Shown in pieces: positions 1 through 64,000 of a stretch of DNA of 64,000 nucleotides. Source of the DNA: Eledone cirrhosa (taxonomy: Eukaryota); NCBI GenBank assembly GCA_964016885.1, contig OZ024749.1, positions 56,668,001 to 56,732,000 of the forward strand. Reading direction: 5' to 3'. Numbering within the stretch: the stretch's first letter is position 1; each line of letters begins with the position of its first letter. The notes beneath the pieces were generated by a model. It had not been told where the DNA came from. It saw nothing but the letters and a program-made list of their open reading frames with translations, and made no database searches. The translations under genes and the position numbers were made by a program.

Positions 1-5
1 CACAC

Positions 6-64
<59 letters not shown>

Positions 65-127
65 TATATATATATACACATACACACACATATATATATA
101 TATATATATACACACACATATATATAT

Positions 128-158
<31 letters not shown>

Positions 159-337
159 CACACACATATATATATATAAATATATACACACTCACACACA
201 TATATATGTATACACACGCACACACACATATATATATATATACACACACACACACATATATGTATATATACACACACACACACACGTATATATGCACACA
301 CACACATGTATACACACACACACACACATGTATATAT

Positions 338-374
<37 letters not shown>

Positions 375-690
375 ATATCGAGATAGAGATAGTGAGAGAG
401 AGATATATTCATGTATATGAATAAATAAATATATATATATCTGTGTGCATATATGTTTATATATATATATGTGTGTGTGTGTGAGTGTGAGTGTTTGTGT
501 GTGTGTGTGTATGTGTGTGTGTATGTGTGAGTGTATGTGTGTATGTGTGAGTGCATGTGTGTGAGTGTATGTGTGTGTGAGTGTATGTGTATGTGTGTGA
601 GTGTATGTGTGTGAATGTATGTGTGTGAGTATATGTGTGCGTGGGTGTATGTGTATGTGTGTGAGTGTATGTGTGCGTGTGTGTGTATTA
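1..690. repeat. Compound (CA)n/(TA)n/(TG)n microsatellite
   Basis: Directly visible dinucleotide tracts. Confidence 0.95.
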
Positions 691-840
691 AGCATACAAG
701 TGAGATTGGTAGAGACACGATCTCCAGTAAAGACAATGGAGGGATTTACAGTTAAAATGACGAGACAAAAAATGAAACGAAATGTCAATAAAATTTCCTT
801 TTCAAATTTAATGTTTTGATATTGATAAAACCTGATGTGT

Positions 841-1345
841 TGATTGTTGTGGTTATTGTTGTGGTGGTGGTGGTTGTGGATGTTGTTGTGGTGGTGGTAG
901 TTGTGGATGTTGTTGTGGTTCTTGTTGTGGTGGTTGTTGTGGTGGTGGTGGATGTTGTTGTGGTTGTTGTTGTGGTTGTTGTTCAGGTGGTTGTTGTGGT
1001 GGTGGTGGTTGTGGTTGTTGTTCTGTAGGTTGTTGTTGTGGTGGTGGTGGTGGTGGTGGTTGTGGTTGTGGTTGTTGTTGTTGTGGTGGTTGTTGTTGTG
1101 GTGGTTGTTGTTGTGGTGGTTGTTGTCGTTGTTGTTGTGGTGGTTTTTGTGGTGATTGTGGTGGTGGTGGTTGTGGTGATTGTGGTGGTGGTGGTTGTGG
1201 TTGTTGTTCTGGTTGTTGTTGTGGTGGTGGTTGTGTTGGTGGTTGAGGTGGTGGTTGTGGTGGTGGTCGTTGTTGTTGTTATTGTGGCGGTTGTTGTGGT
1301 TGTAGTTGTTGGTGGTTGTTGTTGGTGGTTGTTGTTGTTGTTGTT
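841..1345. repeat. Degenerate (GTG)n/(TTG)n trinucleotide tract
   Basis: Directly visible. Confidence 0.95.
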
Positions 1346-1476
1346 CTGCCTTTCGTTCCTTGATTTCCGAGTCAAAAAGTAAAGTAAAATGACAAACAAA
1401 CGAACATACATTCCTGTTGTATGTGGGAGAGTATATATGTCTATGTACGTTTATACAAACACACCACATACTCACA

Positions 1477-1548
<72 letters not shown>

Positions 1549-1621
1549 GACAGACAGATAGCCATAAAGATATATAGATAGATAAATAGATAGATAGATA
1601 TACATCCATATAGATACGCAT

Positions 1622-1762
<141 letters not shown>

Positions 1763-2079
1763 AAGCGAGAAATAGATAGATAAACAAATATACAGATAGA
1801 TAGAGAGAGACATGAAGCGGTGTTAAATTCACTGTTAGTAATTTGAGAGTGAAGTAACTGTGTGACATGCAATTGATTCCCAACTGGACGCTACACAGTT
1901 CATTTGCTTTGTTAATTGCCGCGGGGAAATCAAGGACCCGAGCAGAACAAAATCCTTTGTTTTCCAACCTCATTAGGCCTAATGATAACTTTGATATTTG
2001 CCGCTGATTACTTATAAAAATATAGACTTTTAGGGATTGTCTTATTCTCCCTTGTGTAATATTATCAAATATTACACAC

Positions 2080-2149
<70 letters not shown>

Positions 2150-2554
2150 CATATATATATGATAATATACAAAATATATAACACATTTATATATACAAAG
2201 ACATAGATAAACGCATATATTATACATACATATTTACAAACATATAAACATATATATATTATTTTGTGTACATCCGTACATATATACATACATACGTATA
2301 TATATATATACATACCTGCGTATATATATATAAATATATATATACATGCGTATATATATATATATATATATATATACATACGTACACAGTCATATAATGT
2401 ACAGCCACCGTTACTAATTACAAGATATCTATTTGTCATACTTATATTAAATTAAATGCACCACAAAATCCAATATTATTTTGATGTGAGTTCGCTTCTG
2501 TCGCCCGACATAAACATGTCATTTCACGTTTTTAATTATAAACGTTTCGCAATA

Positions 2555-2756
2555 TACAGGGTTGGGCTAGAACATTCATAAGCTGATTATGAAGGAGTGA
2601 TGCTAGAGCTTTGAAATCTTGCAGGCATTAGTTTCAACTCTTCTTGTTAATAACTGCATTGTCTCCTTCAAGGGACTATGTTGAAAAATAAACCTCATTT
2701 GGTCATTCCATGAGAATATCTTGGTCAGCTTATGAACTTTACAATCGACCCTGATA
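2555..2756 (+). mobile_element. Mariner-derived MITE (~200 bp)
   Basis: TA-bounded imperfect TIRs (tacagggttgggc..ttcataagctga / tcagcttatgaac..gaccctgata); internal gggactatgttgaaaaataa reads GDYVEK*, like a mariner transposase C-terminus; homologous to 6614-6952 and 52126-52329. Confidence 0.75.
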
Positions 2757-3037
2757 GAACTGAGACGTCGGAATATAGGGAATGTTATAATGGCTATGCT
2801 GGCGTGTGTTAATTAGGACTCATGTTCTACGTCTCTAGCCTATCATGTTTTACATCACTTTCGGGACACGATTCGTAGCCTATCTCTACTTCATCACGAA
2901 GAGGTCACCAAATTGTACAGAATAAACGTTGATATATTAAATTAAATTAAATACTAATTCAAGTATATCGTTCCAGTTGTTTCTATGCCATACGTTTTGC
3001 TATTCATATTCATACATCTTTATATAAAGTCTTGTGC

Positions 3038-3193
3038 CCAGGGTCACATCAGGTCGGTGCTTACCCTCGTTTCTGTGACGTGAAGCGACTGAGATTACAA
3101 AACTTTCCCCTGGACAGGATGACAGTCCATTGCAGGGTAAAATCCTCAGCTATTGAGGGTACTCACTTTCAGCTGAATATACTCCCGCAACGT
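3038..3193 (-). mobile_element. Degenerate SINE body fragment
   Basis: cagtccattgcagggt..gggtactcactttcagctga..gcaacgtg resembles the junction region of family B SINEs in this window. Confidence 0.35.
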
Positions 3194-3235
3194 GCTCTAT
3201 AACATACCACACAACTCAATATATCTGTATATATT

Positions 3236-3330
<95 letters not shown>

Positions 3331-3655
3331 ACACAGAAATATCCACGGTTAGTTATGTGGTCTAGTCTGCATGAAGAACTCAATGTAATCCATATGTTGA
3401 AAGTGTTGTAGGTTAAAATAAATCCAGGAAAACAATAAGACATCAAAAGGAAAACAGAGTCATGATATAAGTTAAAACAATGAAATAAAAATTCAAGTCA
3501 TTAGAAATATACTTCACTGCTTTACGATCGTTTCTAGGTGATAATAATACATCATACGCATATTTCGTTATCGATCTATGTATGGTTAGTTCCAAAATAT
3601 CAAATAAGGAATATATTTACCTACGTGTAATCTATATATATATAGATTATAGATC

Positions 3656-3710
<55 letters not shown>

Positions 3711-5041
3711 CACATGACTCTCTACCATACAGGCGAGTTTGGAACTGAGAACACAAACTGACGGAATATATAATTCAAATCCTCTCATTCGAAGACCAAC
3801 CAATCCTGTCAACCCACTACAGTAGCCTGGTATTTTATTCTACAAACCTGATTGAATGGAAAACAAATATGATCTGAGCCGGATGTAAATGAGCTTCATA
3901 GCTAGAACTTAACAATTTGAGATTTTACTACCACGTCCTTTACTATTCATTTCTCTGTGATCTGTATACTAATCTGTACCAGTAATACACTAATATTTGA
4001 CTTAAGAGAGTGTAACGCGCAAGTCCACAAATTCCTTGTTCCAGATTTTTCTAAATCAATATTATTTCTAAAGTACATCTCACCGAGAATATTCTAGTTA
4101 TTCAGAATTCCCAGTATCAACGGCTTTATTGACAAGCCATGTTCCTCAAGGGATATATATTCAAAATAACATAGCATGTATGTATGCCTATATATATATA
4201 TCATGTTTAATATAGAAATGGCTTCTACAGGACTCACACATATACACACACATATATATATATATATATACATACACATATATACATACATATACATATA
4301 TATACACATATGTACACACACACATATATATAGATATGTATATATATATATATATATATGGCAACTATTTTACATCTATATCTACATCTATACCTGCAAC
4401 AACAATCATCACATTTTTCAGACATTTCAGTATCAAACATCATCTTTTAACTAAATCCACAATGACAGATATAATAACAAACTTTTCCTTATATTTGTCA
4501 GGTTTCACGTTATCTTAAGGCGAAGCAAATTCCTCGATGTATTATCGAAAGATACACAACTCCCTTGTTAGTATTTAAATATAAACAAATCCGATGGACA
4601 GAGAAATATAGAAAATATATAATTGCTTTCTGATCGTTTAATATATTTATTTGAACAGATAGAAAATTAAGTCAACGGGTCAAACATCGATTTCTTATAA
4701 TAATGTTACATATATGAAACATAAGCTTATTGCTGTGTATGTAAATCGAGAGGTTAATACAATTTAAATTATGTAGGAATTACATGAAACATTCTTGTTC
4801 TTTGAGCCTGTCCGTTGGGATGAAAGCCGTTCCAGAAGTGAACATCCTGTCATTCTTTCCAGACAAATGTGTTTATTGGACAACATTTTCTAAACCATTA
4901 GATGTTTTTATTTCATTTTCGTAACAACACTGTGTTCTGGCTGATTCTGTTGTTCTGATTTAAAGTATATCCGTGGTTAGCTTTGCCTTTGATCGATAAA
5001 TAAAGTACCGATTGATTCATCCTTTCGCTCTCTCTCCCATA

Positions 5042-5086
<45 letters not shown>

Positions 5087-5207
5087 TTGTCTGTGTGTGT
5101 ATTATATGCTATTCGTTTACCTTGCCCCGTGAGAAATATTGTAGTTGAAAGCACTTTTTCAATCAGGTTTGACCAAAACAGAAGGTAAAGCAACGAACAA
5201 GGGACCC

Positions 5208-5278
5208 AGATCAGGAATCGAACCCACAACATTATGATCGTAAGTCCAACCTACTTACCACTAGCTCACGTGCCTCAA
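5208..5278 (-). mobile_element. tRNA-derived SINE head (family B-like)
   Basis: Minus strand A box gctagtggtaa and B box gggttcgattcc; similar to heads at 13986 and 55233. Confidence 0.6.
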
Positions 5279-5678
5279 CCAAAATGATATTACTCATATT
5301 TATATCTTCAACCCTTAAAACATGTCAAGATTTGAATTCAGAAGAAGAGAGGAAGGAAACAGTCTAAGGTTGTGCAGCCTGTGTTTATTCAAGCGTTTCC
5401 TCACTAACTAATCCACCCTTAATAACATAAACATCGATTTAGGTCTTAGACATATGTATCCTCAGATTAGATTTCATAATAAATTACTATCATGTTTGAC
5501 GTCTTGCTTACGTTCGGTGCTTTTTTTTTATCTCCTTTTTTTTGTTAACTCGTGTTAATGATTAGTATGTTTACTGTGGGAAATATCACTGAAAGCTACA
5601 TTAAAATACCTGACTAGATGATTGTCCATACTTAGTTATGTCCCTTTACATTTTCAGTTCAAATCCTATTTAGAGCGA

Positions 5679-5740
5679 GTAAGGATGAAAAGCAGAGCTA
5701 ACCTCAGCAGGATTTGAACCCAGAACGTAAAGGGTCGTTG
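5679..5740 (-). mobile_element. SINE family A fragment
   Basis: gtaaggatgaaaagcagagctaacctc..ggatttgaacccag matches other family A copies. Confidence 0.7.
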
Positions 5741-6424
5741 CAATTTCCAACCCAAATCAGTTTGACATAATATATGTGACAAGGCTAGATAATTGAAATG
5801 CAGGAGGAGTCCCCCCAACTGTCATACAGACTAGTTCCATGTAACTTGAACGTCCATGACTCCGAAACGAACTTGTTAACCACTCAGCTAGAAAATACTG
5901 GAAATTGTAGATTTGTCCCTGAACCTTTTCCTTCTGCTTTTCTTCCGATTTACCGGAATAATGTTTGAAAAGCTTCCACTGTTTCCATGAAAAGGTATCT
6001 GCAGATGTCTCAATTGACTTGTATCCGATACTATCCAAAGTATTGATGACTTGCTATAATATCGACTGAATATGATGATTACGTTAGAAAATGATCAGAT
6101 ATGTGAATTCATCAAACTTTTGACATTCTTCTATTACTAATGCGACTACTGGTTATTAGTGATAAGATTTATTCCTTCGTATGAAACATTTTCCCTGGAA
6201 ATAAGCTCCCAAAGCAATTATATAATAGTATAAAAACAGTTTGATATAGGATTCAGAACAGAATAATCTGCTTACAGTGAAATAGAGAGATTTTCCTATG
6301 TGGAAAATAAAAAATATATATACGATATTTACGCGTGTTCATGTTACATAAGGCTGATAGGAAATAAATGAATAGAATAACGATATTAATATAATATTCA
6401 TGTTTATACGTGTAAAGACACGCG

Positions 6425-6590
6425 ATTGTGAGAATCAGTAGGACTAAGGACAAAATGGTCTTGCATTGCGATATTTAGTTGTAACTTTCTACGTACTGGG
6501 TTCAAATGACGTCGAGATCAACTTTGCCTTTCGTCATTCCGGCATTGATAAATTAAACTACCAGTCACTTACTGGGGTCGAGTTAATTAA
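6425..6590 (+). mobile_element. SINE family A, diverged copy
   Basis: B box gggttcaaat followed by actttgcctttc..gataaattaaactaccagt. Confidence 0.7.
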
Positions 6591-6613
6591 TAGGAAGATT
6601 TGGTTGTTGCTTC

Positions 6614-6952
6614 GAGAGTATCTTAGTCATAGGCTGACTATGAAGGAGTGATGTTAGAGTTGTGAAATCTTGCATGTATTAATTTCAACTCTTCTTATAA
6701 ATAATTGCATTGTTTCTTTCCAAGGACTATGTAAAAAAATAAACCTCATTTGGTCATTCCATGAGAGTATCTTGGTCATAGGCTGACTCTGTAGGAGTGA
6801 TGCTAAAGCTATGAAATCTTGCATGTATTAATTTCAACTCTTATAAATAATTGCATTGTTTCTTTCCAGGGACAATGTAGAAAAATAAACCTCATTGGTC
6901 ATTCCATGAGAGTATCTTGGTCAGCCTATCAACTGTTCAGCCGACCCCCGTA
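6614..6952 (+). mobile_element. Mariner MITE with tandemly duplicated ~149-bp interior
   Basis: Junction gagagtatctt(a/g)gtcataggctgac at 6614 and 6763; right TIR cagccgacccccgta ends at 6952. Confidence 0.75.
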
Positions 6953-7748
6953 GTTAACCTCAGATCATGCAGACCTGTGGTCTCCTTTTCATATCCCTTC
7001 CTTTCCTAAGACAATAAGGTGAAAGTAGAAAGAGGTTCGACTACTATAGGACGAGCAATCTCATAGGGACACCCTTGCTGGCCTTGTGCTTATCAATATT
7101 ATTGCAGCTGTTGCTGTGATTCTTGTTGTGGTTGTTGTGGTTGTTTCGCTTCAGGTAATCCCTAAACAAGCAAGCTAATGATCAAAAACATTCTCGCCAT
7201 GATGAACCCATAATTTTAACGTTATGTAGTAAATCTACATTATTAAATATGTCAATTATTTTCACAAAACTGTAGGGGTCTGTAATTTAACTGCTATTTC
7301 TAGCAGGACACTTAAACAAGCAAAGCAAGTGTCTCCCCAGGGTGAGAGGGGAGTTATGAGTCACCTAACTGAGAGGATGTTAACGAGATTGGATGTGGAA
7401 TAAAAGGACGGGAATTATTTTACGATAAAACAGAATCCTTAATGACATTAAAAGGAGGCGACTTCCTGAGATCTGAACAAATATGAAGATGGCTCGTAGA
7501 TATAGAGGTTTTGATTAAAATATAAGCTACAGGGGTTTCCCTAATCCCTCACCCGGCCTCCTCCACAGATAAAACCCTTTTCTTTGCGAAAGAGACAACA
7601 GTACACGCAACATATACACAAAGCTGTTGACACATACACACACAAATATATACACACAGATATTCATACATACACAAACATATACTCACAGATATTCATA
7701 CACAGATATTGACACACACACGCAAATATATACACACAGATATTCACT

Positions 7749-7866
<118 letters not shown>

Positions 7867-7959
7867 ATCAAAAAGAGACATACAGATGAATCATCTCAGA
7901 CATGTTACAAATATAAATAACTCTATATTAAAACCAATATCCACTTTCAGGTTTATCTC

Positions 7960-8071
<112 letters not shown>

Positions 8072-8096
8072 ACATACAGAAATACACACACACACA

Positions 8097-8232
8097 ACAT
8101 TCTGAGTTCAAATCCCGCCGAGGTCACCTTTGCCTTTCATCTTTACGAGGTCGATAAAATAAAGTACCTGTGACACACTGGGGTTGATTTAATTGACTTT
8201 CCCCTCCCCTTAAATTATGGGCCTTGTACCTG
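8097..8232 (+). mobile_element. SINE family A, 5'-truncated
   Basis: tctgagttcaaatcccgccgaggtcacctttgcctttcatc..gtcgataaaataaagtacc. Confidence 0.85.
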
Positions 8233-9355
8233 AGAGAGAGAGAGAGAAGGCGAGATAGATAGATAGAGAGAGAGAGAGATAGCGAGAGAATGAGAGAGAG
8301 AGAGAGGTACACACATACAAGAACATACACTCCCATACACGTTTCTGTGTGCATATGTATATTGACCCAGTAAAGATGAAGATCAAAAAAGCTAACTGTG
8401 GTTATATATCGATCTCCTAAGGATGCTATGAAATGCTCGGGTTGATTACATAGAGCTTGTCCTAGATGAAATATGTCACCTTTTCACTGTGGTAGAAACT
8501 ATCATTCTTTGTACTTTTATCACGCCGAAGACTCGGTTTTTCGTGTAACTCCTATATTCTAAACAATAACATCTGTAACTATTCCTTTCAAATTGTCCCC
8601 TTTTTTTAACAGGACTCTATTAGGATTGGTAATTAGTTATATTGACTGGGGCAAAAGTTGGGATTCGATGTTTGCCGGATTATGGAGAAAATATTGTAAA
8701 TGGGAGAGATCAATCCTCTGGATTGAAAGGGAGTAAGAGATTATTGCGGATTAGGGAACAACACTGGGACCAAATGTTAAAATTTACATAGAAAGGGTAA
8801 AGCTGTGAAAGAAAAAATAAGGGGGAATGTATGTAGTTGAGTATAAGTGTATGTCTGTGTGTTTAGATACAAGAGGTTGGGAGAGATGTGTATAGAGATA
8901 GTTAAATAGATGTTATAGATACAGAGGGAGCCACCTGTAGGTTAGAAGAATGACAGACTGACAGATAGAGAGATAGAGAGATAGAGAGATAGAGAGACAG
9001 GCGAACATTGCAAGATTTAGGGAGAACGGAACTCAGAGATTTTAAAATATGGAGATTTCGAACAGACGGAGATTATAGGGAAAGTGCAAGGTTATGATTG
9101 AATGAAGGATAAATAAAGAGGGAGAAAGAGAGAGAAAAGGAGAGAGGGGTAGAAGGGGAAAACAGACAGACAGACAGGCAGATGGTAGATCGATAGATCG
9201 ATTATAGATAGACGATTATGTAGAAAGTACAAGGGTATGAGTGAATGAAGGATAGATGAAGAGTGAGAGAGGTAGGGGGAGAGGTAGGGGGAGAGGTAGG
9301 CGAAAAGACAGATGATAGATATAGATATATAGATAGATAGACAGAGATTATATAT

Positions 9356-9412
<57 letters not shown>

Positions 9413-9775
9413 CAGGTAGATTTATTGAGAGAGCCGAGGCAAGGAGAGAAGAGAATAATATAAAATGTGATAAATATCAAAGTGGATAGAGGGAGAAAGA
9501 GTGAAGGGGGAGGGGAGGGATAGAGAGGGGGAGTGGTCGGAATGGCGGGGGGGGGATGTTGCATGAGGAATAGTGGGAGAGATTACGAGATAAATAATAT
9601 TATGGAGAGCTGATCAATCAGATAGATAGTAGTGATTCACGAATATCGACAAATTGTGTAGAACAGATGGGGTTTTATATAGGGAGAGGGGGGAGGGGGA
9701 GTGAATGGGTGAGGGGGTGAGGAGGGGGGTGACAGGAAAACCGATCATCAGATATGTACATTCATAATCGTAGAG

Positions 9776-9811
<36 letters not shown>

Positions 9812-10043
9812 GTATATATATGTATTTATGTATATATTTATATTTATGTATATATATGTATATTTATGTATATGTATATATATATATTTATATTTGCGTG
9901 CGTGTGTATTTGTTTGTGTGTGAGTGTGCGTACGTAAACATATATACACGTATACACCAATATGCCTATAAATATATGTATGTATGATGGATGAGTGTAT
10001 AATAAACTGTATATAGAGTGCCTAACTATATGACGAATGTGTT

Positions 10044-10189
<146 letters not shown>

Positions 10190-11377
10190 CCTCGTCGTTT
10201 AGCCTGGTTAGTGAAGTTTTATGAATGAGTCTATCTGTGCACGTCTATGGCAAGTTCGCAGTGGCTGAAGAGAGTTCCATGTTAGGACAGCCAGATTCTG
10301 CCCGGGAGTAATTCTGTAGAGTGATCAACTATTGCTGTGGACATATGTATTGGGACTAGACATTTCTAATTTCAAAATAGATTATGAGCAAATAATAGCG
10401 AAAGAAACATGAAGATAGAATGATAGATATATTGCTAGATATGTAGAGAGAGAAACAGACAATAGGATTGTGGTGGAAAGTAGAGATGAAATAACTCTGT
10501 GAGGTATATAGTGAATGGAAAGATAAAGTAGCTGAGAGAGGGGGGCCGGAGGGAGAGGGGGAGGGGGGGGGGGGGAGGGAGAGGGGGAAGAGATGGGGGA
10601 GAGAGATGAAGAGAGGGAGAGAGATGAAGGGAGGGAGATTAAGAGACGGGGATAGAGAGGGAGATGAAGAGAGAGAGGGATAGAGAGGGAGATGATGAGA
10701 GAGCAGGGGATAGATAGGGAGAGAAAGAGTTAGAGAGAGTGTTAGAGAGAACAAGGGAGAGATAGAAAGTGAGTGAGAGAAAGAGAGAGATAGAAAGTGA
10801 GAGATAGAGGGAGAGAGAGAGAGCAAGAGAGAGATAGAAAGAGAGATAGAGAGAGAAAGAGAGAGTTAGAGAGGTGGCGGGAGTAACTGAAGGTAGACAA
10901 AATAGAGAGAGAATGTTAGGTAAAAGTGAGATAAAGACGACGTCAACTTGGATATGTTTATAAGAGAGAGTAAAAAGAAGTAAATAGTAAAACAAATGTA
11001 ACAAACAACTTATCTTTGAAACCAATCTTTAGAGCCACCGTGTTCGTTTCCCAGCAGTATTTGCTCCAATCCATTTCCTTCTAGCTACTCTCATTTCCCC
11101 TTCCGGTTCAGAAAAAAAACAACACCGTAACCAATGTCGAGGGTTATGACTGTAGTTTTGTTGAGTTTTTTTTGGGGAGGGGGGGGGGGGGTTAGAGGTT
11201 TTATTTTTTGTTTGTTTTAGACCTACAACCTCATCCAGAACCATTCAAACATACACACACATTAACACACACACACACACACAGACATGTATATATGTGT
11301 GTGAGAGAGTACAGGACATACATGCACACAGACACACATATATATACATATATATACGCATACATATATATTTACAT

Positions 11378-11408
<31 letters not shown>

Positions 11409-11957
11409 CACACACACATATATATATATACACACATATATATATATATACACACATATATATATATACACATATATATATATATATACACATATATATA
11501 TACATATATATATATACATATATATATACACACACACAGACATACATATATCTACATACATATGTATATATGCAGGTATATATTTGCATATATATATATA
11601 TGTATATGTGCATGTATGTTTACAATATACTGCTATACATACCCTTAGTTCAGTCATACATAACCATATACGTAGACATAGATGGGTGGTGGAGGAGAAA
11701 TCACTTTCTCTCTCCATCAGTTTGCAATCTGATTTCAGCAGAACATATATTTATTCGGAGTGCAGATTAATGGACATAGTTTTACCAGAGATTTCAAAGA
11801 TGGTCTCTTTGATATCGTATACCAACTGAAAAACCATCCATTAACGATCCTAGTCCAATGACAAAAATACAAAACAACGAAACAATTCATATAAAAGCAG
11901 CAAACTAAAACATCGACAACAACTACTACTAGCAGAACTAATGCTTCCACTATTAAA

Positions 11958-12011
<54 letters not shown>

Positions 12012-12084
12012 GATAATAATTAACACTAATTTGAATAGTGGCTTTGTTTAAACATGGCATTTGTAAATAGTTTTTTCCTCTCCC

Positions 12085-12138
<54 letters not shown>

Positions 12139-12639
12139 GTAAACACACACACACATATATATATATATATAAATGTAAACACATATATATGTATATATAT
12201 GTGTGTGTTTATATATATATATATATATATATAAATCGCAAAACATATATAAATAAATATATACATATGTATATATAGACATAAAAGTAAGAGTAAGTGA
12301 ATTTTAAGTGGGAATCAGAGACATAGGTTTATCTATGGCTATTAGTACATTGTTTATATATGTATGTGTATGTGTATATGTGTATGTGTGTATGTACGTG
12401 TGTGTGTATTCTTTTTTACTGCGAGCTAGATAAGGAGAGAGCGAGAGCGAGAGAGATGTTAGTAGACAGTTAAGTACACATACATTTATTGGCGAATAAT
12501 ATGATGAATGCTTGGATAAGCTTTAACAGAGAAGACATTACCAACTGTTGAGTATAGTATGTGTAGTGTAAGGCAGATGTCCGGCTGGCGAGACTATTGC
12601 TAATGCCTATATAGTCACATGTACTTACCGCTATTTATA

Positions 12640-12675
12640 CCTATATGTAAATATGTGTGTGTGTGTGTGTGTATG

Positions 12676-12728
<53 letters not shown>

Positions 12729-12741
12729 GTATATGTACATA

Positions 12742-12775
<34 letters not shown>

Positions 12776-12793
12776 CATATATGTGTGTGTGTG

Positions 12794-12827
<34 letters not shown>

Positions 12828-12845
12828 CGTGTGTGTGTGTATATG

Positions 12846-12880
<35 letters not shown>

Positions 12881-12971
12881 ATATATACATATATATGTGT
12901 GTGTGTGAGTGTATATATATATGTGTATATATATATATATTTGTGTGTATATATATATGTATATGTACATA

Positions 12972-13025
<54 letters not shown>

Positions 13026-13105
13026 TGTGTGTGTGTGTGTGTATACATTACATATAAATGTATGTATGTATATAATAAGTAAATAGAGAGAGAGAGGGAG
13101 GGAGG

Positions 13106-13191
<86 letters not shown>
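12640..13191. repeat. Compound (TG)n/(TA)n/(GA)n microsatellite
   Basis: Directly visible. Confidence 0.95.
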
Positions 13192-13194
<3 letters not shown>

Positions 13195-13659
13195 GTTGAT
13201 ATAATAATGTGTGTGAATGTAGAGGTATTCTAATTCAGTAATCGACCCTATCATATCCGGCTGAAGTCACACATATTAGGGGTCACCTATCAACTCCAAT
13301 CCTTTTTCCAACTGGCGTGAATAATATGGTCTCCGTTTTACGGACACATTTATACACATACACACATGTATATATATACTTATATACACACACACATATA
13401 TATACACATAGACATCAGTACATTATTTTATGAAGTTATCACTCTATACACTGAATACATTTTAGCATTAATTTTCGTTTCCAGTTCATTCAATATGGCT
13501 GATTCTTCCTTTACAGTTTAGAATACTTTGTATTTCATACTAACAATGTCGATAAAATAAATACCAGTCTTGTACTGGGTTGATTTCTCCTCTATATCAC
13601 ATTCTCACCTTCTCTTGCTCATAACGACATTTTACCAGCTTGAATACTGACAGTGAGAG

Positions 13660-13986
13660 ATGTGGTACTCCTTCGATTGCTACGACGAATGGTCTAGTTG
13701 AAACTGGGAACGGAACGGCTTGGTCGTGAAATTTACATGCAAATAACTGAGCATTCCACAGACACGTGTACTTTTAACGTAGTTCTCAGGGAGATTCAGC
13801 GTGACACAGAATGTAACCAGGCTGGTCCTTCAAATTACAGGTACAATACATTTTTGCCAGCTGAGTTGACTAGAGCAACGTGAAATAAAGTGTCTTGCTC
13901 AAGGACACAACACATCGCCGGGAATCGAACTCACAACCTTGCGATCAGGAGACGAATAACCTAACCACTAAGCCATATGCCTTCAC
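13660..13986 (-). mobile_element. tRNA-derived SINE family B (CORE-like central motif)
   Basis: Head gtgaaggcatatggcttagtggttagg (A box), gagttcgattcc (B box), then tccttgagcaagacactttatttcacgttgc; 3' boundary approximate. Confidence 0.8.
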
Positions 13987-14512
13987 GTGAAACATGATTT
14001 ATGTCTTAATATACGTAAAGATATTGTATATGGCTGTATATTCACATTTATAGAGGAAAGGAGTGCGTTTGTGCCGTCAGTAACTGAATACAGAGGTTCA
14101 AATTCGCTCTCTCTATATAAGAAATCCTTTAGCACGAACATTTGTCGACATAATCCTACAATAATATGTTACCTATCATATCTTAGTACCTTGACGTAAG
14201 CAAACAAGGTACGAGAAATGCATTCGTAAATATGATCTTCGTAAATATGATCTGCAGCGTATGAGGAATTCATAGACAGTGAGATGTTCTCATCTGAAAG
14301 ACTAGACATATAATATATTTAAGTATAATAAATATATATGTGTTTTATATGTATCTTTATTCTGAATAATGGTGCCTTAGCTGTGCCGCAAATGCATCTG
14401 TGTAGGTTTTGAAACATCATGTTTTGCCTACTAGAACTACCAGTTCTACTCATTGGTAAGCAAAATAACTAAAATGGTGTGTGTATGTATATATATATAT
14501 ATATATATAGCA

Positions 14513-14552
14513 AAAGACCCCGACGGCTGAGCCCCTGCCGTTTCGGCAGCTA
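14513..14552 (-). mobile_element. HH3 element fragment (hammerhead 3' half)
   Basis: Minus strand GAAA-cggc-aggggctca-gccg-TC-gggg between TA tracts. Confidence 0.6.
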
Positions 14553-14754
14553 TATATATGTACGTATTGTATATTTAATAATATACTGTATGATTATTTA
14601 AACACACAAAGACATGTGTGTGTGTATCTTTGGAGAGATAAGGTTAAATGCAAATGAATGCATGTTCGTTAATTCACAGTATTAGCTTTTTTTCTATTGT
14701 TGTTATTCGTCTGTCTGCCTCATAGAGACACACATACAGACCCATGGACATGAA

Positions 14755-14807
<53 letters not shown>

Positions 14808-15207
14808 GATGAGTTTCTCTTGTTTCCATAAATCACCCCTTAAGCACAATCCCAGAAACGATGCTAGGAATCTGTCAGAATACCGATGATATAATAAACA
14901 TGTAGTCTTAGAAATTTCACCGAATATATTAATATTCCTCCTTTATTATTGTTATTTCTAATAGACAAGATGTACTAATAATAAGGTAGTATATTAACTG
15001 CGGAACTACAAGTTGGAATATCTTACATTGTAATGTATTTTTAGAAACCCACAAGAATTTCCGTTAGACGTGTTGTTATATGCATCCGGTGTTGTTTTTT
15101 TTCCACACATATGAGGCAGTTAATTTTGTATGTATATATGTATATATGTATTCATGTACGTATATATATATATATTCATGTACGTACGTATATATGTATT
15201 CATGTAC

Positions 15208-15260
<53 letters not shown>

Positions 15261-15283
15261 TGTACGTATATATATTCATGTAC

Positions 15284-15369
<86 letters not shown>

Positions 15370-15876
15370 GTATTCATGTACATATATATATATATGTATA
15401 CATGCATGTGAGTGTAGGAATGTATATATATATTTATAAATATATACACCATACACACACTGACACGCAAGTATTTTGTGTGTGGGGGAGGGGGGGGAAA
15501 GAGAGGTAGAGGTCTATACATATATATGTACCAATTACACTCTCTAATTTCAAGTATTCAACGTGTTGCCTACGTCAAAATTCTAAACCATGACACATAA
15601 GACGAGGTCCATTTAACAGGTTTAATTGATGCTGGCAAAACGAATCATGGCTATACTCCAGTAGAGATGATTTATACGCAAAAATGTATATAAGCTATAG
15701 CTCATACTTGCAGTTCACAGTATGTTCACAGGACCAAGTGATAAGATAGAGGAAAAAAATCCATGAAATACTAGTAATGTAAACTGAGGTAGCTGTGACA
15801 TCATCACATACTAAAACACATAGCGAAACATATGTTTAGTATACATAAGCATATCGTGTATGTCTTCTCATACACA

Positions 15877-16184
<308 letters not shown>

Positions 16185-16548
16185 TTGGAGAGAAAGAGGG
16201 AGAGAGGAGAGAGAGAGGGAGGGAGAGAGGAGATAGAGAGTACAATCAAAATTAGTGTTGCATACTAACTAACACACACACATGTGTCCGTCTGTCAGTG
16301 TGTTATGTGTGTTCATTCCATAATGATTCTAACATGTTATAGATATGTCTAACATTCCTATAGTTGTGTTGATGTGAAGTGAAAATTAGATGAACAGATT
16401 TGGAATCTCCTTCAGACCGTCGACGGAAATATAGAAATGACTGAAATAACTTCTGTCAAGATAAGTCTTACAAACTATTTTCTTTTACAAATATTATTGA
16501 CGTAAACTACTCTTTCTAACACGTTCTTTGTTTTGTCCTTGTTGTATG

Positions 16549-16605
<57 letters not shown>

Positions 16606-16670
16606 TCACACACATATATATTATATATATATATATACATATATATGTACATATATATATATATATACAC

Positions 16671-16707
<37 letters not shown>

Positions 16708-16936
16708 TATACACACATATATATACACGTGTGTATGAATGTTTATATGAATGCATATTTATATATATATACATATACGTATTCATATATGTGTGTATGT
16801 GCAAGTGTGCCTATGTGTGTGTGTGTGTTTATATGTCATATTTTGATAGAGTATGTGGCTCTATGTTTGAATATAGTGCTTCTTCTCCTACATTATATTA
16901 GTTCAACATAGTTATAATTGTCGGTTTTTCTTTAGT

Positions 16937-17272
16937 ACCACCGCCATTACCACTACGACCGCTATTACCACTACCGCCGCCATTACCACTACGACCGCCA
17001 TTACCACTACGACCACCATTACCACTACGACCGCCATTACCACTACCGCCGCCATTACCACTACCGCCGCCATTACCACTACCCCCGCCATTACCACTAC
17101 CGCCGCCATTACCACTACGACCACCATTACCACTACGACCGCCATTACCACTACCGCCGCCATTACCACTACGACCGCCATTACCACTACGACCGCCATT
17201 ACCACTACCGCCGCCATTACCACTACGATCGCCATTACCACTACCGCCGCCATTACCACTACCGCCGCCATT
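16937..17272. repeat. 18-bp minisatellite (ccgccattaccactacga / ..accg), ~18 units
   Basis: Directly visible; source of the MAAVVV repeat ORF. Confidence 0.95.
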
Positions 17273-17293
17273 CTCTAATCTGGTTTTATGTCA

Positions 17294-17512
17294 TAATGGT
17301 TTCTGATTTAGGCACATAGCCAATAATTTGGGGGCGGAGGAAATTTGATTAAATCTACCTCAGTGCATTACTGGTACTTTATTTTACCGATCCTGTAAAT
17401 ATGAAAAGCAAAGGTAATCTCGGCCGGATTTGAACCCAGAACCACAATCGACGTAACTAAATGCTGCAAAAGATGTTTTCCGACACTCTGCCGATTATTG
17501 CCAGTCCAGTAC
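17294..17512 (-). mobile_element. SINE family A, near full length, long-tail type
   Basis: Reverse complement shows A box, gggttcaaatcc B box, core and gtgcctaaatcagaaacca tail. Confidence 0.8.
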
Positions 17513-17529
17513 CCTAATTGAATATATGT

Positions 17530-17674
17530 TGGTTTCTGATTTAGGCACAAGGCTATCAATTTTTTAGGGGTGCGGAAAGTCGATCATATCCATTCCAGTA
17601 CATTACTGGTACTTTATTTCATCGCCCCCGTAAGGATGAACGGCAAAGCTAACCTCGACGGGATTTGAACTCAG
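17530..17674 (-). mobile_element. SINE family A, 5'-truncated, long-tail type
   Basis: Same motifs, adjacent to the previous copy. Confidence 0.85.
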
Positions 17675-17910
17675 GTTACTGTCAAGTGATTCTGTTCAAA
17701 TGACCAGGGAGGGAGGGGGGGGGGTGTCTACAGTTGATTGATAACTACGTGTTTTATCGACTATATCGATATTGAAAATCAAAATTGTTATCATTTAAGA
17801 TGAAACAAATAATTTCTACTTGGCATAATTTAAATTTACGTAGTTAAGGGAAACCTTTACATAATTAGGTGGGTATAACTGCCATTTATATTAATTCTCG
17901 AGTTTGAAAA

Positions 17911-18011
17911 ATAATTGTTTCTACTTTTGGCACAAGGCCAGCAATTACCCAGTGCATTACTGGTACTTTATTTTATCGACCCCGTAAGGATGAAAGGCAA
18001 AGTTAACCTCG
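17911..18011 (-). mobile_element. SINE family A, 5'-truncated, short-tail type
   Basis: aattgtttctacttttggcacaaggccagcaattacccagtgcattactggtac; nearly identical to 29768 copy. Confidence 0.85.
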
Positions 18012-18695
18012 AGGTTCAGGAAAAAGGGGTCAGGATATGCAATGTAAATGTTGTTGATTTTCAACGGGTATTAATAGCGTGAGATATAGCATTGGCTTGT
18101 AAACTTGATATCCACACCGAATCGCTAGGTCTGCTTATTGTTACAGCATACATCATGTTATGTATATAATTATATATACATACATACACATATGTGCATA
18201 TATATATATAACTACATACATATACATATATATATAACTACATATACATATAGATATATATATATATATATATAATTGTATATACACACATATAATTACA
18301 CACACACACATATATAATTACACACATGTGCATATATATATATCCTATACGAAATTATTTACACTCATTAATCATCCCCGTGTGTCCATCCTACCGTAAA
18401 AGGAAGGTAAAGAGCAGGAGAGAAATTTCCAATTTCCAACCCAGAAAAAACTCACCACAAATAATAAATAAAATAAATAAATATAATGTAGAGATTAATT
18501 TTGGAAAAAAACATGGAATTATGCTACGAAACCTTGGTGCTATTTTTGTCCTTCTATACCAGGTTACGATACACACACATAAATCCACACACATACACAC
18601 TTATATATATACATGTATATACATATACATGTATATATGTATATTTTACATGTTTATTTACATGAACATTTCATATATGATTCAATATACATCGG

Positions 18696-18782
<87 letters not shown>

Positions 18783-18785
<3 letters not shown>

Positions 18786-18990
18786 GTTATTCCGGGTTGA
18801 ATCGGAGGTAACCACAGTAAGTAAGGTACTCAATACATTGCAGAGTATAAAAGTTTTTATATAGATGAAATTCTACAGGACTAGAACTGTTTCATTCTTT
18901 AGAAATCATCAGGAATCTCATGAGATTCCTTATGATTTCTAGAGAATCAAACAGTTCTAGTCCTGTAGAATCTCATCTATATTAAAACTA
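18783..18990 (-). mobile_element. HH1 element (HHR plus tail) with inverted partial duplication
   Basis: Palindrome centred 18920/18921; tail ggtaaccacagtaagtaaggtact recurs at 28764, 50553 and reversed near 59820. Confidence 0.8.
18866..18920 (-). ncRNA. Type I hammerhead ribozyme, canonical core
   Basis: tgagattc-CTGATGA-tttctaaagaat-GAAA-cag-ttctagtc-ctg-TA-gaatttca; 8-bp stem I with one G.U; the + strand twin 18921-18975 has G5U and G12C mutations. Confidence 0.75.
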
Positions 18991-19005
18991 TATATATATA
19001 TATAT

Positions 19006-19063
19006 GAAAATGTTTAACCCCGACGGCAGAGCTCAAGCCGTTTCGACGGCTAGTTTTGGACTC
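19006..19063 (-). mobile_element. HH3 element fragment (hammerhead 3' half)
   Basis: Minus strand tagccgtc-GAAA-cggc-ttgagctct-gccg-TC-ggggttaaacattttc. Confidence 0.7.
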
Positions 19064-19239
19064 ATATATATATATGTGTGTGTGTGTGTGCGTGCGCATG
19101 CGTGTAGCTCGCATTTCCTATGTGTATGCTAATACTTCGATTTTTCTCAAACGCGAGAGAGAGGGAGAGATAAAGAATTAGTAAAACATGTATAATACAT
19201 ATCAAAATAACAGAAAATATATAGGATTATGATTTAGGG

Positions 19240-20286
<1,047 letters not shown>

Positions 20287-21185
20287 AGAACCTAGCCCAA
20301 ATAATAAAAAACCAAACAAAAAGGTACAATAAATAAATAATAAATAAATACTTCATTTCACATAAGGCTCCAAATCCAATATTTACATCATTAATATGTA
20401 ATTTCTGTCTCTCTCTGTTAATGTAGGACTCGACAAAACAGGATAAAAACTAATCGAAAAACTACGCACTAAAATCCTTTATCACTACCACATATAACTC
20501 CAGCTAACTACCATCGTCACTCTTGCGGGCGGGAACAGGGAAGAATGAGACACCGCCATTATAAGTAAAAATAGAAATAAATGAATTAAAACAAAATCCA
20601 GAAACAACATTAACATCAACAACATTAATAAATATAACAATAATGTCATTAATATGTAAAAGAAATATTTATTAAATATATATATACACAACCATAAATC
20701 TATCTATCAATATATATACAACCATACATCTATCTATCTATCTCTCTCTCTATATATATATGCACACATACACAACCGTACATCTATAGCTATATATATA
20801 TATATATATATATACACACAATCAAACTAGTTAGAGGAAGTAAAACATATTACAATATTACTCTGTTTTACGTTATCTGGTTATATTATCTTCCAATTAT
20901 CATGTATGTACATATACATGCATACACGCATATATGTACATATGTATGTACATATGCATGCATATATGTACATATGTATGTACACATGCATGCATATATG
21001 TACATATGTACACACGTATGCATATATGTACATATGTATGTACACACGCATGCATATATGTATGCATACGTTTAAAATATACATATATATATATCTATAT
21101 ATCTATGTATTTAAAAAGTAAACAGATATAACAAAGCAAACGACACAGTACAATGAAGAAATTATATATATAGATGTATGACTGC

Positions 21186-21269
<84 letters not shown>

Positions 21270-21497
21270 CCGGGTTGGTAAAGATAGAGAGAATGAAAAA
21301 GTCGGCATCAAGAGATGAAGAAGAGAATGGAAAGAATGAAAAGAAAGAGAAAGAAGAATAGATTAATATATAGAGATGTAAAGAGGCTTTTATTGTTTCT
21401 AACGATGAGTAATCAGGAGTTATGTATGGAATAAGTTATACTACTTATGACACGAGGACAATAAAATTGTGTTGTAACAAAGACACGACCATACATG

Positions 21498-21552
<55 letters not shown>

Positions 21553-21811
21553 TACAAAGACCGAAATCCAAAGAGGACTCGATAAGTGTTTATATATATA
21601 TGGGACGAGTGGTTACACAACAGTTAGTTCACCATATATATATATATATATATACATATATATACATATATATATATATATATAAACTCATAGAACAAAT
21701 ATTTATTATTAGTACCGACTATAGGTTTAAACAATAAGTTTCCAATTATCTCGCTTAGGATGAAAGCAGAAATTGATTGCTTAAGCTTTTAACCTTCAAT
21801 AATAATAATAA

Positions 21812-21858
<47 letters not shown>

Positions 21859-22460
21859 ATATATATGCATACATACACACACACACACATTATATATATA
21901 TATATACATACATATACCCGAGACATATTTTGGACAACATGTCCCACTTCAGTAAAGTTTTATTGTTGCCTGAGCTGATATTTTAATATTTTCTCAGCGT
22001 TAATCATACGTTTTAGGTTTTCTGTCGAAGAGTCTAAGGATTTAATATTAGATACTGTTTTATATATAGAAAAAGACGCCACATTTTGACCTCCTCAGAT
22101 ATCGTATATTGTTGTACAGCTTAATGTCTGTGGTGACTGGCACTAATTTTGTCAAATACTTTGGCAGTCTTACCTCATATGATGTTATCTAAATAACAAT
22201 ACGTGCTTCTCAACACATTTCCATAAGTAAAATTGTGTATAGTTTATTGGAAACACGCAACATAGTTTGTTCAACCGAAATTAATACGTTTAAACAAGGT
22301 GAGTAATCTACTTAAATGACGTCTTCTCAGAACATTCTATTCACTTCCGATCAGATCATTTAAACTTACTTGGTAATTACTTATACAAAAATCTAGTGAC
22401 AAGTTGCAGAAGTCTCTAGGCGGATCGACTTGCTACGAAACCAAAGCCAACATACACACA

Positions 22461-22546
<86 letters not shown>

Positions 22547-22549
<3 letters not shown>

Positions 22550-22634
22550 TGGTAAGGAACCAGTTGAACCATACGCACCAGAGTTCGGATCTAGCTGTTG
22601 AAACGGCCAGAGCTCAGCCGTCGGGGCTATTCCA
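22547..22634. mobile_element. HH3 element: reversed tail joined to + strand hammerhead 3' half
   Basis: gtgtggtaaggaaccag.. (reverse of the 41741 tail) then GAAA-cggc-cagagctca-gccg-TC-gggg. Confidence 0.65.
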
Positions 22635-22654
22635 ATCCCCCCGTCCCCTCAATC

Positions 22655-22790
22655 TATCTTATTTCTCATTCTTTCTTCTAATGAAGGACTAGCGTCCGAA
22701 ATGTGGAGACCCTCTTCCTGCTATTTCAAGCGTTAATCTAATATATCCCTTCCATATACTGTACTGATTGTGTTGTTATTTCTGTTTACC
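22655..22790 (+). mobile_element. HH2 element with degenerate hammerhead
   Basis: tctt-CTAATGA-a-ggac-tagc-gtcc-GAAA-tgt; homologous to copies near 53030, 53480 and 54740. Confidence 0.55.
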
Positions 22791-22961
22791 TTTTACATTA
22801 TATATATATATATATCATATTAATATAGGTATGTGTGTATGTATGTGTATGTACAAGTATGTTTGGGTGTACAGTGCCATCCCTATGAGAGAGAGTGTGT
22901 GTGTGTGTGTATATATATATATAGAGAGAGAGAGGGGGAGAGAGAGAGGGAGAGAGAGAGG

Positions 22962-23231
22962 GGAAAAGATGAAATCGAAAATGCAACAGGAGTCTTTTTT
23001 TTTTAAAATATATATTTATTTGGTTCCTTTACCGGTTTCAGAGTTCTTCTGCTTTTCAAAAGTAGAATTGAGATAGAGGGTTTGTGGTTTTTCTCACATC
23101 TCATGCGAGAAAAACCAGTTACCCTCCATCATTCTACTTTTGAAAAGCAGAAGAACTGTGAAACCTGTAAAGGAACCAAATAAATATTCTTAAGAAGAAT
23201 CCAGTTGCATTTTAGATTTCATCTTTTTTCC
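22962..23231. mobile_element. HH5 fold-back element with two inverted U3-A8 hammerheads
   Basis: ~130-bp arms; + arm ctt-TTGAAAA-gcag-aagaa-ctgt-GAAA-cctg-TA-aag (23137-23172); minus arm has the same motif with ccgg. Confidence 0.75.
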
Positions 23232-23290
23232 TTATACTTTCACTCGTGTAGGACACCTCGTTTCTTTTTCTTTTTGTAAAAAAACCTCAC

Positions 23291-23327
<37 letters not shown>

Positions 23328-23330
<3 letters not shown>

Positions 23331-23445
23331 CGAAGGAAATGTGGTAAGGAACCAGATGGACCATAACGCACCAAAGTACTCAATACTTAGGGTAGTAGAG
23401 TGGGTAATATGAACGAGTAGCTCAGCCGTCGGGGTCCTACTCGTT

Positions 23446-23449
<4 letters not shown>
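23328..23449. mobile_element. HH3 element, reversed tail plus short inversion
   Basis: Reverse complement of 41660-41741 tail, then gaacgagtag..gccgtcggggtc..ctactcgttc. Confidence 0.7.
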
Positions 23450-23480
<31 letters not shown>

Positions 23481-23994
23481 GGCCATCGAAACTTAGAAGT
23501 CAATGCCAATCTAACATTCACGAATTTTTTTTATATATTCGCGTAAAGTTGGAAATACCAACTGAAATCTTAAGAAGGTTTACTTATAATATCCCAGAAT
23601 CCCTAGCTCTAGAAATCCTCGGTGGCTTTATTAAATGTCCATACGTGCATTGTATTTTTTCACCGTATAGAAAACCGTCTTATAATTACTACACGCAAGC
23701 TACTGTATCCACGACCTCTATATCTTCTAGTTTCACTTACTTTGTCCACTCTCGCTCTCATTAATATTTAATCATGTGTGGCTAGGAACCTAAATGCAAG
23801 GCGTATTAGTAAAACATAATGCACTTGTGACGAATACAATGCATTAATTTGAAATATGTTCTGGTGTGGAGGAAATATTATTGAAATATGAATGATATAT
23901 ATACTGGTGTGTGTGTGTATGTATATATATATATATGTATATATATATGTATATATATATATGTATATATATATGTATATATATATATATATTA

Positions 23995-24457
23995 CTCTTT
24001 TACTCTGTTTCAGCCATCCGGCTGAGGCCATGCTGGGGCACCGCCCTTGTTGCTACACATTTTATCTCCAGCCTGTATAGGTTGGCCACTGGTGTAAGAG
24101 GGAGTTTGTTGCTGCTGCCCTTAGGTTTCTCCCATGCCTTGCTGTGGGCTCATCCGGGATCCTGGATAACAAGGTGTCGAGATGTTTCTTGAAGACATCC
24201 ATCTCCACGATCCCTCGGCAGCTTGATGAAGAGATGAGGGCCCTTGAATCCCAGGCTATTGCAATACCTGCTCCTTATTCTAGATGTGGAAGACGGGACC
24301 TTTGGCACCACACAGTGACGTCCTGTTCGACGGTTGGTCCAGCTCCCAATGCCAAAGTTTGGTGCTAGTCCCTCCAGGATTTTCCACATGTAGATCACTG
24401 CGTATCTCTCCCGTCTTCGTTCCAAGGAGTAGAGGTTCAGTTCCTTTAGCCTCTCAT
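23995..24457 (-). mobile_element. CR1-group LINE 3' end (ORF2 C-terminus plus 3' UTR), 5'-truncated
   Basis: Translation [49 protein letters not shown], typical of the CR1/L2-group ORF2 C-terminal region; flanked by (TA)n. Confidence 0.85.
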
Positions 24458-24459
24458 GT

Positions 24460-24485
24460 GTATATATATGTATATATATATATAA

Positions 24486-24529
<44 letters not shown>

Positions 24530-24696
24530 ATACTTGGGGAGGGTCATATATATACATATATATATATGTATATATATATGATATATATATGTATATATAT
24601 ATGATATATATATGTATATATATATGAATATATATATATATGTATATATATATATGTATATATATATATATGTATATATATATGTATATATATATG

Positions 24697-24753
<57 letters not shown>

Positions 24754-24811
24754 GTATATATATATATGTATATATATATGATATATATATGTATATATAT
24801 ATGTATATATG

Positions 24812-24847
<36 letters not shown>

Positions 24848-24858
24848 TATAATATATG

Positions 24859-24913
<55 letters not shown>

Positions 24914-24920
24914 GTATATA

Positions 24921-24973
<53 letters not shown>

Positions 24974-25063
24974 GTATGTAAATATATATATATGTATATA
25001 TATATGTATATATATATGTATATATATATGTATATATATATATGTATATACATATATACATAC

Positions 25064-25111
<48 letters not shown>

Positions 25112-25316
25112 GTATATATATATGTATATATATATGTATATATATATGTGTATATATATATGTATATATATATGATATATATATGTATATATATATATGT
25201 ACATATATATGTATATATATATATGTATCTATATATGATATATATATGTATATATATATGTATATATATGTATATATATATGTATATATATATGTATATA
25301 TATATGTATATATATT
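24460..25316. repeat. Long (TA)n/(TATG) microsatellite
   Basis: Directly visible. Confidence 0.95.
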
Positions 25317-26238
25317 ATCGTATATCTGTGTATAGCAGTGTGTGTGTGTGTGTGTGTGCCTGTGTGTGTGTGTTTTTGTCCACAATATTTGGTGTAACCC
25401 AACTCAGTTTTCTCTTTCAAATTCTATTTTTAATAGCTTAATATGTTTGTGTATTATGTTATTTTCTCTGTCCCCTATTTTGTAATGTGTCATTTTAGGG
25501 AGCTGGAATTCCATTAAACACCGTTCCTTTGAATTATTAGGTGGAAAGTCTTAAGGAAATGCTTTTAGCATTTTTTTTCTTAACCTACTACAAGAATGAT
25601 CAACGTATATTGTATTGTTTTCCATGTTTTTTTAAAGAGTATATGACAGAAGGTGTCTATACTTTCAGGTTAAAGTCTAAGACGTTGATGGCTTTTAGTC
25701 TCGTCTCAAATGAAGAATCCTAATGGAAGTTTTTCCAGAATTTGTCAAATAGTTGTTATTATCAGAATTAAGGTTAGACCAACACCTAATTATAATTGTC
25801 GTTGTAGTCTGTGAAATGTGTGTAAATTAGTTACTATGTACAGGACAAAAAAGTTCTTTAAGACAATACTTCCCTCAAATGATTGTTGAGTGCCTGTCTT
25901 GGTGTTATTAGAGAATGGCAACGATTTCCTGGCTTTTAATATGATTTTAAAGTTGAAACATTTGATTTCTGTGTTGAATTTACCAAAGTTTAAGACGGTG
26001 TGTAATATAGGTTTATAAGTTTAATATAATACTCCTTCATCTAGACCTGGAGGAGGAAGCAGTTTTCTTTGTGTTCGACATTTTAAGTGATTCTATTACA
26101 GAGGCTGTAAAAGCGAATGCCTAGAATCGTTTGGCAAGGGTTTATAAGTCTAACCGAAAAGATGTTAATGTTGAGCTTTTGGTCTTTAACTGTAATATAA
26201 GGTTTACTAGCTGTGACATTATCTACTCAGTCTTCATT

Positions 26239-26426
26239 GTAGATTGGCAGTATCGGTAGAGGGTCGGTCGCCATGCTTTGTAGCAAAGAGTTACGGCCCT
26301 TTATGGTCTGAGTTCAAATCTCGCCGAGGTAAGCTTTGCCTTTCACCCTTACGGGGTCGATAAAATAAAGTACCAGTAATGTACAGGGTAATTGCTGGCC
26401 TGGTGCCAAAAGTAGAAACAATTATT
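26239..26426 (+). mobile_element. SINE family A, near full length, short-tail type
   Basis: A box tggcagtatcggtagag, B box gagttcaaatct, core gcctttcacccttacggggtcgataaaataaagtaccag. Confidence 0.9.
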
Positions 26427-26915
26427 TCAATTAGTGAAATAATTTTCTTCGAGTTAGGGGATGAGTTTGTATGCAAATGAAGTTAATAATGCAAATACAT
26501 TGTAAACATACTGAGAGGTTTGTATAGTGGATACGTTAATTTAGTGTCTAAAATGTTAATATCAGGAATAAATTAATTCTTTATATTCATTTAAATACAT
26601 AATTACTTGTTATATATAATATTGATAGAGAAATAAAATGGTTTCATTGTTCTAGAAATCTGCAGTTTTCAGATCTGGAGATGAGAAGGGCTCCACTGGG
26701 TTTTAAAATAAAATCACTGGCAACACTGTATGTCGATAGGGCTCCTTTACAGCTCCCTTGAGAGTTACGGGTCCATATATAAATACAATCATACATACAC
26801 ACACACACATAATCATATACACATACACACATACAGTCATACACACATAACACTGTAAAACATGTAAAAACTAAGTAAACAAGTTTTTTCGTCATAAATG
26901 TACATCATTATGTAT

Positions 26916-27107
26916 GGCGGTGGATTGGCAAGATCGGTAGAGGGTCGGACGCCATGCTTTGCAGCATAGAGTTACAGCCCTTTATGATCTGAGTTCAAAT
27001 CCCACCGAGGTTAACTTTATCTTTCATCCTTACGAAGTCGATAACATAAAGTAGCAGTTATACACTGGGATAATTGTTGGCCTTGTGCCAAAAGTAGAAA
27101 CAATTAT
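26916..27107 (+). mobile_element. SINE family A, full length, short-tail type
   Basis: Starts ggcggtggattggcaagatcggtagag; B box gagttcaaatccc; tail gtgccaaaagtagaaacaattat. Confidence 0.9.
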
Positions 27108-27658
27108 ATTTAGTATGTTAGTCTACGATCAAATCAAATATCCGAATAAAATACTCTTTCCCCGAATGTTTCATCAGCGAAAGGATTATCTAACTATAGA
27201 ACAAAGAAATAAATGTAAGATTGTATTCCAGGAAACCATTACACAGCGAAGATTAACCTTTCTCGCATACGTTCCTTGTGCACAACCAGGCTTAGAAATC
27301 TCTGTATTTAGCGATTATTCCTTGGAAAGAAAGGTTCCATGTGGATTAACAGCTCTCTCTCTATCTCCCCCCCTCTCTCTCTCTTTCAAGGTCAGTTTCC
27401 CACACAAAGAGAACGTTCTTCCTTTAACGAATAAAGTTATCTGTAGAAATATATAAACTGTCACTTTCATTAAAACGGAATATCATAGGCGCCATCTTTT
27501 ACTACCGATATTCTATAGAAAGGGAGACCATCAAATTATTGCGTGCAGTTTCTAATAATGAGTAGAAGAGATTATTGCAATTTACTGTAAGGTAAAGTTT
27601 GTTGTATTTTTTGTTACATTCTGTCTGTTATTTTCCGGTGTTGGTGATGTATTTGTGC

Positions 27659-27698
<40 letters not shown>

Positions 27699-27878
27699 TT
27701 TTTTTTTATTTCCCCCCTGCCATTAGCTCTTAAGAATATTAAATGAAATGAAATATGTTCTATATTCTCCATCAAAATATTTAAATATTAATCCAGGAAT
27801 TCGATTCAACTAATGTCAGAGTCATCTGACTTCGTTTCGGTGGTCGAATGAATGTTATGAAGAAACAAACGATTCGTC

Positions 27879-27964
<86 letters not shown>

Positions 27965-28763
27965 GAGAGAAAGAGAATCGGTGTTGCTTAACGTATTCAA
28001 TTATTGTTAGAATCTGTTATTTCTCCGCGAGACAAAGTTGACCAGAGTTCATTTTATGAGCCAACTACGCAGGTGCATTAGACTTTCTATTATTTCAAGT
28101 TATGGCTTTTGTTTCGTCAAAACATAATGCAGTGCAGCGCATAACGTTTGTATTCACAAACCTACAATGTTGATTTGATTTATCATTGAAAAATATCAGC
28201 ATTAAGCTCTGATGAGGATTTCTCTCTACAAAACTTAAACAAAACTAAATAAAAATATGAAAAAAAAAAAATGCATGGGTCTTATTTCTTGGACGACATC
28301 AACAATATCTTGACAATGTTAATAAAATATTTTTACCAGATTAAGAAAATCTTATTATCGGATCTAATACTGGATAGGTTTGCACTTTGATCTTTTTTAT
28401 TATAAGTTTTAGAACCATCCCGAGTAAGAATGCGAATCTAGTCAATATTTTATGTCCATCTTATCAGTTAAAATGTGTCAATGTATAACTTAAACTTCCA
28501 CTTTTAAAATCTTTTGGTATAGGATAGAAAAATAAGAGATAAACTGTATAAGTTACGTTTACTTCTCTGGGAAAAGAAGCAATAAAACCAGAATGCGATG
28601 GATGGAAATAATGTTTCAGACTATTGTTGGTCACCTGGCATACTGGATTTTAGTGATGTCCTTATAAATATCGAGATAGTCAAGTCAGTGGATAGTTTTG
28701 AATTTGTAAATATAACTGGTCCAACTACATTCCGCCTCCCTCTCTGTCTTTTTATATATATAA

Positions 28764-28888
28764 GTTTATCCCGGGTTCAATCGGGGGTAACCACAGTAAG
28801 TAAGGTACTTAATACATAGCAGAGTATAAATCTGATGATTTCTCCCGAATGAAACAGTTCTAGTCCTGTAGAAACCTTTTCTATATAT
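28764..28888. mobile_element. HH1 element: reversed tail joined to + strand hammerhead (28832-28870)
   Basis: CTGATGA-tttctcccgaat-GAAA-cag-ttctagtc-ctg-TA; 5' strand of stem I lost at the junction. Confidence 0.75.
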
Positions 28889-28952
28889 TATATATATAAA
28901 TCAGAGAGAAAGAGAGTGAAAGAGAGAGAGAAAGAAAGAGAGATAGCTAATT

Positions 28953-29039
<87 letters not shown>

Positions 29040-29240
29040 CATACATATACACGTATATGTCCAAGACTGAAGTCCGAAACACAAGACTGAAACGTCAGCC
29101 AGATTGGGGACACGTTGCCTGGTGACTGTGTTATCAATTACACAAAATGTCTTCTGATCGACAAATAATCAAAGAAATTCCACCCGTGACTCCCACATTT
29201 TTTCCTGTTTGTGAGTCCATGACTATGTTATCTACAGTAT

Positions 29241-29486
29241 TGTTGTTGTTGTGACAGCTCACACCTATGTAGGTTTAGCTGGCCTCCTCCAAGGTATATC
29301 TCGTTGAAGGTGTCTTGGGTAATTTAATGATAGGGACCCCAGTCCTATCATCTCATTTCTACAGCTGAGTAAACTGGAACAACGTGAAATAAAGTGTCTT
29401 GCTCAAGGAAACAACACATCACCCGGTCCGAGAATTGAACTCACTTGCAAGCCCAGTGCTCTAACCACTAAGCCATGCGCCTTCAC
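29241..29486 (-). mobile_element. SINE family B, full length, (CAA)n tail and target-site duplication
   Basis: Head gtgaaggcgcatggcttagtggttagagc; tctacagtat repeated at 29231-29240 and 29489-29498. Confidence 0.9.
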
Positions 29487-29767
29487 TTTCTACAGTATAC
29501 TTCCTTCAAAGTAGATAGTCAGTGATTTCAGGTTGATATTGGCTGCTATTTCTAACAGGATATGTGACCTCTTAGATAATTTATTGTTCGCTAGTAGGGA
29601 GTTGATGAAATCCTTCTGTCACAGTAAGACGCCTGAAACATCCCGAGATGATTCAACAGCAGCAGCGGGGGCACCGGAAAGGGAGGCGGTATTTTGTCAG
29701 TTCATTTCCAAACAGGAAACAGATATTGGTCGATAAGATATACACACACACACACACACACATATAT

Positions 29768-29956
29768 ATAATTGTTTCTACTTTAGGCACAAGGCCAGCA
29801 ATTACCCAGTGCATTACTGGTACTTTATTTCATCGACCCCGTAAGGATGAAAGGCAAAGTCAACCACGGCGGGATTTGAACTCAGATCGTAAAGGGCCGT
29901 AACTATGCTGGAAAACATGGCGTCCGACCCTCTACCGATACTGCCAATCCACCGCC
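29768..29956 (-). mobile_element. SINE family A, full length, short-tail type
   Basis: Reverse complement aligns end to end with 26916-27107. Confidence 0.9.
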
Positions 29957-30027
29957 CTTATATATAGATATATATATATAACCGCCCTTATATATCAATA
30001 TCATTATATATATATATATAATGATAT

Positions 30028-30067
<40 letters not shown>

Positions 30068-30225
30068 ATATATATACAGACAGACACACATATATATATA
30101 TATATGTATACATACATATGTTTTTATAGATACCTATGATTATGTGTGTGAGTGTGTCAGGGCTGTGTTCTATCCATCGTCGGTCAGAAAATATGCTTCA
30201 GTTTTTTAACTAACAGAATAGCCTA

Positions 30226-30344
<119 letters not shown>

Positions 30345-30695
30345 AGAATGTATGTGTACTAGACTTAACATGTTAAATGTGATATGCTAGATTTTACAGT
30401 TAAATTTGGAACAATATATAGATTTGTAAATATAGATCATCTACAATTTAAGAAACCTTTCACCACTGTCAACAGGAAAACCTGCAACATTGAGCCGTTA
30501 TATGAAGTATATAACAACAACAACATCACCAACAACTGCTACTGTAGCATCTATTGCGCTTCTTTCCAGTCTGGCAATAAATTATTGTATATATGCACTT
30601 TTATATCGCTGTGTAGAACCAATAACAACATAGTCAATGTAAATATGACAAATATACGTACATATATGTAGATGTGAATGAATATATATACATAT

Positions 30696-30761
<66 letters not shown>

Positions 30762-31008
30762 TCATATGTTTCTATATGTTACATGTGTACGTATGTGTAT
30801 ATATAATATATCATATATTCTGTAGAATGTCAACAAGAAAGAATTGGTGCCAGAAACCATAGATTTGCTGAATATAGGAATAGATTGTTTTGAGGCAGAA
30901 ACCCACGACTCCATCTACAGATAGTATATTAGATACACATAATACACACACATAATCACATACACATACACACACACACACAATCACACATATTTTGTGC
31001 ACAATTTA

Positions 31009-31096
31009 TAGAAATGAATTCTACAGGACTAGCAGTGTTTCATTTTTAAGAAATCACCCAAATGATTTCTTACGAATGCATCGAAACGTCAGATTA
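31009..31096. mobile_element. Degenerate HH1 inverted pair followed by catc-GAAA-cg-TC half motif
   Basis: ttctacaggactagcagtgtttcatt..agaaatca and tgatttcttacgaatg. Confidence 0.55.
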
Positions 31097-31116
31097 TCAA
31101 GACTCACTATTTCGCC

Positions 31117-31177
<61 letters not shown>

Positions 31178-31313
31178 CAAAAGGGATATTCAATTTGTTG
31201 GTAATTAAACAAATATAAATGTTTATAACTGATTCAGAGCACTCGACAAGTTTTCTGGAGTATAATATTCAATGATTTTAAATAAATGGAAACTATATTT
31301 ATAAAACCATATT

Positions 31314-31374
31314 TATTCTATTATATATATTTCAACGGTACCAAAACTTTGGTACGCTTTCATCAGATAAAATA
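31314..31374 (-). ncRNA. Type I hammerhead ribozyme, canonical core
   Basis: tattttat-CTGATGA-aagcgtaccaaagttttggtaccgtt-GAAA-tatata-TA-atagaata; 8-bp stem I, long stem II, palindromic stem III. Confidence 0.7.
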
Positions 31375-31606
31375 CAAAGTTTGTTTTATAAATTTTGACA
31401 TAACCAAGAAAAGATACCTTACCGGTTCAAGTTTTTCTTGGATAGTGAAAGGATAAGAGAAGAAAAGTCAGATATTTCAAATTGTTAAGATGAGTATTCA
31501 ATGAGGTTGAGGTATAGGGCCGAATAAACGTTGACGGACGTAAGAATGAAAACTCAATACCGAAGTAGAATTTACATATTCATTTATTATGGCTAAGCCT
31601 TGTTAC

Positions 31607-31684
31607 TCTGGAGTCCCACCTGAGTACTCACAGGATAATCAGGCAAGACTGGGGATCCTGTGAGTGCGCAGGTGAAACTTTAGA
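31607..31684 (+). other. Imperfect ~78-nt stem-loop
   Basis: cacctgagtactcacaggat / atcctgtgagtgcgcaggtg, extended by tctggagt / actttaga with G.U pairs. Confidence 0.6.
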
Positions 31685-31728
31685 ATATCAAAGCTCACCA
31701 ATAGCCATAATAAATGATATATAATATA

Positions 31729-31791
<63 letters not shown>

Positions 31792-31885
31792 GGAGATGAA
31801 TAAATTGGGTACAATACCAGTTTCTTACCAAATGCGAAGAAGCTGGACATATTAATCCCTTAGGAAAGGGCAAAAAAGCATTAAA

Positions 31886-31923
<38 letters not shown>

Positions 31924-32399
31924 CATATATATATAATGTATATATATAATATATATATATATACAGTGGCGGTGGAACTGGGGTGTGGTGTGGTGCATAA
32001 CCCCCTCCAATAATATTGTCTACCCTAACTACCAAATCACACATCTATTTGGATATGTGCTACAATTTATGTTCATGTTATGTTTATTTGACCATTTTAG
32101 AGTGCAAAGAGTTAAACTGACCACTACAACTAAATTGTCCAAATTTGCTCCACCGCCTCTGACACTAAAACCATTACCAACGACCCCACCTTCAGCATTA
32201 TACCACACGAGTGACATTACAACCACTTACATAGTCATACTAACCTACCACAACTCTCCTCTATACCACCACCACCACCATGTCAACTACTTTACCACAC
32301 CACTCATACTACAACCACTACCACGGTTATAACCAGAGGTTGTATAACCACACCTCTCTCAACTAAATATGACCACCACTGGCTTAACTACGTCACTGC

Positions 32400-32958
32400 C
32401 AACACCACCACCACCACCACCACCACCACCACCACCACCACCACCAGCACCACTCCCACCACCACCACCACCACCACCGCCACTACCTCTACCACCATCA
32501 CCTCTACCACCATCATCACTAACAACAACAACATCATCATCAACATCATCACCAACACCATCATCACCAACAACAACAACACCATCACCAACAACATCGT
32601 CATCACCAACAACACCAACACCAACACGATCATCACCAACACCAACAACACCAACACCATCGTCAATAGCAACAACAATTAAGCCACCACTAACACCACC
32701 AACAGCAACTACAAGTACTATCAACTTCAATATGACCACCACCACCACTACCACCACCACTACTATCACATAAGCCACACCTACCACCACTACTACATAA
32801 GCCACACCTACCACTATAACAATTTACCAATACCAATAATAGCAGAACCACGCCCCTCTCACCCCCCCCCCGCCAAGATATAGAACTACCAGCAGTGACC
32901 AAACATAAGTTCTCAGCTAGTTGAACTACTACTACTATAACTACTACTACTACTATAG

Positions 32959-33006
<48 letters not shown>

Positions 33007-35134
33007 TAGCTACTACTACTGCTGCTACTACTACTACTGCTACTACTACTACTGCTGCTGCTGACAGTTTTAACAATACTAAATATCTTTACAAGCTAAA
33101 AGAAATTTCTTACTAGAAATAGCAGCCGAGACTCCCTCCTTCAACCCCTCCAGCACCACCACTACGACTAGTACCACCACCACTACTACACAACACCACT
33201 ACGACTAGTACCACCACCACTACGACACACCACCACTACGACTAGTACCACCACCACTACTACACAACACCACTAATAGACACCACCACCACGACACACC
33301 ACCACTACTACACACAAGCACTACCACACACCACCACTACTACACACCAGCACTACTACACACCAGCACTACTACACACCAGCACTACCACACACCACCA
33401 CTACCACACACCAGCACTACTACATACCAGCACTACTACACACCAGCACTACCACACACCACCACTACCACACACCACCACTACTACACACCACCACTAC
33501 CACACACCACCACTACTACACACCACCACTACCACACACCACCCCTACCACACACCAGCACTACTACACACCACCACTACTACACACCACCCCTACCACA
33601 CACCACCACTACTACACACCACCACTACCACACACCACCCCTACCACACACCACCACTACCACACACCACCACTACTACACACCACCACTACCACACACC
33701 ACCCCTACCACACACCACCACTACCACACACCACCACTACTACACACCAGCACTACCACACACCACCACTACCACACACCACCACTACCACACACCACCA
33801 CTACTACACACCAGCACTACCACACACCAGCACTACCACACACCACCACTACCACACACCAGCACTACTACACACCAGCACTACTACACACCAGCACTAC
33901 CACACACCACCACTACCACACACCACCACTACCACACACCAGCACTACTACACACCAGCACTACTACACACCAGCACTACCACACACCACCACTACTACA
34001 CACCACCACTACCACACACCACCACTACTACACACCACCACTACCACACACCACCCCTACCACACACCAGCACTACTACACACCACCACTACCACACACC
34101 ACCACTACCACACACCACACACCACCACTACCACACACCACCACTACCACACACCACACACCACCACTACTACACACCACCACTACTACACACCACCACT
34201 ACTACACACCAGCACTACAACACACCACCACTACTACACACCACCACTACCACACACCACCACTACCTTCATTAATTAATCCTAGAACTATTTAGAAAGA
34301 AAACAGTAGATATTGTCCTCAATACTCTCAAGTCTGAATACTTGATGCAGACGTCTCCCCAGCTAGGCCTGGCCTAGGGCTAAATAAAACAATGACTACT
34401 ACAACAACATTACTAGTCACTAGCAACACCACCACCACTGTCAACACCACCACCACTACTACTACCACCAACACCACCACCACTGTCACCACCACCACGA
34501 ACACTACAACCACTGTCACCACCAACACCACCACCAACACTACTACCACCAACACTACCACCACTGTCAACACCACCACCAACACTACTACCACCAACAC
34601 CACCACCACTGTCACCACCACCACGAACACTACCACCACTGTCAACACCACCACCACTGTCAACACCAACACCACTGTCACCACCAACACCACCACCACT
34701 GTCCCCACCACCACTGTCCCCACCACCACCAACACTACCACCACTGTCAACACCACCACCACTGTCAACACCAACACCACCACCAACACCACCACCACTA
34801 TCACCACCACCACCAACACTACCACCACCACCAACACTACTACCACCAACACCACCACCACTGTCACCACCACCACCAACACTACCACCACTGTCAACAC
34901 CACCACCACGAACACTACCACCACCACCGTCACCAGCACCAACACTACTACCACCAACACTACTACCACCAACACCACCACCACTACTACCACCAACACC
35001 ACCACCACTGTCACCACCACCACGAACACTACCACCACCACCGTCACCACCACCAACACTATCTACAACAGACACACTTGCAACATTTAACCCATAAATA
35101 CACTAGTAGCAGTAGTAGAGGGGTGGCAGCAGTT

Positions 35135-35168
<34 letters not shown>

Positions 35169-35314
35169 AGGTGGTAGTAGTGTTAGTAGTTGTAGTAGTG
35201 GTGGTAGTAGTAGTAGTAGAGGTGGTAGTAGTAGTAGTTGTGGTAATAGTAGGTGGTAGTAGTAGTAGAGGGGCTGGTAGTAGTAGTAGAGGTGGTAGTA
35301 GTAGTAGTAGTAGA

Positions 35315-35360
<46 letters not shown>

Positions 35361-37220
35361 ATTGTGGTAGTAGTAGAGGTGGAGGTAGTAGTAGTGGTAG
35401 TAGTAGCTGTGGTAGTAGTAGTTGTGGTAATAGTAGTAGTTGTGGTAGTACTAGTAGTTGTGGTAGTAGTAGTAGAGGTGGTAGTAGTGTTAGTAGTTGT
35501 AGTAGTGGTGGTAGTAGTAGTAGTAAAGGTGGTGGTAGTAGTAGTAGAGGGGGTGGTAGTAGTAGAGGTGGTAGTAGTAGTAGAGGTCGTAGTAGTAGTA
35601 GGTGGTAGTAGAGGTAGTAGTAGTAGTAGTGATTGTGGTAGTAGTAGTGGTAGTAGTAGCTGTGGTAGTAGTAGTTGTGGTAGTAGTAGAGGTGGTAGTA
35701 GTTGTGGTAGTAGTAATAGAGGTGGTAGTAGTAGTTGTGGTAGTAGCTGTAGTAGTAGTAGTAGAGGTGGTAGTAGTAGTTGTGGTAGTAGCTGTGGTAG
35801 TAGTAGAGGTGGTAGTAGTAGTGGTAGTTGTAGTTGTGGTAGTAGTAGAGGTGGTAGTAGTAGTTGTGGTAGTAGTAGTTGTGGTAGTAGTAGAGGTGGT
35901 AGTAGTAGTTGTGGTAGTAGTAGAGGTGGTAGTTGTAGTTGTGGTAGTAGTAGTTGTGGTAGTAGTAGAGGTGGTAGTAGTAGAGGTGGTAGTAGTAGTT
36001 GTGGTAGTAGTTGTGGTAGTAGTAGAGGTGGTAGTAGTAGTGGTAGTTGTAGTTGTGGTAGTAGTATGTGTGGTAGTAGTAGAGGTGGTAGTAGTAGAGG
36101 TGGTAGTAGTAGTTGTGGTAGTAGTAGAGGTGGTAGTTGTAGTTGTGGTAGTAGTAGTTGTGGTAGTAGCTGTAGTAGTAGTAGTAGTTGTGGTAGTAGC
36201 TGTGGTAGTAGTAGAGGTGGTAGTAGTAGTGGTAGTTGTAGTTGTGGTAGTAGTAGTTGTGGTAGTAGTAGAGGTGGTAGTAGTAGTTGTGGTAGTAGTA
36301 TGTGTGTGTAAATGCCTTCGAGGGTCATTTGGCTGCTTTTTCTAGCAGGTCGAAAAACAAGGCATAGCTTCAGGCGTTGTGTTGCTAGTGGTAACGGCAA
36401 TGATGATGAGGGAGAGGTGGAGGAAGGGGTGGAAAGGAATAGAAGTAGATGATGATGATGATGGGGATAAAGAGGAGGCGGTGCAGGAATGTGACGTAGA
36501 CACTTGTTGCAGCTGTGGGTGTGAATATAGTGGTTATATCTAGTAGTTATAGTTGTAGTGGTGGTGGTGGTAGTGGTGGTGGTGGTAGTGGTGGTGGTAG
36601 TGGAGGTGGTGGTAGTGGTGGAGGTGGTAGTGGAGGTGGTGGTAGTGGTGGTGGAGGTGGTGGTAGTGGTGGTGGAGGTGGTAGTGGAGGTGGTAGTGGT
36701 GGAGGTGGTGGTAGTGGTGGTGGAGGTGGTGGCGGTGGTGGTGGAGGTGGTGGTAGTGGTGGTGGAGGTGGTGGTGGAGGTGGTGGTGGAGGTGGTGGTA
36801 GTGGTGGTGGAGGTGGTGGTGGTGGAAGTGGTGGTAGTGGTGGTGGAGGTGGTGGTAGTGGTGGTGGAGGTGGTGGAGGTGGTGGAGGTGGTGGTAGTGG
36901 AGGTGGTGGTAGTGGAGGTGGTGGTAGTGGAGGTGGTGGTGGTGGTAGTGGAGGTGGTGGTGGTGGTAGTGGTGGTGGAGGTGGTGGTGGTGGTGGTGGA
37001 AGTGGTGGTAGTGGTGGTGGAGGTGGTGGTAGTGGTGGCGGAGGTGGTGGTAGTGGAGGTGGAGGTGGTGGAGGTGGTGGTAGTGGAGGTGGTGGTAGTG
37101 GAGGTGGTGGTAGTGGAGGTGGTGGTGGTGGTAGTGGAGGTGGTGGTGGTGGTAGTGGTGGTGGAGGTGGTGGTAGTGGTGGTGGAGGTGGTGGTGGTGG
37201 AGGTGGTAGTGGTGGTAGTC
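32400..37220. repeat. ~4.8-kb trinucleotide low-complexity domain (CCA/CTA then TAG/TGG)
   Basis: Directly visible; strand bias flips near 35090. Confidence 0.9.
33150..34268. repeat. 16-bp minisatellite acca(c/g)cactac(c/t)acac
   Basis: Directly visible. Confidence 0.9.
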
Positions 37221-37336
37221 TTTGTTGTTGTTTCCGTTAATGTTGTGACGATAATGATTGTGATTGCTACTGTTGCAGTTTTTAGTGGTTTAATATATTT
37301 GTGCAGATTCTGGTGCTTTTCCCGGCGGCGGCGGCG

Positions 37337-37367
<31 letters not shown>

Positions 37368-38251
37368 CAGTAGTAGTTTTAGTAGTAGTAGTTGTTGTTG
37401 TTGTTATTGATGTCATATTTATTGGGGGTGATTGTGGAGGTTTCCCTTGTTTTGTTGTTGTTGTTGTTGTCATTGACTGTTTTGGATTTATGACTGTTGT
37501 GGTTGTATGGTGGTGGGGTGTTGTGGAGGGGTGGGAGAATAAAGGACACGTAAGAAAACTCAATATAAATATTGGTGATGATGATGATGATAAGGAGGAA
37601 CAGTCTAATAGTATTAATGTTCTTGATGATGATGATAATTTGTCAGATGATAAATTTGAAAATTATTTGGACCAATAATAAAAGGGAAAGTCAGAGAAAG
37701 GGACTGTAAGTGGGTGAGAAGTATCCCTAAACTCATGTCCTCATAAATGTTTACAAAATTCATTGGAAATAATATATCTTAAAATATTACAAACAAAATT
37801 TATCCACAAAAACACCCAAAACATTACCTTTAAAAAAAAAAAAAAATCTGAAATAAAAATCCTACAAATTTTAGCCTCAAGAAACAAAATTATACAAAAA
37901 CGATACATAGAAAATTTCCCCACCCTAACACAAAACATTCCAGGCAGACTACTGTATTCCCCTCCGTCGAAGATGCTTCACCCTCGAAGACGTTACCCAG
38001 TTTTGACAACCAAAAATTTGAAAAACAATCATAAATATAAAAATAAGGTCCTGGCACATCAGGTCTTGTTTATCTAAATTGTATAATGATATTTTGTTTA
38101 TTTATTACTTTAACTCAGTATACTTTATACATGTGATTGAGAGGTCTTATACAGGAGTTCAGATTACTGTCTAGCAGAGAGATATTTCCTCAGGTGTTAG
38201 GATATGTCAATTAGAAGTGCAAGTTTCTGCTAGGAAATACTTTATATGAGT

Positions 38252-39683
38252 AAAACCCAACAAAGGTAACAAATCTGAGACAACATCACAAGCAAACAAT
38301 AAAACCCAACAAAGGTAACAAATCTGAGACAACATCAGAAGCAAACAATAAAACCCAACAAAGGTAACAAATCTGAGACAACATCAGAACCAAACAATAA
38401 AACCCAACAAAGGTAACAAATCTGAGACAACATCAAAAGCAACCAATATAAAACCCAACAAAGGTAACAAATCTGAGACAACATCAGAAGCAAACAATAA
38501 AACCCAACAAAGGTAACAAATCTGAGACAACATCAAAAGCAACCAATATAAAACCCAACAAAGGTAACAAATCTGAGACAACATCAGAAGCAAACAATAA
38601 AACCCAACAAAGGTAACAAATCTGAGACAACATCAGAAGCAAACAATAAAACCCAACAAAGGTAACAAATCTGAGACAACATCAGAAGCAAACAATAAAA
38701 CCCAACAAAGGTAACAAATCTGAGACAACATCAGAAGCAAACAATAAAACCCAACAAAGGTAACAAATCTGAGACAACATCAGAAGCAACCAATATAAAA
38801 CCCAACAAAGGTAACAAATCTGAGACAACATCAGAAGCAAACAATAAAACCCAACAAAGGTAACAAATCTGAGACAACATCAGAAGCAAACAATAAAACC
38901 CAACAAAGGTAACAAATCTGAGACAGCATCAGAAGCAAACAATAAAACCCAACAAAGGTAACAAATCTGAGACAACATCAGAAGCAAACAATAAAACCCA
39001 ACAAAGGTAACAAATCTGAGACAACATCAGAAGCAAACAATAAAACCCAACAAAGGTAACAAATCTGAGACAACATCAGAAGCAAACAATAAAACCCAAC
39101 AAAGGTAACAAATCTGAGACAACATCAGAAGCAACCAATATAAAACCCAACAAAGGTAACAAATCTGAGACAACATCAGAAGCAAACAATAAAACCCAAC
39201 AAAGGTAACAAATCTGAGACAACATCAGAAGCAAACAATAAAACCCAACAAAGGTAACAAATCTGAGACAGCATCAGAAGCAAACAATAAAACCCAACAA
39301 AGGTAACAAATCTGAGACAACATCAGAAGCAAACAATAAAACCCAACAAAGGTAACAAATCTGAGACAACATCAGAAGCAAACAATAAAACCCAACAAAG
39401 GTAACAAATCTGAGACAACATCAGAAGCAAACAATAAAACCCAACAAAGGTAACAAATCTGAGACAACATCAGAAGCAACCAATATAAAACCCAACAAAG
39501 GTAACAAATCTGAGACAACATCAGAAGCAAACAATAAAACCCAACAAAGGTAACAAATCTGAGACAACATCAGAAGCAAACAATAAAACCCAACAAAGGT
39601 AACAAATCTGAGACAGCATCAGAAGCAAACAATAAAACCCAACAAAGGTAACAAATCTGAGACAACATCAGAAGCAAACAATC
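38252..39683. repeat. 49-bp tandem repeat, ~29 units, with 345-bp higher-order repeat
   Basis: Unit aaaacccaacaaaggtaacaaatctgagacaacatcagaagcaaacaat; 51-bp variant units interspersed. Confidence 0.97.
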
Positions 39684-39959
39684 ATAAATATATCTTGACA
39701 AGGACAGACCACCAACTAATGATACAGACATCATTCTAGAGATAATTTACCTTATTAAGAAAAACTTTGTACTACAACACCGCCTCCATGACCACCACCG
39801 TGACCACCACCACCACCATCATCATTGTCTTATTATTGTTTTTATCCGTTTCCCTTGGTAACAGATAATCACAAATTATTGATATATCTTACAAAATATT
39901 TCTGATTACTGATTAGGAATATATATATGTATCTACACATACACTCAGCCCCCCCCCCA

Positions 39960-39963
39960 TATA

Positions 39964-40007
<44 letters not shown>

Positions 40008-40071
40008 AATATATATGTATGTATATATATATATAAATTTATATGTATGTATGCATATATATATATATATA

Positions 40072-40109
<38 letters not shown>

Positions 40110-40119
40110 TATATATATA

Positions 40120-40204
<85 letters not shown>

Positions 40205-40307
40205 TTATATGTATATATAAATATATGTATATATATAAATATATGTATATATATAAAATATATGTATATATGTATATATGTATGTATATATATTCATATA
40301 TATATTC

Positions 40308-40347
<40 letters not shown>

Positions 40348-40430
40348 TCATATATATATCCATAAATATATATGTATGTATGTATATGTATATGTGTATA
40401 TATATATGTATATATATATATATATATGTG

Positions 40431-40476
<46 letters not shown>

Positions 40477-40735
40477 CACATATATATATACACATATACA
40501 TATACATACATACATATATATACATATATATATACATACATACATATATATATATACATACATATATATATATATATATACATACATATATATATACATA
40601 CATACATATATATATACATACATACATATATATATACATACATACATACATATATATATACATACATACATATATACATACATATATACATATATACATA
40701 CATATATACATATATATACATATATACATATATAC

Positions 40736-40783
<48 letters not shown>

Positions 40784-41170
40784 ATCTATATACATATATA
40801 TACATACATATATACATACATATATATATATACTTACATATATATAAATATACATACACATATATACATATATATACATGCATACATATATATACATATA
40901 TATATATATATACATACATATAAATATACATACACATATATATACATATATATACATACATACATATATATATACATATATATACATACATACACATATA
41001 TATATATATATATATATACATATATATACATACATATATATATATACATACCTATATACATACATATATATATATACATACATATATATATATATATGCA
41101 TACCTATATATATACATATATATATACATACATATATACATACATATATATATACACTATATACATACAT
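39960..41170. repeat. Long (TA)n/(TACA) microsatellite
   Basis: Directly visible. Confidence 0.95.
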
Positions 41171-41525
41171 AAGGGATTATATGTAAATTTATGTATATCT
41201 TATTAGCTTCTACGTAGAAAGTTGTTTTATTTACTTACATTGTTTGTTTAGTTTGTTTTGTTTTACATTTTTCTTGTCATATTGTGTCATATGGCGGGAG
41301 ATGTAATTAGTCGACTTTTGTGTACTTTATACACACACATACCCTCACATACATGTGCATACACACATATATAAGCATATACTTGCACACACTCACAGAC
41401 TCGCATGCACTCATACACACACATATATATATATACGGGGCGTCCCCCAAAATGTATACAAACATCAACAGCATTCTAATGAAAGTGTGTATACATTTGT
41501 TGGGACACCATATATATATATATAT

Positions 41526-41741
41526 AGGAAAATGTTCAAGACCCCAACGGCAGAGCTCAAGGGCCATTTCGACGGCTATTTCTGGGCTAAATCTAATTTA
41601 GTCCAGAAATAGTCGTCGAAACGGCTTGAGCTCTGCCGTCGGGGTCTTGAACATTTTCCTATTTCCCACTCTACTACCCTAAGTATTCAGTACTCTGGTG
41701 CGTTATGGTCCATCTGGTTCCTTACCACACTTCCTTCGTTA
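41526..41741 (+). mobile_element. HH3 element, longest copy: palindrome 41526-41660 plus tail
   Basis: aggaaaatgttcaagacccc..ggggtcttgaacattttcct with GAAA-cggc-ttgagctct-gccg-TC in the right arm; TA tracts on both sides. Confidence 0.8.
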
Positions 41742-41825
41742 TATATATATTTCTGCTGGGTTCTGCTGTTAATATTTTATGTTATATTTTGCTCCAAAAC
41801 TTAACAACCAATACATATCAGTAGT

Positions 41826-42180
41826 ACACTACACACTACACACAATACACGTAGATACACACACACACACATACACTACACACTACATACAACACACGTA
41901 GATATACACACACACATACACTACACACTACACACTACACACTACATACAACATACGTAGATATATATACATACACTACACACTACATACAACACACGTA
42001 GATATATACACACACGTTACACTACACACAACACACGTAGATATATATATACACACACGTTACACACTACATACAACACACGTAGATATATATATACACA
42101 CACATATGTTACACACTACATACAACACACGTAGATATACACACACATATTACACACTTCACACAACACACAGATATACA
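41826..42180. repeat. Variable-length minisatellite (acactacatacaacacacgtagatata..)
   Basis: cacgtagata motif recurs every ~35-55 bp. Confidence 0.8.
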
Positions 42181-43055
42181 GAACACAGAAATACACACAC
42201 ATATTTACACACAACACAGATATCTACAGAACATATGAATACACAGAGACACACTCACACAATTAACGCCCGCACACAGACACTCACTCCCACAAACACA
42301 TGATATATACACACAGACACACAGACACAAACTGATAGAGACACTCACAGACACAAAACCAGAGTCCCATATATATACACATCCAAACAAACATTGTAAT
42401 CACTATATTTTCACCAATTCATTCGTATATAATTCTAGATAGGTTGTATATATAATTATGAAGAGATAAATTGATGTCCTTGTGTTTTTATTCCGTATGT
42501 ATTTACAGAAGGGTCGCTATCCTGCATATTGCACATCACTTGTTTTTATCTGTCTGTTTTTCGTATTTTTGTAATATTTTTTTTTTATAGTAATATGTTT
42601 TTGTGGTTAATTCCGTCGATCATATAAACTGAATGAGGTTTGTAAGGGTTATTTTAGGACCCAAACTGCTACCACTGGGCCACCCACCTCCAGGTTTTAA
42701 AATACACTAGAAATACCGTATATAAAAACGCTGCCCCTATAACTCATTCAAGAGTTAAAGGACCACGCTGGCATACTTATATTCATAAAAGAAATTTCCG
42801 ACATTTTAAAAAGATAACCTATTTAATAAAGGTATTGTATAAAACAGAAATAAAGTTATTTTGTTATTTAGCTAAGTAGGGGAAACTATTTCGCACATGT
42901 TTTGGTATTGTTGGATCTCCTCAGTGAAGATCGCCCTCCAACGTAGTCGTAAAAATAAAAATGAGAAAACCAGTTGTACGGATAGGAAATTAGTGGAACT
43001 GATTAAACGAGAGGCCACATTAACATGATAAAAGTGGTTAGGTTAATATCTAATA

Positions 43056-43300
43056 GAAATCGAAAATGCAACTGGATTCTTTTTAAGAATATTTATTTGG
43101 TTCCTTTACCGGATTCACAGTTCTTATGATTTTCAAAAGTAGAATTGTGATGGAGGGTTTGTGGTTTTTCTCGCATCTGAGAAAAACCACAAACCCTCCA
43201 TCACAATTCTACTTTTGAAAAGCATGAGAACTGTGAAACCGGTAAAGGAACCAAATATCCTTAAAAAGACCCCAGCTTCATTTTCGATTTCATCTTTTTT

Positions 43301-43304
<4 letters not shown>
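43056..43304. mobile_element. HH5 fold-back element, second copy
   Basis: Homologous to 22962-23231; + arm ctt-TTGAAAA-gca-tgagaac-tgt-GAAA-ccgg-TA-aag (43212-43247). Confidence 0.75.
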
Positions 43305-43336
<32 letters not shown>

Positions 43337-43525
43337 AATCTAGGGCCGTCTCACTCCTGTCAGAGGAACCCCTCCCTGGTTAACGTCAACCGCTTTGTTT
43401 GGTTTTGGTCATATCAGGGGTGTAGTCGTAGCCAGTAAGCTTGGCCAATTGCGGAATGGTGATACTATTTAACCTCTAATTAGGGTGGATGGCCGTTTAC
43501 TGTGTGGAGTTCATCTGCCTTTTTA

Positions 43526-43584
<59 letters not shown>

Positions 43585-43750
43585 CCAATCGTTCGAACTT
43601 TTACGAAGCCCTGAGAGGATACAGTTAATATTAAGAGTGGCGTGATGTGTGGAGATGCTGTAAAATAGGTTATAATATAGGGTGAAGAACCATGAAGATG
43701 GAAAAAGAAATTGCCATCGACCGATAGAAACTTCTTATTAGCACACCACC

Positions 43751-43808
<58 letters not shown>

Positions 43809-44035
43809 TAAAATAACATTAAAGTTTAAGCAAAGAATCTTCTATAGAAAGAGAGAGAGAGAGAGAGAGTCAAGTTGGTGGCTAGCTGGAAATGTAGTTG
43901 GTAGATGAGGCGAAGTTATAGTCGGCGGATATATAAATGGAATACGTTGTATAAAGTTTTGGATCGATAAATTGAGACATACACATGGTTAGATTACCTG
44001 ACACAGACACAAATAGATGATAGATGTGATAGCAG

Positions 44036-44069
<34 letters not shown>

Positions 44070-44388
44070 GAGTGGAAGAGAGAGGTGGTGGAGGTGTGGA
44101 GCTGTAGCTGGGGCCGTGACATAGCTCTAGGTTGTAAACTGAGAGAAATAGAATACAAGAACTCAGTACAGGCGAGGACTAAGTAAGAGAGAGAGAGAAT
44201 ATTAGAGTTAGAAAGAAACAGAGAACTGGAAAGAGAAAGGAGAGAGAAGTGGAAATACAGAGATAGAGAAGGGGGAGATAGAGAGGGGGGAGAGGGGGGC
44301 GAGAATGACAGTTCGCTAAAGAGAAGTTATACATATTTATAAAGTGAACGAATTAGACAGAGAGGGAGAGAGATGGAGAATAAATGGT

Positions 44389-44389
<1 letters not shown>

Positions 44390-44431
<42 letters not shown>

Positions 44432-44536
44432 AGAGAGAGAGAGAGAGAATGAGAGAGAGAGTGAATGAGAGAGAGAGTGAATGAGAGAGAGAGAGTGAGA
44501 ATAAGAGAGAGAGTGGATGAGAGAGAGAGAGTGAAT

Positions 44537-44611
<75 letters not shown>

Positions 44612-44902
44612 AGAGAGTGTGGATGAGAGAGAGAGAGTGAATGAGAGAGAGAGTGAATGAGAGAGTGGGAGAGAATGAGGGAGAATGAGAGAGAAAATGA
44701 GAGAGAGAGAATGAGAGAAAATGAGAGAGAGAGAATGAGAGAGAGAGAATGAGAATGAGAGAGAGAATGAGAGAAAATGAGAGAGAGGGAGAGAAAATGA
44801 GAGAGAGGGAGAGTAAATGAGAGGGAGCGGGAATGAGGGAGAGAGGGAGAGAGTAAATGAGAGGGAGAGTGAATAAGAGAGAGAGGGAGAGTGAATGAGA
44901 GT

Positions 44903-44936
<34 letters not shown>

Positions 44937-44960
44937 CTGAGTGAGTGAAAGTGAGAGACT
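44390..44960. repeat. (GA)n polypurine tract with gaatga interruptions
   Basis: Directly visible. Confidence 0.9.
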
Positions 44961-45418
44961 AAATGGAGTGAAGCGGCGAAAAAGAAGCCGGTGTGACGTC
45001 ATAAGTACTGCAGTGCCTGTTGTTATGACGGGTGAGTTTTTCAAGGAGAAACAAGAACGGACTCCACCCACTCCGGTTCTGCACCCCGGTTTCGTCATCT
45101 CATATTTGTCGCATGGAACAACTTTATAATTGTGACCATTCTCAGATATATATATATCCTGGTCTGTTGTAACGTACGGGTCATCACCATCTTAAGGTAT
45201 GACATCATCTGACGATGACGCAGAGGGGAGGAGAGAGAAAGAGGAGAGAGAAAGAGAGAGAAAGAGGAGAGAAAGAGAGAGAAAGAGGAGAGAGAGAAAA
45301 TGGAGAGAAAGAGAGAGAAAGAGGAGAGAGGAGAATAAATGGTTAGAAAGTTATTGAGACAGCGAGAGAAAGAGAGGAAGAGATAGAGAAAGAGAGAGAG
45401 AGAGAGAGCAAGAGAGAA

Positions 45419-45494
<76 letters not shown>

Positions 45495-45934
45495 TGTTAT
45501 TGTATTTTGTTGTTGTTCTTGCTGAATCACATGTTATTATTACAGCTGCTTGTTGCTTCTCTTTTTAATCTATTACATAATTCCTGTTGCTTTTTGTGGC
45601 TGCAGTTGGTAATGATGTTGTTGTTGGTAATGTTGTTGTTGTGATGGTGGAGCTGTTGTTGTTGTGATGGTGGTGGGTGGTGGTGGAGCTGTTATTGTTA
45701 ATGTCATTGTTTTCTACAAGGGGGGTGGTTTATGGCTGAACTCTACACTCCAGCGGAAACACTCGTCTAATTATATAGTGTCCCTGCCGCCTGCAGTACT
45801 CAACCGAAGCCTTAACCCCCCTCTCCCCCTCTCTCTCTATATATAGTCATATATTATTCTACAGTTTGCTTTATGGGACATTCCCAACATCAGCTGTCGC
45901 CTGCACCTCTAAGATTTCGGCAACTTCCGACAGT

Positions 45935-46068
<134 letters not shown>

Positions 46069-46153
46069 GTATATATACATACAATACCGGGAGTTCCCAA
46101 AAGATTTCATCTCCGAGCTTCTGGATCACGTGTGACCAATTAGTCAAACTATT

Positions 46154-46326
46154 TTTGTTGTTGTTGTTATTGTCATTCTGGTGGTTACTGTGGCTGTACT
46201 TTAGTTGCTGTTGTTGTTGTTATTGTCATTCTGGTGGTTACTGTGGCTGTACTTTAGTTGCTGTTGTTGTTGTTATTGTCATTCTGGTGGTTACTGTGGC
46301 TGTACTTTAGTTGCTGTTGTTGTTGC
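46154..46326. repeat. 53-bp tandem repeat x3
   Basis: tgtcattctggtggttactgtggctgtactttagttgc at 46171, 46224 and 46277. Confidence 0.95.
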
Positions 46327-46854
46327 TGATATATTTGTTATTTAGCCAAGTGATAAACTGAGATGTGATGAAGTTCATGATTATGATGATTATGATGTTG
46401 GTGATGATGAGCGTGATGTTTATGATGCTGATGTTGATGATAAGGGGGGTGATGATGATGATGATGCAGATGATTATTATTATTATTATTATTATTATGA
46501 TAATGTGGGGGGGGGGGTAGTGGTGGTGGCGATGGTAATAATGAATTTCTACAAAATAGTATAAAAAGTAGCCGAGTGTCAGATGGTCTGTCTATTGCTG
46601 ATACTATCTTCCAGCGCAACCACTGAGGAAAGGACCCGATCTGATGACTGGACAAAGTAAACTATCGTTCCATTGGTCTGTCCCTTGCGGTACTATCTGC
46701 CGGTCGCAACTCATGGCAGTATGGAAGGCATAAAGCCGCAATAAATACGATAACCTGGTGTTACCAGTCGATGATTCTCTTTGATCATTTTTATCTAAAA
46801 TATTGAATTGATTATACATATTTATCTGGAGTGAGAATACAATCTGAGATAAAA

Positions 46855-46980
46855 TACGAGGGGGCTTCAAAAAGTTCGTGGAAAAAAGACAGTTGGAAGA
46901 AACGGTTTAAGTTATGTTTGTTTTTCAACATATGCTCCATCTAGGTCAATATATTGAAGGCCATGCGATTTAAACCATGT
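46855..46980 (-). mobile_element. Mariner transposon 3' end remnant
   Basis: TIR-like tacgagggggcttcaaaaagttc; minus strand translates QYIDLDGAYVEK, like a mariner transposase C-terminus. Confidence 0.6.
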
Positions 46981-47533
46981 CAAAGTAGCTTCTTTTTTTT
47001 ATATATTCAACTGGGGATCATCTCTTCCACTTCTAAACTAATTTATCGATTTCTAGGTTGTTGATTTTGTCGGAAAGTTATGAAAGTCTACACCTCCAAA
47101 AATATTAAGATTAATACGGTTATTGATGCAACTGACCGTGGCCATTGGAGTACTTTCGCTGCCTCCTGGGTCACAAGACACCAGAGCTTCTAAGTCTAAA
47201 TCAAAATATAGACCATCACCTGATTTAATACCAACAACTCCACTCAAATGCCACCTAATGGTAAACTCAGTTATTCATTTTTTTTTACTTGCCATGCTTT
47301 CCTGTAAGGACACGTTTTAGATGTTCAGATATTACACTCGAAATTTTCTAGATATAGGATATATTTGGAGATGCTGTATCTCATGGAGGGAAATCATAGA
47401 TGTTGGTTTATATATACACTATACTGGACGATCAGTTTAGATAAAACGAGAAGAATACACTTAAAATTTTGACATTCTGACGTAACTAACAACACAACAT
47501 TTACATAATATTCTGATGTTCTGACACACACCT

Positions 47534-47610
<77 letters not shown>

Positions 47611-47711
47611 TGCATACTTTCCTCCGTTCATTACATATTCATTAAGCCTTCGATGCGTCATACACTTTCGCATCTACTGATTCATAGGTTCACATATTCA
47701 TACACAACTGC

Positions 47712-47742
<31 letters not shown>

Positions 47743-47841
47743 ACATTACATATATATTCATATATTCAAACACAAATACATAAATTTACTGTAGTATATG
47801 AAGGATATATGTGCACGTCAGAACATACTCTTGTGTGTGTA

Positions 47842-47888
<47 letters not shown>

Positions 47889-47928
47889 GGAGGTTTCTGC
47901 ATAGTTTCCGATTATTCTCCCACCGAGT

Positions 47929-48079
47929 TTGAGTTCAAATCCCGCCGAGGTTAGCTTTGCTTTCATCCTTACGGGGTCGATAATATAAAATACCAGTCAT
48001 ACACTGAGGTCGATGTAATCGACTTGACCCTCCCCAAAAATTTGTTGACCTTGTGCCTAAATCAGAAACCATTATTATT
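47929..48079 (+). mobile_element. SINE family A, 5'-truncated, long-tail type
   Basis: gagttcaaatcccgccgaggttagctttgc..gtgcctaaatcagaaaccattatt. Confidence 0.85.
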
Positions 48080-48200
48080 CGCCGAGATTAACTTTGTCTT
48101 TCATCCTTACAGGGTCAATAAAATAAAGTACCAGTCATACACTGAGGTAATTGCTGGCCTTGTACCAAAAATAGAAACTATTATTATTATCATCATCATC
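48080..48200 (+). mobile_element. SINE family A, 5'-truncated, short-tail type, abutting the previous copy
   Basis: cgccgagattaactttgtctttcatcc..gtaattgctggccttgtaccaaaaatagaaac plus (ATT)n. Confidence 0.85.
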
Positions 48201-48455
48201 ATTAGTAATTTCTTTTGGATATTTTGCATCAAGGGCTATTTTCTTTTGTTCCATTTTTCTTTTTTACGACAACGGGTTATCGCTGGGGTTGTGTTTGTAT
48301 AACGAGACCTTTCAGTTATCAAGCAGATGCTCCCACATTGCTAGACTATAATTATTGTTGTTGTTTTGATTGTCAGCGGCTCTGCCAAAGCCCGTTCTCT
48401 ACAAGGCAAGAGTAAGCTGCGTTGTTTCAATTTCGATCATCCTGGCGTCTAAGCG

Positions 48456-48469
48456 ACGCCATCTAGCGG
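48456..48469 (-). promoter_or_regulatory. Candidate CTCF site
   Basis: Minus strand CCGCTAGATGGCGT matches the CTCF core consensus; lies in unique CpG-richer sequence. Confidence 0.4.
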
Positions 48470-49001
48470 ACATGGTTTGGTGGGTTGGTCATCCCTCAGT
48501 TAAAGGGGGTTAATATGGTCACGGCAAAAATAGGCGGGCTCTGTCACGACAGGATGTGAGAGGATGTAGGAGGAGGAGGAGGTGTAACAATCGACAGCCT
48601 GTCTATCTTTTAATATATATTTAGCATTAGTTTTACATTTTTGTTTTATTACTATTTTTATTATTTATTTGCCAGTATTTCTAGTTTTCTATCTCAATGA
48701 GAGTTCTCTTACCCCCCTCTCTCAGTAATTATTTATGTGGTATAACTAACCCACCCCACACACTCTCTCCCTATATATATATATATATAGTTGCTAATTA
48801 CGGAGTTGTTTATCGTTAAGAGTTACATTGTGAGTTCTCGTTGATAAACAGGTGTAAACAGGTAAGAGCACTCCACGTCAGTCATATACATATCCAGCAT
48901 TGCGGTGATGACTAAAAGCGACGGAGTTTCTATGTATGAATTAACGTTAAGATGTATGTTACATCAAACATGTCAAACTGAGGATCCCCGAAGGTCCGCC
49001 T

Positions 49002-49370
49002 GGGTCACATATGTGTTGTCTGAGGGCCGCACACGACAACTAATTAAAGTCATTTAATAAAATTTATTGCAGAAAAATGTGTTACTTAAATTTAAAACCT
49101 TACAATGTTTTACAAGGTTTATAAGTATGGATTTTCATAAGATATTCGTAGTTGTCTCAGTGGCCTAGCGGTAGGTACTAGAGGCGGTGGTGATCCTAGT
49201 CAAGAGGTACATGTAGTCTTTTTCTGTTTTTATTTTACATCCCATAGAAAAAAAAACTGAAAAGGTTTACCGGGAACCCTACCCAACCAGGATCACCACC
49301 GTCTATGATTCCCCCAACTCGGCCGCAGAGACAGCTACAAAAATATTATGAAAATTAATAATTATAAACC
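49002..49370 (+). mobile_element. ~360-bp repeat with two convergent tRNA-like heads
   Basis: Reverse-complement homologue of 50632-50992; imperfect internal inverted repeat 49116-49158 / 49328-49370. Confidence 0.7.
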
Positions 49371-49538
49371 TACTTTCAACTAATTGCACACATTACAACT
49401 AGTTATTTTTATTTTATGTTACGAAGATAAAACATGTTCGCGCTGTTTTACGATTAAGTACCCTATATCTTAACGTAAATTCACAGACACAGAATCTTAT
49501 ACATTCATATACACATATACACATCCATAAAGTCATTA

Positions 49539-49590
<52 letters not shown>

Positions 49591-49637
49591 GAAATAACAG
49601 TAGGCTGGACTGGTGTAAATCCTTGAAAGGTTTATTA

Positions 49638-49693
49638 TACTATGATCATTTCAATGACCAGGTTCCATATGAATCCGGTGATATCATCAGGTA
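49638..49693 (-). ncRNA. Hammerhead ribozyme motif, canonical core
   Basis: tac-CTGATGA-(imperfect long stem II)-GAAA-tgatca-TA-gta; palindromic stem III; stem I only 3 bp. Confidence 0.5.
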
Positions 49694-49832
49694 GTGGAAT
49701 ATAACAAAGGAATATGTAAAAAGCCATGGGTCCGAAAAACCATGGGTCCGGGAAACCAGAGAGAGAGAGGGCGGCTGACCAACTAGCTTCACAGCTAGCC
49801 GCCCTCAAAGTATATATATATATATATATACC

Positions 49833-49890
49833 AATGATTTTCCTGATGATTTATTACGAATGAAACAGCTCTAGTCCTGTAAAGATCATT
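49833..49890 (+). ncRNA. HH1 hammerhead, canonical core
   Basis: aatgattttc-CTGATGA-tttattacgaat-GAAA-cag-ctctagtc-ctg-TA-aagatcatt. Confidence 0.6.
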
Positions 49891-49907
49891 CCTATAGTAA
49901 AATGAAC

Positions 49908-49950
<43 letters not shown>

Positions 49951-50552
49951 GATAGATAGATAGCACATCGTAGAGGGCTACTGGTCCATTTACATTAAAC
50001 TGGAAATGAATTGGTAAGAGAAATATCTGACAGCATGGTGTCTGTGTAACACAACATATTGACGACGGGGCTGATCAAGAAAAATGTCAGCTATTGATTC
50101 TCAATATACTTTGTCAATATCGACCAAGTGATAAAGGCCATATTCAAATGACCAGCTAAGTGGATTTCCCTGTTAAAGAAGGCAAAGACAAGAATTTCAT
50201 TAGCTGCAAGATCTCGTTTCTTTCATTTCGTCTCAGCCTCTCCCCCCCCTCTCTCTCTCAGCCACCACATATCTCTCTCTATCTATCTATCTCTCTCTCT
50301 CGACGTATATGTTTATACATATATATATCTTTATTCTCTCTCTATATATATCTATATATCTATCTATATCTATATATCTATCTATATCTATCTATATATC
50401 TATATATATCTATATATATCTATCTATATATATATATCTATATATCTATCTATCTATCTGTATATCTATATATCTATATATATCTATCTATATATCTATA
50501 TATCTATCTATATATATCTATCTATCTATCTATCTATATATCTATATATCTA

Positions 50553-51047
50553 TGTTTATCCCAGGTTGAATCGGGGGTAACCACAGTAAGTAAGGTACTC
50601 AATACAAAGCAGAGTATAAATGTTTAATGAATAGCTGTCTCGGCGGCCGAGTTAGAGCAATCATAGACGGTGGTGATCCAGGTCTGAAGTTCGATCCTGG
50701 TCGGGTGTATGGTTCCTGGTAACCCTTTTCAGTTTTTTTCTATAGGATGTAAAATGAAAACTGAAAATGATTACATGTACTCTAGGATTGAACCCAAGAC
50801 CAGGAACTCCACCGTCTCTAGTACCTACCGCTAGGCCACTGAGACAGCTACGAATATCTTATAAAACTTCATACTAATAAACCTTGTAAAACATTGTTTC
50901 TAAATTTAAGTAACAAATATTTTCTGCTATAAATTTTATTAAATGACTTTAATTAGTTGTCGTGTGCGGCCCTCAGACAACACATGTGACCCTGATGATT
51001 TCTCCCGAATGAAACAGTTCTAGTCCTGTGGAAGTCTCTTCTATATT
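50553..51047. mobile_element. HH1 element (reversed tail 50553-50625, + strand HHR 50992-51030) split by the tRNA-like repeat
   Basis: Same pieces as 28764-28888; cleavage triplet is GUG (non-cleavable). Confidence 0.7.
50632..50992 (-). mobile_element. ~360-bp repeat with two convergent tRNA-like heads, second copy
   Basis: + strand ggccgagttag..agttcgatcct; minus strand tggcctagcggta..gggttcaatcc. Confidence 0.7.
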
Positions 51048-51644
51048 ATATATATAGTCTCTCTCTATCTACCTACCTATCTATTTCTATCTCTCACTAT
51101 ATGTCTGTCGGTATAGATGTCTATTTTTCTGCCTGGATTCTGGATTTATATTTCTCCCCCTTTCTCTCTGATTCCACCTCCACCCTCCACTCCAAATTTT
51201 CTCTGCAATGACTGCCATACCGAAATACGAAGTCAATATTTGTTGATGACAACAGATGCTGTGACTGACAAATAAGTTACAGTGATGATGATGATGATGA
51301 TGACGGTGATGGTGATTATATTGATTGGGGAGGTACAAGTGATGTTAATGGTGGTGGTGATGGTGATGATGATGGTGCTGGTGGTGGTGGTGATGATGAC
51401 GGTAATAATGATGATGATGATGCTGTTATAACTACTAAGACTTCTAGTTTGGTGTTTATTAAATGTACATTAAAAAGTTGCCGCCATTCTCTGTACAGTT
51501 TATTGTACTGGGATAAAGTGATTTATTTCACTTCGATTCAGCTTCATTTGCATTTCTTTCTTTCTTTTTTTTTCATAGAAGAAACCTTTCGTGGATAAGA
51601 AATTACATTCTTTTATTTTTAAATACTAATGTTAAATTCAATCC

Positions 51645-51886
51645 AATAATAATAATGGTTTCAGATTTAGGCACAAGGCCAGCAATTTTTTTGGAGTGTG
51701 TGTGTGTGTGTGTGGGGGGGGGGGGGTCAATAAAATCGACTCCAGTGTGTTCCTGCTACTTTATTCTATCGACCCTGCTAAGATGAAAGGCAAAGCTAAC
51801 CTCGGTGGGATTTGAACTCAGACTGTAAAGGTCCATAACTTTATACCTCAAAGCATGTCATCATACGCTCTACAGATACTGCCGAT
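51645..51886 (-). mobile_element. SINE family A, long-tail type with internal (TG)n/(G)n expansion
   Basis: gatgaaaggcaaagctaacctcggtgggatttgaactcag; (AAT)n tail. Confidence 0.85.
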
Positions 51887-52125
51887 GATGATATATTTAT
51901 TATAATAAAACACATGGGTTTATTTTTTTATTGCTCACATGGGCCACCATATAAAATACAATATGAATTCTATATGAATGTGATATCAGTTTCGCCCTTT
52001 CTACCCTCATTTCATGAAACGTTCACTCCAATCACACGCTGTTCCGAGTGAGACTTCAAAATATTAATGAGTGTTTAATTACATTGAGAAAGCCAGGATT
52101 TCAATTGTTTTTAACACATTCGTAA

Positions 52126-52329
52126 TACGAGGCTAAGCTGAAAAGTTCATAGGGGGCTGACTCTGATGGAATGATGCAATGTTGTGAAATCCTGCATGTA
52201 TTAATTTAAATACGACTTATTAATAACTGCATTGTTTCTTTCCAGGGACTATGTTGAAAAATAAACCTCGTTTGATTATTCCATGAGAGTATCTTGGTTA
52301 GCCTAACCATTTCTCAGCCGACCCTCGTA
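52126..52329 (+). mobile_element. Mariner-derived MITE
   Basis: tacgaggctaagctgaaaagttcatagg..tcagccgaccctcgta; GDYVEK* remnant. Confidence 0.8.
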
Positions 52330-52611
52330 TCGTGATGTCTTCCCTATGTCTACAGTCTTTGCAGCTGTGATTGTAGTACCGAGGAATGATAGGAAATAGT
52401 GTTTACATACATCACAGAATATATACACCCCTACTATAGAAAGCGCTACCTTAGTGATACTGGTTATATATATATATATATAAATGTATATATAGTGTAT
52501 TTTGCAATACACTGTATGCTTAATTAAAAGCATTTCGAAGACCTTACGCTATTGTTTTAGAGTAGTGACAGTCTCACTTACTTTAAATTTTCAGCAAACA
52601 AGGGGAGATAA

Positions 52612-52656
52612 AGCTGACAGAGCTCTGTTTCGTACTTTTTGGTACTTATCAAAGCT
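52612..52656 (-). ncRNA. Minimal type I hammerhead, U3-A8 core
   Basis: agct-TTGATAA-gtac-caaaaa-gtac-GAAA-cagagctctg-TC-agct. Confidence 0.8.
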
Positions 52657-52694
52657 AAGTACTCCACCTGTTTGCTGAAAATCATGGAGTACTT

Positions 52695-52739
52695 AGCTTT
52701 GATAAGTACAAAAAAGTACGAAACAGAGCTCTGTCAGCT
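52695..52739 (+). ncRNA. Minimal type I hammerhead, U3-A8 core
   Basis: agct-TTGATAA-gtac-aaaaaa-gtac-GAAA-cagagctctg-TC-agct. Confidence 0.8.
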
Positions 52740-52900
52740 TTATCTCCCCTTGTTTGCTGAAAATTTAAAGTAAGTGAGACTGTCACTACTCTAAAACAAT
52801 AGCGTAATGTCTTCGAAATGCTTTTAATTAAGCATACAGTGTATTGCAAAATACACTATATATACATTTATATATATATATCGCTATTTCAGAGCACCAA

Positions 52901-52936
<36 letters not shown>

Positions 52937-52994
52937 ACACAAAAGACATGAAAAAACACAAAGTCTTATTAGTTTCATGTTTAGGAAGAAATAT

Positions 52995-53045
52995 ATGTGG
53001 GTTTCGATGTGTCGGACATAAGTCCTTCGTTAGGAAATGAAGAGT
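52995..53045 (-). mobile_element. HH2 degenerate hammerhead
   Basis: CTAACGA-a-ggac-ttat-gtcc-GACA. Confidence 0.4.
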
Positions 53046-53389
53046 TAGGAGAATGGGAAAAGGTAGAAACAACGGAGTTTGGAAAAGACAGAAAAGGAGG
53101 GTGGGAGGAAGAGAGGGAGAGACATAGTGGGAGGAGATAAATCGATAGGCAGATGATAGATAAATGATAGTTAGATATCCATACAAACACATATATACCA
53201 ACATTGTACATGAATTAAACAAAAAACTGATCTTAAGACTCGTCAAGTTGTGGAATAATCTATTCTAGTGACTGTGTTTCCTATGTGAAGAATAAGATTC
53301 TCGTTTCTCTTCTGAGCACGTACGACAGAAGCCATAATCAGAACAATTGAATGTTTCTACGTTTCTCACGTAGTGACATTCATTGCGAC

Positions 53390-53505
53390 AAACAACACAG
53401 TACAATAAAGAAATATATTAGTTTAACTCTTGATATAGTAGGAAAAGAATGTTATTAACGTACCGGATACTAGTCCTTCATCAGAAGATAGAATGAGAAA
53501 TAAAA
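53390..53505 (-). mobile_element. HH2 element with degenerate hammerhead
   Basis: tatttctcattctatctt-CTGATGA-a-ggactagtatcc-GGTA-cgtt. Confidence 0.55.
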
Positions 53506-53592
53506 CATTAAATAGAAAGATAGAGAGTGAGAAGAAGGAACGGAAAAACTTGTGTGAGAAAAAATACGTGTGAATTCTTCAGCCAGCCATTT

Positions 53593-53635
<43 letters not shown>

Positions 53636-53709
53636 TATTATATATATATATTATTATTCTTATTTATTATATATATATATATTATTATTATTACTATATA
53701 TATATATAT

Positions 53710-53758
<49 letters not shown>

Positions 53759-53783
53759 CAAAGAGAGAGAAAGAGAGAGACAG

Positions 53784-53839
<56 letters not shown>

Positions 53840-54709
53840 CGAGAGAGAGAGAGCGAGATAGAGCGAGAGAGAGCGAGAGAGAGAGAGCGAGAGAGAGAGC
53901 GAGAGCGAGAGAGAGCGAGAGAGAGAGCGAGAGCGAGAGAGAGAGATAGAGATCGAGTGAGCGAGAGAGAGAGATAGAGATCGAGTGAGCGAGAGAGAGA
54001 TAGAGATCGAGTGAGCGAGAGAGAGAGAGAGAGATAGAGATCGAGATCGAGTGAGCGAGAACGAGAGAGGGAGAGCGAGAGAAAGAGAGAGCGAGGCAGT
54101 CAAAATCAATCATTCATGTTTCTGTAAAAATTATATGTAGAAATAAAATACCAATATAATTTAATTCCAAACACTTGTTAAACAATGAAAGTACATTTTC
54201 AATAAAGCAATTTTCAGCGAAATTTATCGCCGAAAATTATTTAATTCGTCTTCTCTGTAGAGCGAGTTTCCCAGAAATGCTTCCGGTAGCGATGTTTGTG
54301 TTAACATGTCGGCTAATATATTTTGTATGACATCTTGTTTCATATAAATCTATGTCGTTGACATTTAATAAGAATGTTAAATTTTCTATATTGCTTCTAT
54401 TGTGTTTGTTTCTGTTTAGGTTTTCATATTATTTCTGATTTGTTCGTTGTATACTTATAAATTTTGTTTAAGGAAAATGACAGCGATTTTATAAGAGAAA
54501 CGGTAGACAGCAGAGCTACAATAAGTAGGTTGAATGTACTGTAATCAATGTTGTTTATAAATTATTTGTTATTGTTTTTATTCTTATTTTTATTGGGCCT
54601 TCTACGTTCTCAAATGTAATTTTCAAAAATGGGTAGTTAACTACACACGTGTTTTCTTCACGATGAAAAAGATTTTATTCGGTTTCCTTTTTTCTTACTC
54701 ATGTATAGC

Positions 54710-54825
54710 ATTCTATTTCTTCTTCACCCTCTCTCAATGAAAGACTAATGTCTGAAACGTTAAGACCCTTTTGCTACTCCATCCAGCGTTAAGCTAATAT
54801 ATATCATTATCATAATTTGTTGCCT
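54710..54825 (+). mobile_element. HH2 element with degenerate hammerhead
   Basis: tcaatga-a-agac-taat-gtct-GAAA-cgtt-aagaccc..agcgttaagctaatata. Confidence 0.5.
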
Positions 54826-55075
54826 CATCCTGTTTACTTTTCTCATAGTGTTTAGCTAAGTACAATATCTATTGTTATACACTATCAAAAGTATATACAC
54901 TATGTACATATACGCACTATATAATATATATATACCCTTTGTACAGATTGTATAAACTATATACGATGTTGAAGAGGAAGGCAATGGCCGATACAGCTTG
55001 GCACTGAGACGTCACAACACATATACACACTATATATTATATATACACTATGTACAGTATATATATACACTATAT

Positions 55076-55233
55076 ATGATGTTATCCAATGAACAGACAA
55101 AGACCGATACAGCACCAGAGACGTGACAACTCATTTCTACAGCTGACTAAACAGAAACAACGTGAAATAAAGTGTCTTGCTCAAGGACACACTCACACAT
55201 CACCTGGTCCGGGAATCGAACCCACAACATTAT
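55076..55233 (-). mobile_element. SINE family B, 5'-truncated; part of body duplicated at 54958-55019
   Basis: ctcatttctacagctga..caacgtgaaataaagtgtcttgctcaaggacac..gggaatcgaaccc. Confidence 0.8.
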
Positions 55234-55849
55234 AAATAATATACAAATATATGACTAAATAAATCAGAAACAATTTCTACATCTGTCATAGATTCTTTAC
55301 GTCTTCTGCCTTTATGTAATGACAAACACTCATAGAAAAGACGTAGAAAGAATACAAATAGAACGAAAGAAAAGAAAATTTATAACAAACTATAAAAAAA
55401 GAAACCAACACTAAAAGTCCAGTCAGTTTGACATGTCAAGTCGCCATTTTACTTGCGCTTTTTTTTCTGCTCTTGTCACCATTTAATTCCTCATACATAC
55501 ATGCATAGAGAGAGACAGTGACATGCGTACAGATACATACATACACACGTACAGGCACATACATACATAAAGACTTACGTACATACATATGTTCACATAC
55601 ATACATACACATGTACAGACACATACATACATATGTTCAGATGCACACATACACACGTACAGACACATACATACGTACGTACACACACAAAGATATACGT
55701 ACATACATATGTTCACATTCATACATACACACGTACAGACACATAAATCTATACCAACGCATACATAAGTACAGACACACAAACTCTGCTTCTCCCTTTG
55801 TCATATGTTCTCTCACATAAATCCTCTCATATCTTCCCAATCCTTTCAA

Positions 55850-55880
<31 letters not shown>

Positions 55881-56595
55881 TACTCTCTCTCTCCCTATCT
55901 CACTCTCACTGCCACCCCCCCCTCTCTCTCTCTGTTACTAATTCACTTATATATCTCTTCACTCTTTCCACATTTATAGTACTTCTTTTTTATTTCTCCT
56001 TTCTCCATATTTGGCGTTCTGCTATTCTATCGTTGCTCTCTTTCACTTATATTCTCTCTTTCTCTTTCTCTCTCTCTCTCTATCTACATATCTCTCCCTC
56101 ACTCTCTGTATCTATCTGCGTATCTATCTCTATCTCCCTTCCCCTCTCTCTTTCTCCATCTATGAATATATCTCTTCGTTCTTTCACTCTACCTCTCACT
56201 CTCCTTCACTCTCACTCTCACTCTCTCTCTCCTAGTCTGATCTCACACTTTCACCTCCTTTATCAATTGCCAGCTATTTTCACTGGCCTAAAGAATAGAC
56301 CAGCTTTTGTTTGGTTGCAGCCAAGCTGTGTACCGAGTACTGAGACCAACTTGATATCCAGAAGCAAGCGAAACTGCAGAAATGACTGTTTTTGCATCGA
56401 AGCAATAGAAAACTGCGCATAAAAGAAAGACTAACTGAGAAGAAGGTAAAGAAAGTGGGTGGCGTGTATGGTGGGACGGGGGTCCCCTGGATAGTATTTA
56501 TGTGGGACTGTCAGTGGGTTTTGTATGATTTCAGTTGGGTTGGGTTGAATTCAATGAATATATATTTGGCCGGATATGTATGTACGTACGTACCT

Positions 56596-56617
56596 ATATA
56601 TACATATATATATATAC

Positions 56618-56648
<31 letters not shown>

Positions 56649-56795
56649 CATATATATATATACATATATATATACATGTATATATATACATATATATATA
56701 TACATATATATACATACATATACATACATACATATACATACATATACATACATATACATATATATACATACATATACATATATATGCATATATAA

Positions 56796-56850
<55 letters not shown>

Positions 56851-56995
56851 AATATACATACATATACATACATACATATACATACATACATATACATACA
56901 TACATACATATACATACATACATATACATACATATATATACATACATATACATACATACATATACATACATACATATATATACATACATACATAC

Positions 56996-57039
<44 letters not shown>

Positions 57040-57061
57040 TTACATTCATATATATACATAC

Positions 57062-57096
<35 letters not shown>

Positions 57097-57097
57097 C

Positions 57098-57130
<33 letters not shown>

Positions 57131-57365
57131 CATACATACATATACATACATACATATATATACATACATATACATACATACATATACATACATATACATA
57201 CATATACATACATATATATACATACATATACATACATACATATACATACATATACATACATACATATACATACATACATATACATACATACATATACATA
57301 CATACATATATATACATACATATACATACATACATATACATACATACATATATATACATACATAC

Positions 57366-57426
<61 letters not shown>

Positions 57427-57441
57427 CATATATTTACATAC

Positions 57442-57476
<35 letters not shown>

Positions 57477-57513
57477 CATACATATACATACATACATATA
57501 TATACATACATAC

Positions 57514-57546
<33 letters not shown>

Positions 57547-57557
57547 CATATATATAT
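56596..57557. repeat. (TACA)n/(TA)n microsatellite
   Basis: Directly visible. Confidence 0.95.
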
Positions 57558-58118
57558 GGTGGCTGCCAACTCGTTTTCGAGTACGGCCACTATTTTATAT
57601 CCATGTAGGAGAACCCCTACCGATGCGCTGAACGAGTGTGACTTTTTAGTCTAGCCAGCGACTTGAAAACTCTGGTACAAACACTACACTTGTGACAATT
57701 ATTGACACATAGTGCTGGGCCCATGGTACCATGTGACGACAAGTGCAGAGAGATCTCCAGATATAAAGCAATGCCTGTGCCGTGAAGCTTTTATAGTGAG
57801 CAAAGGCACTGCACAAAGCCAGTCCCACTCTCTTAACCAAGATGATATTTACCAAAAAGAAGAACAAGTCAACATCATTGGATACCATCAGCGTTGCAGG
57901 TGTTATATCAGAGTTTTCCTTCTCCTAGAATTCTGCCTTGACAAAGGCTAAGGGGTCATCTCTCCCGGTGATTTTGGATGGCCATTGACTCTTAAGAGCT
58001 CCTTTGCCCTTTTGACAGGTTTTGTTTTTAGTCCTGCAGGATGTTCAACCTGTCCCATGGTCGGGTCGTTGGCGACTAAACTGGCAACCCCACTAAGGTT
58101 TCTTGGTGAGGAGGGTGA
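57558..58118 (-). mobile_element. Possible RTE-clade LINE 5' UTR fragment
   Basis: Minus strand ctaggagaaggaaaactctgatataacacc resembles a motif I recall from RTE 5' UTRs; higher-GC island between microsatellites. Confidence 0.4.
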
Positions 58119-58256
58119 CATATATATATATACATATATATACATACATATACATACATATACATACATATACATACATATACATACATATACATACATA
58201 TACATATACATACATATATATATATATATACATATATATACATATATATATATACA

Positions 58257-58549
58257 ACAATACGGCACAATTATTTCACCTCAATCGGCCCTGCTCTCTT
58301 CAACATCACACCAGGACACGTCAAAACAGAAACTGACCACACAAAATCCAAGAAGTCTTTGGACAAATTCCTCCAAGTAATCCCGGACAAACCACCCACA
58401 CCCGGATATGTCTCCGCAAACAGTAATTCTCTTCTCGAATGGGCCATGGTGCCCAAATCCTGAATTGAAAGACTTCGCCAGGTGGTGCTATTAAGTTAGA
58501 CATGGCCTGGGCCAATACTGGCCAAAACATTTCAAAGTTATTCAAAGTC
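58257..58549 (+). mobile_element. CR1-group LINE 3' end, second subfamily
   Basis: 58257-58463 translates [54 protein letters not shown]; ttcaaagt repeat tail. Confidence 0.8.
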
Positions 58550-58755
58550 ATACATACATATACATACATATAGATACATATATATACATACATATACATA
58601 CATATATATACATACATATACATACATATATATACATACATATACATACATATAGATACATATATATACATACATATACATACATATATATATATACATA
58701 CATACATACATATACATACATATATATATATATACATATATATACATATATATAC

Positions 58756-58864
<109 letters not shown>

Positions 58865-58893
58865 CATATATATACATATATATATACATATAC

Positions 58894-58924
<31 letters not shown>

Positions 58925-58965
58925 CATATATATACATATATATATACATATATATATATACATAT

Positions 58966-59008
<43 letters not shown>

Positions 59009-59017
59009 TACATACAC

Positions 59018-59118
<101 letters not shown>

Positions 59119-59119
59119 C

Positions 59120-59190
<71 letters not shown>

Positions 59191-59240
59191 TATACATATA
59201 TATATACATACATATATACATATCTATATATATATATACA

Positions 59241-59380
59241 TAGTGGTAGAACACTGGAAGGTAATATCCGAAGTGGTAGAGCACTCAGTCCAAGGGACGA
59301 GTTAGGTAGAAGTGGTTACACAACAGTTAGTTCACCATACCGACAACAATTGTTTCACCTTCGCGGATCTTCAGCTTGGG
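59241..59380 (-). mobile_element. HH4 element with C3-G8 hammerhead core (59342-59374)
   Basis: CTGAAGA-t-cc-gcgaa-gg-t-GAAA-caattg-T; stem I not paired; tail homologous to 15928-16030. Confidence 0.7.
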
Positions 59381-59567
59381 ATGTGTTTGGTTATAGGAAC
59401 AGGAAGGACAACCGTACGAACGCGCATGCGCAGAAACTCGGTCACTTCACACAGGCAATACTAGACTGCGTGCGGGAGGTGTAAGGGAGATAACTGCGAA
59501 AGTCCGGAAAGTTTTTAGGTTGAAAATAATATATATACATACATATATATATATACTTATATATATG

Positions 59568-59635
<68 letters not shown>

Positions 59636-59709
59636 CATATACATACATACATATATATACATATATATATATATACATATATATACGTGTGTGTGTGTCA
59701 TAATTTAGT

Positions 59710-59870
59710 ATAGAAATGGGTGCAGGATTAGAACTGTTTCATTCGTATGAAATCTTCAACGAAACAGTTCTAGTCCCGTAGAAGCCATTTCTATATTAAA
59801 TTATGATCTTTACACTTTACCAATGTATTGAGTACCTTTTTTAACTGCGACTATCCCCGATTGACTCCTA
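59710..59870 (+). mobile_element. HH1 element, degenerate inverted pair plus tail
   Basis: agaactgtttcattc..gaaacagttctagtcccgta, then caatgtattgagtacct tail. Confidence 0.7.
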
Positions 59871-60723
59871 TGCATCTGTCTCATTAAATGAGAGAGAGAG
59901 AGAGAGCGAAGGAGAGAGAGAAGTAGAGAGAGAGACAGAGAGAGAGAGAGAAGTAGAGAGCGAGGCAGAGAGAGAGAGGAGAGAGAGAGAAGGAGAGAGA
60001 GAGAGAGAGAAAGACATCTAGATGGTAATATAATATGAAGTTTATGGAGACTGTGTGTGCGGGGATATGCGCGCGTGTGTGTGCGTGTTTATGCATGTAT
60101 AGGTTATGTCTGTATGTGTTTGTATATGTATATATACGTGTGTGTGTATCTTTGTGTGTGTGTATGTATATGTATATAAGTATATATGTATTAATATCTG
60201 TATGTATGTTTCTGTGTGCATATGTATTATGTATGTATATGTGTGTGTTTATGTATGTATATGTGTGTGTTTATGTATGTATATGTGTGTGTTTATGTAT
60301 ATATGTATGTCCATGTGATAGAGAGTCACTCTGTATTAGGCTTAACACTTGGCAAAAGAACGTCTTGGGCAGAATTGGTTCCAGCTTCCATTGATAGAAT
60401 CAGTGGAAATACATTGAGTGGTACAAGACACTTAGACTGAAGAGAGAACATTACATGTATGAGACATAGAGAGGGGAAGGGGGGAGGGAGAGAGAGGGGA
60501 GGGAGGGAGAAGGAGGGAGAGAGAGGGAGAGGGAGGGGTAGATAGGGAGGAGGTAGAGAGTGAGGGAGAGAGGCGGAGAGATAGGTGAGAGAAAGACAAA
60601 GAAACAAAAAGACAGAGAAAAAGAATGGGACAGTGAAAGAGAGGCAGAGAACGAGAGAGAGAGACAAAGACAGAGGAAGAGAGACATCTATACAGAGAGA
60701 GAGAGAAAGAGAGAGAGAGAGGG

Positions 60724-60826
<103 letters not shown>

Positions 60827-60872
60827 GAGAGAGAGAGAGAGAGGGAGAGGGAGAGAGAGAGAGAGAGAAAGG

Positions 60873-60908
<36 letters not shown>

Positions 60909-60917
60909 GAGAGAGAA

Positions 60918-60964
<47 letters not shown>

Positions 60965-61466
60965 AGTTGTTAGCTTTGTTTGAAAAGTTTTCTATCTTAA
61001 TAGCTTTTTTTCCTTCCTTTTTCTTCTCCACCTTCGTCTTTCATCTCATCTCCCTTTTTTACATTCTCCTGCAATACCTTCTCTCTTTTTCCTCCTCCTC
61101 TTCGTTCCCATTATCCCCTTCCTCCTCCTTCCCTCTCACCTATTCTTCATTCATTCTCATTCTATTTCTTTCAATCTTATTTCTTTCTCGTCGAATTTAT
61201 CATATTTTAATTATTGTTCCATAATTCACATCGTTCTGTTACCACTCCCTCTTCCTCCCCCTCCCCTCTTAATCCTCAACTCCTCTCACTTATTCCCTCG
61301 TCTCCCCCACTTATTCCTCAACTCCCCCCCTCTTACTCCTCAACTCTCACCCCCCCCCCTCTTTTCCTCATCCATCTCTAAATTCTTCATTCGTTCTTTT
61401 AAATTTTTATTATTCATTATATCGAAAGGGGAGGATAGAGAGGTATAAGGAGTGAGGAAAGGTAAA

Positions 61467-62105
61467 AAATAGTTCCATTATCACTTTGATATTATCATAA
61501 TATATGTGATATAGTCAAATAGTTCGATTATCACTTTGATATTATCATAATATATGTGATATAGTCAAATAGTTCCATTATCACTTTGATATTATTATAA
61601 TATATGTGATATAGTCAAATAGTTCGATTATCACTTTGATATTATCATAATATATGTGATATAGTCAAATAGTTTCATTATCACTTTGATATTATTATAA
61701 TATATGTGATATAGTCAAATAGTTCCATTATCACTTTGATATTATTATAATATATGTGATATAGTCAAATAGTTCCATTATCACTTTGATATTATCATAA
61801 TATATGTGACATAGTCAAATAGTTCCATTATCACTTTGATATTATTATATATATGACATGGTCAAATTGTTACATTATCACTTTAATAATATTATATATG
61901 TGACATAGTCAAATTGTTACATTATCACTTTGATATTATATATATATGTGACATAGTCAAATAGTTCCATTATCACTTTGATAATATTATATATGTGACA
62001 TAGTCAAATAGTTCCATTATCACTTTAATAATATTATATATGTGACATAGTCAAATTGTTACATTATCACTTTGATATTATATATATATGTGACATAGTC
62101 AAATT
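61467..62105. repeat. 50-bp AT-rich minisatellite, ~13 units
   Basis: aaatagttccattatcactttgatattatcataatatatgtgatatagtc; later units shorter. Confidence 0.95.
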
Positions 62106-62359
62106 GCTCAAACACATCTCAGCTCTCTGACGGAAGATTCCGCAATTTGTTTAATTGTTTTATACTTGTTAATTAAGGGATTGCAAGTGAATAGCATGTG
62201 TCCCCAGTGTCCCCATTCGTTGAGAAGACATGCTAAGCTACAACAGATTATATGTTTCAGCTGAGAGTGTCATATTTTATATTCTCAGAAACATTATTGC
62301 AATAGAAAATATCCAGTATTTAAAAAAATATGTACAATAGACATAGCAATACAGAGAAG

Positions 62360-62630
62360 AAACTAAGAGGAAAAGGATGAAAATAAGAGGAAAGAGATGA
62401 AAATAAGAGGAAAGAGATGAAAATAAGAGGAAATAGATGAAAATAAGAGGAAATAGATGAAAATAAGAGGAAAGGGATGAAAATAAGAGGAAATAGATGA
62501 AAATAAGAGGAAATAGATGAAAATAAGAGGAAAGAGATGAAAATACGAGGAAAGAGATGAAAATAAGATGAAAGAGATGAAAATAAGAGGAAATAGATGA
62601 AAATAAGAGGAAATAGATGAAAATAAGAGA
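62360..62630. repeat. 20-bp purine-rich minisatellite, ~13 units
   Basis: aaataagaggaaa(t/g)agatga. Confidence 0.95.
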
Positions 62631-63013
62631 GAATTAAGCTCGAAGAAACGAGCAAGGGTCACCTCCCGCCGTAGCAATTTATTTGTGCCCTCTGTTAGGC
62701 TCTTTAGTTTTAGAAAGGTCAGAAATGTTTAATTTAAAACCTGTATGTAGAACTTTTCAATTCCAATTATTTGCGCCAAGCTGACTTTGATGTGTAAAAG
62801 TAAGGTACCATAGATTTCAAAGACTCAAGTATTTTCTCCAAGAATGTTGTAATCAAAATATTTTTATATAACATATATTTTCTTTTATTATCAATCCCGC
62901 CAGTTGTTTCGAGTGGATGAGAGGAGGAATTGTTGCTACTCGGAGTTTATTGTAGTCACAGATATTTGCCTGTATTTGTACACACACACACACACATACA
63001 TCACATCACATCA

Positions 63014-63050
<37 letters not shown>

Positions 63051-63052
63051 GT

Positions 63053-63112
63053 AGGTCCAGAAATAGCCGTCGAAACGGCTTGAGCTCTGCCGTCGGGGTT
63101 AAACATTTTCCT
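63053..63112 (+). mobile_element. HH3 element fragment (hammerhead 3' half)
   Basis: tagccgtc-GAAA-cggc-ttgagctct-gccg-TC-ggggttaaacattttcc between TA tracts. Confidence 0.75.
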
Positions 63113-63762
63113 ATATATATATATATACACACACACATATACTGTACATATACAGACAGATAGACACACAGACAGACATATACATACATTGTGGTGTGTG
63201 TCTATGCACATATGGATGCGATGTATGCATTTATTCATACATGTTAGTATGCAAATGAACATTTACGGTTCTAGATTCAAAATACATGTTGGCTTTTGTG
63301 AGCACGCGATCCTTTTGGTTGGAGATTTAAAGAATTGGCTGAGAGAAAGAAACTACACGAACGCCGTTTTGTTGCTTGGAGACGAATGAAGTGAAGACTG
63401 AAGAGTCGCAGTTAGCCGCAGGATAAAATTGTATGGCAAATATCCGGTATATGTAGTATGGTTGTTGATGTAAGGAGGTAGCAATAGAGAGGAAGATTAG
63501 GGAGAGAAACGTGGGATTAGGAAGAAAGAAAGAAGTAAGAAATAGACGGTAGAAAGAAGGAGAAAGAAGGGAAGAAATACTGAAGTAGAAAGAAAAGAAA
63601 AAATGCTGAATCAGAAGGAAAGTGAGAGAGAAAAGCAAAGAAAGGGAGATAACAAGAGAGAGAAACAAACAAAGGAGGGAATAATGAATGAATGATCCAC
63701 TAAATAAGGAAAGGGCACATAAAAATACACCTACAGTTGAAACCATTATTACATACCATAAT

Positions 63763-63983
63763 GGTGGTGGATTGGCAGTAATCGGTAGAGCATCGGACAG
63801 CATGCTTTGTGGCATAGAGTTATGGTTCTTTATGTTCTGAGTTCAAATCCTGCCGAGATTAGCTTTGCCTTTCATCCTTACAAGGTTCAATAAAATAGAA
63901 TACCAGTAACGCACTGTGGTCGATTTAATCAACTTTCCTTTCCCCTAAACTTATTATCGTTTCCCCTAAACCAGAAACCATTA
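63763..63983 (+). mobile_element. SINE family A, full length, long-tail type, possible TSD
   Basis: ggtggtggattggcagtaatcggtagag, gagttcaaatcc; ataccataa at 63753-63761 and 63988-63996. Confidence 0.9.
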
Positions 63984-64000
63984 CTGGATACCATAAATAT

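Follow-up and report, generated by a model that had tools for sequence, protein, structure and literature searches.

The HH1 repeats of this DNA, short units that carry a type I hammerhead and a tail, are probably the 5'-truncated, dead-on-arrival solo pseudo-LTR (pLTR) remnants of a Penelope-like retroelement (PLE), and an origin of some kind from a PLE is likely. That the copies work like PLE remnants is well supported. Membership itself we infer, given that the window (the whole 64-kb stretch of DNA that was analysed) holds no parent ORF and that the 34-aa frame through the HH1 tail, a low-power query, matched 0 proteins among 1.84 billion. HH1 represents one more animal hammerhead family of the Penelope type, and all of the features flagged in the original prediction are already in print. 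The hammerhead reading, the inversions, the U.U pair and the two core changes in one arm have all stood, while the significance suggested for them was overstated; the features that identify the element, namely a tail with two end points, a palindromic loop III and microsatellite flanks, are absent from that prediction. The literature itself names two questions as open, namely the route by which PLEs form inverted structures and the role of their weak ribozymes (PMC8557442, PMC3846280, PMC11167929). Since very short copies expose both cDNA ends, genome-wide mapping of HH1 ends could separate two-strand priming from fold-back, and could also test whether cleaved RNA ever serves as a template.

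The HH1 copies and their ribozyme

The window is AT-rich and looks like animal DNA, and simple repeat makes up 34% of it (masked). Within it the stem III/cleavage motif matches eight times where 0.84 matches are expected, a number reached by 0 of 100 shuffles. Likewise, a strict hammerhead descriptor yields six distinct matches, three of them HH1, against a mean of 0.22 over 200 shuffles, and the descriptor with a stem I of at least 6 bp has a single match in the window, 18912(-), and none in any of 200 shuffles. Self-comparison and an HMM together resolve 12 arms at seven loci, of which nine are scored ribozyme-bearing arms, one is a 17-nt stub and two are tail-only (Table 1); each locus contains part of a type I hammerhead motif and/or 19-108 nt of downstream tail. 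All six loci named originally (18783, 28764, 31009, 49833, 50553 and 59710) are present, although the list was incomplete, a seventh fragment, 4199-4233(-), having emerged from self-comparison. The HMM was trained on 11 arms and recovers those 11 by construction; its scan of the window found no HH1 copy beyond them, the remainder being five weak matches with E>0.1.

At gathering score Rfam has no match anywhere in the window, and its best ribozyme match for HH1 is HH9, at 14.8 bits and E 0.46 against a cut-off of 52; a textbook-like minimal hammerhead motif elsewhere in the window likewise receives no Rfam score. Rfam scans by E-value were swamped by miRNA models that match microsatellites and the 18783 palindrome, and ARAGORN found 0 tRNA genes in the window. 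The core/stem II pattern, sought in genomes of bacteria and archaea, had a single exact match (L001:301-326), which was rejected as chance, since it lies inside a 74-codon bacterial ORF and is without stem III; it sits just upstream of what we take to be a PemK/MazF-like start.

Table 1. HH1 arms by locus, with tails, junctions and flanks
Feature	Position	Strand	Details
Seventh fragment	4199..4233	-	-7 to +27
Complete type I hammerhead, sole one among these arms	18865..18921	-	C3 at 18912; stem I of 9 bp (18913-18921 paired with 18865-18873); U.U then 3-bp stem II; 4-bp stem III, 8-nt loop; GUA triplet, N17 = 18874
Long tail of 18912(-) arm	18786..18864	-	ends at +88 beside (TA)n
Inverted twin arm, 18783 locus	18920..18989	+	-47 to +22; G5>U at 18931, G12>C at 18948
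Centre of 18783 inversion	18920-18921		2-nt AT common to minus and plus arms
Tail-only arm, 28764 locus	28764..28830	-	about +23 to long end
Hammerhead arm, 28764 locus	28832..28889	+	C3 to +19; core and stems II/III intact; without stem I 5' strand
Arm, 31009 locus	31003..31056	-	N7 to +19; mismatches in stems II and III
Inverted stub, 31009 locus	31062..31078	+	A6 to G12; then GAAACGTC 3' half resembling another hammerhead family
Solo arm	49833..49909	+	-48 to +28; stem I 5' strand retained; no G at +1; mismatch in stem II; flanks (TA)n on one side, (TAGA)n on the other
Tail-only arm, 50553 locus	50553..50630	-	about +10/+16 to long end
360-bp piece of different repeat at 50553 inversion junction	50632..50992	-	81% identical to 49002-49337
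Hammerhead arm, 50553 locus	50991..51049	+	-39 to +19; GUG triplet; without stem I 5' strand
Arm, 59710 locus	59697..59758	-	U4 to +24; U16.1>C; 3-nt deletion after triplet
Inverted partner, 59710 locus	59759..59888	+	-21 to +108; divergent tail, 71-76% identical to other HH1 tails; ends at (GA)n

Read 5' to 3', the HH1 unit comprises the 5' strand of stem I, CTGATGA, a T, a 3-bp stem II with a 4-nt loop, a further T and GAAA, followed by CAG-TTCTAGTC-CTG, TA, the 3' strand of stem I and the tail. Core and stem III had been described as nearly constant. When the core, N7/N17, both inner stems (II and III) and loop III are taken together over the nine arms, the column majority is departed from in only 13 of 270 cells (4.8%), with at most one arm doing so in any column. 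By part, the differences amount to 3/78 in the core, 3/58 in stem II, 2/51 in stem III, 3/67 in loop III and 11/28 in loop II, and loop II and distal stem I vary at about 38%. The variability ascribed to stem I holds for its 3' strand, where 18 of 48 cells differ at +4 to +9 (eight arms, 59758 being excluded for its 3-nt deletion), a figure inflated by the two 18783 arms, which are 1 nt shorter; the five arms of the same length differ in 7/30. The type I core (C3-U4-G5-A6-N7-G8-A9, G12-A13-A14, A15.1-U16.1, H17) is complete at 18912(-), 28832(+) and 49843(+) and damaged or truncated in the remaining six of the nine scored arms, and three helices around the core with an open stem I occur in only one of the nine, 18912(-), with 9 + 3 + 4 bp.

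In place of the usual G-C pair 10.1-11.1, seven arms have U.U. The opening of stem II by this pair was correctly foreseen and, given that U10.1 is found in 7/7 arms and U11.1 in 7/8, it is a state of the family and not decay; it also occurs in two other families of the window (31581-31716 and 59374). Lünse et al. (2017) reportedly described PLE hammerhead dimers, which may include U.U or long-loop variants. The U10.1-U11.1 closure is already described in nature and so is not new: Perreault et al. give natural stems II that open with it and describe it as the best-tolerated mismatch (PMC3088659), and about 60,000 axolotl motifs carry U.U and self-cleave, better as dimers (PMC7229834). The Hydra and D. 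willistoni PLE rows of Fig. S3 in PMC4209133 can be read as U.U too, a reading of our own across displaced columns. The original prediction allowed that the U.U form might be inactive in every context, and the published active axolotl family answers this in the negative (PMC7229834). Further, the stem III strand is self-complementary, with a predicted self-duplex of -12.8 kcal/mol against -1.4 kcal/mol for the hairpin, and loop III holds a palindrome that is constant among copies whose tails are 71-76% identical. The constancy of loop III despite diverged tails suggests a dimer interface, as in PLE hammerheads, which are described as dimer-type (PMC4209133; review PMC6765202).

Whether pairing is kept as stem I varies, as had been proposed, can be asked at two of the seven loci, the 5' strand of stem I being retained in only three arms. 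At 18783 the proposal stands, with 9/9 pairs in both 18912(-) and 18929(+). At 49833 it stands conditionally: the G at +1 that is present in seven of eight arms is missing there, so that 9/9 pairs form only if the C before C3 is left unpaired, the strict register giving 4/10. Each 5' strand binds its own 3' strand best among nine tested, the duplex energies for own against best other strand being -10.5 and -7.9 vs -6.2, and -5.5 vs -4.4 kcal/mol. Granting the lost G at 49833, two pairs are changed on both sides between the 18783 and 49833 loci. Covariation in a three-row MAFFT alignment, in which the 49833 gap was set off the pairing register, comes to one both-side pair and is not significant (176/500 shuffles; covariation score 119/500). 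Compensatory change in stem I is plausible from two loci and one assumed 1-nt loss.

Truncation or disabling damage affects all but one of the nine scored arms. The disabling changes are G5>U with G12>C (18929+), loss of the 5' strand (28832+, 50992+), the GUG triplet (50992+), the lost G+1 with a stem II mismatch (49843+) and U16.1>C (59758-), and three arms (31056-, 59759+ and 4233-) are truncated into the core or beyond. The core is changed as often as the stems (3/78, or 3.8%, vs 4-5%), as expected from unselected decay after insertion. The twin arms of 18783 differ at 5/69 positions, two of them in the core, and the original report of two core mutations in one twin arm beside an intact partner is accurate. 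Selective inactivation of the 18929(+) twin arm was rejected, given that two of five changes in the core lie within chance (hand binomial, p about 0.18); the two changes are compatible with neutral decay. For the intact arm, 18912(-), the hammerhead fold is predicted to lie 3.4 kcal/mol above the minimum-energy fold, with a probability of 0.001, and its stem I does form in the prediction (pair probabilities 0.61-0.97). In single-strand folding none of five arms is more stable than shuffles, the intact arm having a z of -0.97, and a transcript across the whole 18783 palindrome is predicted to fold into a hairpin (-87 to -89 kcal/mol) in which both motifs are buried.

Likeness to Penelope-like insertions

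Five of the seven loci (18783, 28764, 31009, 50553 and 59710) are inverted at or beside the ribozyme, the number originally given, and all five have head-to-head geometry; 49833 and 4206 are not inverted. The inversions are real, but they are not distinctive, being standard in Penelope-like insertions (PMC3846280, PMC8557442). Relative to N17, the 3' ends fall into a short class at +19, +19, +19, +22, +24, +27 and +28 and a long class at +88 and +108; both tail-only arms end at +88, so that three long ends coincide. A short and a long end are paired at every inverted locus with two traceable ends (4/5, the 31009 partner being a stub). The 5' ends of the nine scored arms lie at -48, -47, -47, -39, -38, -37, -34, -21 and -7, the 31062(+) stub beginning at A6. 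Mapped relative to the cleavage site, as originally suggested, they cluster in the 5' half of the ribozyme with none at the cleavage site, a start at +1 being detectable in four arms only. Arms overlap at 18783, 31009 and 59710 and do not overlap at 28764 and 50553, where the tail-only arms start at about +23 and at +10 to +16, respectively, and the partner ribozyme arms end at +19. In LINE-1, twin priming gives a 5' inversion that adjoins, at its outer end, the point where the non-inverted part begins; L1 arms are not known to overlap, and L1 carries poly(A) tails but lacks a hammerhead. The 28764 and 50553 loci resemble this pattern, whereas the three HH1 loci with overlapping arms differ from it.

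One lead goes beyond the published work that we found, the crowding of breakpoints into the ribozyme's 5' half, where sequences of different families also appear to be joined. A search of the literature by titles and abstract openings found no study that maps PLE inversion breakpoints on the ribozyme, which does not imply absence from print, and the lead needs genome-wide numbers.

The traits of EN+ PLEs that are found in HH1 include a palindromic dimer-type helix III, 5' truncation with a head-to-head inverted copy (5/7 loci), a 3' tail on one arm and AT-rich microsatellite flanks, which adjoin 9/11 outer ends as against 5% of control positions (p 1e-10, with ends placed by eye). Pfam finds no RT or GIY-YIG remnant in 109 unmasked frames of at least 48 aa or in 15 hand-picked ORFs of the window, and the copies are too short to include one; nor does the window contain a tandem HH1 copy forming pLTRs around an ORF, holding solo remnants only. 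The tail may possibly be the start of the parent ORF. Differences between 59803-59888 and the tails at 18786-18850, 28764-28830 and 50553-50622 favour third codon positions (9/15, p 0.03), a weak signal on which we do not rely, the p value being uncorrected for frame choice and the blocks set by hand.

Among published systems, the PLE hammerheads of Hydra and D. willistoni share with HH1 the type I topology, the CUGAUGA core, a self-complementary stem III strand, mostly solo dispersed motifs and high variability within a genome, and as we read their rows, in which the GAAA column is displaced, these also have a U on each side of helix II and a triplet ending in A (PMC4209133). The same source describes PLE pLTRs as carrying type I hammerheads with a palindromic helix III, mostly as solo motifs, some of which lie on opposite strands at distances of 100-700 bp; the motifs are highly variable and show compensatory changes. 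Compared with these, HH1 has an uninterrupted stem I of 9-10 bp (2-5 bp being typical), a 3-bp stem II, a 4-bp stem III whose 8-nt loop holds a CUAG palindrome with flanking pyrimidine mismatches, and no linked ORF in the window; its stems I and III are longer than those of most published PLE hammerheads.

Published Penelope-like insertions include pLTRs inverted head to head, palindromes at the junction, tails limited to one of the arms and unrelated DNA caught between solo pLTRs (PMC3846280; cf. PMC8969392). Inverted copies truncated at the 5' side, with a tail at only one end, and a preference for microsatellites are on record too (PMC8557442). Like the insertions of Adineta vaga Pen2a (PMC3846280) and of the legend to Fig. 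2 of PMC8557442, HH1 has truncated copies in head-to-head inversion, a junction palindrome, an extension confined to one arm, foreign DNA between solo pLTRs and microsatellite targets. Its copies, in contrast, measure only 35-135 nt, its breakpoints lie inside the ribozyme, and its short and long ends are 60-85 nt apart as against a published Penelope tail of 30-40 bp. A parallel is also offered by the anole element Poseidon PAc (PMC11167929), the purified protein of which cuts and extends both target strands at AT-rich DNA. The protein starts at two internal sites of the RNA, about 85-92 nt past the ribozyme cut by our subtraction from published numbers, and the RNA is inserted uncleaved, the ribozyme cleaving only with the protein. 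HH1 resembles PAc in its long end about 88 nt past the cut, two start sites, AT-rich targets and insertion through an uncleaved ribozyme. The PAc ORF, however, opens at stem II, whereas the core ATG of HH1 meets an in-frame TGA (U11.1-G12-A13), and consequently an HH1 ORF cannot run through the ribozyme there.

A further comparison is with the axolotl non-LTR retrozyme HHR_Amex2. Its hammerhead is likewise of animal origin and of type I, has U.U mismatched where helix II begins, and is weak as a monomer (22% in 1 h) and stronger as a dimer (PMC7229834). That element is described as having tandem 350-bp repeats, loop 1-loop 2 contacts and circular RNAs, whereas HH1 is dispersed and inverted, has a hypervariable loop II and lacks an internal loop in stem I. 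The canonical loop 1-loop 2 contact is absent from HH1, with no stem I internal loop and a loop II that differs in 11/28 cells. A non-LTR retrozyme as defined in PMC7229834 was therefore rejected, HH1 being without tandem 150-450 bp monomers and without the loop 1-loop 2 signature.

Formation of the inverted copies

The geometry, the ends, the flanks and the damage to single copies are seen directly in the DNA, and behind them we infer the following history. In source elements elsewhere in the genome selection would have maintained the ribozyme, so that drift between sources would have touched loop II and distal stem I but not the core, the U.U pair, stem II or loop III, with stem I being re-paired in each source. 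The ribozyme likely acts as a dimer through its self-complementary stem III strand, possibly needing the protein of the element. At an AT-rich microsatellite the RT-endonuclease of the element likely put a nick into each strand and primed two cDNAs on uncleaved RNA, one from the far tail site and the other from the near site, and both cDNAs would have stopped in or just before the ribozyme and been joined 3' end to 3' end through junctions of 0-6 nt. One RNA primed twice might give the non-overlapping loci (28764, 50553), and two RNAs the palindromes (18783, 31009, 59710). We give roughly even chances to inversion by such two-strand priming, which is favoured because the anole PLE protein cuts and extends both strands, uses an RNA with two start sites and inserts it unprocessed (PMC11167929). 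Target-site duplications are unreadable within the flanking microsatellites.

Given the same PLE origin, the inversions might instead arise when one cDNA, or an antisense template, folds back and primes itself, the non-overlapping loci being made by later asymmetric deletion of an unstable palindrome, a possible though less probable route. The two arms end within one base of each other at 18783 (-47/-47) and 31009 (-34/-35), and fold-back fits such symmetric truncation at least equally well; near-symmetric centres also recur in other families of the window, the arms of one locus share diagnostic variants, and self-priming has been proposed for PLE junction palindromes (PMC3846280). At 28764 and 50553, however, the short arms hold ribozyme sequence that is absent from the long arms, with breakpoints abutting near +19, for which fold-back needs an extra deletion at both loci. 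Further, the 59710 arms stop 16 nt apart, and the short site also terminates solo copies. Different in kind is the proposal, in our judgement unlikely, that HH1 is a complete short non-autonomous element, SINE-like or a retrozyme-like monomer, with an RNA that starts at the stem I 5' strand and borrows PLE enzymes. Stem I is the upstream limit of every arm, with three of them beginning right at it (-47, -47, -48), all three frames through the ribozyme contain a stop, and retrozymes have been argued to derive from pLTRs (10.64898/2026.07.22.740005). Priming by RT at the first pLTR of a full-length RNA would nevertheless be expected to leave a hard 5' boundary as well, neither a head-to-tail tandem nor a cut-site-to-cut-site unit occurs in the window, and the weak, uncorrected codon signal of the tail is of the kind expected at the start of a parent ORF.

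The remaining alternatives concern single features or the nature of the copies as a whole. Between 28832 and 50992 distal stem I differs at 3/6 positions and the rest of the ribozyme at 1/39; both surviving 5' strands lie at the very end of a copy, two arms break at C3/2.1, and each stem is one transition short of perfect complementarity. All this would suit a long stem I that is itself a product of inversion, a tiny inverted copy of +1 to +10 joined before the core through a 3-bp proximal stem, with the pairing remade at insertion and not maintained by selection. That reading is improbable: the sequence upstream at 49833 is not the complement of +11 onward (two mismatches beside the flank), the 18783 centre is explained by two arms with a 2-nt overlap, and n = 2. 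It is very improbable that the copies are ribozymes or hairpin RNA genes maintained by the host, as the one intact arm and the long predicted hairpin of the 18783 palindrome, with its weak score against miRNA models, might suggest, for the core is changed as often as the stems, 8/9 scored arms are truncated or disabled and every Rfam score falls below gathering. Scarcely credible, finally, is an origin of the palindromes as fold-back artefacts of sequencing or assembly; the window is 34% simple repeat, but the 18783 arms differ at 5/69 positions, arms end at family-specific sites and two loci have arms that do not overlap.

A further reading, which is quite unlikely, would have the ribozyme itself organise Penelope integration: two uncleaved RNAs would pair through the palindromic stem III strand, each would be primed by one nicked strand, the RTs would stop at the ribozyme and the cDNA ends would be joined there. 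If this were true it would explain why head-to-head inversions are centred on the hammerhead and would allow families to be swapped at the ribozyme (31062-31115, 50632-50992). Stem I could then be rebuilt from an inverted copy of its own 3' strand, and the hammerhead would serve transposition chiefly as a structural scaffold and less as a nuclease.

Other repeats of the window

About eight further hammerhead-like repeat families occur in the window with habits like those of HH1, several of them as head-to-head palindromes. A young one (96.5%) at 52519-52832 belongs to another hammerhead family and has both arms intact (52699+, 52652-), with a U3-A8 core variant, a 4-bp stem I, a perfect palindromic stem III and, at its centre, a short piece resembling the family's own tail. 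Two palindromes of one family, 22970-23232 and 43056-43303, have a U3-A8-type core and an ACCGGT stem III, and in both the arms begin about 45 nt upstream of the core. A decayed palindrome at 31581-31716, whose stem II is longer and has U.U at its base, is a candidate for the family that the original prediction called HH4. Decayed minimal-type hammerheads at 22659-22771(+) and 53388-53503(-) have an extra base after A9 and G10.1-C11.1, as in the published PLE consensus.

Degenerate copies only are found of a hammerhead-like family with a U.U stem II (59247-59376(-), 15934-16066(-) and 48977(+), the last without GAAA), in which the putative stem I strand seems to be set off from the core by four extra bases, an arrangement that would be unusual if real. 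Downstream of the 48977 motif lies a repeat (49002-49365 and 50632-50992) with an inverted pair of tRNA-like heads, their A and B boxes identified by eye and ARAGORN reporting none; the 50632-50992 copy, inside the HH1 inversion junction, begins near its own putative cut site. Another family, at 14492, 19006, 22591, 23419, 41527-41659 and 63055, has only the 3' half of a hammerhead-like motif, comprising GAAA, a stem III with a GAGCTC palindrome and GTC. The start points of several of its copies almost coincide, one copy lies next to the HH1 locus at 18990, and its tail has the GTATTGAGTAC motif in common with HH1. One of the hammerhead-like families has an 11-nt motif identical to one of the HH1 tail, at a count that is marginal by itself (seven matches, with 4/100 shuffles as high). 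At 31062-31115 an HH1 stub of core and stem II is continued by the GAAACGTC 3' half of a different family, apparently a chimeric ribozyme, and a further GAAACGTC motif lies at 29063-29100, 170 nt after the 28764 locus.

Beyond the hammerheads, a dispersed SINE-like family with a tRNA-type B-box is present in about 14 pieces (5679, 6490, 8097, 13525, 17293, 17520, 17907, 26239, 26914, 29773, 47926, 48080, 51648 and 63739), which presumably resemble cephalopod tRNA-derived SINEs. Frames at 24150-24527(-) and 58119-58463(+) have no Pfam match and resemble 3' remnants of a CR1/L2-type LINE. A single C2H2 zinc finger at 57620-57790(-), with an E of 3e-4 and below the curated cut-off, is the only Pfam signal among the 109 frames. 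Minisatellite arrays occupy 38251-39688 (about 99/49 bp), 61467-62106 (50 bp) and 16936-17272 (54/18 bp).

Follow-up and report, generated by a model that had tools for sequence, protein, structure and literature searches.

A palindrome with two hammerhead motifs in the genome of Eledone cirrhosa, read as an insertion of a non-coding 320-bp repeat with PLE-like ends

What gave rise to a near-perfect palindrome that carries a hammerhead motif on each arm, and does its symmetry belong to this one site or to the kind of DNA that inserted there? The locus lies in a window (i.e. the whole 64-kb stretch of DNA that was analysed, G000:C9:56668001-56732000) from the 3.0-Gb genome of Eledone cirrhosa. 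A sequence-only reading had described it as a young arrangement of two head-to-head ribozymes.

Structure of the palindromic locus

The near-perfect palindrome that had been described is borne out, with inverted-repeat arms at 52470-52666 and 52685-52881 which are 99% complementary and separated by 18 nt. Each arm measures 197 nt with its terminal (AT)n and about 186 nt without it. The arms mismatch at exactly two places, 52710/52641, which is the first base of loop II, where one mismatch had indeed been placed, and 52808/52543. Both mismatches belong to the right arm. The left arm has the column-majority base throughout unit 108-305 of the family alignment and shows 0 differences from the copies in L010 and L012 over 193-197 nt. 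With arms differing at only 2 of 197 positions, the element was rightly called young, and the focal copy appears young relative to the rest of its family, there being no rate for an absolute date. Both focal arms have a minority base near the 3' end, and they are two of the 9 copies, among 164, that carry it.

The extent first given to the element, 52470..52881, holds for the palindrome arms but not for the element as a whole, which runs on to 52907 as a 27-nt tail (Table 1). The 18-nt centre had been said to contain a copy of arm sequence at 52751, suggestive of template switching. Instead, it belongs to the left arm, whose 5' end it extends in register with the family unit, and is not a separate sequence. 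This extension is the 5' strand of the extended stem I and is the reverse complement of 52751-52764; the centre therefore reads the same as the inverted arm, with 14-mer copies at 52669 and 52751 on the plus strand and at 52587 on the minus strand. In public contigs (17 in X1 and 21 in X3), other family copies part from the sequence of the window exactly behind 52686, from where they run on into upstream family sequence.

The sequence of the head-to-head junction has one occurrence in the genome. The 5' ends of the two arms are 20 nt apart (unit 108 versus 128), and the tail is on the shorter arm. Since each arm holds sequence that is absent from the other, neither is a full copy of its counterpart. 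No target-site duplication is readable, as both ends lie within (TA)n. In agreement with the insertion origin proposed earlier, the palindrome very probably goes back to one recent insertion event, by a 320-bp non-coding repeat that bears a hammerhead motif.

Two other interspersed repeats lie to the left of the palindrome, at 52111-52335 and 51641-51880 of the window, with 3 and 8 further matches in the window, respectively. The repeat at 52111-52335 has a very high summed depth in public contigs.

Table 1. Features of the palindromic locus (positions in the window; unit numbers refer to the 320-bp family unit)
Feature	Position	Strand	Basis and remarks
(TA)9 tract	52465..52482	.	Sequence; left end; the element's own 3' (TA)n merged with the likely target microsatellite
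Left arm, 5'-truncated copy, unit 108-320	52470..52686	-	3' end outward, no tail; blastn to the natural L003 unit, 100% identity
Type I hammerhead motif, left arm	52612..52656	-	Descriptor scan, Rfam HH9 25.0 bits (below gathering), folding
'Spacer', unit 110-127, extended stem I 5' strand	52667..52684	-	Left arm only
2-nt microhomology at the head-to-head junction	52685..52686	.	Common to both arms
Right arm, 5'-truncated copy, unit 128-320	52685..52880	+	Ends in (TA)6 at 52869-52880
Type I hammerhead motif, right arm	52695..52739	+	Descriptor scan, Rfam HH9; U3-A8 core
27-nt one-sided tail, unit 1-27	52881..52907	+	Right side only; beyond the coordinates of the sequence-only reading
(TA)n tract after the tail, likely target	52908..52934	.	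Sequence

The hammerhead motif and its predicted folding

A descriptor scan recovered the two U3-A8 hammerheads, one per arm, with the core and helices that had been proposed. Both have U3-A8, G10.1-C11.1 and a GUC triplet, and the elements of a conserved type I core (3-8 pair, GAAA box, G10.1-C11.1, A15.1-U16.1 and NUH triplet) are all found. The plus-strand cut is predicted after 52735, the same position as had been expected, and the minus-strand cut 3' of C at 52616. The left-arm motif keeps the extended stem I, the right-arm motif is without its 5' strand, and helix III is a 12-nt palindrome in both. Rfam Hammerhead_HH9 matches both arms weakly, at 25.0 and 22.5 bits against a gathering score of 52 (E values 6e-4 and 4e-3), and Rfam gave no gathering-level match anywhere in the 64-kb window. 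The Rfam miRNA matches, likewise below the gathering score, were rejected as generic hairpin matches.

All three helices can pair, but a competing monomer fold is 2.9-5.4 kcal/mol more stable, and the predicted ensemble probability of the hammerhead fold in the monomer is 1e-4 for the right arm and 4e-3 for the left arm with its extended stem. As a duplex between two molecules, helix III is predicted at -20.1 kcal/mol (computed for the helix III duplex alone), much more stable than its hairpin at -1.8 kcal/mol, which suggests cleavage as a dimer; on these energies, the motif would likely act as a dimer through its palindromic helix III. It would serve the RNA cycle of the family, not the focal locus.

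According to Cervera and de la Pena (2014, PMC4209133), PLE hammerheads include U3-A8 variants, can occur as dual opposite-strand motifs 100-700 bp apart, and are described with a palindromic helix III and low activity in vitro. Natural U3-A8 hammerheads were also reported by Perreault et al. (2011, PMC3088659). As PMC4209133 describes them, the PLE minimal hammerheads are like the present motifs in having a type I topology with a short helix I, a helix III/loop 3 that is palindromic, the U3-A8 covariation and opposite-strand dual motifs. By contrast, the 12-nt palindrome of helix III could here also fold as a 4-bp hairpin, helix II has only 4 bp without a bulged base, and helix I is extended by an interrupted 17-bp stem.

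A second, unrelated hammerhead-like motif is located at 31320-31370 of the window on the minus strand. Its core is C3-G8, its helix III is AT-palindromic, and the 200 bp around it have 77-95% matches in at least nine fetched loci, some of them inverted pairs. Other C3-G8 type I hammerhead-like repeat families were seen in a relaxed scan at L057:8582 (+), L058:607 (-), L056:229 (+) and L061:4458 (+).

The 320-bp family and the ends of its insertions

A search of the genome with the right arm returned 2346 first-look candidates. The 40 that were scored contained 41 near full-length matches with 95-100% identity, two of which are the focal arms. The exact ribozyme core pattern has 647 matches in the genome, against 0 for the reversed control and 3 for the C3 version of the core, and the U3-A8 box is identical in 40 of 43 family copies. 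Defined from a natural tandem in L003, the family unit is 320 bp long with a GC content of 33%, and its longest ATG ORF encodes 44 aa. Using tblastn with three PLE proteins, nothing was found in the 64-kb window, and only one 40-aa piece at one locus was found in L001-L030 and L071-L104. The ribozyme sits inside an interrupted stem I extension of about 17 bp, and one natural unit folded as a circle is predicted to be more stable than dinucleotide shuffles (z = -4.9, 100 shuffles). Among the exact cores listed on contig C1, loop II falls into a small number of recurring variants resembling subfamilies, with the core and helices fixed.

A 5.8-kb minus-strand tandem array of the unit is located at L101:94-7669 (G000:C1:268923500-268933400). 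It has a recurring higher-order pattern of full units and a 195-bp chimeric unit, it is joined head to head to a short tailed arm, and more plus-strand units lie nearby. A same-strand core pair 4.3 kb apart, considered as an autonomous element, proved to be this array.

Animal non-LTR retrozymes and their link to PLEs are described by Cervera and de la Pena (2020, PMC7229834), by Li et al. (2026, bioRxiv 10.64898/2026.07.22.740005) and in PMC6765202. A retrozyme is recognized by abundant linear and circular monomer RNA on the one hand and by its sequence on the other. The sequence features, i.e. a non-coding unit of 170-400 nt, a GC content under 45-50%, a type I hammerhead and tandem copies, are all found in the 320-bp family, which is a non-coding retrozyme-like repeat and a new family of a known kind. 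Further likenesses to the accounts in PMC7229834 and the bioRxiv paper are the range from monomers to long tandem arrays and the proposed mobilisation by PLEs. In contrast to those retrozymes, the core is U3-A8 and not canonical, and most sampled loci are inverted pairs with PLE tails. No published account of the 320-bp family or of a two-primer PLE insertion was found; subscription papers, Repbase and supplements may hold either.

Next to the unit itself, the form of its insertions was analysed in 88 loci, to which the first 100 listed of the 647 core matches collapsed (ordered by position and all from contig C1); sampling by exact core favours young copies and copies with two ribozymes. Head-to-head pairs make up 58 of these loci, 27 have a single orientation and 3 are of another form. 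The head-to-head arrangement is hence not special but the commonest sampled form of the family, and it is also published for PLEs. Both arms span the ribozyme in 32 of the 88 loci, and both cores are exact in 11.

As for the outer ends of the 58 head-to-head loci, 39 have a tail and a (TA)n end, 5 are TA/TA, 1 is tail/tail and 13 have an unclassified end. Exactly one tailed end is therefore found in 39 of the 45 classifiable inverted loci (binomial p=2.7e-7 against independent ends), and this end count is the new part of the analysis. In the 45 loci that have a single tail, the longer arm bears it 24 times and the shorter arm 21 times. At 59 of 66 tail ends, a tract of (TA)3 or more follows within 3 nt. 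The two 5' ends are unrelated across the 58 inverted loci (KS against uniform, p=0.50), and in 2 of the 58 the arms are within 25 nt in length; the near symmetry of the focal arms is uncommon but expected by chance. At the junctions, an overlap of 1-9 nt is present in 27 loci, 3 are blunt, 3 have a larger overlap and 25 have a gap, the gaps being partly an artefact of the block filter, which drops unit positions 292-320. The same filter probably also explains why 5' ends accumulate at unit position 1. Of 151 arm 5' ends, 0 are found within 3 nt of the predicted cut site, and 61 of the 88 loci have an arm of >335 nt, longer than one unit, which suggests that the template was likely circular or an uncleaved multimer.

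An inverted truncated copy with a one-sided tail is known from PLEs (Arkhipova et al. 2013, PMC3846280; Craig et al. 2021, PMC8557442). Judged by its sequence, the family carries this apparent PLE integration signature, with a one-sided tail, inverted 5'-truncated copies and a (TA)n target. Compared with the insertions described in these two papers, the head-to-head truncated copy, short junction overlap, tail at one end, partial tandems and (TA)n target are alike. The differences are that the 320-bp element is without an ORF, that its tail is 27 nt versus the published 30-40 nt (63 nt in the L051 family), and that no homologous autonomous partner was found for it among 40 GIY-YIG loci. The unit itself lacks the ORF with telomerase-like RT and GIY-YIG that marks an autonomous PLE.

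These 40 loci, a small sample, were examined out of 150 scored from 10,596 candidates, and the GIY-YIG search found many PLE-type loci in the genome. One of them, L051, has a 937-aa ORF with RT and with GIY-YIG at its C terminus. Its linker has a CxxxxCxxC motif which, by the description in PMC8557442, points to the Neptune or Nematis type. The flanking repeats of L051, 4979 bp apart, carry a U3-A8 hammerhead motif. Its family, whose own tail is 63 nt, ends before (TA)n in 7 nt identical to the tail of the 320-bp unit, and in 3 of 3 of its inverted loci one end is tailed while the other is short. Only this 7-nt end and the architecture are common to L051 and the 320-bp unit; in a local alignment of the unit with the L051 repeat, 95% of shuffles score equal or higher. 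Older relatives of the unit near GIY-YIG matches (L032 and L067, 74-80%) were not continuous with the ORFs by blastn and were treated as coincidence.

The locus at L051:3270-9400 (G000:C1:145867500-145877400) belongs, with L052, L056, L059, L060 and L064, to a young autonomous PLE family whose copies are 96-98% identical to one another and which has (TA)n targets. U3-A8 motifs also follow other PLE families, at L070 (by scan) and at L031 and L058 (by eye).

Origin of the inverted arms and its meaning

It is likely that the 320-bp repeat was mobilised in trans by a PLE, and that the symmetry came from both nicked strands of the (TA)n target each priming reverse transcription. The two-primer mechanism as such is favoured with some reserve. 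A PLE RT/GIY-YIG protein would nick both strands of the (TA)n target. Priming by one strand would take place at the tail start site, whereas the other strand would use the (UA)n tract that belongs to the element itself and lies 27 nt upstream. As template, either one RNA, circular or multimeric, or a pair of RNAs bound to a protein dimer would serve. The two cDNAs would stop early at unrelated places, such as unit 108 and 128 at the focal locus, and would then be joined by microhomology.

This reading fits what PMC11167929 describes for the anole PLE protein, a predicted dimer by which both strands are nicked and extended and whose RT starts at two sites, the tail being defined by them. The one-tail count, too, agrees with these two start sites and with the extension of both strands, as observed in vitro. 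In L1 twin or dual priming as described by Meyer et al. (2010, PMC2837659), both target strands also prime cDNA, with head-to-head truncated pieces in both systems. However, the enzyme is different, the start sites are here fixed 27 nt apart, and both arms carry the same 3' end because the template would be tandem or circular.

The best of the other explanations, although an unlikely one, starts from the same element but has the second arm made by fold-back self-priming, after which the hairpin would integrate with one tail trimmed. For PLE junctions of the head-to-head kind, PMC3846280 proposed that an antisense template primes itself, and the nearly symmetric focal locus, with its 5' ends 20 nt apart, speaks for it. 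So do the rare variants that arms have in common, which count for the main reading too: opposite arms share 15.6% of them, tandem units 12.5% and different loci 1.9%. When the short arm, the terminal unit and the inner unit were compared three ways (93/79/93 informative sites in 25 loci, p=0.32), the result was compatible with fold-back and did not separate it from two primers. For a target-primed cDNA to snap back, however, the copied arm would have to be nested in the first, while it is the shorter arm that bears the tail at the focal locus and in 21 of 45 loci; at the focal locus snap-back is ruled out, as each arm holds sequence that the other lacks. Short loops are not in excess either, with 5' ends within 25 nt in 7 of the 58 loci against 9 expected. 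A pre-formed hairpin with asymmetric trimming of one tail is possible.

It is far less probable that the focal locus is a functional hairpin, selected to mask cleavage by the ribozyme and to provide Dicer or ADAR with dsRNA. The masking put forward in the sequence-only reading is indeed what folding predicts, since a read-through RNA from either strand would form a hairpin of about 197 bp (about -328 kcal/mol) that excludes the ribozyme fold, the constrained fold being about 69 kcal/mol less stable. PLE-derived small RNAs have moreover been reported in rotifers (PMC3846280). On the other hand, this is a young locus, and in older ones the arms degenerate (they differ by a median of 4.6% and by up to 13.5%). 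The head-to-head form is the default of the family, dsRNA could form as a by-product without function, and no Pfam match was found in any of the 12 open frames searched out of the 45 from 40000-64000, so that no host gene is evident nearby. If true, the Dicer/ADAR idea would cover a large share of the family loci and not the focal locus alone.

An assembly fold-back artefact is the least probable of all: no piece spans the centre with 31 nt on both sides among 32 listed of 12,632 public contig pieces (X1, X3, X4 and X5, repeats skipped), but the arms differ at two sites and each has family sequence absent from the other, the symmetry ends exactly at the 3' ends of the element with different flanks beyond, these flanks match public contigs (52100-52244 with 0 differences, 52949-53400 with 1 difference), and 58 other loci have the same form, each with its own junction and following the one-tail pattern.

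Returning to priming from both target strands, the focal locus is ordinary in form and the family is of modest importance. Its short and numerous copies allow PLE insertion ends to be counted. Only the count of tailed ends might have an effect on the field, by testing in what way inverted repeats are built by PLEs. According to Craig et al. (PMC8557442), the origin of PLE tandem and inverted structures is unresolved. A general rule, by which inverted PLE insertions are primed twice, once per target strand, with the two RT start sites used coordinately so as to give one tailed end, one (TA)n end, independent 5' stops and a join by microhomology, has about an even chance of being right. If transcribed, loci of this kind may be a dispersed source of long dsRNA. 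A retrozyme-type unit with apparent PLE integration scars supports the mobilisation of retrozymes by PLEs. Should the two-priming rule be true, the origin of PLE inverted repeats would become testable in an existing in vitro system, and the family would represent hundreds of natural footprints of that reaction, linking retrozymes to PLE enzymes.
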